From Fimbriosthenelais zetlandica (Eukaryota): DNA of 64,000 bases. The stretch is taken from the NCBI GenBank assembly GCA_977030845.1, contig OZ365115.1, positions 11,284,001 through 11,348,000 on the forward strand, read 5' to 3'. Under the pieces are notes generated by a model that saw only the letters and a program-made list of their open reading frames with translations, made no database searches and had not been told where the DNA came from. Both the position numbers and the translations under genes were made by a program. Positions 1 through 64,000 of this stretch are shown here, piece by piece (position 1 is the stretch's first letter; every line of letters begins with the position of its first letter).

Positions 1-1394
1 CGTCTAAAGCAGAATAATGAATACGGAATATAATGCTGATTCATCCCGGGCGATAATAAGGGAAAATGCCGGCTTGATTAGAGTGTTTATGTATCTGAAA
101 TCAATTTGATTAGTTCAAGGCTTGGAAGTGAAGGCATTTAAGACTTGGATATTGTTGGAGAGTGGTTTTCATTAAATGGGAAGAAAGCATTAGAGAGGCA
201 GATGGCTGAATGGCAGTTCATCATTTTGTTTTGATCTAATATGTGTGTATTGTAATCAATGGATCTTGGTGCTTTTCTCAGAGGGGAGTTCTGTGATAAT
301 CGACTCGGGAATTAACAAGTTGCCTTCTTTGAAATGATGAGAAAATAAGAGTAGTTACGAGAGTGAAAGGGGGAGAAAGGTTGGGGCAATTATGATTGGT
401 ATGAATAGGCCAAAGACGGAGAATTGGAGGGATCATGGGAGTAGACCTATTGAAGAGGCGAGGGCAATTGCAAAAGGTCCCACTCAAGAGAAAGAATACT
501 GAAAAAATTAATGATAAGAGGAGAGAAACATAATGTGTTGGCAATTCCGATCCAAACGGAACTGCAAAAATTACTTTTCATAATTCATCATCAGTTTTAA
601 AATTTTTGAGTCCATATATTGAATTTCAACTCAAATTGATATAGTTAGGGATTGTTGGATAATACTATTGTTATACTTGCAGTGACGGCATATAATTATA
701 AAAACTATAATTAAATATTATATAAAATTATATTGATGGGGTACACCGCGTATTAATTTCATAGGCACACCCCCATCCCATGCAGGCACATCCTCTCCAT
801 AGACCTCTACCAGTACCGTGAAACCCCAACCAGCATCCCTTCCTAACTCATCAATTCCAAGGATAATTCTATTGCCTCCTTATTGTATTAGACTATCAGC
901 CATAATTACACCTCCTCCGCGCTTCCCTTTCCACCAGTAATATCAATACTTCAAAACTTCTTTGCCACTTGGAATTAAGTATAATAACGCTGCAGCTAAA
1001 TTGCATCGTGCATTGCGATGCCTCCTTTGGTATGAAATTGCTTTACCAAAAAAACACAAACACGGTTTGAGATGATTATGCGAGGCCCCCTTGATATTGT
1101 TTCAAAAGAGGCACTGCTAATCAAAGGGGAAATAACGACAATGGACTGGCTCCCCCTTCATTACACAAAGACGCACAGACAGACTCCCATATCCTCCACT
1201 TGTGCAGTCGATAATTGAAGTTTTAATAAGAACCTGTCCTCTGCATGCAAGAAAACACTTATGTGCTTAAGAATTTGAGTTTTTAATTGAAGGAAATTCA
1301 TTTACGACATTGTCAATATGGGTCCCCCTTTGGCGGCCTCTTTCCGGCAGTGCCTGCGCCATTACAGCTCACGTGATTAGTTTCAATTTGGCAG

Positions 1395-1560
1395 GAGGAG
1401 AGGGGGGGGGGGGGGTGAGATGAGGGAGGGTGAAGGAAGAAGGGAGGAGAGGGACAGAGACAGAGCGATAGTGAGGGAGAGGTAGAGAGATAGGGGAGTA
1501 TGGGAACGGAGGGCGGGAGAGGAAGGGAGGGAGACAGCGAAAGAGAGGGCAGTTATACAC
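1395..1560. repeat. Polypurine (GA-rich) low-complexity tract
   Basis: Nearly pure A/G on plus. Confidence 0.85.
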
Positions 1561-4500
1561 TGCCTTTATTTGATTAAATCCTTAATTGTTGTAAATGGAA
1601 TTAAGAAAAGTGTCGTCTTTCATGTCGCACTTTTAAGGTGGCAGTGGGGTGCAGTTTTAACATAGGGACGTATAATAAAGAAAAAAAATAGGGGTGGTTC
1701 AAAAAGGGGAATTGAGAACGTGAGGATGAAAGGGGAAGGGAGGAGAGTGGACAGAAAGTGATTTAGCTGCTAAAAGTAATGGGAGAAATTGAATGGAAAT
1801 TGATAAGCAAGAGGAAAAAGAATAGCCATAAAGAATATAGAATAATATCAGAAGAAAATAATATTAAAGCTTGGATGATTATCATAATATTATGTATAAG
1901 CACTATGCATTCAAACATAGAAAAACAAAATTTATACATTGGGGGTTTGGAATTGCTGTAAAATAGTCATGCTGCCACTTCCCCCCATCCCCACCCACAA
2001 CACACCCTAGCAGATCTTTCTAATTATTGAAGATAGAAATCAATGTGATTGTGGAGAGCTATTAAACGAAGTATGCCCTGAAGGCACCACCATGCTCAAT
2101 GCCTCACCCTGACCCTGAACACTGAAGTCCAACCCCAACCCCTTCAAGCTCATTTTACTATTGAGTTCCAATACTTTTAAGGTTGCTAAGGGAAATAGCG
2201 ACTACTTCCATAATATTATGACCCCTTCTTTTCGATAAAGCAGGCAAATAACTTAAAACAAATATTATCTTCAAATAATTATGTTTAAGGGATAAGGATA
2301 GGGATATATTTGTCTGTCAAAGTTACAGCTAGATTTTAATGGTGGACATCGTCAGCACGCGTCGCCATGGTCTGCTGACCGTCATGGACCATACACTTCT
2401 CTGCCTCGGGCGACACACCAAAAAAGGGCGATAATAGGGGCCAATCACTGTACAATCATCCCAACCTCCCTAACCATCCAATTTCAACCCCGTGAACTAA
2501 GCCAAAAGCAAGTCCTTCCAGACAACGAGCCATCCAAACCACAATAACCTCCCAAATCACTGGACAGAGCGTGAAATGAACATCCACAATGGGCGTTCAT
2601 TTTCCAGTTAGTGGCGGAAATGACGTTATAATAGGTCTGTGATTGGTGGAGGGGGTGATGTGGTTGGTGATAATGGTGGTGGCTAGATGGCGATCAGGCA
2701 GACAGGGACATGCCAGGTGTTTCCCTTTATAATGGTCATTTTGGATGTTCACACTTTTGTACTTGTCACAGACACTGTGATTATGGACTAGATGTTATAG
2801 ACAAGTGGCAATATTCACACCAAAATGTCGAAAGTTCGCATCAATGAAAGTGGGACGCTTTCTGGCGTTGAGGAATAATAAATACATGTATTCATTCGAA
2901 AAGTCTTGAGTAAAAATTCAAGACAACTTCACTTCCTTTTTCACATAGGGACTACATCAGTAACTGTTGTATCAGTTGACCCGTCAATTGCCCATAATCC
3001 TTTTTTTTAACATACAAAAATGAAAAACAATATCCCATTCGGACAATTCTATTCGGAGGGACATATTTTAATATCTAAGAAAACCATATATCAACAGCAG
3101 AAACTCCTAGGTGATTCCTCGCTGAGAACTAATAAAATCAACTAAGATACGTCCTCAACTGGCGGGATCCATCTCTAGAACCAAACACGCTTTGAGGCCA
3201 TCATTTCATCAAATGGGATTGGACATATGGTTGAGTCATATTCCAGCACTGAGTATATTAAGTTCCACTAGGCCTACACAGCCCTAAATCCCCACTAAAT
3301 GAGAGAATTAAAGACATTAAAAGCTTTAATGTCTGCTCACTGCTTCAATCTGATGTTGTACCCACTCATATTACCAGCCCGAGGAGCTTAAGCCTTAAAG
3401 AAGTAAGCGGAGAGAGAGGACGGTCTACGGGCGCGTACTCCGTGTTTTAAACACGGGAGGAGGGGGCGAGGGAAGCGGAAAGTATTGTTGATCAATGTTA
3501 TTAGCGGGAGTATCTGTAGGTAATGGGTGTAGAGGAGAGGAGAGGATTTGTGGATGGGGAGGGATGGAGAGATAAAGTGCAGGTAGCAGGTACATAGACG
3601 CAGGATCAGAGCTGAAGAAAAGCTGTTAGCCAAGTCTGCAGATCGACAAGCTTCCGAGAAAAGGAACGTGAGGCATTTAATGGCACAGATGGCTGAGAAA
3701 ATGCAAATGCATTGAAAACTACTACTTGAGTACTTTTCACATTTAACATTATAATTAATTCATTTTATTTGTTTCAGTTTACAAAGTGACGTAGTCATGC
3801 AGATTGTCTCACAAAGTGAATTTGAATCGTTCTAAAAGCAGGGTTAAAATCTAACAGATCCAAGATGGAGTTTTTAAAAGGGGAAGTAAACCAAGAACCC
3901 TGTAGCAAAGTGCTGACAGCTTCTTCCTTTTGTTCAAAACACTCCGGCCATCTCACCACTTCTCACAGACCCCCTCTGTTCATAAGCATTGATGGATAGC
4001 TGGTAAAGTGGCAAGTTTCAGAGTACCGCAGGATGCACTTATCTGCTGGGATTACACGTTAAGGCATCTATTGTCCGTCATTGCCTGAGGATCCTTCAAC
4101 ATGGTACCAGTGTAGCACCCACTGTCCTCCACTCAATGCCTGCCTTCACTGCCTCCATGCCACCTAACTACACTCTCATGGGGTCTAACTAGATTCCTTC
4201 AGGCTGAAAGGCAGGCTACTTCTCAATGGCTTCTTTTTAGTGCTTTTCATTTTGAAAAAAAGAGACATGTCGTCCATATGTTTCAGGGTTTATTGTCGGC
4301 ATTAGTGTCGTTGTCATCGCCAATGATTCAAACAGGGATTTGCCTATGAACATATTCTGATAAATTTAATGCGGGCAGATGGGGGAATGTAGAAGATGAA
4401 GGAAATTAAGGTGAGATGTTTGCTATAAGGACACATTCTGTTTGATTGTTTAGTTTCGTTAGAGAAAAACAACAGCATTAAACGGTTTTTGGTGGATATT

Positions 4501-4899
4501 CTTTCCACTTACATACATGTTAAGGCGAACCACCTGCATCTATGCAAACTTAAAGGATAGTTGGTACGATGCATGTGCAGCTTCCTACCAAGAGCAACGC
4601 TCGCAAGAAGTGGAGCTTCGGCTTTACCTCAGTTTTTAGTTAGAACATACAAGCTTTGATGGTGTGAGTTGGAACACACCATTAGACGTAGCATGGTCTG
4701 GTAGGCGACCAGAGAGACTAGAATGTGTTGAGGTGTTGTGTCAACAATGAGATCCTCCAAGCTGTCACAGCTCTAATGGTTGATAAACACTTCCTCTAAC
4801 ACCGACACAAGCAAGTCTCCACTACACACCTACAACACTACTACACCATTAGATGCTAAATCACAGATCTCTTGTGTTGCACAAAATGTGCTACTGACC

Positions 4900-5110
4900 C
4901 CAGCTTGTTGTGACAGGCATCGGTAGATCGACATTGGGGTAATTGTCAGTTAAATGTATTAAATCTATTGGGGTCATTGGCACAAGATTTGTGACAGCCC
5001 TCGCCATGTTGTGACAGCCATCGGCAATCATTATATATATTGAGGTAATATAACTGTCAGTTAAATGCGAAACTAAACCTGTTGGGGTCATTTGGACAAA
5101 ATTTGCAGAG
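4900..5110. repeat. Degenerate tandem duplication (~100-bp unit, 2 copies)
   Basis: TTGTGACAG.CATCGG...TGTCAGTTAAATG...TGGGGTCATT..ACAA.ATTT appears twice. Confidence 0.7.
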
Positions 5111-8100
5111 GCTGTCCCCATATTGCAAGAGACAACTTAATTGTTAGGCTAAAGATCTGAAAGTGGTCATATTTTGCATCCGACAATTTCAGAGGTTCTG
5201 CAGTGCAACCCATTGAGTTTGACATGCATGGCCATTGGCCAAGCATAGGATAAGGCAGTGTTTTGCTATGTAGCCTATAAGAGAGGTTTGGCGAGATTAC
5301 AATGCATGGGGTACAATCGAAAAGTTATTCCTTTCTCATTGAATAATCCTTCAGTCATTGACTGTGAGTCTGATTCACTGAAAACTTCTAAACTTAGTTA
5401 TTTTTTTCCTTTCCGGGCATAGGACGAATATATGCCCCACTCTGTCTCTTGTAGCAGTAATCTCCACAGATCCCTTTAGGGTTTACGAGATAAACATATG
5501 AAGCAGATTTTATTTGGCTACTAATGTTTACAGCTTAATAATCCTATCGACCTTTACATAGATTCTCAGAGTCAGATCCCATCCTTGTGTTAGCATATAC
5601 AGAGAGAGGAGATGAGAGGATTCTTACTTGCCTTGAAAGCTTCCTTGAAAGACAGCTACAAATCCTATAAAGATGGGAATATTAGAGGAAGGGCTCAGAA
5701 ATATACAACTCTTCATATCCCATTTTGCATTATTAATCTGGAAGGGGGTAGGGTGGGAGGTGCTTTCGGGATGGGAAAGATGTCTTACAACAGACAGTTG
5801 TCTTCTCATAAGATAATGCGAATGAAATAGATCTTTATTTTGAAACTGGCCACTGAAAAAGTATTGCAGTGATGGTGTACTTTTTCATACTGTTTCATAA
5901 TGGGTTGGCTTGGTGTGAACGCAATATAACACTTATTATAACAAGAAGCTTCGGTTCTCCAGCTCTGTCAACATAGCTTGTCCTTCTCACTTACGGGCAC
6001 TTCACCTCCCAACTCCATCACTAACGGTTCATACAGTGTTTACAGGCTGGGAGTCTATCAAAAACCAATGAACATTAAATGTCTATTCATCCTCCCAAAA
6101 GAGCAAGAGAGTTTGTTCTGAAGATACAATGCTTGAAGATACAGAATCATGTCAAAATGCTCCTGTGGAATTACTCTGTTTCTCATGCGTTAAAATAGTA
6201 GATTAAAATAGTATTGGGAATAACAAGGTTTCCTGTTTTGCACTAATTGCAGAAGGATTGATATAGAGTAGGATATAAATTTCCCAGATTCAGGTGAGCA
6301 CTATAGAACAATGTGTACAACTAGTTACAGCTTGAAGAAGGGGGAGCAAAGGCAACAATGCGTTGCACAGCTCAGGGATTGAACTGCTGATGCTCATTGG
6401 TGACCCCGGGAATGAGCTGGTGCTCCAAGTTCCCCAATCAGAAACATAAACAACTTGGAATGATGGGGATGATTACCTAGTTCCAAACTTCACCGACTAA
6501 CGATACTTTGATGCAGGAAACGGAAGCAGGAACAAAACAGCTGAAATTACAAATTCGAAAACAGCCAGAAAGGCACTGGGCAAAACAAAGACGTGCCGTG
6601 TGTGGGCCTCTATGAAACCAATTAGAGCTGAATTAGCTAAAATAGACTCTAAAATAAGACTGGTGAAAGCTGAATCATCTCTTCTCAAAGAAAACTTATC
6701 ATAGCTGAACTTTACCTGAGCCACTTAAACGTGCTCTTAACTGTGTTAGTCTTGGCACCTGGTTAGAGACCCAGGGCTAATGCCTTAATTGATGTTCTCT
6801 TAAAGACTTGATCCACTTCAGGTGATCTCTGAACACAAAGTTCTTTGAGTAAGAGCTTTCAGTCTAATAAATCCACTCGACCATTTTTGACCAACATACC
6901 ACATGAAACATACATGTATATTGTGACGTTGCAATGACCCTCAATATATCTGACAATTCCTCCATTGCATAAATCTGGCAACAGCTGTTGTTGCATGGGG
7001 ATATTGAATTCACGATGGACAGCGCGTTATAATAGCAACCTTTCCGTTTTATGTAACTTAAATACAGTAACCATTCAAGAAGGGAAATTTACTGTGTCAG
7101 CCCATAACAGACTACCGTAACATAAACTAATCTGGGAGATCTTGCAATGTCGACATATATATCAAGCTTTGCAATGGCTGGTTGATTTTTGATACATATC
7201 ATTCAGATTAATATGAATTTCAAATTAATTATTATATTTTCTAGTCACATGCATGACCTAAAAGAGAACGGTCTGAAATCATAATAGATATCCAGTTTCT
7301 ACAAATGAACCGCCGTGTAATATCGGATAGGATATCCAAGATTAAAAAGCCGCAATTTTGAGATCATATTTCTTGTATTATATCCTACCAAGAAAGTTTC
7401 ATTACATGCTTATGTTTCATCCAAAACCATTAAAATCTTTGATATGCATTTTGCGGTATTTTTTTTCTCTAAAATCAATATTTTCCCAGTTTTGAAATAA
7501 AAAAAAAACGATAATTAACTATAAACTTGAAATAAATATCAGAAAGGGTGGGGGGCGAGGAAGTAATTGTTTTCGGAAAATAATGTTCAGTTTGATGTGG
7601 TTAAAATACATTTATTATACATACGGTAACCTTGAAATAAAATGTCATGATAAGCACAAGTTTGAAATAAAATATCATGGAATTGGGGACATTTTGGTGA
7701 GACTTGGGCATTGTAGTGGCAGGTTAGTGTTGTAGCGCTGCTAATATTTGGAAGGATGGAAGGGGGAGAGTAAATGAGAAATGCATGTAAAGCGTCTGTA
7801 GACCACTCTAATGCTGCAGTGTTAGCCATCCCCACAATGTACGACCGACCACTATTATTTATCACAAAAATGGGAAAGCCTTGTGAACGGAGTGCTCCAG
7901 GGCGACTGTGCTTTTAGCGGACGCCTCTGAACAGTCGTGTCGCGAATCCCAACGTTAACGCACCAATCAGGTCGCTCCGAGCATAAACATTTTATGCAGG
8001 ACCATAACGAGGCTCTCTTCTCAATATGACCCCTAACATGGATCTGCCATCTGATGGAGATTTAGGTATCACACTGGTGAATTAAAGATTCAGGTGTCAC

Positions 8101-8549
8101 GCTGCTGAATTATATCCACAGACAATAGGAGTGGATGGAAAGCGCCTCGGGTGGGCTGTGGAGGAAAATGGAACTAATGGGGAGTGGGAGTATTCTTTTT
8201 AAATAGGGGATGGGTGGGGAGGTGGGAGGAAGAAAAGGGGAGGTCGAAGTGGTGGGTGGGGTTATTATTTAAAAAGGGACCCCCGAGGGTGGAAAAGGGA
8301 TTTATGATCTATTTTTGAATGGGCTCAGATGGAATGTCACTTTTGAAGTTGACAACATAATTCAGCAATCCATATTCTTCTTATTATAATTCAAGTTGCA
8401 AATTAAATGTTTTTGATGATTTCAAATCTGACCATTTTCAGACTCAGACTATTCAGTTTAAAATTAAGGGGAAGGGCAACGGAAAAATAGATATTGCATT
8501 GCCATGGTTAGTAACTCTGAAAGACCCTAAGAACATAAGAGTTTCCACT

Positions 8550-8740
8550 CCTGCACATCAAGAGAGGGTAAGAGAGAGAGAGAGCGAGGAGAGAGGGGGA
8601 AGAGGAGAGAGAAAGAGAACTGAGAGGAAAAAGGAGAGAAGAGTGAGAGGAGAGAGGGAGAGTAGCGAGGCAGAGAGAGAAAGAAAGCGAAGGGGGGTGG
8701 GGGCTGAGAGAACGAGTGGAGTGGAGGAGTAGGAATAGTA
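8550..8740. repeat. Polypurine (GA-rich) low-complexity tract
   Basis: (GA)n-like; explains ORFs 8499..8732 and 8558..8890. Confidence 0.85.
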
Positions 8741-9423
8741 GTGTAACTGTGGTGGGGAGAAGGCTGCTAATGCCTGCAATGCATTAAAGTAATGAAGTCC
8801 ATTAGGTGTAGGGCGATCATGGCCACAATGACAGGCTCCTGCTCTTACACTGCCACATCCACAAAACTCAGGGGAAGACCAGCATAACATACCCTCCCTC
8901 CCACTAACACTCTACTAACATTGTTCTCTTTAATGTCTTCTATTCATAAATCATCGCCAACTACTATATGGTTATAGACTGGATCTCGGTTTACGGCCAC
9001 CTCACTAAAGCGACGATCGTCAAGCGAAATTTTGATTAGGGGTCATCTCAAGCGTATTTTTCTAAATGTATGTCCTTTAATTCGAACCTCATTGTACAAT
9101 ACAACTACAGAATGTACAGGACTATTTTAACACGACTAAAACATACTCTTTAAAGGGACCATCTATCTCATACACTGTGTGACCGCTCTTGCATAAAATG
9201 GTCCCAACCAAATGTTTTCACACCACAAATGCACCATGCACTCACTCAAGTGACTGTCTTGTCTACTATTTCGGTCCCAAGAGAGGTTATATTAGTGAAA
9301 CTCATGCCATGTATATAGGTCTATTGTAAATTCATCTCAACAAACTTCTTGCCTATTACTATTACTTAAATGTATATTTCAACTATGTATTTTAAAATAT
9401 CCACTAAGCGTTTGCCAACTTAC

Positions 9424-9516
9424 CATTTATGCCATTGACACATTTCATCTGACCGTCCTTGACCCCAACTTCACCCGGTTGACCTTGCTTTTCCTCAGTC
9501 ATTTTTAAAAGTACTT
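9424..9516 (-). CDS. Exon of the same unidentified minus-strand gene (EVLLKMTEEKQGQPGEVGVKDGQMKCVNGIN)
   Basis: Acceptor gtgaatgtcttcag, donor AATG|GTAAGT. 93 nt (3n), open in phase 1 with protein-like composition; phase-compatible with exon 46723-46812. Confidence 0.6.
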
Positions 9517-12500
9517 CTGAAGACATTCACCAAGTGTAAAAGAGTCAGAGCAATATTGGATAAGAAATGTAGGTTTATGTCAATCATAAATTATGATCTA
9601 ATATTCACTTAGATGATGTGTACCCGTATGCCTGGGCGATAATACGGGCTCTTCAATATTGATTTAGTTGAGTGTGCAGAGTTCTCACGTTGTTGAGGAA
9701 AAGCTGTAAATTCTTTCTATGTTCATGATGGATATCAATCAAAATTGACACAGTCTTTTCCTGGGAAAATGGGCTAAATTGTTTCAGCACTTTTGGAATT
9801 ATTCTGGATTATCCCGAAAAGTTTCAAATGCCGAGAACTTGTTCACAAAGTGGAATTATTGTCAGGAGAAAGCTGAATTCATTCCCTTCCAGGTAAACCA
9901 ATCAGCACTGTCCAATGCTTAAAGCGTTCATTCTTTTCAGAATGAATCGCTCATTCTTTTAACGATTGGACGTTGAAGAATCCAATGAAAACTGTTATGG
10001 ATCCTCCCATTTATTTCCCATCAATATTGCTTTGTTGTTTCGGTTTGGATCCCAACCTTTGGCTCATGTGTCATCAAAGAAGCCTCGAAATGTGATCTGG
10101 AGACTTTCTTGGCGGATCCAGGGCCTCCGTCGATTGCTTGGGTTCTCCTCCACCAGCTTCTGTTACCCTCAGGTCATTTGGTAAGGGTCTGTTTCACGAG
10201 AAGAAAAAAATAAAAAAGTTCAAAGGAACGATCCGACCATGGAAGTTATGGGGTTTCTAAAAGGAGGAAATGTTGAAATCGATCTGAGCAAAGGATGGAA
10301 CTTCAGAGGATAGCTCAAATTAAGCATAACATTTCAAATGACATTTTGGTTTAACATGTTCTCATGGCCATTTTTACAAATCTCACTGGAGAAATTAGCT
10401 TTTATAATAAAAAATCTTAGTAAAGAAATGACAATGCACTACTGGTGAGGATTCATATTGCAAAATGTATAATATTAGCTCACCTAATTGCTTTTACATA
10501 CCTGAAAAATAGGCGCTGGTGATGGGAATCTAACCAGTTTCAATGGAGAAGTTCCACCTTTCTTCATTCAACACTGGAACCAAATATGAGCCAGTGCCTT
10601 CATCAGCAGTTTATGATAATTGAGACTCTTGTGGCCTTGTCCTTATCACAAGGATCTGGTGTAAAATAAATCAATTATGCTGTGCCAATACTTGATGGGT
10701 GCAAGCACGTGGATAATGGGCGGTAATAAGTGAGTACATTAGATGAAAAGTGGCGATAATAGGGGCGATGGTAGTAAGATGACGTAACGTCCTCCTCGCC
10801 TTATTAATGACATTCTTCAGTCGTTTTATTCATTACCTGTCATATTATCCCCTCCTAATCATATAGACCACTCTTGATGAGGCAAACTCGTATTGAAAGG
10901 AATTTGTGTAAGAAACTGTCCAATTCTCTCCTCATTTGACTCAGTCCGAAAGACGTAACAGATTGGGTAACAGGGTAAGGTATTTTGGGTAACAAATCTT
11001 TGTTATATCCCGAATGAAATGTTCTTCTATATCAAGTAACAGATGATGTCCTGGCCATGCAAATCTGTCTTTGAGTGCCAATGGTTCATAGGCGAAGAGG
11101 AATGGATCGATTTGACGTTGTGAGACTGATGGGAGAATCCTTAATTGAGTCCCGACGAGTAGAAAAGCATTGTTCCCTGTGCTTTCCTGAAGGAGAGGGT
11201 CCAGTAAGTCTTCAATGAATGACACTGGAGGCGGTGGCAGTGTGAGAGTGGGAGACTGGGTACTGGAGGATCCAGATCAGCTGATCGCTGCAGCAGTCGT
11301 CCAGCGTCTAGGCTCTAGGCTGGTGGCAGTGCTGGACTGAGGAAGGGCTGGGGTCTGGTGGAGGGGGTGCATGGAAGGCAGCTAGCTGCAGTCTATAGGG
11401 CTCTGTGATGAAGGGTACATGGTGTGGGAGGGAGGTACAGCGGCGAGAAGGGAGGGGTGTTGACACCTATATGACAGAGGGCTAAGGAAGGTTGTTGCTG
11501 CAACTGCTGTCAATTGTCAACACCTGGGGTTGTCAGGACCATAACAAACTGTGGGATAGGGTATCTGTTATCAGTGGTGGCAGCGGGAGGAGAGGGGATG
11601 CTCTGATTTTGCATTGAACACGATAAAACACAACCCTTTGCAATGGAAAAGATATTCTATTGGTATATAATCTCAAGGGAATGGGAGAACGAAGAGAGGG
11701 CGATGGAAGATGAAGAGAGGGAAGAGATGGAACTGTATGGCAGATCCTTAGGATAATACCAGGACAATAGTACTGAAAATTCAAGGAATGGGCAAGGAAA
11801 AGAAAGGGCAGATCAGAAGAGAATGGTAAGAACAGGGGAATGACAAGGAATAGAACCTAGATGATGACTTGAAGAGATTCCCTTCTTCAGAGGTCGAGTT
11901 CAGGCAGTGCTAACAGTATCGTTTTTGCGAAAAGCCAATATTCTCCCAGGCCTGGATATAGTGTATCAGTGCAAATCACATATACCTGTCAATGAAGGCT
12001 ATCCCACAGACAGATTAGCCCTCCACTATAGTTCTTCATATATCCATTGCCATAGCAACAAGGCAGTTTGGCATCACTGTAGAGATGACCGTACCACACT
12101 GGATCGGTGTCTCGTGGTAGCTTCCCCGTGCCTTACACCTACCGGAGCTAAACACTGGAGAAAGGCTGGGTGTTGGTGGTATCTATAGAGTACAGGAGAA
12201 GGGATGGTTGTATGACAGCAGTGATAATGGTAGGTGGTATGTATGTGACGTGTATATAGCCACAGATCCAGTGGGTGTGGCAGTGATGGTCTATCACTGG
12301 TTCCTCCAGTGGGTGGTATAGACGCTGCCTACCATTATAATCACTCCAGGGTCTCCTGTCCTTCTCCCGCCCTGGTGTTCCCTCACTGGGCTTCTCCAGG
12401 GCCATCAGCTCAGTGCTGCCACCAGTGGTGGAATGGTGAACGATTCACGATACAAGAAGCAGTTGCCAGGAAGGGGGAAATGGGACCCAATTTTTGTCAT

Positions 12501-15500
12501 TCTTTTGAATGTCTTTCCTTTATTTGGGGAAGAGAGATTTAAATACAATTCCAGTGCACATTTTGGTATCATAAGACCTACGTACTACATGTAGCTCGAT
12601 GAGTCCACAAAGTTCAAGATGATTTGTTCTGAGTTTAACTCATATTTAGACTTCCTAATTTTAACTTTCTGACTTCCTTAAATCAACTAATAGTAAACGG
12701 TATGCAATATTCATAAAAAATAAAATGCAATACCACCAAACCACAGCAAAAATATTATTATAAAGCATAGAGCGACTGGAAACGCATGGCCAATCTCTAA
12801 GATGGATACACCTTCTCTTTTCACTCCATATAGCCACAATGCAGTAATATCCCTCCTTTTGACCAAACCCTCTGTATGGCTGAAAGGCTTTTATTAATTA
12901 ATGAATGCACCTGACTATACATATACATAGTCATTTCCTATTAATGTCATCTCAAAGTTCTCCCTCTTCTTTCCATTACTCTAACAATCCCCTCTCTCCA
13001 TCCCATAATTTCCTTTAGCCACTCCATTCAACAGCCTCCATAATCATCTTAATCCTGCGAGCTAATGTCAACATATTATCGCCCAGTTTTTTATTGTCTC
13101 GTACTCCATGTTCCTTCTTCCTTCCCCTCTCCCTAATGTCTCCCTAATCCAACTTCGTATTCCATTGTGCTGGCCTCTATAATGGTAAGGGGGTACTCTC
13201 ACTTATCTTATTCATGCTAAAATACCACTGGTTAATATTCAGTCACTTTGAATTATTCACTTCGAGACTATTTAAGTCATAATATCAATGTGTAGTTTCT
13301 GAGAGGCTGATGCAGCTTGTAATTGCTTTTCAAGCATGGATTTTCAAAAACATTTCTTTTATAATTTGATTAATATTATGCTTCTCCCTGAAATGGCAAC
13401 ACACATATAACTATAGTAAGGGTGGATCCAAGATTATTTTCAAAAGGGAGGGGTCCACATAACCTTTCAAAAATCCCCCCGAGTAAAATCATTCCTGCAT
13501 GGACAGACATACATGTACCTTTTTGTTTTCAATCACATTTTCGATTATGTAAGCGGCAATCCAGGTCTGAAAACGTCCCCGGTAGAGATTTCTTTTTATC
13601 GTTTTTGAGGGGTGGGGAGGCGAAAAGAGTTAGTGCCCCCAATCTAGAGATTGCTACTCATAAGATAAGTGATATCGTTCCCCATTCTCCTGCCAATTTC
13701 TCCCTATCTCTCCCCAATGTTCTCTGATGTCAGCCCTCCCTCGTCTTGCCATGGAGCTCTTCTTCAAAGGAGGAGTAAAAGTGATTAGCGGGAGTGTAAG
13801 CTGATGGGTCGTAGTTAATGTACTGCCGCCATCTTTGTTGATACTTAAGGTAGCTCAACAAAAGCGAAAGCTTTCAGACGTACGCCAGTTGATTTAATCT
13901 AATGGCCATGTCTTTGGGCTTTGGTTACTCGTCCTATTCCGCCTTTCCATGTCATTTTAGCTATGTTTAAGGATTCCATTTATCTCTCCTCCTCTTTGTC
14001 TATCCTCCTCTCTAGTTTTCTACTTGTTTCTTCCCTCATCTCAATCCATGGTAAGCACTTTGTGAAGGAAATATAATATTATACAAAACTTTTTGTACAT
14101 TTTCTCACATCCTGTTTCCCTTCTTATATTATTTCTTTAATCGATTATAATAATAATTTTTTCATATATTAATACAGGTTGTCCATGCCCAATGCCTTTC
14201 CCCTCTCCTCTTTCCCTCCCCACCGTCTGAAACCCCTTCCAATCCCTGCCCTAAATCCCCCACTACTTACACCCTCCCTCACCCTTTCTGCTAATATTTT
14301 TTCTCGCTTTTTGATCTCTCTCAGCCGCCAGCAAATTGATGAGAGGCTTATACAAGGAACACAAGTTGAAAGCCTAGGCTATTGCATTACTTTCAATTAG
14401 CGAATCTCAGCCTAAGCCTCTCAGTGGAAAACCTACATCGCTCGCATTAACTTAAACTCACTTCACCGTCACTGAAGGCGCTGCGGTGCACCTACTTCCG
14501 GTTCCTCTATGCCCTAGATACATTGCTCATTTCTTTGCGCAATGCAAACATCCGGCCATTCTTGAGGGCATCTTATAACCATCCTATGACAATCGTATTA
14601 ATGAGGAAGATTTTCAATCTGAAGAGAAACACTTCCTCATTAATACGATGATCATAAGATGATCGTACGATGGTCTTACGAATGGCCCGATGTTTATACG
14701 ATCCTTTACCTTGTGTCCATCAGTGTCAATATATCGGCACAGTGTGACTCGGGCATGAGGAGGGACGTTGGTAGAGCATTCACCCTGGGAGAATATCCCA
14801 GGGCTGGGGGGCAGAGTGGGGCGAGCTAACAAAGCTAATTAGTGGGTCTCTTAATGAGCCCTAGCCAGTGATCAAAACCACAAACAATACCTCCCGATAT
14901 TTCCATCACTTAATCACCGGCCCCTCCACTACCATCACTGCCTTTTATGTCTCCTGACTTTTTCCACAGGTCCCCAAGCATGGCCTCTTCCTCTGTCTAA
15001 TTTGCTCTCTAATGAACTAAACCTATAGACTCCCATCCCATCATCCAACTCCTTGTAATTGATAGAATTAATGATCACCTAATTACCACCAATTAGACTG
15101 GCCCACAAAATACTGCGTTTCAAGAGTGCCCGATTTTGTTTCCTTTGCTTAATTTAGCTTTTTTTGCTCCTTGCAGATGTGGTCAGACCACGATTCGTGT
15201 TCTGTTCCTTTATATTAATCTCCCCAATCAGAGCTACCTTGTGCTGGAAAATTATACACAGGTTTAACCAAGCTAATAATGAAATAGACAAGACCTCATC
15301 ATAGGCTAGTGTAGATTACCTGGCATTGGTCGAGGCTGGCCTAATTGTCTATTGTCAATTAAGGAGCAGCTGGAGAAGAACAGATCTGAGCAGAAATGAG
15401 CAACTCCTGTCTTTGACCCATCAGAGTGTCCCTATTTATATTGGCCTAGATGGAATGCGAACTGACACATGCCCTACCCCTATGCTTTTATCATCTATAA

Positions 15501-18500
15501 CGTCATATTAAATTTATCTGTACAAATTAAATCAATCATATCCACCAAATTGTATGAAACTATAAACAGATGGTGTGCGAGGCTATACAAAGCTCTCAAT
15601 CAATGACAGTGGTAACCCATTTTTTGTATCTTTCCAATACTGTCTATTTGATACATGCATGCACTCACAGCCCCCATTGTATAAAAATGCATTTTCATAT
15701 TGAATCTGCCCATATCCCATGTCAGACGGACCAGATGTCACATCAGTATGTTTTAACAAACTTAATGTATGTATCCATTTATCATCTGACCACAATTATA
15801 ATATGAACCTCGCGCGCTGAATTGTTATAATTCTGGATATCTTAGTGAATTCCCTTGGGAAATATATACAATTATTCTTATTTTCAGAGCAGGAAACCTG
15901 CGGATTATAAGAGCGGTTACATTTCCTCTGCGGGTTGCTGCTGGGTGGGCCAGCATGATGAGGTGGGATTCCCGTGGATGTCCAGAGGCAGGCTGGTCAT
16001 TTTGTCAGCCGATCCCCTGGAGGAAGACTTTTAAATGAAGAGAGACACAGCTCCTGATTGCCTCTGATTTGACCCACACCTTGCCCATCAACCTCCCCGA
16101 CCCAATCAACAAACAAAGAACGGCATGCCCCCATCCCCAGGACACCCTCCAAACCATGCCCAGAAACAAACCCAACCTCTCTTCGTGTTTTTATTGATGG
16201 GTCTTCAATGGAGATAATTGTGAATTGTGTTTGATGTTCCTTCCTTTAACAGTTCCACCCCCTCACCCACCCACCCCATCCGACCCCATCCACTCCCATG
16301 TCCATGTCCGCCATGCAATCAGCTGGAAGCCCAGTAAGAACAAACCTACAGTCCCTTTCTCACCTCAGAAAAAACCACAAGGCCTTCTTAAATATTCGAG
16401 ATTATAACCCAATGCTAAGAAATGAAAAAAAATATCTAATAATTGAAAATGTTTATAACAAGGGTGTAGTCCCCACCAAGTGTCGGATAAAGAGAAAGTG
16501 AGTAGCCGAAAATAGAAGGGAATACAGGGAGAATGAAAAGAAACGAACAGGAAAAATAATGGTAGACAAGGAGGGTCTTGAGAAATGAAAAATAGACGCT
16601 AGACAGAAAGAGGAAAATGTAAAGCATGGAGAAAGCAGTTAACAAGGGTGGGAAGCAGACAAGCTTGAGTATAGGAATGGTTGGAGGTCCATCCCGCAGC
16701 AGAATGACCATGAAACATCTATCTAAATCACACAGGCACTTGGGTATTTATCCCCCTGACCCTGTACAGAGCGGCCACCCATTAGCTTGTGTCCCTGCAC
16801 CCAGGGCGGCCCGCCAGGGTCATGCTTTATCGCGGCCTGTCGTTTTTATTGAAGTAATCATTGGAGAGAGGAGCCGATTCAGAGCTCAATTTAGCCATAT
16901 TGGTTCCCGCTCCCATGACAAACGAAATGGCCTCTGTCAAACTGGATCCCATGAAGATGGGTGTGCAGATGACCCCACTTCCATATACTGAAGGTGGGGC
17001 TCAGGGTGGCACAACGAGGGGGGCACTTTCTCCACTGACCGGGCTTCGTTTGGTTCATTGCATTGGGGTTTAAAATCACAATATCACCCCAGAGGAAACA
17101 CGCTGTCGAAACACAATGACAAGCTCTTCTCGAAAAGCAGCAATGGTTCTTTTGGCTTGGACCATCGAAATATATCCCCTTCTGCGATTGTCTCGTACTA
17201 AAGGATTGTGCAATGCGACCGTCGTCGAAGAACCCTACGAGAGACACTTTCAGACCACGACCCAGTTAGCAGCACTCTGAAAATAACTGGCCTGTTGCAA
17301 CACAGTTAGCAGCACCGGGCAATCTGGAGTGACATTGTCAATAGAATTTTTGGTGAATGCTTCAATGTTCAGGGAATCCTGGACCTTTCGCATTCAAGTC
17401 GAACAATCTAAGTTCTAAGCTCAAGGAGACTTAAATAGAGGGTTGTACATTTATTTTTACATAGTAACCCCCCTGTTTATTTCCATCCAACACTACCCAA
17501 GTCCTTGATATGAGAAAATTGAGACAGGCTTGAGGATGAGTGAGGAAGAGAGGGAGGAGATGGCTGTGGGGGTGGTTGGGAGGAGTGGGGGGTATGGTCA
17601 CTCATCTGACGGAGGAGGAGGTGGAGGAACCATTTAGATGGCTTCACCATAGAGACGGTTATTCCTCACTGACATACTCACTCCCATTTCCGAATCCCGC
17701 CAACGTCGCCATGGATACGACGAGCTAAGCCTTGGTCTGATGAAGAAACTGCGCTAGAGGCCTCCACTGAGCTTTCTTGGAGGGACGGGCAGGGGGCTCC
17801 TCCAGGCGAGAGCTGAGACTTAGAGATTGAAAGCGGGATGAAATATTGGGTGAAATATCCGGCCTGTCATGGGTGGTGAAGAGGGGTTAGGAGTGATTGA
17901 ACAATGGTTGAAAGCAAATGACTTTTTCTGCCACCAGCCCTAAGTGCATTGTGATGTATGAATAGTCATGGATGCTGTGTTGAATGGTGATTTCATTCAT
18001 CGGGTGATCTGATGCCAAGCCTTAGCAATGAATCTTGGATGGCATTTGTGGGATTGGGATCGGGGGTGGGGTGGGGGTAGATACTGGTTCTGGGGGGCGT
18101 GAGGGTGGGGTTCTGGCTTATATTTGATTGGTTGGATTGAAGATTCTAAGATTCAGGACTCACTATCCTAATTAGATTTTTTTCTCTCAAATACTATTTT
18201 GTATCCATTAACTATTAGTTTTGCCAGGGGCACTTGGACCTATCTTAGTGCAAATATTCCCCCATATATTCTGTTAAATTTTGCGCTGAAACATGAAGGT
18301 CCGCAGCCCAAAAGGATATGATCTAGTCCACCTTTTGGACCCACCCACACTGCCTGAGGGCGGGCCAGGCTTTGGTCTGTAAGAGAGCCTATCAATAGAA
18401 TCAATAGAAAGTGATGGGTGTCCACCATGCATAGTGAATGAGCCATGTGACAAACAGAGATAAGCATGTAAATAGGCCATGCTGCCCTGTCCCACTCCTC

Positions 18501-20587
18501 GATATTACCCCCTCCTCACTGCCTCCTCCACTGCTCCTAACATGGCTAAATATGACGAGGTCTTTAAGGCTGGGGCTCCACTGATCTGAATGTACGACAG
18601 TTGGTTAAGCGATTGGCCGGCACTGGAAAATTACACCAAAATTCCTACCATTGCATACCCAACACATAACTCAAATGCAAAACTATATTAAGGAAATGGA
18701 CGAAAGTAAAATATGTTGGTTGTACATTTGTCATATAGTGTACAATTGCAGCAAAAAAGCAGGCCAGTACACACTCACCACACACCTCTAAATGCAGAAC
18801 TTACTAAAGACTTACTGAGAAATTAATTAACAGTGAAGCCAAATAAGGAGAGTTGGGTGATGAGGCGGCAGGAGAGTGATGAGATGAAGGTGATATAGCT
18901 GAAAGGTGACCCCAATCAACCCCCGCCTGGCCAGGTCATTCAGCCAGCCTGACATTTAGAGAGAGAAAACTAGACTGTGAAGCAATCTTATGATCCAATC
19001 TGACACCAGGGTTTTGTGGATTGATTAGAAGCAGGCCTGGGAGTGGATTGAGAAGACTTATATGAGGCATGATCCGGTTAGCAATTCACTCATTGTGATA
19101 CTATTATATAATGTTCTGTGAGTGGGTGGGTGAATCGTTATTTAACGTTGGTCCATGCAGTCAGCAATATCGCAGGACCAGGCGGAAACACGCCGTCAAC
19201 CGATCTTTATGACACCAATGGTTCTTCTACAGTCCTCTGATCATAGACAGAGGGAGATGTGACTCGTCTTGATACCCCAGTTAGCAGCACTGAGTGGGAA
19301 AGGACAATGGAATATGATTGGGGAATTGAACCTGGCACCTATACTCTGTGTATGCAACAACAATGTGGGCAGCTTGATTAGCTCATCAAGCTTATATCTG
19401 CATCTTACAAATTAGATGCAGATCTTATGACACCAATAGAAAAGTTCATTTTGATAAACAATCGGCAGGAAAGTAAGCAAAACCCCTAACATTTGGTGAA
19501 AATTAAGCCTTAGTTAATGGAAGATTGTATGCACTGCTAAATTGAACTCAAGCCATCATAGGTACTAAAGTTCTCAATACACAATGCAATATTTAAATCC
19601 AGGCCAGTTTTCTATTCTTAATGGAGTGATTTTAATCTAATCCTTGGCAAATATTTGATTTATAGATGCCATCGGAAATTTGGTATGCAATTAGATTTGT
19701 GAATTGTCAATTGCAAAGCCTGGGAATATTTTAATTGATTCTAATCAGGGTGACAATTACGCACATAATAGCGCCATTAAGGCCTCCTTTTCGCCCCTGA
19801 GGGAATTACATGGTGTCATTTACATTTCCAAATTGCTCTTAGTTGAATCCAAGAAAAGGTGACATTGAGATAAATGGCAGCTAGAATATTGGCGAAGAAA
19901 GCATTAACACATTTCACATGAAAATATGTCCGGATTTATGATAAATGAATTCATTAATTTTATCAGTGAATTTTGATATTTCATTTAGAGGGGAAAATAG
20001 TTATTGAAAGTGGCTTTTTCCTTTTACAGAGTCAGATTTGTACGTAGTTTGTGGCCTTTTTCTTAATTTAGACAAGGAGTTATGAATGGTGTTCATGACT
20101 GGAACTCTGCCCGACCTAAGTTGATTTATCAGCCAATACCCAACCTTATTTGCGCTTTCACTTTTCATTTTCCCCAGTTATCAATATATTTTTAAAATAG
20201 TACCCTAATTTGGTCCCTATATTTCCTAGCTTATAACCAAAGCCAGGAATATTGGAAACGTTGAGTATATATAGCTAAGGCCTTGGATACTGTGGTAGAT
20301 ACGAGAATAATGGAATATCTGCTGTATCCATGGAAACAAAATGATGATATCATTTTGGGAGTCAGTGGATAAGGGAAGGGAGAACAGATTGTATTAGTTA
20401 GCAGACGGAGACATGGAATAAGATACAGTGATGGAATAAATCACCTATCACAGTTACCCGTCCCATGCAGGTCTGTCAGACCTGAGCTAATTTATAATAA
20501 TTAGGAGGCACATGGATTGGATCATACCTTCTATCTATATGAACCGTAAAATGGAGAGAGACTTAACTCAGTTGCACCTGCACCTGG

Positions 20588-21058
20588 TCATTCAGACGTT
20601 AGAGCACCAGCTCATTCAGGAAGTTAGCTCAGTAGGTTAGAGCACCAGCTCATTCAGGGAGTTAGGTCCGTATGTCAGAGCACCAGCTCATTCAGGGAGT
20701 TAGCTCAGTTACTGTAGGTTAGAGCACCAGCTCATTCAGGGAGTTAGCTCAGTTACTGTAGGTCAGAGCACCAGCTCATTCAGGGAGTTAGCTCAGTTAC
20801 TGTAGGTCAGAGCACCAGCTCATTCAGGGAGTTAGCTCAGTTACTGTAGGTCAGAGCACCAGCTCATTCAGGGAGTTAGCTCAGTTACTGTAGGTTAGAG
20901 CACCAGCTCATTCAGGGAGTTAGCTCAGTTACTGTAGGTCAGAGCACCAGCTCATTCAGGGAGTTAGCTCAGTTACTGTAGGTTAGAGCACCAGCTCATT
21001 CAGGGAGTTAGCTCAGTTACTGTAGGTTAGAGCACCAGCTCATTCAGGGAGTTAACTC
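20588..21058 (+). repeat. Minisatellite, 11 units (first steps 38 bp, then 44 bp), derived from a tRNA 5' half
   Basis: Unit GAGCACCAGCTCATTCAGGGAGTTAGCTCAGTTACTGTAGGTYA. Unit starts at 20602, 20640, 20678, 20722, then every 44 nt to 21030. Confidence 0.95.
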
Positions 21059-24000
21059 CATGTTAACAAATGGTTGGTTAAAAGCAAGGCGTTTTCCATG
21101 CCTAAAATCTCAGGTTACATTGATATTGAAAAATGTCACAATCATGATAAGCCAACTGCTTTAGTCATAATTATACAATATTTATATATATCTACATGCA
21201 CGTTTTGATGCATAGAATCATCTTTAATTTATCATAAGGCCTTGACTATGAACTTTGACCCTGAATATCACTGCCCTTCAAATCAGACTGTTTTAAAAAT
21301 TGATGCAAAGTATGATTAAAACACACGCTGCCAAATTTTGGCAGCAGGTTCTGACGGTCATTAATTACGGAAGAACAGGGTAAGCAATCATCTCGCGCCG
21401 ACCTTTCATTCTTAATCAATTCTGATCGATTAGACTTGCATTTCAACCCTGCAATTATTCATTAATAAATATTCTTAAACCATGGTCATGTGCATTAACA
21501 ATTTGAACATTTATTATTGTTGATATTTGGATAATCGTTTCAGAATATAATTTTAGTCAAAAAATAACATTATAATAGCTCATCGAAAATGTTGAATGTA
21601 TTTCATTGATATAATTAGTAAATTTTGGAACCTCATATAGAAAAAAAATCGTTGAAAATCATAATGGAAAATGGACTAAAATCATGCAAGAGCTTCCCAA
21701 TTAATCTATTTCCAATTACTGAACTTTATTAGGTGGGTTGGTTTACTTGGCGAAGTCACTAAAAATTTATACAAGTTTATGATAGCCGAAGGGGCCATGT
21801 AACAGTCCAATTGAAGGCAATCAAAATAACAAGGAATGAAACCATTTCTGAAGGATTTGAGTTTGAACCATGTAGCCACAACTCATACCTTTTGAAGCAG
21901 AAGGAATGTTCAGCTCTATTTCCATATTTCTATCGCTAATATTTTATCAGACGTTGACACCTGTCACTTACCTATATCTTCTCTACATAATAAATACAGT
22001 GTATCTGTTATCTGTGAACTACAGCCCAGGCAATGGCTATATGCTATATACTCATTGGCCTCCAGGCATGTGTTTAAGAATTAGTTTTTGAATTAGTTAG
22101 AAATCAGCTAAAAGTAATTGGTAATCATTTTCCCAGACCTGTCTACTAAAAGTGGGGTATTTTGTCTCAGGATGGTGTCGAATTATTTGAGTTTTTCTGG
22201 ACTTTTTATGACAATATTCATGAAAAACTTTCCCTGGGTGTGAGGGTAACTATCACGTACAGGTTTATCAGTCAAGCAAAGAGTACTGGAGATAGGAACA
22301 TGGGTAAGTTTATCCATCAACTGAAGCAGAGCTATCAGAATGAGACAGATACACAGAGACTGGCGGTCCTTCCTCGCCATGCTAACAAAGCTAACATCCT
22401 ACAAAACATATCTCAACTTATCAGTGGCTACCTCCGCTACCCTTTCAACAAGTAGACGCCAGCTACAGTCCGTCCCACCTCACTTTACATTTCAATATTG
22501 CGATTGTATGCCCATTCATAACCATTGGCTAAAGCATTGTTATGAAAGAAGCCCCTGGTCGACCAGCCTTAGCACTGTGCTCTTCTTGCTGAGTACCACG
22601 TTTATTTAGTATTTTGGTATGACCCAGCCGCAGTTTGAACCGGAGACCTTTCATACTTTAAAATGGATTGTCCAAGTGTGATGGCTAACTTGGAGGCAAG
22701 AAAGGAGAAGAGAGGGAGTGAGTGATTGATGGAGAAGGACAAGTTGATTTACAGCAGCAATGTCTCATTTCAAGCACAATTTGCCATTCCAACTGAGTGT
22801 TTTAGGTTAGCAAACTCATGCGATGTTGACTATAGACTGTCGTGTTGCTCTCAGTGCTAGTAGAGTACACGTTCCTATGATAACAGAGGTGGTGGGAGGA
22901 GAACTAGTGATGAGAATACATGGTAAATCAACCAGATCATACCTTCCTAATCTCACCACCTGCCATGGCTACACGCTGATTACCCACGGATTATAATAAT
23001 AGGTGCTACTGCCCGGATAAGCCCTGTCTAAACATGGATGGTTGGGGAGGGGGAGGCAGAGAGTTAGCAAGGCTGGGAAGGTGTATGGACTCTTCCAAGA
23101 ACTTCTTTCTTAATCCATTTTTTCTATTTATGGAGATTCAGCCAATCAGAGCACCTAACAAAAGCACGTGACCATGCAGGGAGTAGCTAATGAGAAGGTC
23201 AATATTTGTCCATGTGTCACGCCTCTAGCGGTCAGTGGTGGCAGTACTGGGGGCGGAATGTCTTGTATTGTTATTTGTCTTGTATGGTGATAGCTTTAGA
23301 AGGGACCCCTCACGGTGTTATGGGCAACTAGAAGAGGACAGCATGGCGCATACAAAAGCAGGTATTCATTAATATCAGAAACCAAAATGGAATCAAAGTA
23401 TTCTATAATAATAGTGTTTAGCATCTAGCAACTATTGGTGGAGGAAAGGAGAGCCACGCAATGACAAGACTTAGTGACAATTCAGAAATTATCAATATTG
23501 GGAAACCGGAAGTTTCTGTAGTGACATTGAGGTGCTCAGACCATCTGCTCAAGCGCACACTTCCCCTTGACATCTTGACCAATCCTTGACCTCTTGACCC
23601 CTCATCACGTGGTCACATGTTCAGATAGTGTATAGTTCAGATATGTCCACCAGGGGGTAGCAGGGTACTTCCTGTTACCGAGCATACAAGTTATGGTTGA
23701 CATTCTAGAAAATTTACCATGCAAATAGACATTGAACATTTTATCAACCAGAAGATATTGGTGTCGCTAAAATCAATATTATTTTTGCTGGCATATGTCT
23801 GGGGTATTTTAGCCTACATGGATATGTGATACTTCGGTATTCATCAACAGAAGAAATCATTTTCAGAACAAAACACAATAAATCTACTGTACGTCTTATT
23901 AATTTTAGAAATAGTTTACTGGCATACTGTTACAGGGGTCTGGACAATTCATAATTCATTCCCAATCCCAGGGCCCACACTCTATTTGTCATATCCCCTC

Positions 24001-24633
24001 AGAATCCCAATCACATCTTTCCCCAAACAACCAATGATGGATTCAGCCAATCGCAGCCCTCCCTTCCGCCGTGACCCTTGACCCTGACACAATTCCAGGT
24101 CAAGGTCGGGTCAGGTAACACGTGGTCATCTATCAGAAGTGCTGCCTCACGTGATACCTGAGGTCAGTCTGTGTGACCTTGACCTTGACCTTGAGGTGGT
24201 GTATAGTGACATTGTTAACCTGGACATTGTTAGTGTAACTAGTGTGAGACACACACTGCATCACCAATGACACCTGGTGGCCGCCCGAGTAATGAGTAGG
24301 GCACGTGTAGGTCTTGCTTAACCATGAAGGGAACTATTTCTTCCGTACCTTTGTCAGAAAAAGTCATACCTAGACGTATCCGCCCCAAAAATAGCCATTG
24401 TGCTATTGTAAAGGCACTCCTTTTACACAATCTGGGCCTCCTCTGTCTAACAATACAGCTGTCCTGGACGTTTGGAATGCCATCTTTTTTCGTCTTCTCC
24501 CCTCCCCACCCATACTTTCTCTCAATCTCACCCTGTACATTTGCTTAGGGACTGTCATCTGCCACAATCAACGACCCTTTATCCTTGCACACAACACCCA
24601 ATGCCACAAAATTATTTTCACTATACAACTCAC

Positions 24634-24648
24634 CATTATAAGTTCAAA
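24634..24648 (-). other. Candidate 15-nt microexon ending in ATG (contains TGA in phase 1)
   Basis: gtgttttcttgtagcgggcttttacag|tttgaacttataatg|gtgagt. Both splice sites are strong. Confidence 0.35.
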
Positions 24649-35799: not shown

Positions 35800-38700
35800 C
35801 TGCAGACACGAGAATTACAAGAAATTCGTACATTTCGCTCAATGCGGTACGTTTTTCTTGGAAAGGACTAAATCGGAAGTTTTCAGAACTTTTGGGTGCC
35901 TAAAATGCTATTAGATCATTTTATGTTGTTCGTTGATTATTTCTGCATACTTTGAAGATTCATTTAAACATCTTTGTTGATCATAATGTCGATCATGTCT
36001 ATCGGTCATACGACCTCAGTTGATCAAATATATACCCTCACACATCTCACAATGCGAAAACTACATCTTCAAAATCACAAATGTACCAAATTGTTTTACC
36101 ACCACTTTAGTGAAATTATATATTATATAATCTCACTAAAGTAACCATCTCACTATAACGACTACAATTAGTTTAGTCCCAAGGGTGGTCGCCTTCGCAA
36201 GACCCCCCTATAGAAGCCTTTCAACTGTTCTCGGAGCAGCAATCTTGATTGGGGCAAATTTATACTTCTGCCACCCAAGTGTCTATTCAATAGCTCATCC
36301 TTGACATAATATAGACTATATTTGTTATTTTAAGTACTGGTATTTTAGTGGAGTTTGTAATACGATCCAGGGAGGTAGAACACCAGTGTCTAGATTACAC
36401 TGATAAGACCTTACCTATGGAGTTATCTGATGGTAAATGTCAACGGGGATGGGTCTATCACATCATAGTTTGAAGCTGTTGGGGACTGTTGGCAATTGTA
36501 CAGGGACAATGTATTATATAATGTACCAATTAACTGCAACTTGAACCAAGAATTAAGGATAGCCCCTCCCAAATTCAAAAACAACGATAATGATAAATAT
36601 GGAGTGACATAATAAAGTGGCTTAATTGAGGGGATTGGGGTGTGCTTGGCTTAGGGTGAAGAAACCAGAACTTTTTTTCAGATCAATTTCCAGGGTCATA
36701 TTGTGATGAGGGAAAGCCCCTCGCCATTAGATAGACAGTGCAGTGGGAGACATGACTGACCTTTTACAAGCCTCTCATTATAGACAATAAAACAAAAGAC
36801 ATGCCTCTTACAGACCCCTCTTACAACCCACAATAATTAATGTATAGGAGACCTTTCGCAACAAAATATTTTCTAGATTACGTTTCCTTTACCCACCTTT
36901 GTTTTCAACTTTTTTCTTTGGCCTGCCTCTTTTCTTTGGAACTTTGGGAAGTCCATTGGTCATCAGTGACCTCACTTTATTTCCTTTCTCCTTCGGCATT
37001 TTATTGGTTTCTAGGATCAAAGAGGCTAAAACAATCTTCTAAATGAGTCTGTTGTCTCCTGGCTGCAAATGAGTGTTGTGTCTCAAATCTGGATGATGTT
37101 ATAACAGGGGATCCAAACATATATAACTCCAAAGTTATGGACTATATATCACCCACACAAATGTGCATATCTAGCCCGGTATTTCCTAGCACTTCATACA
37201 AAAGATGGGATCCGATAAATTACGGACAATCGTGGTAAAAAGCTAGGTGCCTTTGCGGCAAATATCCAATACATTAACTGAGATCCACTTCCTGAGTTGT
37301 TATGTCTGTCTTGAAATTGTAATTCCCTACCAAATGAACTTGTAGGGATTGAAATGTTCCTGTAGTACTTCAGCGATTAAGTTATGAAATACCTCTCCAT
37401 AAAGCCATCTGAAGATATATATACATATCCTATATCCAGTCTTCTCAGAACATCCTTATAGGACAGAGCAGTTTGATTTCAGAATGGACAACACACCTGG
37501 CCTTGTTGCCATAACAACAGTCCTTGCCAGGGGGGAATTTAAGAAGCAATTGTCTGTGAAACCTTCTGGTGGCTTATCAGTACCATATAGGTACACCCAG
37601 CGATACCATCAAAAACAAACATACAAGACTATAGTCAATATTGGTGATCATATCTTCATACTACAAGCACTGTATGCTATGGACAATTATAGCCTTTATG
37701 ATCTTGCAAAAAATCATATATCCTTCATTGTATGCTCGAATTCCACTCAATTGATCAGTGGAAGAATTTAATATGTTGTATTTGCTTATCTTGCTACTTG
37801 GCTGAGTCCTAGTTGAGTTGAATTTCAGGTTCCAGGACTATCATCTTCAAAGATTTTTATCACTATTAGAATCATATCTTAAATGGCTATATTTTGAGGT
37901 TTAAAGACTATGCATGTCTTGAGAAGATTCATGACGTGTGAGGGATTAATGCATCATTGATTTTTCTAATACAGTTCCCAGTATTTACCGAATTTACGTT
38001 CCGAATTAGCACTGTATGTATTTCCCAGGGATAGTGTCCAATCAACCATGGAAATTCTTTGTCCGTACTGAGGAGTTGGATTAATCTCTATATGAGCCTT
38101 GTTTTCAAATGACTCGAAACTTGTAAAATCCGAGCAATAATTATTAAGTGTGGGCGACATAAGAAGCCATAGTTAAGCCATCAAGTCAGCCGTATCCCAC
38201 CCGACGTTTATCCAACTGTGATTTTAAGATGGATAATCTGGGATTAATGTTTTAACAGGTGCATTACCTGCAAAATCAGGGAAAAGAATCTACAACTCCT
38301 GTCAGGTAGTGATATAAGTGCCTTTTGTTAAACATAATATATATGTAAGTCACTTCATCCCAAACATAAAAAGATAGCTATCATATACGAACAGAAGAAC
38401 AGAGGGGATAAATTTAAATTCTCTTGATTTTATATGACATTTTTCTGATAAGCTATGGGGTTTAAATCTTGCTTTAATCACCTTGAATCCCATGCAGAAG
38501 TCCAGCTCAACTTGTATACCTCCCCCAAGATAATATTTCTAAACTGTTCAACCTATAATTCTTCAATTGCCTATTGCCCTGCTTTAAAAAGTTTCATCGT
38601 GATCATGGGCAAAATTTCCCATTTTTTCCAAGTTCTTTTTCAAAGACTTTTAACATTAATTTTCAAAAACTTGAACTGTAGACACTTTAATGTACAAAAT

Positions 38701-39649
38701 TGTGTCTAAATGTTGAAGGTGATTTGTTCAACAGTGTGAAGACTCAGTTTAGTTTTCACCCATATGTGTCTGTGGTTTAGAATAGGATCAATGTACGGTT
38801 GTTAGACACAGATTTACATTAAATCTCCATAAATCCCTCCTTCTGTTTGACAACCACCTATATACTCCAACACATCTCCCCCTCTTAATGCATCACTTCA
38901 CTCGAGCAAATTGCCCAAATTTCACTGAAAGTCTCACAAAACTTTAAGCCACTTCGCCAATATCCTTCGAATCACAAATCAGGACATGTAGGGCGATCCT
39001 CAATGTTTATCCTGTCATGGGTATATCCTTCGGGTATATCCAGTAGGGGTTAAGGAAGTTATCCGTGGATTGGGATGAGAGAGAAGAGAGTGTAAGGGCA
39101 TGTGTTACATGTGTACCTATGTGCCGTATCTGTGTTCGTGTGTGTTGTATGGGTGGTACACAACCACCACCTTTTACTTGGCTATCCTCCCCCGACATCC
39201 CTACTCCCTTCTACACCATCTTTTAACAAGGGTTTAACTAGTATTTATAACCTGGGGACAAACCAAGCTGGACGTCATTAGCAAGAAATATAGATGTAAC
39301 CTTAGAGTATACAGATGTAGCCAGATGAAGGAGATGGCTACAGCAGTAGCTCATTCAGCTCAATCTAATTAAGGTTTGCATAAACGTTGAAACATGATAG
39401 GATTGGGGGGTGGCGCAAACCGAGGTTGGTGGTTCGATCCCTGAACTGTCCAAAGCTTTTCGCTGCCTCCATTAAAATTTATATTTCTGTTCTATATGCA
39501 CCCATTTCAGTGGCATTTATGATATTTTGCCAGACTTAAAATCCTCCCTGTTCATAATAAATGAAGGTTCCTCAGCTGGAAGAGCCGAACCCTTGCCAGG
39601 TGGATAAAGTGTCTATAATTACAGAGCGTAGAGGGGAGTCATGCAAGAC

Positions 39650-40110
39650 TAATGCGAGAGGTTAGAGAGGAGGAGGAACGGATGGCTGAGAGAAGATGGA
39701 GGGCTGGATGTGGAAGAGAAGAGAGAGGTAACGAGGGGAAGCAGGGTTAGAGAAGGGGTAAGCGAAGGGAGGGAGGGATTTTAATAGGAGATGGAGAGGT
39801 GGATGTGGCAGAAATGACAAAATGTTGGGAAAGATGGAAGGGAAGCATAAAGAGGATGAGAAGAAGGGGTCAGAGACGGGGTAATGATAAGGGAAGGTGG
39901 TGATGGGAAGAAGGAGAAAGAGAAAAAAGTAGGGGAGAAGAAGAAGAAGGTGAGAACGAATGGGACCAGAAGGGGAGAAAAGGACAAGGATGAGAATGAG
40001 GGAGAAAGAGCACTGAAAGTTAATAGTAAGAGGATAGAAAGAAAGAATAGTTCGTGGGGGGGGGGGGGGGGGGGGATAAAGAGAGAAGGGTTATGACTTC
40101 CAAAGAAAGA
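39650..40110. repeat. Polypurine (GA-rich) low-complexity tract with long G homopolymer
   Basis: A/G-rich, with a G run of about 20 nt at ~40056-40075. Confidence 0.85.
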
Positions 40111-41566
40111 CATCCAAGAAGATGGCTGTTGGGTAAGAGAGGAGGCCCCATAGTCTATAACGAGGTAAAGAAGGTAACAGCTTGAAGTAGAAAGTTAATA
40201 GGTCCTAATGATAGACTTCCCACCTCCCTCACACCTCCACACCGACCCCAAGTCTCCACGGAGGTATCCTCCCTACGTCTGAACGTCTCAAGTGACGTCT
40301 GTGACGTTTAAATTCTAATACATCATACTGTCAGTAAAGAGAAGTGACATATCTAGGCTGTATGCGTCTCTCGATCACTGCTCAGAGTTTGGAAAAATAG
40401 GTGAAAAGTCTACACAAATTGTACACAGTGAAAACGATCGAAAACGGTAAAATGAACCTTCTCGCTCCTTAGGCTTTCTATTTTCAAATTGGGTTAATTT
40501 TGTATGTCTAATAATATAATAAGATTTGGATCCAGCCACTTTCTATTCCGTCATATCGTTCCTGTCTCCTGCTTAAAGTTAAACTAAGGAGACAACCTGA
40601 CCTATTATCTTTCACATCTCAATTACTACCATTGCTTCTATGGGGAATCCGCCCTATCATCGCTCATCAGTTGTCACAGCCTTAGGTGAAGGGCAAAACA
40701 ACACATTATCGCCCAATGCCCCGAGATCAATATTAAAGGGGCATTCAGACGTGATATATAGTGGATAACTTAACAAGCCAAAAAATCCTGGTGTAACAAC
40801 TCAACATCAAAGGATGCGTTGATCTAATGGAGAATGCCCAGAGGTGATGCAAGGGATCCATTTACGTTACTAGAATATGTTTTGGTTCATTATAGCCGAT
40901 AAAATGCCCCTTTAAGGCCTCTTGTAAACATGCCCCCCATGTATAGTGGCCCTCAAATGGCCTCAGGTGAACACACATACCAATTACCTGTCCACCTTTA
41001 ATAAGGGGTACCACCCACACAACTGTCACTATGTACTAATTAATCTAATGATAAACAAGCATCGATACGCACCTAACCTTCACTTATGTCTCCAAGAACA
41101 GAGAAAACATCTTGAAATTACTTTGTCAAGCTTCTATTCCAGAGGTCCCGCCCAATAGCAGATGGTTTTAATGGTACTTAAGTGGGAGGGGATTTCTATG
41201 GTAGGTGTGTCCGTAGAAACGTTGGTCATTTTTGTTTGGTCAGTTAATTAAAGGGCAGAAAATTGTACCAGATGGAGTGGAGGTATTTTGTTAGGCTTGA
41301 AATAGCAATGGGGATGGCTAAGTATAATAGGCCTAACTATATAGAACCATGCACTCTATACTGAATACTTAAAAAGTTGAGGATCGAATTAAATTAAACC
41401 GTCCATTGATATAAAATGGGCACATATGGCAAGAACATGATGTATAGGCCTGGAAGTAGGGGAATGAGTGTACATGAGAGGTCAGTTTTGGTCGGGTGAC
41501 CAGCATAGAAAAACTTGACTGCATAGTATAGGGCCTATACGCCCTCATGCAGGCACTGGGAAATAT

Positions 41567-41780
41567 TGCTGGCCTTTTACATGCCTCACCACAGACAGTC
41601 ACCAAACCAGTGTGAGACATGGCTGGCCTTTTACATGCCCCTCACCACATATAGTGGGAGACATGGCTGGCCTTTACATGCCCCTCACCACAGACAGTGG
41701 GAGACATGACTGGCCTTTTACATGCCCCTCACCACATATAGTGGGATACATGGCTGGCCTTTTACATGCCCCTTTTACAT
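41567..41780 (+). repeat. Minisatellite, ~44-bp unit, about 5 copies
   Basis: CTGGCCTTTTACATGCCCCTCACCACA...GTGGGAGACATGG recurs at 41569, 41623, 41667, 41710, 41754. Confidence 0.9.
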
Positions 41781-42460
41781 GAACAAGAACCAAATAGAAG
41801 AACCAAGATGAAGAACGTGAACAACAAGACTTAATGAATGAAGAACATGAAGAGGAAGAGGGGTAAAGAAAGCAGAGTTTGAGTGCATGATTATAAAGTA
41901 AACTTAGCCACTCATTAGTCAGAAGTTAACGAGCATGCTTGGCTTAATTAAAGCGTGGTGAGTGAGGCACATCAGGACGGAGTGTTGGTACAAGTGTATC
42001 ATTTGGCTAATTAGGGCCCCTCAGTTTCTAAATAATGGCCCTACCACTTTGCCCCCTACCACCAACTTGCAGGTGTCTCCAAACAGATTAATAACTAATC
42101 TGTATACTAGACTCCCGCTCATCCCTTCTCCTGTATGCTGTCAGACAGAAAACTGCCTAAAGTCACAAAGTATTGTTCGCAAAATTGTGACGAAATGTAC
42201 CTAAAAAAGTATACAGAATTGGAGCAGAAAACTAAAAATAAATTTGAGATCATTCAATGAATAGAAGTAACTATACCGGAAGTAATTTTGTGAAGAAGGT
42301 TAATCCTAAAATATTCCATAAAATCGGCTTCACCAAGAGCAAATTTTAATACTAAAGTCGTCCCCTCCCTTATTAACCATTCCATCTGCCCAGTACCAGA
42401 ATCCAAACTTGGCCTTTGCCAATAACTGCAATGTGATTTATGATTTTACACAAACCAGTT

Positions 42461-42790
42461 CGTCACTTCCGTCTCCAAACGAACTTCCTCTCCCCACTCC
42501 ACACGCTCAAATAATCCCTAATCAGACCACGTGATTAAGCTGGAGAAATAATACAAAAACGCCTTCATTAAAAGCGTCGTAGTGTTTCTCGCCGCCGCTA
42601 TGAGGTGTCGCTACGTCCGGGCGGCGATCGAGCGCTTGTCGTCGGCTCTGACAGATCACAGCAGTTTTGACCTTGTATGACCTCTAATTTTGCTAATTGC
42701 TGCAATTATTCTAAGTCCGATTGGTGACGCGCCGGACGCCGCTAATGATGTAAGTGTCAAGATGCAGAGGGCGCTGCGGTGATGGATGAG
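42461..42790. promoter_or_regulatory. CpG-rich regulatory element with ETS-CRE composite
   Basis: CGTCACTTCCG at 42461 (reverse complement CGGAAGTGACG), CACGTG near 42528, dense CpGs 42570-42790. Confidence 0.4.
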
Positions 42791-45700
42791 AAGCCTGACC
42801 CCCAAGATTCTGACACCAGGGGGAGGGGGGGGGGGGGGAGCAGATCGGAGGAAGGGGAAAAGAACAGGGCAAGATTAATAGAAGAGGAGAAGATATTAGA
42901 TAGAGAGATAGAAGAACAGTGAGTACATGGGTGTAGAACTGGAAAAGAAGATAACAAGTAAGATCTTGAAAGAAGAACAAGAGACATGACGAACAAGAAA
43001 ACAACAAAGAAAAGAAGTTGATGGAGGAACTAATCTATTAATAAAAGAAAGAGGAGAGGGCGACACCTTTTACTCATACACTACAATGCTAACATTAGCT
43101 GTAGCATTGTCTTTGAGTCTCATTATAGATATCCATACCTTATTATACAGGCTCCTTCAAGAGAGAGAACACTCCAATATTAAGATTCACGAGGAGACAG
43201 GAACTGATGGAATTAAAACTTTATTATTTAGTATTCTGGAGTGCTGAGTGAAGAGATGAGGAGGCGTGCAAGTCTCTAAATTGGTTCATATCAGATCAAA
43301 TTAGACAAATTCCAAGAGCAACAAGAATATTTCTTTGTAATAAACACTTGTAAACTCCTGAGACAAGGGCCTGAATATGGCCTGAATCTGTACCAATTAA
43401 CTTGCCTGCCGCCCTGGGCAGCATTGGCATATTAGTCCTACTTTGGACTTAAATAGGCATCACAGAACTTTGATAAAAGTTTTTGCTCAAGGTTTAAAGT
43501 CAGTTTTGCTCCATAGAAGTTTGACTAAGAGAAAATAGGAAACACAACCAGATTCATTTTTGTCATGTTAAGGTAACGATATTGCAAGACTAAACATGAC
43601 GTTGAAGTTAAAAGATAATTAAAAGATAAGGTATAAGTCCCATATAGAAGAGCAAAAAAAACCAATGTCAGTCCCATGGAAAGCAATTGTCAGGGCAGGA
43701 AATAGCATTGCAGCATAATTGCTGATAGAGAATTCTATCAGCTTTTGCTTCTAATTGATTCCAGGGCATGATTCATAATGCATGGAGTATGGGGCGGTAG
43801 GCAGTAGCTGAGACTTCAATATTTCATTAATTCCAGCAATTAGAGCTTGTGGGCAGAAAGGCTGAGGGCTAGGATGGTGCGAGGATGACACAAATTGTGA
43901 TACATGATCGGACTGGTGTTGGGGCATTAGTCTAATTAGTGACTAGAGGAAGCGATATTATTTCCCACCTCCAGGTTTAGGCTTTAATTGTTCATTGTTA
44001 ACAGTGTCTTGATTCTACAGGAACAAGCTCAGTGAATGCGATGTGTTTAAATGTGCAATGATGGAACATCAATATGAGTTATGACCTCACTTTTTATCAG
44101 ATGAACAAAAAGTGCAGCACTTCTGTATAATGAACATATTGGAAGTACACTCTATGAAGGTCTTCGTGAATGACATATCTTCACAATATTCATTGGGAAA
44201 AATTACAAATATTGGTGAAGAATGTTGGTTAAAATGCTGGTCCTGTATCAGCAAAGTGCACAATGGTTCACATCTGGAGTTACCCTGGGGTAGAGTGATC
44301 AAACCAATTATTTATAACTGGTGAAAGATACAATCTGAAAAATGTAACTTTCTACAGACTTTACACATTGGGAATCAGTGAGGAAGAAAACCCGGGCAAC
44401 TACTAGGCCCCCTTGTGGCTGGAAGACGTACCACATGCCAATTAACGAGCTAAACGTGGCTAGATCCTCACTGCCTCGTTTTGGCGCCAGCTGATTAGTT
44501 CAGCTTCTCGCCACATGGTTTCTATTGGCGCTCTCATCAGCGGAAGTGGCTGGATGCACTTGTACGCATGAGCACTGATGAAGTCCAGCTTTGGGACCTT
44601 CAGTGTGTATACAAGGGTGGGGCGAAAAATTGATTTTATCACTTTAAATACACCGAGCTTTGAATCAGTAAGTACAGTGGTTATACAATGAAATGTCACA
44701 ATAAAATATTGAGGTTCTTTATTCCTATTTCTGTTTTTGATATGACTGCAGCGTTTATTAGGCTCATGTAGCCTGCCTTATTATCACTCATTCTCATTCG
44801 GTGGCCACCACAATAATCCTTTTGCATGCTTTGATTTGATTGGTTGGAATCAATGGCATGGGTGACATCATAAACATGTCGACTAATCACATTTCTTCTT
44901 GCAAACACAGTTCGGTATGCCCCATATATTACCATCCCTTCATAATCAGTATAATATGTGGCTCATGATGTCTTCAAGTGCAATAAATGTACATAAAAAT
45001 CTTGTGGTGGCTTCATATAAATTAACCTCATTCAGTAGCGATAAATCAGTGTATTCTGATAATGGATTAGTAGAGCACATATTATACCCAGGAGGTATCA
45101 GTATTATAGCAAATATTCACCCAGATCCCTTCCAACATAGCTAATTAATTAGTCAAAACAATCACCCCCTTTTGTTCAAGTAATGAAAATATGATCTCAT
45201 TCTGCACGTGCTTCTTCATTCAATTATGCCTTCAATTAAGGCCAAGCGTGCATGGATCGGGATTGAAGACTAATTAAAAAGTCCCTCCTATCTTACATCT
45301 CTCAAATATGGCCACCCTCAGATCGGCGCGCGCATCCTGGGGCTTGGTTAGCCCTTCCGGGGCCCAGGATTAGATTCAATAGTCAGAATCTTGAGGGAAT
45401 GAAAAAGAGGATTATATGTTCGTACTCAGGGATTGTTTTCTCCTTTTTTTCTGCTAATTGGATTCTCTATGTGATTCATCACTTCTATTGTGTAATGTAC
45501 AAGTTGGTCATATGTCTGTGAATGCGGATAAAAGTTCACTGAACCGATGTTGTGTTGTTGTTGTTTGACTATATCATAGACAATACTTCAAAAGAAGTAT
45601 TTTTGCAGTTTTCCCATTGCCACATAATATTGCCGATTTCTAATTTGTATATGGGCACAGGAGAGACAAAATATTGTGTCTCCACCTACCACAAGATTTT

Positions 45701-45885
45701 CTTCTTTATATAAGCAGTGTTGACACTTCAGGGAAATATCAAACATGCAGAAGGCAAAAAGGCAAGACCAGCTATGAAAGTTGTACCCACTTCAGCTATT
45801 TTCTCTCCATCCATAATACTTCCAGACATCTCCTGACACAAATGATGCAAACACATTTATACCACATGTCCGAGAGCTTCAGAGT

Positions 45886-45899
45886 GTAACCATGGCAAC
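45886..45899. promoter_or_regulatory. RFX X-box
   Basis: GTAACCATGGCAAC. Confidence 0.5.
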
Positions 45900-46722
45900 T
45901 CAAGCTGTAGGTTGACAATTCATTGAGTAGGTAGGAACACTTAAGACCCAGTAGGGGTAGGGATTAGTCATTCAATGACACACCTCAATGCACCTCACTG
46001 CCTGCTAGCCTGGTCCCGACACCGATGAATGAAGGTGGGGGCAGGCGGAAGCCAGACGGGTGGCTTCCGTGTGTGGCTCAATGCTTGGGGCGGTCTCCTC
46101 TGGGGGCAAGGAGGAAACTCAGGGGGGCACTTAATGCTTCCTCTAGATCTCGTACTATTATGGTTTGGTGCATTTTAGGGAGAGGGAGAATGGACACCAA
46201 TACTGTATGTGATTTAAGTGAATTTAGAGGGACGGGGATTGAGCATGACCGTAGTAGGCTGATTGGCTTTCCATATTGTGAGTATCTTTACGTTTTGTGA
46301 CGTTTGAAAGAAAATTCGTCTATGCCTAACTTAAACTTTACTTATTTTTGCAAGGTATTATTGTGTTTCATAAGTACAAATATTATATAGATGCAAACAT
46401 ATGCTGAACGGTACGAAATGAGTATAGGCCTACTTTCCACTTGATACAAAGATTGTAACGTTTTTGTTTTGTTTTTTTAGTTAGAATATTTATAGAGCCT
46501 GTTATGGGTGAATACCAGCTCACAATCTTGATTACTCAAGTTTCTCATATGATTTTCAGCTGGGGGCTCTTTCTAAGTGCATTACTACATTGCCTTCTGT
46601 GCAATGGATATTTCTAGGTGCATGTGCTCTAGAACATATGTACAATTGTGAGGAGGTATGGGAAGTCATTTGGACTACAAATTTAATCATTATATAATTT
46701 TAAAACTTTAGAATGTACTCAC

Positions 46723-46812
46723 CATTTTTGTGGATATCGGTGGAGGGGGAATCAGTCTTGATCGATCCATCCTCTGCTTGCATTGACCTGGGTACTTTGA
46801 TTAAAACATCCA
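46723..46812 (-). CDS. Exon of an unidentified long minus-strand gene (xDVLIKVPRSMQAEDGSIKTDSPSTDIHKN; possible start Met inside)
   Basis: Acceptor gttttctctatttatag, donor AATG|GTGAGT. 90 nt (3n), open only in phase 1. Confidence 0.6.
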
Positions 46813-47228
46813 CTATAAATAGAGAAAACCAGACTTTTAATGATTAGTTTTTCAATGCATGGACAAATCAGAGTTATAGCCTTACAAGCAAGCAGGTGGT
46901 GTTTTGCGCCAAGTGGGCAGGCAGACAGGGGTTGTAGAAGTAGGAGGGGCACAAGATGAATGCATTTTGTAGATAAATATTTTGAAAGATTTTGATTAAA
47001 TTGTCATTAATTTGATGGGACTCGTTAAATATCTTTCAGCACTAAAATCTATTAAAATCCATATTACAATTATTAATTTTCATTGTTCTGTTGGGATTAT
47101 GGGTATAACATTTAAAATAGGGTAGTTTTACAATTCAGTTATAATCTAGAATTATATATCTTTTAAAATAAGAAAAAGAAGAGGACAAAAAAAGAAAAGA
47201 AGAAAAAAAGAAACCCAAATTGAAAGGC

Positions 47229-47242
47229 CCACTAGGTGGTGC
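47229..47242 (+). promoter_or_regulatory. CTCF-like site
   Basis: CCACTAGGTGGTGC versus core CCACYAGRKGGCGC (one mismatch). Confidence 0.4.
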
Positions 47243-47877
47243 CCCAGTCGCCCAACTCAATGTCCAGGCGTGTATAATTGATGTGCCTGTACGGACCGGT
47301 AAGCACCCGATCGGACGGTTCGCTCGAACCAGCAGATCGGAAGAAAATAGCATTTCAAGCCTGCTGATCTCTGACACTCGCTGCCACTGCGCAGGCCTGG
47401 GCCAAAGCTCAGTGCTCTCCACACCCCCCTGACGGATCCCGGGCACACTGGGCTGTTTAAAGCATTGGCGGCTACAATTGAATAGATTTCTTTCACTATT
47501 CAAGACTTGGAAAAGGCAGAGAAAGGACCAGGCATTAGAAGCCAAGGGCGTTTTGTCGCCATTATTCTTTTAATATTCATTAATCTTTCACATTGAACTC
47601 TGAGTGAAATTATTTTCTCATTTTGGGATTATGGCCTATTATGCCATTGCGGCCGCGAATTGATTTTCCATTTGTGGGCTTATAATGGGGCTGTATTCAT
47701 GCGCCAGGATGCCATTTCAACGTGCCAATGTCAATGCCAGCATCGCCCATTCACGCCCCTTGCACGAGAGAAAAGAGTGCCAAACAATGAAGGCCATTTG
47801 ACCTTAAAGGTCAGTTTGTATTCATACGCCCGCTCCGGAGGGGAGGTGTCAATGTCTGTTGAAGGTAATAGACTCAC

Positions 47878-47990
47878 CCCCTCACCTCCCTCTTCAATGC
47901 TTGACTTTTGCCACAAGCAAACCAACCGGAAGTTGGCCCAGCATTCAAGTGCGCATGTGCATGCGACGTCGATGTATGACGTCATGCTTG
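47878..47990 (-). promoter_or_regulatory. TATA-less promoter plus short non-coding first exon of the minus-strand gene
   Basis: Full CRE TGACGTCA 47977-47984, NRF1-like GCGCATGTGC 47951-47960, ETS CCGGAAGT 47926-47933, then donor GGG|GTGAGT at 47877, about 1 kb upstream of the 46812 acceptor. An in-frame TGA just before the donor makes this exon UTR. Confidence 0.5.
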
Positions 47991-48779
47991 GTTGGCCATG
48001 AAAGTGGCCGTTTTTGCCGGAGCCAGGAAGCAGCGTTCATGGAACCTTAGCAGACGACTTTTTGCAGTGAATGACTTTGTCACTGGCTCTGACAGGAAAA
48101 GGGAAGATAAAATCTGGAGGGGAGTGAAGTGGGGGGCCGGAAAGGGGAAGAGGTGATTCAGTGGGAGGGAAAGGAAGGAGGTGGAAGGGAAGAGCTTTTG
48201 TTAATCACATCATTGTGTTGATGCGGCGCTTAATGTTAGCTCGATGACAGTTTGAGGTCCCAACAAGCTTCAACAAGAAAAAAAACTTGGATTGAGCAAA
48301 CCCCCAAATTCTAATGATTCTGAAATATTAAGTCCCTGTAGGCCTATGAGCCGATACCAACACATTGGGATAAGAATACCAAAAGTCGCCACTAATCTGA
48401 ACATTTTTAAACTCCTGGCTGAGTTTCTTGTAATATTTAAAGCATAAATAATTCAGGAATAATACAATATTTTACAGGTCATGCCCGATTTCTGGATAGA
48501 TTCACAACATAAAACTTGGAAGTCCAAATTTCAAATTGATAAAGTGAAGTTAAGTAAAGTAAAGTTGCTTCAATGCATGATTGTAGGCGTGATCTTCATC
48601 TGTGATCCTGACAATGCATTCACCCCACCCCACCAAAGCCCACGACCCGCACACATCCCCCACGTCCCCCATCCCACCTCCACACACCCCTCCCCTCACA
48701 TCACGAGGAGTTGATCTCCAGCCATTAATTATCCGCCGTCGATGAATCCCTCTTTACTCTAATCCACTCAATCCCAAAT

Positions 48780-48965
48780 TAATCCGTCTCCACGTGTTTT
48801 CCCGCCACGCCCGGATTATCACGCCGCCCAGATCACGTGCCCGTCACATGACTACCCACGTGATGTGATTGACCAATGAGCACGCCGCTTATCTGTAGGA
48901 CCACCTTTACCCGGCCACGTGACTTCCTCTTGTGAGGCGCGCTTGGCATGCTGGGAAACCACGCA
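48780..48965. promoter_or_regulatory. CpG-rich E-box/CCAAT cluster
   Basis: CACGTG at 48791, 48834, 48857, 48916; GTCACATGAC 48843; TGACCAATGAG 48870. Confidence 0.55.
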
Positions 48966-51849
48966 TAATGAGAATGTTAATTGCATGTTTCAATTACCCA
49001 ACCCTGCTTCATGACAGATGAATGCTTCCTAATTTGCATACGAAAATGATTTCCTTAAATACGATCCCCAAATATCGCCCAGATAAGATGGGGGGATTAA
49101 AAAGAAAATGGCGATCGCAATCTCGTGAGATTTTGAGGAATCACGCGTGGTGTGGCCTTCACGGAAAGCCTCTAAAACCAACTTTATGATATTTCATTGA
49201 GTCTTTCTTTTCTCACACTGAAAACGTCATTAAAATCTTGCAGTGAAACAAGAAAGTGGAGGAAATTTGGTGTTCTAATTTAAAGCCTCAATTCCTAATG
49301 CATTTCCATCCAAAAACGTCTGGAATTCGTCAGGGTGAGAGTAATAAATGAAGGTGATGTGTAGCCGGGTGTAAAATGAAGCCTTCAGTGCGCAGGCGTC
49401 ACCGGAAACGCGTCATCAATTTTAATTAGGCCATCATCGATGGGTGCAAACTGAAGTTGGCGGAGTGCCCGGTGAAGGGGACAGAGGCAGACGGGGTGTG
49501 ATTTCCTGAGAAAATATTTAGAAATGTTTTTGCGCTCATTTGGACTTAATTTGTTTTTTTGTGTGTTTGTTTGTTTTGACGTGAGAGAAGACAACATGTG
49601 ATCCGTTGAAAAAATGGATTTAAATGACAGAAGCTGCAATTGCCATGCAAAGAAGACAGAAAGTGAAGGAGATGCACACTGTAGGAAGTTTACCCCAGAC
49701 AAGAAGAAAATAAGACCAAATATTTGATAAAAATCGGTCACTTTTAATAAAATGTTCTCCATATAATTATATAGCCTACCTAAAACTTTCAGTCTGAGAA
49801 CAATAATTGATATAACAATTTATCAATTAATAAAAAAAACTAATAAACATCCATGAGTTGATAGTAAGAAGTATATAGAAAAGGGGCACTAGTACCGGAC
49901 TATATAGGCCTACAACACAGTCCAAACATCGTGTGTCCTCTAGTCGCAAACAAACCCATGTCTCATCGACCTAGTGACAAATCCTGGCTTCCAACCCCCT
50001 TGCCAAACTAAAACCCCATCCCCACCCACCCATATCCCACCCCACCCGATCAGATGCCAGAAACACGCATTGACCGTGGTCACCCAAGGGTTAAACATGC
50101 ATTGAGCCTGGTCACTCAAGTGTTAAACCCCCAACATTCACACCCACTAGTTCACAATGACTGGAAGAGGGTCCAGGGGAAATATGTTGTGATTTTTAAT
50201 GGGGAATAAATATTGAATAAATAAACAAAACAATGGAGCGAGGGAACGAGAGGAGTGCTAACATCTGGGAGGTACATTGAAAACATAAGGTTGGTTAAGG
50301 ATGGTGTGTCAAGGACAAAGAAGGAATCAAAATGTCATCTATCCCCACCAGGACCTTAATGTGTCGTATGTGGCTTTGAGCCGCTCTTTCCCAAGGTCTT
50401 CTGCGGCATGATTACAACATAAATGAACTTGGTATACCGATTTAAGAACCGATTTATACCATATGGCACGTCTTGCATCTTTCAACTCCAGTATATTCCC
50501 ACAAGCAAAGAGTTTCTAAACCCGAAATACTCCTTTTAATATTGACATTGAAATTTAAAAGATTTTTTAAGAAGAAATTGCAATTTGCTAAATTGTTGAG
50601 CTTGCTTTTCTGCACCACATAGTCCAAGTTATTTGCCTTACTTTTATGGTCATGAAGCCAAGCTACATGAATTGAATAAAGAACGTATTGTTAAATCTAT
50701 CATGGCAGTAATATCTGCAAATTGCTTTTACCAACAATTTGGGGGTACCAGCCAATGCAAAAGAACAATAACATAAATCTCTAGATTGATTGGCACATTT
50801 GTGCGTGGGTTATGATGATCTGAATGATCCCTGTTTATCAGACAGATCCCATTGATGCCATAATAATTGGGTAATAAAATCTGCACTGTCTATTTTTTCA
50901 CACAGGAGGTTTATTTTTACATCTAGACTGAAGGGCGGGTAGGTATTCAATTGGACTTAATGAAAGCGTTCATTTAATTAATAAAGTGCTTTGAAAATAT
51001 ACTTTTATGCACCAGCCACGATTTCAGATTTTGGTCTGAAATTCCCACATCAGCCTGCGGGGAGGGGCAGGGCATGATTATTGACTGGTACATTAGCGAT
51101 ATTGTAGGCCTAGCTGTTTAAGAATTCGCATCTAAATTAACACTTATCAGAGAGTTCACTCTACTGCTCTTTTCTACAATCATTAGGCCTATGAAACACC
51201 CCCGTGTTGTGCCCGTTTCAAAAGACATTGCAATAATTGGTAACAGTAATCATATGGCTAATATTTCTACACATATATAATTATATACCCCAGGAATATA
51301 GTTTTGCCAGGGGAATGTGTTAGATCTGGCGGCCACACTACAGTACTCCCTGGTAGAGTTTAATGAAATCTTTTCTAGATGACTTGCCCCCAAAGAGGAG
51401 TGACTGCTACAACTATGAGCCCCTAGTGGCGGCCAAGTGAACCACACCAGGCCCACGTAAACACGAGGACGAAGTCATGGATGTCTAGACAAAAGATGCA
51501 GTCACGTGATCCATGGTGGATGACCACCCAGCGAGGATCACACCCACAGCGACATGTAGGGGTCGCTATAGAGATGGTGAGGAGGGGGCTGGTTAAAAAA
51601 TAAAAAACAATAAAGAGGCACCCCACCCCGCAATTGTATACAGGTTAGTTATGGCAAATATCAAGCCTACCCGCTACATTTGAACAACAGTAGACATTAA
51701 TTTATATAGGACTACTGTGCATTTTGGGCCACCGTGTATTTTGTACTTTTTCCATTACCTCTCTTCTCCTACTTTTATTTGTTTAATTGTTCCCAAGTTT
51801 CTAAAATTGGTTCCCTTCAATCCCTTAATTCCTATCTCATTCGACTTCC

Positions 51850-52010
51850 CCAGCCTCTGTCCCTCCTTTCTTCGTTTCTTCTTTTCTCCTTACCTCCCTC
51901 CTCTCTCTCTCACTCCTCCCCTCATTGCCTCTCACTATCTCCCCATCCTTCCCCACTCGACCTACCCCACCTCCCCTCACACCTCCCGTCCACACCATAC
52001 TTCCTGATAT
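51850..52010. repeat. Polypyrimidine low-complexity tract
   Basis: C/T-rich on plus. Confidence 0.8.
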
Positions 52011-52966
52011 ACTTCTCAATGTTTCTCTTTCCGGTATGCTCCAGCAAACTTTCTGCCAGGACCCCCACCTTGTGAGCAGACCTGGAGTCACTTTGTTGTG
52101 CCCAGGTTTTCGGGGTCATTGCTCGCATGCCAAACATAATATAAGAACTTAACGCCTGGCTAGAATGTACCTATACTGGTAAAGGTAGGCGGGGGAGGGG
52201 GTGGGGGAGTTGGGGGTTGGGGGCGACCATTGTGCAACCAAGCATATCAAAATCCACAATCACTCAGGAGGAAATCAATTTGTTAAAACTTATCATTATT
52301 TATACACATTGCCAAATTCCTCTTTTATGAGTGATTACTCCGATCGCTGAACAATTTAATAATGTTGTGAGTGATATTTAGTCAAATTAAAATCAACATA
52401 AGAGGTAGTGTCAAAGAGTATGAATCATACACGTGCCACTTACAAGTTTCTGCATGAAAAGCATAATAATAAAATTATACATTCAAATTTAGTTCGTAAA
52501 TATTTCTGGACAATTTTGGCCGGATCTTTAAATTCATATTTGGATGATTTAATCGAAAAAATATCTTCCAGCTATACGCTGCGATATGCGTAGAACTACA
52601 TTAAAATATGTTTTTTTCAAATATAGTTGGTTTGTTGTTGATGTTTTTTTAGATTGTTTGTTTTCTTTTACAAATAATTGTCCTACCTGTGTCCATTATA
52701 GTCTCTTAAAGGAATCGGGTACAAACTTGTAATGAACGAAAATAGGTGTAGGATCCAATTAATGGATTGGATTGGTAGTTAAAATAATCCTTACTAGAAA
52801 TGACTGTTTAATCCCTTGCAATAAGCAAAGCAGAAGTCCCGAGTCTTTCCAGCATGAATCCAGGTCTGGAAATTATGGTCGGAAGCCTCACAGGATTGTG
52901 CAGTGGAAGAGGTCTGGGAGGTTATGGGAGAAGGAAGGGAGAGGAGGGGCAAAGAGCTATCAAAAT

Positions 52967-52980
52967 GTTGCCATGGTAAC
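52967..52980. promoter_or_regulatory. RFX X-box
   Basis: GTTGCCATGGTAAC, one mismatch from the palindromic consensus GTTGCCATGGCAAC. Confidence 0.6.
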
Positions 52981-53574
52981 TGGATCAGGGTATGGTGGTT
53001 GAGCACGAGTGGTGCCCTGGTCTGGTGGTGGTGGGTGGTGGGTGGTGGGCAGGGGAACACAGCAGTATGGACATCACCGTGGGAATATAATGAACATGTC
53101 AATAATGTAGGACATGGACTGTTAGGACCTTTATAAAACCATATTGGTCCATGGCAACTCGCATGGGACTTTGGCTTCTTAAAGTTCCTGTTATTTTCAG
53201 CTGGGTGTTTTTCTAAGTACTATGGTGTCATCTGTGTAACAGGAATTCCTCAGGTTGTACACGTACATATAGTTATACAATACACCCATGACCATGAGGA
53301 GGGAGGGTTGAAAATTATGTGGACGGCTCATGAATTGAACTGTCGAACCTACGGTCTTTCAGTTTGGAAAGACCCTCAATGACCTGTATCGTGTTCAAAC
53401 CATCTTGGCGATACATAGCATGTCTTAAAATCATCTAGTTGCACAAATAAAAAACACCTTTAATGAAACAGGAAAACACCTTTAGTTTTCTTTACAATGG
53501 GCATATTTTCGGAGGTCCCCTTCCGAAACTTCTTTTCATACGTATCTCTGAGATATTTTGGGGTATATATGTGT

Positions 53575-53730
53575 TTTTCCCTTCCCTCTCTGTCTCTCCA
53601 TTTCTTTTTCTGTCGCCCCCACCCCCCCCCCCCCCCCCAATGTAGGCCTATCTCTCTCCGCCCCCATCCCCTCTCTATCTTTTTCTTCTTCCTCTCTCTC
53701 TTCATTCATGGGTTTAATCCTTCCTCTTTT
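53575..53730. repeat. Polypyrimidine tract with C homopolymer
   Basis: C/T-rich with a long C run at ~53617-53638. Confidence 0.8.
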
Positions 53731-53749
53731 GTCTGACAGCGATCCTCTT

Positions 53750-54720
53750 ATACTCAATCCCGACCCATCCAACACCTTGATCCAACCAGAGGAAATCGAC
53801 GCGCCGCGCCTCCTGGAGACAACACCACAAACTCCCACTAATCTCCGTCCTCCAGTCTCGCTGCTACTGGTCACTTCCGGTCAGTTGAGTCCAGATAACA
53901 CCGGATTGTTCCCGATCGCCATGGTTACCTCCCGAGGGACGGTAGCGCCACCACGCGATCCAGTCGTAAATTAGTCGCCGGTTGCATTGCGAGATTTGAC
54001 GATAACGCCATCTCGAGGTTTGACGGAGCAACATGGAATGTTAACTGACCAATGAGCGTCCCCGGGGACGACTGGCGGCCAGGTAAGCAACTACTGATAG
54101 CCTCCATCTCACCCCGGAGGGTCACGTGGCCTGCTTGTCATGGATCACGTGATCCTTGTTAGCTTTGTTTTAGTTCATGACTTTGGGGACGGGAGAAAGT
54201 CAGCGGAAGGAGAGAAAAGGGAACTTAAAGGGTACAATCAAAGTAGGCCTACAGTACTCTACATTGGATGTGAGGTTTAAGATGGATTGTAAATTGTCCA
54301 TTTATAATGGGTTCCATCAAATTAAATACACATTTTTTTATGACCTTCGCAATCTGCAAGTAAAGCGCACAGTAGCAGTACTAGTGAGGCCACCTAGAGG
54401 CCTATCTGTGAAGTACACATCCTCCTCTGCCCGCTCACCCATCTCTAATGTTAATACACCTCACCCTGTTGATGCCATTTCCGGAATATCCCTCCTTACT
54501 TCCGCCTATTTATGACCTTGATCGATCAGCATGTCACATGATCACGATCCGAGCCCCTCGTGACCGGAAGTGCCCTACAAAACTGGCAAAGTCGCCTTCA
54601 CACGTGGCTGGCCGCCGGCACCGTGTCGCCACCTAGGGACAGCTAGTAAAAGCTGCTCTTTCCCTGCGGAGTCGTTTGCCTGGGTCCCAGAAGAGAGTGG
54701 ATCGTCCAACCGATCCATCC
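53750..54720. promoter_or_regulatory. CpG-rich promoter-like region
   Basis: GTCACTTCCGG 53870, X-box-like ATCGCCATGGTTAC 53915, YY1-like GAGATGGCG (minus, ~54007-54015), TGACCAATGAG 54046, CACGTG at 54123, 54146, 54601, CCGGAAGT near 54564. Confidence 0.5.
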
Positions 54721-55667
54721 CAGGTTAAGTGTGGCGGGAAAGGCCTGATAAGGATTCCCACGGTCGGTGCTCCAGGCATTCTAGGCTACAAGTAGAAGGC
54801 TCAGAGGTTGCACAAGTTGACAAATGACACTGCTAGGGTGTGGAGGCTAAGAGTGTCTAGGTGTGAGACTATTAAACCCCAGTAGACCACTTCTCTGAAG
54901 GCTATTTCTCTACCTTGGTATTTCTTTTTTGGGGAAAATACTTTATGTATACGGCTACTTTAGCAGATTATAGCCTATTACCTTTTCCTATGCATATATA
55001 TAATTATGGAACATATTTCTTAGGAATGTGCTCAGGAATATGCCAACACACATGAATATAGCCTTAGCAGCTGGCATGGCGTTAAATCACCATTCATTCA
55101 TTCCAACACACAAAGGATTGAAAGAGGCAGTGAAAGGTGCTTGGAAACCTCTTGAAAGCAAACAAGGCAAACATATCATAGGATGATGTTCTGCCGGGTG
55201 CTTTCTAACGTGCAGTAGGCCTATTATAGCTTGCAACAGATGTTCATCACGTGGAAGTGCTCAAAAAACACTCGGAGTAGCTAGGAAATTTGTGGCTTGG
55301 ACAATGTAACTCAGGAATAGAATGGTACCAACAACTTCAATAATCTGAATGAGCTGGCCATGTACCCATCTAAACAGAGATAACCGTGATAATAAAAGTA
55401 ACAAACGTATTATAAAGTATTGAGATGTGGAAGCTTCCTTTAACTTCACAATCACATTATTGTAAGACTGTTCAAGGTGCTGTCCTCTATGGCAAATCAC
55501 TGACACTAATATGGCACACCTAAGACGACACCAACTGGGCAACGAAGGAACTAAATAATTATATGCATTGAAGTAGGGACCTCTCTGGTCATGTTGTCAA
55601 AATGAAAGTATAATTAAATTGTAGGATATCGATTAATTCATAATTTTAAGATTTACTGAAGCTGCCA

Positions 55668-55673
55668 TTTATT
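55668..55673 (-). terminator. Candidate polyadenylation signal (AATAAA) of the ANL-like gene
   Basis: TTTATT on plus, about 450 nt downstream of the stop codon. Hexamer match only. Confidence 0.3.
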
Positions 55674-56125
55674 AGGGGGAGTTGCGTAGACCTTGTGACA
55701 ACAAATTAAATGCCAAGAAAAACATAGGCTATAGTGTATAGACCATAGACTGTATACTGACTATACACTGATTGACAATCCAATATAATGTAATTGAACG
55801 TCCCACTGCCCCAATATCAATAGTAAAATATAGTTAATGAATTAGCACCTTAGTTAACGAGTAACAATATCCATCTTTTCTGATAAATATAATCAGTAAT
55901 AAAGTGGCAATATGCACTGATAAATTAATAAAATTAGCACCAATATTAATGCCCATATGGAGGGATGTATTTGAGGGATGGTCCTGAAAGTCCACGGTAT
56001 AGTTTGCTCATTAAATTATAGAATATTCGCCACTAGTTCGTCCACTAGTTTCTGGTTATAAATGTTTGTTCTTGGCTTACATCCTTTTTATCAAGCAATT
56101 GTTTCTGTCAGTATACAATGTACTT

Positions 56126-58191
56126 TCAGAATTTGTCTTGGTTAATGAACCGTCTTAGGAACCTCTTCACCTTTGACTTCTTTTTCTCACCTCCTGTAGG
56201 ACTGGAAGTGTTCACTGCCTCTAAACTTCCAGCAGATAAATCTTGCACGGTTCCTATATCCCCTCCCCCACCAACCTCATGTCCCGCAAGATCGTGAACA
56301 CTGCGCGAAATCTCCGGCCGAAACTCACTGAGGTTAGATGTAAAAGGATTCCTAGAATCACTCCCGGCTTGCATTGAATCATTAGACTCATCTGATGCGG
56401 CCTGGGGCTTTTTGTCGATCACTAAATCAGGTGTTGACTTGAAGTGCCTCAACCCTCGTTTGTTTATACTAGGCGTGAACCTTGGCTCATGTTTTGGCAT
56501 CAGATTGAGGTTTTTAGTTGAGACATAATGACCGTAATTGTTGGTTGTGTAATGGGTGGGTGAGACTTCTAACCTAGGTCCCATCTTGGTGGGTGTCATA
56601 ATGCGATCAACCATTTTAACATTGCGTCTTGTGTTATAAAGTGGGTGGGCTAACCCTCGTGGACCATCCTGTACATCCATCGGTTTCTTTTCGGGAGTTT
56701 TCCTGACAACCAGAGCTCCCGTGATTGGATCCCGCACTAATTTAACCTGAGGTGGCCTCTGTCGCTTGCCGATTTCCGTCCTTAAGTGATTCTCAAATCT
56801 CCCAGTAGGTGTCATCGCTATCGGCCTTCCATGATGTCTCGGTGGTTCTGGTGTTTCCTCTGGAAGATAATCCTCAGTTTGTTCCTCTAATAATAACGAT
56901 GAGTGTTCGTCGTATATCTCAGACAGTGTGTAGACCTCTGTCTCTTCCACGGGGTTCCTGGTTTGGTCGATTTTAGTGATTTCATCCAGCATTATTGGGG
57001 TTGATATATCAATGTCTTTTACGACAACTTCCGAATCGGGAACGGGGGTGGAGGTCCGTAAGGGAGGCTGGTAGTTGTTGACCAGATCTGTGAGGAGTTC
57101 GTGTACTCCTGGGTTGGTCACTCTGATATGGTCCATTTTATCTTTCACATAGTAACTCTCATTCTCATCCATTTGATGTGCTTTAGGTAAAACTATGCTC
57201 AGCTCCTGGTCTATGCTATTAACAGACTCACCGAGACCATTGTCTGAGTTCTTTATGACGTCTGCTTTGATATGTTGTACTTGGTCATACCTCGTCTGTT
57301 CCTCTGAATTTCTGTGTTCGATATTATGATTTCCATTTTGATAGGGAAGGACAATTTCTCTCGTTTCTTGGACTTCTTCATGGGTCCAAGTCTCTTCCCA
57401 CTGCTCCTCCTTTTCCTCCTCCCCATCTTCCACTCCTTCCTCTAGCCCTTCTTCCTTCTGTTCATTTTCTACTTTGTTTATGTACTTATCTTCCACCTCT
57501 TCTTGAACCTCTTCTAGTGATCTTTCCTCATCCACAACCACTTTTTGCTCCTCTTCTTCCAGCTCTTCTTCTGCCTCTTCCTCCAACACCTCTAATTCTC
57601 TTTGCACCTCTTCCTCAATCTCTTCCTCCATCTCTTCTTCCTTTTCATCCTCCTCTATGATATCCATCAGTTGTATATCTGTATTATTATTACCATCCCC
57701 CAGCACTTTACCATAACCATATCCATCTACCTCATCATAACTGTTTATCACATCATATTCCTCCACTTCATCCCGATCCCTTGTGGTTATAAACCCATCC
57801 AGTCCTTCAACAAATGTTATAATCGGTGCATCTAGTTCGGGAGTCGTGGTATCAAGGGCGGAAAAATGAAGAAAATCAACCCCAAAATCTTCAAAGTCTT
57901 CCTCCTTGAATATGCCCTCCTGCCATTGCAGTGCTTCTGTTGACGTGTCTTCAGCTGTTTCTGGGGTGGGTTCAGACTCTTCAACAGCTTGTTTCCTCGC
58001 GTAGATTTCACCATCAGATTCATCGAGGTTACTGAAACTCTCACCAAGGTCATCCTCACCAAGGTCATCGAGGAAGGACTGGGCAGCGTCGGCACGCAGC
58101 TCATGACGTAGAAGTTCACCATAAGGTGATCTGGGTAAGGAACAGAGGAAGAGGACGCCTCCTCTCAACTTCTTATCCAGCGTTACCTGAT
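56126..58191 (-). CDS. Terminal exon: end of the ANL C-terminal subdomain plus ~650-aa Glu/Asp-rich low-complexity extension
   Basis: ORF track 56126..58210. Acceptor ttgcag at 58192 joins the phase-1 end of exon 58361 ([14 protein letters not shown]). 688 codons are open to the stop. Confidence 0.88.
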
Positions 58192-61100
58192 CTGCAACCA
58201 TCAATTTCATTTCTCAGATTTATCACTTGATGGATCTTTGATTATTGTTCCAATTATGTCTCGCCTTGGAGTTTCTTAATACTATCTTAATTCTAAATCC
58301 TTAAATGTAACTTATTACTATAGTTTAATGAATGACGCATGCATCAAATGGTGTTCCTACCTGCCACATGATCGTAGATGTCCCCCTCTGTGATGGTAGC
58401 TTTAGGTTTCCTCACAACATAGGCTCTGGGTACATGGCCGAGGTTTCGGTATGGGACACCGACCACTGCAACATCCTCAACATCTGAGTGTTGCCGAATG
58501 ATTTTCTCCAGTTCCACTGGTGAGAGCTACAAAATGTGAGGTTTAGATCATTCTATGACTCACCAGGTTATGCATAATAAACAGGATTAATAAGACTCAT
58601 ATGTCTTAGTTTTAAGCAGGCATTGGTGCTTGGAATTACATGTACTAACTTTCTTATACTTACAAAGTTCTGATCGCTTTCAATGAGATCTTCCATCTTT
58701 CCAAAAGGAGTTACTAACTCTGATGTGTCTATACACCCAAGATTTCCTGAAGAAAACATAGGCAACAATGTCACAATTGGCGAAAACTAACAGGAAATCA
58801 GTCAGCAATGGGTACCTTACAATGTGCACTAGACTACCATGACCATGGCTGCCCAGTGGAAGAGCACAAGTACCAAAGGCATAATGCATGTTCCCCTGGC
58901 AAGGAACTTAAACATTAAAGATGTATAAGTTCTAAGCTATAATTGATTAAAGTATGTCGAGTACTCACCAGTGTGTAGCCAGCCCTCGTCGTCAATGCCT
59001 GTGTCTTCTGTGTCATCTTTTGTCAAGTAACCCAGCATAACTTGTGGTCCTTTCACACAGATCTCACCATAGGTGTCCGGTTCAACGACACCCCCGAAAA
59101 TGATGTCCATAAACTGGAAAAGATTCAGTCAAGTCTCTTATTCCATAATATTCAATTCACCACAATTTATTCCATATTTCCACGATGAAAATAGTATGAG
59201 AAGAATATTTGTAATCTTTTTTAAAGTCTACAAGTTAATGTCTTCCCCACTTTTTGCAGGGCTTAGCGATAGCCCAACGCACCCCAGCCCAAAAGCCACA
59301 GCGCACATCCAAAATTGAGATCTTGGATCTTCCCTAGTAGCATCAGTAAAAGTACCCACCTTGATTTGTGTGTTGGGGCAGACTTTGCCAGCATATCCCG
59401 GTAAAGTCTCGCCTTTAGTGACGACACACACAGCGCAGGCCTCGTCAATGGCGAAACCCTCTCTAAACTCAGTGACACCTGTCCTCACCATGATTTCACC
59501 TATCACGCCTTCCCTCACAGCTGTGCCGGTGTTGTAGATGCGGCACAGACAGCTCAGATCAGTGGTGTGAACTTCAGGAGCAGAGCTCAGGTACTCTGCC
59601 ATGTGGGTGTTAGTGTGAGCAATCGTCACCTACAAAAATATTTTAGAAAAAATAAAATGGAAGGGAACTTATGCCAATAATAACGTTTGTAACCTCAATA
59701 ATGGCATTAATAGTTTTCGGGATGTCAAAATTTAATGTTAAAAGGTGTTGCCTAACAACTTGTAGGCTACACCTTATATTTCAAAAATAATTCAGGACTA
59801 ATTCCGTTTGGATATCAAAACTGAATCTACAACCTATCCCTGTGGAATTTTGCTTTCCGTAGTTAGCCTTAGGCATAATTATACATGTGCATGATAATAA
59901 ATGTATAGCCTATAAAATAAATCTGCATAATATTAGTTGACATACCTTGTGCGTGGACATTGCCTGTAGGATATTGCTGTATGTAGGCTGGATGATCATA
60001 GTGGCGCCCTCTTTGATCGCAACTCCGCAATAAAATACAAGACCAATCATAGACCACATGGGATGACAACACATAGTGACGTCATTCAACATGACAGGTG
60101 ACAGGTTCCGACAGCTGAAACATACCATCAGTCTTTAAGTAATGGAATCATACGCTCACCTAAACAAGAATTAACTTCAACTTAATGTTGATGTTACTGA
60201 TGTTTGGTCTTACCCCGACTCAGTTTTTTCACTGATTTGGGAAGATCAGTGCAACCAATATTTTAGCCGATAAATAAGTAATACACTCAGAGAATAGAAA
60301 AACCTTTAAGGACAACCCTGAAAAGAAATGTCAATATTTTGAATGATTTGATGAGGGGTTTTAGTGTACTAACCTGAGGATCGCCACGTTAGAGTTGAAG
60401 CTGTGATGGGAATGCATGACGCCCTTGGGTTCACCTTTAATGTCATTGACAAACGTCACGATGCTGACGTCATCAGTGGTGTTTATTTTGGAGTCACTGG
60501 GCACAGAGCGTCCGTCATCTGTCAACATCTCTGCTATTGTCACATGACCACGTAAATGGTTCCCTAGTACAAAAATCTCCTGGAAAAAACAGATAAGCTT
60601 TTTTAAAATTTTATTTTCTACAACCCCAGTGTGATAACTGGGTTATCAAAGGTCAGTCATGCCCCCCACGGGCATGTAAAAAGCCATACATATCTGCCGC
60701 TGTCTATGTCTTTTGTTCATGTCATAATAATGTTAAAATCACGTACAAATGTATTATGATGGACATACCTTTACGCGCCCAATTCTGGAGGCTGCAAACT
60801 TGGCGTCATCCATTTTATCTCTGTCAGCAATGATGTAATCCGGGCAGAGCACTTGAAACTGATGGAAGAGGTCGTCTGAGGGATAAAAACAGTGAGTGAG
60901 AGCGAGAAAAAAAGAGCAAGAAAGAGCAGATTAGGTTGTTTAAACAAATCTTTATCAGAAAGCCTTTATCAGAAAGAATATAAGCCTACATCTTTATATT
61001 CTGATTCATTTGTTTTCAATGTATTTTAAAAGATTATACTAATGACTAGGCCTAATTATTTTTAACAAATTAAACAAATAATCGTCTTCAAACCTGTGTT

Positions 61101-61346
61101 AAGTTCAGGGTCAGCCATGGTGATCGTTCCTCCCAGCACCAGGACAGCGTGGACAATAAGGGGGATCTCAATACTGTTAGGCGAGTAGATACAGACCACG
61201 GGTCTCCGGGGGTAAGGGGTCCCCCTGGTATGACTGTCTCCATTGTCTTCACCCCTCACTCCTCTCTTATATAGGGCGCTCACCAGTCTCCTCACCCCCG
61301 ACACCAGGTTACTGTACAACAAACGCCGGCCAGTCGAGGTGTCTAT
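56126..61346 (-). CDS. 4-coumarate-CoA ligase / luciferase-like ANL-superfamily protein, probably catalytically dead, fused to a long acidic C-terminal tail (9 confident exons)
   Basis: Manually spliced exons, all GT-AG with compatible phases and no stops: 61346-61094, 60875-60769, 60579-60374, 60114-59946, 59629-59360, 59113-58969, 58746-58664, 58526-58361, 58191-56126 (TGA). The translation has ANL hallmarks: [86 protein letters not shown]. Confidence 0.9.
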
Positions 61347-61420
61347 CTGTAAAAATAAATCAACAAAAATGTATAATTATACGTGAGAGACAAGGCATAG
61401 CCTATAGAGTCCACACTCAC

Positions 61421-61440
61421 CAATACTACCACTGTACTGA
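61421..61440 (-). CDS. Probable 20-nt microexon of the ANL-like gene (I-STVVVL)
   Basis: Minus strand: gtttgttttgggtttgtag|tcagtacagtggtagtattg|gtgagt. Phase 1 to 0, which links the upstream ATG exon exactly to exon 61346. Confidence 0.5.
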
Positions 61441-62381
61441 CTACAAACCCAAAACAAACCTATTATAATATAATAGGCGGGCAACCGGGGTTCCCCTTGT
61501 CTCCAAATGAGGTTTTCTGTCCTGTGATTGGACGCTGTATGGTGCTATATGTGTGTGCCAAGGAGGTGTCCCCCTTATAGGCCATCCAGAATTGGTATTG
61601 GATCACAACGACCAAGGCCCATTGATATTATGGACTATTGCTTTGTGTGCTCATGTATTTTCGATCCACCATTGGCTACAGTGGTTTCATCCTTAATTGG
61701 ACTCATCAGGTATAATTATTTCGTTTCCCCGACAGGGGGACGAAATACTGTTCTTGTGTGTCCGTTATAATTGTTGTAGTGAAGTTTTTCTGAAAATCGA
61801 CTTTCTAATAGAGGTAGGAATCTGGTTTCTAGTCACCAGGTAGGGCATGTTAAGAAGTGTTCATAATGTGTGAAATTGACATCATGTGACATCGGGTGAC
61901 ATCACAATGGTGTCATGAATTTTAAAAATGGCAAAATGTAATGGCAGTTTTTTTCAGGTATCTGCCAACCAAAAATCATGGCACTGGTACTAAGTTACAT
62001 GTCTATGATGCTCTATCATTTGATCCCATCATTTGACCTGTGCCCTAATTATTTTTCGTTAATTAGCTAATTAGCATGAAATCATATCAAGCCTGCCTCC
62101 TCCTTAACCGCTCCATAAAGGTGAATCATTAGGCGGCTATCCATTGATTAGAGGCTTCTTGTTAGCATGAAATACTCAATTTTGTAATTGACTATTTTGT
62201 TCCCCACGATAATGACATTTCAAAATGAGGTCATGACATATTTTTGAAAAAAATGATTCAATCTTGAAAAATCATGTACACACGTGCAGAATGGTCAGAT
62301 CTACCTAAATCGAAAATTTGGTGGCAATCCATCAATTATTAAGGGAGTTAGCTAATTTTAAAAAGAATGGGTAAAAGCTAA

Positions 62382-62465
62382 GCCAGAGGCAGGATTTGAA
62401 CCCATGCTGAAGAAAGTACCATTGGACTGACAGACCAGCAATCTACCTAACTGAGCTATCTTGGC
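62382..62465 (-). pseudogene. tRNA-like element (pseudo-tRNA or tRNA-derived SINE head)
   Basis: GCCAAGATAGCTCAGTTAGGTAGA...GGTTCAAATCCTGCCTCTGGC: A box, B box and a partial acceptor stem, but a mispaired anticodon arm. Confidence 0.6.
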
Positions 62466-62589
62466 TAATGCGTATAGACATGGTTTTTAACTGGGTGACA
62501 CTTGATCTGTGGTGGATGGGAGCTATTTAGCACATGAATAACTCATGAAATAAACAGCCCACTATCTAATTAGCATATTCTAGGGTAAG

Positions 62590-63290
62590 GGTAAATTATT
62601 AAAGGCTACCCTATTATAGGCCAGTGTCTTATAGGCTGACCTATTGTAGGATTGCTGGCATGTCAAACCAAAGGTATTTCTACAGTGTGGGTTCAAATCC
62701 TAGCCTATTATAAGATATTCATTTATAGGCTGGCCTATTGAGGCTAGCAATTACTAGGTCAGCCTATTGTTGTATGCTAGCCTATTTATAGTGCCAGGGT
62801 CAATAGCTAAGCCTATTTTAGGTTAAGAGATAATAGGCAAGCCTATCATAGGCTACCCTTTTATAGGCCAGCCTATTGTTATATGCCAGGGTCAATAGCT
62901 TAGCCTATTTTAGGGTAGGAGAGAATAGGTTGGCTTATTGTAGGCTAGTCTGTTAGAGGCTGGCCTATTGATATATGCTAGCCTATTTATAGTCTCAGCA
63001 TAAATAGCTTAGCCTATTTTAGGGTAAGGGTTAACAGCCTAATATAGGCTGGCTTTTTATAGGCTAGCCTATGGTCATGTGCCCTTGCCTATATTCCAGC
63101 CTATGCATAGTGCCAGGGTCAACAGGCTGAGCTGAGCATCTGAATGATGCATGAGCCTAGTACAGGCTGGCTTTTCATAGGCTAGCTTATGGTCATGTAT
63201 CCTAGCCTATATTCTAGCCTAGATATTGCTTTACCCTAGCCTATATGCTTAGTGCCAGGGTCAATAGACTAAAATATTTAATGGCTTTTG
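62590..63290. repeat. Degenerate satellite of ATAGGCTAGCCTAT-type quasi-palindromes
   Basis: Repeated TAGGCT/AGCCTA motifs. GCCAGGGTCAAYAG recurs at about 62793, 62885, 63113, 63255; an outlier lies near 63685-63720. Confidence 0.8.
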
Positions 63291-63318
63291 GTAGACCTGT
63301 GAGACACAGAGAACTCAC

Positions 63319-63371
63319 TACAGCTTTTCACCATGGTGTTTGAGAGGACCAGCGTCTTTACTAAGTCACCT
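63319..63371 (-). CDS. Probable start-codon exon of the ANL-like gene (ATG at 63334, MVKSC)
   Basis: ctgtttgctttgtag|...aacaccATGGTGAAAAGCTGTA|gtgagt. Strong ACC-ATG-G context and a phase-1 end compatible with the 20-nt exon. The frame is also open upstream of the ATG, so a further 5' coding exon is possible. Confidence 0.45.
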
Positions 63372-64000
63372 CTACAAAGCAAACAGCGAAAGAAATTGAT
63401 TTAATGGTGAATATACAATCAACATATTAAATAATATTTTATTCATACATCGAGAAGACATATAGCAGGAAATTGAAAGCACATTAATAAAAGAGTTCTT
63501 GTGTTCCCAATCTATATTATATGAGGCACCCTCCTTTGTCACTTTAGGTTACTATTAGATCGAGATAGTGGTGTAGAAATCATCCACCAGGTGCAGAAGC
63601 GGAAATCCCAACCAACTTCTTGAATGCTGAAGATCACTAACTACTCTCATCAGAAAGTATCAATAGAAAGTGTCAATAGCTTCTATAGGCAAGCCTATTG
63701 TTATATACTAGCCTATTTGTAGATTCACACATATCAGGCATGACTATCCCATGTTCCTCTAGTTTCCCTGCCCCCTTATCATGAACACAAGGGAAACGAA
63801 ATATCACTTATTGCTAGTTTGGTAGGTGTACTCGAGACCAGGGATTATATTCTTGGCCTCTCAGTGGTCCCCCATATATGTAATCGATTTGTATATATAT
63901 ATGGGTAGCACCTGGTTATAAATCTACATATACAGCTAGATTGTTTCTAGTAGTAGTATATTGATATTAGAAGTATAGAGTGGTTCGATAACTTGTAACC

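Follow-up and report, generated by a model that had tools for sequence, protein, structure and literature searches.

Catalytically dead kinases, phosphatases and proteases are well studied, and full-text literature searches on the ANL superfamily, the adenylation domain and acyl-CoA synthetases found no described ANL pseudoenzyme. Among the systems closest to the locus described here, many luciferase/4CL-like peroxisomal acyl-CoA synthetases carry a C-terminal PTS1, and DIP2, which is conserved across eukaryotes, combines a DMAP1-binding domain with two fatty acyl-AMP ligase-like (FAAL-like) domains. The fatty acyl-AMP ligase-like domains of DIP2 are described as lying in tandem (PMC9342972). 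The crystal proteins wsluc1-3 of the firefly squid Watasenia scintillans are described as possessing the ANL motifs, and they catalyze an ATP-dependent light reaction (PMC4899746). Across 374 class I adenylating enzymes five residues are reported as invariant, namely A5 Glu, A6 Gly, A7 Asp, A8 Arg and A10 Lys, and mutations of the P-loop Gly or Pro residues severely inhibit activity (PMC6122825).

The window, which is the whole 64,000-nucleotide stretch of DNA analyzed, contains a minus-strand gene of nine exons (A to I), each with a canonical AG acceptor and GT donor. Spliced together, the exons can be read through 1,154 codons in a single open frame; in an earlier exon concatenate, the other two frames contained 29-94 stops each. 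Canonical introns, compatible phases and a stop-free frame had been claimed in an earlier note on this DNA, and the claim was confirmed over all nine exons. The gene span proposed there, 58085-61346, had to be revised at both ends. Position 58085 is not the gene end, because the last exon stays open until a TGA at 56126-56128. The proposed start, 61346, is an acceptor inside the gene; exon A begins there in phase 0, and the model therefore lacks one or more 5' exons. A homologue of the gene was rebuilt from a contig of 1.46 Mb that belongs to a different species (species C), and tblastx of window positions 61347-64000 against first 5.6 kb and then 15 kb upstream of the species C gene yielded no conserved sequence. 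That upstream region of species C carries an unrelated, K-rich ORF of 523 aa adjoining transposase ORFs. A hammerhead-like motif upstream of exon A matched nothing in Rfam at E up to 1. The 64-kb window held no second copy, tandem paralogue or alternative exon with canonical ANL motifs.

The encoded protein has the ANL fold, in which an AMP-binding domain is followed colinearly by AMP-binding_C. Five exon pieces matched the Pfam AMP-binding profile (PF00501) in colinear order at profile positions 18-80, 159-192, 204-241, 262-354 and 361-384, each singly below the gathering score and summing to about 87 bits, and exon H (58361..58526) matched AMP-binding_C (PF13193) at 2.6e-10, with 41.5 bits against a cutoff of 24.5. 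The N-terminal subdomain opens with exon A (61094..61346), which covers the A1/A2 region (profile 18-80) and is 45% identical to species C. Exon B (60769..60875, phase 1) encodes a region that is usually variable in ANL enzymes and is nevertheless among the best conserved in the comparison with species C (64% identity). Exon D (59946..60114, phase 2) contains the A4 region, CCHPMW, with its His retained. Exon H forms the core of the C-terminal subdomain, including SPVELE and VAVVGVP, and matched luciferases and 4CL in the PDB at 7e-08 to 3e-06; among solved structures, beetle luciferases and plant 4CL are the closest to exons E, F and H. The ANL fold ends in the first part of exon I (58055..58191). 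VAVVGVP and the structural motifs that the earlier note had listed as surviving were all found.

In contrast to the invariant pattern of active enzymes, three of the five residues are replaced in the window protein, with Asn at A7, Lys at A8 and Glu at A10. The degenerate P-loop (A3) lies at 60453-60421 in exon C (60374..60579); it reads VNDIKG, does not match [ST][ST]G[ST][ST]GxPKG and places Asp at a 97%-conserved Gly (positions as in PMC6122825). The register at A3 is secured by YTSGSTGDPKGVM, which aligned gap-free against a P-loop of solved structure. At A5, in exon E (59360..59629), RQGYGLTE of a solved structure aligned with REGFAIDE; the remnant FAIDE (59455-59441) stands where YGxTE is expected, with Glu kept and Tyr, Gly and Thr lost, and its flanks are strongly conserved. 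Exon F (58969..59113), whose best PDB match is a Luciola luciferase at 2e-07, carries an intact A6 block, YGEICVKGP, with the invariant Gly present, together with EGWLHTG. The alignment over EGWLHT stops exactly at luciferase GWLHTGD, where the A7 Asp is Asn (AAT, 58744-58742) in exon G (58664..58746), the least conserved exon (29% identical to species C). In the same exon the A8 hinge Arg is Lys (AAG, 58699-58697); GRxxDxIKxxGxxV is not matched, and the Lys and Gly further along it are gone. The A8 hairpin, which belongs to the thioester-forming conformation, is likewise degenerate, reading IESDQNF in the window protein and ISYDSFS in species C versus IKYKGYQ. At A10 the catalytic Lys is replaced by Glu (GAA, 58117-58115). 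All motifs and codons that the earlier note had cited were found at the coordinates given there. Its statement that every motif is disabled is too strong, because in the window protein A5 still has its Glu, the A6 block is intact and the P-loop keeps its PKG.

The species C gene also has nine exons, with intron phases identical to those of the window gene and no stop, and its product is 52% identical to the window protein. It too lacks three of the five invariant residues, having Gly at A5, His at A7 and Glu at A10. Its motifs (A3 DTDSRGNPRA, A5 LGTAG, A7 TGH, A10 GE) are broken mostly by residues other than those in the window protein, with the exception that the P-loop Gly is replaced by Asp at the same 97%-conserved position. 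The A6 block of species C, FGEICVRGP, contains the invariant Gly, and its A8, GRIDDLISYDSFS, keeps the Arg and has lost the rest. Identity between the window protein and species C is 19/50 at motif positions versus 250/463 in the rest of the domain. The motif positions are thus less conserved than their background, a pattern opposite to that of an active enzyme. Of a third member of the family, in species B, only the last exon is known; a single ORF there includes both Glu at A10 and the tail. The A10 Lys is therefore changed to the oppositely charged Glu in each of the three species.

Beyond the ANL fold, the last exon adds a tail of about 640 aa that is acidic and predicted to be disordered. 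Its middle part (57116..58054) is an acidic low-complexity stretch with a net charge of about -82 over about 315 residues, and its length varies between species. The C-terminal 329 residues (56126..57115, ending in the TGA) are 57% identical to species B (E 1e-100) and contain short conserved motifs; AlphaFold2 gave these residues a mean pLDDT of 46 and a pTM of 0.15. Up to an E value of 1 the tail matched nothing in Pfam, and an ESM Atlas search with it returned sub-threshold matches only. In species C the tail is split by one or more introns and has diverged far more. In word-indexed protein searches with the last-exon ORF, either whole or restricted to the conserved tail, the sole match was the species B ORF fragment. 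The sole accepted match of exon E, in an exhaustive search of 1.84 billion representatives and in a word-indexed search, was an ORF fragment of species C. Three further exon E matches in the exhaustive search were dismissed, as each had 3-10 repeated stretches and two were visibly repetitive. Within public protein space, these searches place the family in very few species.

Broken catalytic motifs are what a recently inactivated pseudogene, its frame open by chance, would also display. This explanation was rejected and we consider it extremely improbable. It has to account for nine exons that have canonical splice sites and together stay open for 1,154 codons, for the same structure kept intact in species C at saturated synonymous sites (pS 0.78, pN 0.32), and for a tail conserved at 1e-100 in species B, whose last exon differs from that of the window by a pS of 0.79 and a pN of 0.26. 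With shared exon structure, no stops, pS of 0.78-0.79 and pN of 0.26-0.32, the gene bears the marks of purifying selection rather than recent decay. The gene model itself might also mislead, in that an unseen donor in the last exon could separate the ANL part and the tail into different products, or other exons could be used. The intron and the greater divergence of the species C tail lend something to this idea, as do the missing 5' sequences. We regard it as unlikely, since in three of three species a single ORF runs without interruption from the A10 segment into DGF[IV]TTR, the first conserved block of the tail, and the window offers no alternative ANL exons.

A somewhat less improbable alternative, though one we still doubt, is that the protein remains an enzyme, either a very divergent ANL member with non-canonical adenylation or one performing a partial reaction only, for example thioester or oxidative chemistry on a preformed acyl-adenylate or acyl-CoA that it binds. 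The whole domain is under strong purifying selection, and the fold is kept along with elements lining the pocket, namely the A4 His, the Arg before A5, the A6 block and G-x-PKG of the P-loop; the A5 Glu, a Mg-site residue, is also present in the window protein. With these elements retained in the window protein and the A8 Arg retained in species C, residual binding of a nucleotide or acyl group is possible. Catalysis is another matter. The replacements at A3, A5, A7 and A8 differ between homologues, which argues that no shared catalytic geometry is being selected. The A10 Lys, invariant in the 374 enzymes compared (PMC6122825), has become Glu in every family member, and the degenerate A8 hairpin speaks against thioester formation as well. 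Judged from its sequence, the window protein almost certainly cannot form acyl-adenylates, because the residues for the ATP phosphates and the ribose are lost together with the A10 Lys.

The window gene is probably, then, an intact and selectively maintained gene for a non-catalytic ANL-fold protein of the luciferase/4CL-like branch, in which the dead domain and its tail may act as an adaptor or scaffold. It encodes an enzyme-family homologue without essential catalytic residues, and the finding that the gene is under selection while its motifs are not supports a pseudoenzyme. The earlier note had proposed a maintained pseudoenzyme in which the fold but not the ATP chemistry is selected; comparison with species C and B favors this proposal. 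Neither outcome that would speak against it appeared, since the species C gene is not decaying and the homologues do not restore canonical motifs, those of species C being non-canonical and the A10 residue of species B being Glu. Under the pseudoenzyme reading, the P-loop, A7 Asp, A8 Arg and A10 Lys would have been lost in an ancestor that at least three species share, and would have drifted since, with the two-subdomain fold retained. The ANL domain is permanently fused, within one exon, to the tail of about 640 residues. The tail starts with a variable, strongly acidic part and continues as a conserved, disordered segment of 330 residues that contains short linear motifs and whose end is basic and amphipathic. 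The dead fold could be a module that binds either a protein partner or a small ligand, for example a fatty acid or CoA derivative, and the tail could recruit or tether partners, so that the whole protein may work as an adaptor or scaffold instead of an enzyme.

A more specific proposal is offered tentatively, and we think it more likely wrong than right in its full form: that this is the first described animal ANL pseudoenzyme family, apparently restricted to annelids, with a salt bridge between the A10 Glu and a P-loop Lys/Arg and a tail that delivers the module to partners or membranes. The A10 Lys-to-Glu change and the new conserved basic residue of the P-loop (Thr to Lys/Arg) might form a salt bridge that fixes the two subdomains in one nucleotide-free conformation. 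A luciferase/4CL fold would in this way have been turned into a ligand- or partner-binding module, delivered by an acidic disordered tail with conserved linear motifs.

The narrow distribution of the family limits its general importance. A natural ANL fold without adenylation could nonetheless reveal ligand sensing, scaffolding or conformational switching, and it carries a warning for annotation, as a Pfam AMP-binding match here would supply the wrong name, ligase.

Compared with known systems, the window protein has the two-subdomain fold in common with luciferases, the insect luciferase-like fatty acyl-CoA synthetase CG6178 and plant 4CL, on the colinear profile matches to PF00501 and PF13193, and it retains the A6 block, EGWLHTG, PxELE and KKLRGGVxF of luciferases and 4CL. 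It departs from them in having no P-loop Ser/Thr/Gly and in the A7 Asp-to-Asn, A8 Arg-to-Lys and A10 Lys-to-Glu replacements. The SKL-type C-terminal peroxisomal signal of the luciferase/4CL type is absent as well; the acidic disordered tail of about 640 aa takes its place, and the protein ends in INQDKF. The wsluc1-3 proteins are likewise lophotrochozoan ANL proteins in a role beyond ordinary acyl-CoA synthesis, as is proposed here (PMC4899746), whereas the window protein, set apart from them by description only, lacks their motifs and has a long tail. DIP2 resembles the proposed system in placing ANL-fold domains within a larger eukaryotic protein whose role is regulatory and not metabolic (PMC9342972). 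The window gene differs from DIP2, again in a comparison by description only, in having one luciferase/4CL-like domain with a disordered tail and a lineage-restricted distribution. In the broader sense, the family is comparable to pseudokinases, pseudophosphatases and iRhoms, in which the fold is likewise kept by purifying selection while the catalytic residues are lost and their positions are free to drift.

Nine exons were predicted from the sequence on the minus strand of the window, exon A at 61346-61094, B at 60875-60769, C at 60579-60374, D at 60114-59946, E at 59629-59360, F at 59113-58969, G at 58746-58664, H at 58526-58361 and the last, I, at 58191-56126, with AG acceptors and GT donors throughout. 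Splicing them as predicted leaves one frame open for 1,154 codons up to a TGA at 56126-56128, and the other two frames, counted in an earlier exon concatenate, contain many stops. The coordinates in the earlier note, which had described a maintained ANL pseudoenzyme, were all exact when rechecked, and both gene ends were revised. The last exon extends about 640 codons past the proposed end at 58085, and the proposed start at 61346 is an internal phase-0 acceptor, therefore at least one 5' exon is absent from the model. Examination of 61347-64000 did not find it. A tandem repeat (62779-62978, 92 bp, 2.2 copies, 81% matches) lies in this zone of a possible 5' exon or promoter. About 350 nt upstream of exon A, at about 61705-61780 (minus strand), a long hairpin TTTCGTCCCC...GGGGAAACGAAA precedes a hammerhead-ribozyme-like core CTGATGAG ... 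GAAAC, which gave no match in an Rfam E-value search of 61400-62100; it may be a minimal hammerhead of the type associated with retroelements, or a chance resemblance. The sole Rfam family above its gathering score in the window is a tRNA gene at 34677-34748 on the minus strand (RF00005, 67.6 bits).

The fold family is established. Exon translations match Pfam AMP-binding colinearly (profile 18-80, 159-192, 204-241, 262-354 and 361-384), and exon H matches AMP-binding_C at 2.6e-10, exceeding the gathering score. Since the best solved-structure matches of exons E, F and H are beetle luciferases and plant 4CL, and a protein-language-model search with exon E also returned AMP-binding fragments, the original "luciferase/4CL-like" label holds.

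Ungapped alignments set the register of every substitution. The P-loop YTSGSTGDPKGVM was aligned without gaps to a 13-residue counterpart segment, and in the solved-structure comparison RQGYGLTETT was aligned to a 10-residue segment at A5. Exon F ends in EGWLHT precisely where luciferase continues with GD, and the next exon supplies G-N. Five residues are reported as invariant across 374 class I adenylate-forming enzymes, namely Glu in A5, a Gly in A6, Asp in A7, Arg in A8 and Lys in A10, and P-loop Gly/Pro mutations are reported to inhibit activity severely (PMC6122825). The corresponding residues of the window protein are Glu, Gly, Asn, Lys and Glu, a loss of three of the five, and Asp stands in place of a 97%-conserved P-loop glycine. 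From sequence, the residues essential to adenylation are gone, but the claim that every motif is disabled went somewhat too far: the protein keeps A6 and G-x-PKG along with the A5 Glu and the A4 His.

Public protein searches were nearly empty, with a single match each for the last-exon ORF (P0001, a 490-aa ORF fragment on Logan contigs L001 and L002 of species B) and for exon E (P0002, a 107-aa fragment of species C, among 1.84 billion representatives). The family is known from only three species, one of them by the last exon alone. P0002 sits on a 1.46-Mb contig, 20 kb of which (L003) was used to rebuild the homologue. There, the exon F 3' end and GT donor (…EGWLLTG|GTAATTC) are tandemly duplicated about 90 nt downstream (10640-10760), possibly an alternative donor or a dead copy. 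ORFs lie upstream of the gene (L004, 15539-16391 plus strand and 17519-19090 minus strand): two of them match Pfam DDE_Tnp_4 (Harbinger-type transposase), and another, lysine-rich and 523 aa long, is on the strand of the ANL gene and has no Pfam match. No counterpart of these was found in the window.

The species C homologue has nine exons with the window's phases (0,1,0,2,0,0,1,0,1), AG/GT at all exons and no stop, and its protein is 52% identical over 513 residues. Purifying selection is strong across a deep divergence, with pN 0.32 against a saturated pS of 0.78 for species C, and pN 0.26 against pS 0.79 for the last exon in species B. The proposal of a maintained, intact frame is borne out by these data, which exclude a pseudogene, a reading we consider barely credible. 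An artefact of the predicted gene model is somewhat less remote, though improbable.

A very divergent yet active enzyme is the least unlikely of these alternatives, but still doubtful, because the replaced residues differ between homologues. In species C, A3 is DTDSRGNPRA, A5 LGTAG, A7 TGH, A8 GRIDDLISYDSFS and A10 GE, and in species B A10 is PKSSYGEVLR; A3, A5, A7 and A10 are thus all non-canonical in species C, as is A10 in species B. The motifs are broken in all three species (in species B as read at A10), largely through differing residues, therefore ancestral loss was followed by drift at these sites. Only two replacements are common: A10 Lys to Glu, seen in three species, and a change to a basic residue at P-loop position five, seen in two; speculatively, this pair might form a new inter-subdomain salt bridge. 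Between the window and species C, identity is 19/50 at motif positions and 250/463 in the remainder. In ANL enzymes the A7/A8 part is usually the most strongly conserved, but exon G, which encodes it, has the lowest identity here (29%), whereas exon B, from a normally variable region, is 64% identical. Such reversed conservation is expected if selection now acts on the fold and surfaces rather than the active site.

Fusion to a conserved tail is also established, as the same ORF runs on past A10 in all three species via a common DGF[IV]TTR block. The first part of the window tail (about 315 residues, net charge near -82) differs in length from that of species B. The second, of 329 residues and ending in a 15-residue segment, shares 57% identity with its species B counterpart (E 1e-100), and AlphaFold2 predicts it to be disordered (mean pLDDT 46, pTM 0.15) apart from one confident element, a short beta-hairpin at KLVRDPxTGALVV. 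Conservation together with predicted disorder suggests a conserved disordered region with linear motifs. Pfam and Atlas searches with the tail recognised nothing, and in species C the tail is far more diverged and split by at least one intron. A motif in the 56400-56420 region, RHFKSTP (RHVKSTP in species B), is a putative 14-3-3 site, fitting the mode II pattern RX[FY]XpSXP as judged by eye, and the conserved basic-hydrophobic extreme C-terminus (about 56132-56170) is of a type that may bind calmodulin or membranes.

Taken together, the gene is probably a non-catalytic ANL member kept by selection. Its protein would be unable to form an acyl-adenylate, the ANL fold may work as a module that binds a partner or a small ligand, and the tail motifs may recruit or tether partners; we hold any specific role with much less confidence. 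Full-text literature searches that combined pseudoenzymes with the ANL superfamily, adenylation domains or acyl-CoA synthetases turned up no account of an ANL pseudoenzyme. The nearest precedents are squid crystal luciferase-like proteins (PMC4899746) and DIP2 (PMC9342972), both of which put the ANL fold to non-canonical use.

What the first reader, a model, noticed from the sequence alone, without database searches (positions are those of the whole stretch)
56126..58090. About 650-aa acidic, disordered tail fused in-exon to the ANL fold
Seen: the exon that finishes the ANL domain runs on without a stop for ~650 more codons. These include a Glu-rich probable coiled-coil ([38 protein letters not shown]), further acidic segments, then a switch to a basic/Pro-rich distal third. 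Known: 4CL/luciferase-like proteins normally end a few residues after the K529 motif. Inference: the dead domain has gained a large polyampholyte region, possibly for cation binding, condensate formation or cytoskeletal/ciliary scaffolding.
Basis: partly seen in the sequence, partly recalled or inferred. Interest (0 to 1): 0.7.

Follow-up and report, generated by a model that had tools for sequence, protein, structure and literature searches.

The report
Conserved disordered tail on dead ANL enzyme
The last exon of a luciferase/4CL-like gene that lacks its catalytic lysine really does run on for 655 more codons, and a second, distantly related species keeps the same tail under purifying selection, so it is a real, mostly disordered extension with no detectable relatives and an untested function.

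Summary
Observation confirmed. On the minus strand, one exon (58191..56126) supplies the last 33 residues of an ANL C-terminal subdomain. The luciferase K529-equivalent lysine is Glu here. The exon then continues for 655 codons to a TGA. This is the longest stop-free run in the window by far (695 codons against 207).

One relative was found among 1.84 billion representative proteins. It lies on genomic contigs from two sequencing runs of one other species. It has the same intron position and phase, the same Lys-to-Glu change and the same C-terminus.

The tail has three parts:
- Block A is acidic and aromatic, 70% identical, with dN/dS about 0.09.
- An acidic spacer varies in length (203 against 139 aa) and contains 12-nt repeats.
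- Block B is neutral to basic and Pro-rich, 57% identical. It has conserved S/T-P sites, a predicted hairpin and a basic amphipathic C-terminal helix.

AlphaFold2 gives mean pLDDT 39, with only local helices. The tail as a whole is a polyanion (net charge -87), not a polyampholyte.

No Pfam, PDB or Atlas match explains the tail. The function, probably a scaffold or adaptor, is inferred. I rate it a new variant of a known kind, of moderate interest.

The parts
58362..58526 (-). Penultimate coding exon. It encodes the first two thirds of the ANL C-terminal subdomain. One more exon base (58361) starts the split Asp codon. The upstream exon boundary was not fixed.
   Evidence: Pfam AMP-binding_C positions 1-52 of 76, E 9.6e-11, above the curated cutoff. 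It aligns to luciferase 6abh residues 448-501.
58192..58360 (-). Last intron, 169 nt, GT..AG, phase 1.
   Evidence: Read directly. The orthologous contig L001 has an acceptor at the same codon position and phase.
56126..58191 (-). Terminal coding exon: 688 codons plus TGA (56128-56126).
58094..58191 (-). End of the ANL fold (residues 1-33). The Glu codon at 58117-58115 stands where luciferase has its A10 lysine.
   Evidence: Aligned to 6abh 504-538, to CG6178 (7kyd) and to firefly luciferase: their G-K aligns with G-E here. The orthologue also has G-E.
57764..58093 (-). Block A (residues 34-143): conserved acidic and aromatic segment.
   Evidence: 70% identity to L001, dN 0.18, dS 2.1, dN/dS 0.087. 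pLDDT is about 30-55.
58040..58069 (-). Perfect 15-nt tandem duplication encoding DDLGE twice (residues 42-51).
   Evidence: TRF: period 15, 2.0 copies, 100% match.
57155..57763 (-). Variable acidic spacer (residues 144-346): 36% Asp+Glu, net charge -59.
   Evidence: 37% identity over the aligned part. Length is 203 aa here and 139 aa in L001. The frame stays open in both species, and none of 20000 shuffles did so. AlphaFold2 predicts helices at 176-217 and 226-249.
57550..57654 (-). 12-nt and 24-nt tandem repeats that encode the (Glu-Glu-Glu-x)n run.
   Evidence: TRF rows. The alignment has a gap here in L001.
56129..57154 (-). Block B (residues 347-688): conserved, neutral to basic, Pro-rich segment.
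   Evidence: 57% identity. dN/dS is 0.107 for residues 355-450; dS is saturated elsewhere. It holds 10 S/T-P sites against 4.8 expected, P = 0.008, and 5 of them are conserved.
56699..56746 (-). Predicted beta-hairpin (residues 483-498).
   Evidence: AlphaFold2 strands at 483-487 and 494-498. Ten-residue block means of pLDDT here are 64, 82 and 56 in the block-B model. Nearly invariant in L001.
56129..56176 (-). C-terminal basic amphipathic helix (residues 673-688).
   Evidence: 13 of 16 residues are identical in L001. It has the highest helical hydrophobic moment in the tail (0.61-0.67) and net charge +5. AlphaFold2 predicts a helix at 674-682 with low confidence.
55668..55673 (-). First AATAAA after the stop, 453 nt downstream: a candidate polyadenylation signal.
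   Evidence: Pattern scan. Not verified with RNA.

Best explanation
Shown: the terminal exon of a luciferase/4CL-like ANL gene encodes the last 33 residues of the ANL C-terminal subdomain, with Glu in place of the A10 catalytic Lys. In the same reading frame and the same exon it then encodes a 655-residue extension. A second species, diverged past synonymous saturation, keeps this extension under purifying selection. The extension has three parts: a conserved acidic and aromatic block A; a poly-acidic spacer that keeps its composition but not its sequence or length and grows by 12-nt repeat slippage; and a conserved neutral to basic, Pro-rich block B. Block B carries conserved S/T-P sites, a short hairpin and a basic amphipathic C-terminal helix. 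The chain is predicted to be mostly disordered with small islands of structure. Inferred: the protein no longer works as an adenylating enzyme. It acts as a scaffold or adaptor, with the dead ANL body as a binding or sensing module. Blocks A and B would be docking segments that fold on binding. The acidic spacer would be a flexible, highly charged linker. The C-terminal helix would be a membrane- or calmodulin-type anchor. From general knowledge, many relatives end in an SKL-type peroxisomal signal; this protein ends in DKF (EKF in the other species), so it is probably not peroxisomal. The confidence given applies to the shown core (a real, conserved, coding extension on the ANL polypeptide); I put the scaffold mechanism alone at about 0.3.
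For: The ORF and splice junction were read directly. The junction is seamless: the penultimate exon aligns to 6abh 448-501 and the terminal exon to 504-538. Upstream exons give colinear AMP-binding matches, and AMP-binding_C scores E 9.6e-11. The ORF far exceeds chance. The single relative, P0001, scores E 3e-109. Its genomic contigs L001 and L002 carry a 629-codon stop-free frame there, about 621 codons within the exon. They show the same acceptor position and phase, the same G-E at the ANL end and the same C-terminus. dN/dS is 0.087 for block A and 0.107 for residues 355-450; dS is saturated elsewhere. The spacer keeps an open frame and 33-36% Asp+Glu in both species. Disorder: mean pLDDT is 39 for the exon product and 47 for block B, with local elements only, and every block lies on the disordered side of the charge-hydropathy plot. 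C-terminal helix. There is no Pfam, PDB or Atlas explanation of the tail.
Against: No RNA or protein evidence exists. An internal splice or an alternative terminal exon in the main isoform therefore cannot be excluded. Only one other species supports conservation. Its contig does not reach the upstream ANL exons, so linkage there rests on the 32 ANL-end residues and the shared acceptor. The AlphaFold2 alignments had only 2 sequences, so low pLDDT is weak evidence of disorder. Every functional statement is inference from composition and motifs.
Confidence: 0.75

Rival explanations
1. The tail and the ANL body are mainly made as separate products. This could happen through an alternative splice or polyadenylation site just after the ANL end, or through an internal promoter and start codon for the tail. 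The fusion would then be a minor isoform.
For: No RNA data could be obtained. Earlier scan notes, unchecked, report other large disordered exons in this genome, one with an unconfirmed splice join.
Against: The link from the ANL end into block A is itself strongly conserved and stays in frame in both species. No ATG is conserved at the start of the tail; P0001's 'M' is a gene caller's non-ATG start at a Leu codon. The only strong internal AG|GTRAG donor is at codon 667 in the window, and the orthologue has none.
Confidence: 0.1
2. One reading: the tail is chiefly a bulk physico-chemical device, such as a high-capacity cation (Ca2+) buffer or a condensate driver. Its function would lie in its charge and not in specific motifs.
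For: The tail has net charge -87 (-60 in the orthologue). The spacer keeps 33-36% Asp+Glu in both species despite low sequence identity.
Against: About 450 of the 655 residues lie in blocks conserved at 57-70% identity, with long invariant runs. That points to sequence-specific interactions. Block B is uncharged overall. The 'coiled-coil' has no heptad signal.
Confidence: 0.15
3. The long ORF is an artefact: a chance open frame in a 3'UTR, a decaying pseudogene or an assembly chimera.
For: None beyond the lack of RNA evidence.
Against: The stop-free run is 695 codons against 207 for the next longest, and the longest run in 2000 shuffles was 203. dN/dS is about 0.1. The same junction and frame appear in independent Logan assemblies of another species from two runs.
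Confidence: 0.01

Closest known systems
Beetle luciferases and Drosophila CG6178 long-chain acyl-CoA synthetase (PDB 6abh, 1ba3/1lci, 7kyd); plant 4-coumarate-CoA ligases (5bsm, 3a9u)
   Same: The last two exons align colinearly and without gaps to the C-terminal subdomain: 6abh 448-501 and 504-538. Upstream exons match Pfam AMP-binding in order.
   Different: Those proteins end 5-10 residues after the aligned region, at 541-555 aa; this one adds 655 residues. Their A10 Lys is Glu here. By direct reading, the P-loop region is ...NDIKGEPKG..., not the Ser/Thr/Gly-rich consensus recalled from general knowledge. The C-terminus is DKF, not an SKL-type signal.
Folded proteins with long acidic disordered tails (for example ANP32, HMGB1, nucleoplasmin; recalled from general knowledge, not tested)
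   Same: A folded body is followed by a strongly acidic, low-complexity, length-variable stretch.
   Different: There is no sequence relationship; Pfam, PDB and Atlas found nothing. Here the acidic stretch lies between two conserved, non-repetitive blocks, and the body is an ANL fold.
Multidomain animal ANL proteins (DIP2, AASDH/ACSF4, insect Ebony; recalled from general knowledge)
   Same: They are animal ANL-fold proteins with extra regions beyond the adenylating core.
   Different: Their additions are recognisable folded domains (DMAP1-binding, carrier protein, PQQ-like repeats). This tail matches no Pfam family at E <= 1 and is predicted to be disordered.

Membership tests
ANL superfamily (Pfam AMP-binding PF00501 + AMP-binding_C PF13193) | C-terminal subdomain recognisable by profile | tested here: met
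   PF13193 scores E 9.6e-11 at 42.9 bits against a cutoff of 24.5 on the penultimate exon. The remainder aligns to luciferase 504-538.
ANL superfamily (Pfam AMP-binding PF00501 + AMP-binding_C PF13193) | Large N-terminal domain, colinear with the profile | tested here: inconclusive
   Five upstream exon pieces hit PF00501 in the right order: profile positions 18-80, 162-192, 203-257, 263-355 and 361-384. Each is below the gathering score when scanned alone, at E 2e-4 to 1e-2. The spliced protein could not be submitted by reference.
Active adenylate-forming enzyme (luciferase/4CL/acyl-CoA synthetase) | A10 catalytic lysine (K529 of firefly luciferase) | tested here: not met
   Glu aligns with the Lys of 6abh, 7kyd and 4g37. 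The orthologue also has Glu.
Peroxisomal luciferase/4CL-like proteins | C-terminal PTS1 tripeptide (SKL-like; recalled from general knowledge) | tested here: not met
   The C-terminus is DKF here and EKF in L001.
   Best-phase a/d occupancy is 0.33 against a shuffle mean of 0.39, P = 0.98. This is a crude home-made test; no COILS or Marcoil was available. AlphaFold2 does predict a helix, with ten-residue block means of pLDDT from 58 to 90 across 181-220.
Intrinsically disordered region | Low predicted order and disorder-type composition | tested here: met
   563 of 688 residues have pLDDT below 50, and the block-B model has mean pLDDT 46.9. All blocks fall on the disordered side of the charge-hydropathy boundary, block B only marginally at 0.406 against 0.413. 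The alignments had 2 sequences, so this evidence is weak.
Calmodulin-binding basic amphipathic helix (1-5-8-14 class; recalled from general knowledge) | Hydrophobic anchors at positions 1, 5, 8 and 14 with net positive charge | not testable with these tools
   V675, L679, F682 and F688 fit the spacing. Net charge is +5 and the hydrophobic moment is 0.61. The pattern is conserved in L001. It was matched by eye only, and binding was not tested.

The most novel reading that the evidence does not exclude
A lineage-restricted dead ANL fold has been turned into a ligand-gated scaffold. The strongly conserved acidic and aromatic block A begins right after the A10 position. It would dock back into the former ATP/CoA groove as a pseudo-substrate. 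Small-molecule binding, or proline-directed phosphorylation of block B, would release the tail and expose its docking motifs and the C-terminal membrane- or calmodulin-binding helix.
Probability: 0.07. Interest if true: 0.7.

Novelty: new variant of a known kind. Interest (0 to 1): 0.38.

Why it matters
ANL enzymes (luciferases, 4CLs, acyl-CoA synthetases) are among the best-studied enzyme folds. I found no description of a non-catalytic member with a large appended region, although three full-text searches are thin evidence of absence.

Here the dead catalytic residue and a 655-residue tail were both already present before two species diverged past synonymous saturation. The first tail block is at least as conserved as the end of the fold itself. 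This suggests the selected function has moved from chemistry to interaction. It gives a concrete case for asking what a retired adenylating fold is kept for.

The practical weight is limited. Disordered extensions are common in animal proteins. Unchecked scan notes report many other giant disordered exons in this genome. No function has been shown.

Tried and rejected
- **More relatives of the tail.**
  - phmmer against 1.84 billion representatives gave only P0001.
  - The word-indexed searches with residues 300-688 and with a block-B profile gave only P0001.
  - The penultimate ANL exon as query found no candidates.
  - Two metagenome scans, with the A1 and A2 alignments as queries, found nothing.
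  - The cluster look-up showed a single unnamed member.
- **Known domains in the tail.** Pfam found none at E <= 1. In the PDB profile search only the ANL end matched. The ESM Atlas gave only sub-0.8, disorder-like hits.
- **Fold search.** Not run, because both models are of too low confidence.
- **Internal repeats or paralogues.** There were no off-diagonal self hits and no second ANL copy in the window.
- **Taxon clues.** Rfam and tRNA scans gave only one tRNA-Trp.
- **Literature.** Three full-text searches found no paper on this architecture.
- **Motifs tried by eye and dropped.** Matches to FFAT, clathrin-box, FxDxF, LIR, PxIxIT, SH3 and 14-3-3 motifs were tried on the conserved segments and dropped as unconvincing.

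Full report
**1. What is in the sequence**

The minus strand carries an ORF at 58210..56126, 694 aa counted from the first ATG. The DNA shows that the real unit is an exon.
- The previous exon ends ...DIYDHVA plus one base (G at 58361) and is followed by a GT donor at 58360-58359.
- A pyrimidine-rich tract ends in the acceptor AG at 58193-58192.
- The terminal exon therefore runs 58191..56126 in phase 1 and gives 688 codons plus TGA.

The splice join restores a continuous ANL C-terminal subdomain.
- The penultimate exon aligns to residues 448-501 of the red-emitting luciferase 6abh.
- Residues 3-37 of the terminal exon align to 6abh 504-538.
- Pfam calls AMP-binding_C on the penultimate exon (E 9.6e-11).
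- Five upstream exon pieces hit AMP-binding in colinear order. Each is below threshold when scanned alone.

In the alignments to 6abh, Drosophila CG6178 (7kyd) and firefly luciferase, the G-K of the A10 motif stands opposite G-E here, so the catalytic lysine is replaced. The solved relatives are 541-555 residues long and end 5-10 residues after the aligned stretch. This protein goes on for 655 more residues.

**2. More than chance**

- The 695-codon stop-free run compares with 207 for the next longest in all six frames of the 64-kb window.
- Across 2000 shuffles of the exon the longest run was 203.
- The other two frames of the exon hold 41 and 66 stops.
- There is no second ANL copy in the window.

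**3. Anatomy of the tail**

The tail is strongly acidic to about residue 450, with net charge down to -19 per 50. Residues 451-600 are net basic, with 5-7 Pro per 50. The quoted Glu-rich string sits at residues 180-217.

The whole tail has net charge -87, so it is a polyanion and not a polyampholyte. Only the distal block is charge-balanced, with a fraction of charged residues of 0.28 and a net charge per residue of 0.00.

**4. A second species has the same architecture**

A filter-only phmmer search of 1.84 billion representative proteins returned one hit, P0001 (490 aa, E 3.4e-109). Word-indexed searches with residues 300-688 and with a block-B profile returned the same single protein.

P0001 is a prokaryote-style gene call on Logan contigs of about 4.1 kb from runs ERR14368249 and ERR14368248. 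The two contigs differ at 1 of 4091 positions.

On contig L001 the stop-free frame extends upstream of P0001's start, to 629 codons. About 621 of these fall within the exon. It begins after an acceptor (ttttacag) at the same codon position and phase as in the window. The DNA upstream looks like intron, so the contig is genomic. The exon opens with the ANL end, again with G-E in place of G-K. It finishes with the same C-terminus (...RRFI-Q-KF, then stop).

This rules out an assembly chimera. It also shows that the Lys-to-Glu change and the tail both predate the split of the two species.

**5. Selection**

I threaded codons onto the protein alignment and applied the Nei-Gojobori method.

| Segment | Residues | Identity | dN/dS |
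|---|---|---|---|
| ANL end | 1-33 | 62% | dS saturated |
| Block A | 34-143 | 70% | 0.087 (dN 0.18, dS 2.1) |
| Start of block B | 355-450 | 63% | 0.107 |
| Whole block B (as computed) | 355-688 | 57% | dS saturated |

Synonymous sites are saturated in most segments, so the species are anciently diverged.

The middle part (residues 144-346) is only 37% identical where it can be aligned. It is 203 aa here and 139 aa in the other species. Both species still keep the frame open there, which none of 20000 shuffles did. Both keep 33-36% Asp+Glu. So the spacer's composition is selected, not its sequence.

Tandem Repeats Finder finds 12-nt and 24-nt repeats at 57550-57654. These encode the (Glu-Glu-Glu-x)n run, and the alignment has a gap exactly there in the orthologue.

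A perfect 15-nt duplication at 58040-58069 encodes DDLGE twice.

**6. Structure**

AlphaFold2 on the exon product, with a 2-sequence alignment, gives mean pLDDT 39 and pTM 0.20. 563 of 688 residues score below 50. Confident elements are few:
- a helix through the Glu-rich run (176-217, with ten-residue block means of pLDDT from 58 to 90 across 181-220) and a second helix at 226-249;
- a helix pair at 345-373;
- a short C-terminal helix.

Block B modelled alone gives mean pLDDT 46.9. Block means are 74-80 for the helix pair and 64, 82 and 56 across the hairpin.

All blocks fall on the disordered side of the charge-hydropathy boundary, block B only marginally.

A simple heptad test of residues 176-249 gives a best-phase a/d hydrophobic occupancy of 0.33, against a shuffle mean of 0.39 (P = 0.98). 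With net charge near -19 per 50 residues, a classical coiled coil is unlikely. This test is crude.

I ran no fold search, because the models are too uncertain to give meaningful matches.

**7. Conserved features of possible functional meaning**

These are read from the alignments.
- Block A holds a nearly invariant stretch of about 50 residues, rich in Phe, Asp and Glu.
- Block B holds several invariant runs, for example [45 protein letters not shown] and [11 protein letters not shown].
- Block B has ten S/T-P sites against 4.8 expected (P = 0.008), and five are conserved.
- The last 16 residues have net charge +5 and the highest helical hydrophobic moment in the tail, 0.61-0.67.

Hydrophobic residues at 675, 679, 682 and 688 fit the 1-5-8-14 spacing that I recall for calmodulin-binding helices. 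That is a lead from memory, not a test. The C-terminus (DKF or EKF) is not an SKL-type peroxisomal signal.

**8. What it is not**

- The tail matches no Pfam family at E <= 1.
- In the PDB profile search only the ANL end matched.
- The ESM Atlas returned only low-scoring, disorder-like neighbours.
- There are no internal repeats at the protein level.
- No relatives turned up in two metagenome scans.
- Three literature searches found no description of a dead ANL protein with such a tail.

**9. Interpretation**

The core claim is well supported: this is a real, coding, conserved C-terminal extension in the same exon and frame as the end of a catalytically disabled ANL fold.

The mechanism is inferred. 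I read the protein as a non-enzymatic scaffold or adaptor. Blocks A and B would be docking segments that fold on binding. The acidic spacer would be a flexible charged linker. The C-terminal helix would be a membrane or calmodulin anchor. Proline-directed phosphorylation is a likely control.

The main open risk is isoform structure. Without RNA data I cannot show that the ANL body and the tail sit on one mRNA in the main isoform. The conserved in-frame link, the absence of a conserved start codon for the tail, and the lack of a shared internal splice donor argue for a single polypeptide.

**10. Context from earlier scan notes (unchecked)**

- A first-reader note on the same gene calls it a maintained ANL pseudoenzyme (s1-184606). 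My checks of the last two exons agree with that.
- Other notes call the genome annelid-like and report several other giant disordered exons. If that is right, extensions of this kind are a recurring theme in this genome, which lowers the surprise.

**Verdict.** This is a new variant of a known kind, of moderate interest.

Noticed in passing
window 34676-34749 (-): A single tRNA-Trp (CCA) gene. It was the only Rfam or ARAGORN hit in the 64-kb window.
   Followed up: no
window 58040-58069 (-): A perfect 15-nt tandem duplication inside conserved block A that doubles the peptide DDLGE. The orthologue has a related but not duplicated sequence.
   Followed up: partly
window 58571-58786 (-): By eye, the exon piece between the GWLHTGE exon and the AMP-binding_C exon appears to carry the hinge and A8 region with its Arg and Lys positions changed (...[16 protein letters not shown]...). 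The P-loop exon reads ...NDIKGEPKG... This agrees with a broadly disabled active site. It was not aligned formally.
   Followed up: no
L001 / L002 (Logan contigs from ERR14368249 / ERR14368248): The protein collection holds the orthologue only as a truncated prokaryote-style gene call, which starts at a Leu codon read as Met. The true exon frame extends about 130 codons further upstream.
   Followed up: yes
window 61400-64000 (-): The first coding exon or exons of the ANL gene, before Pfam AMP-binding position 18, were not located. The gene may start near or beyond the window end.
   Followed up: no
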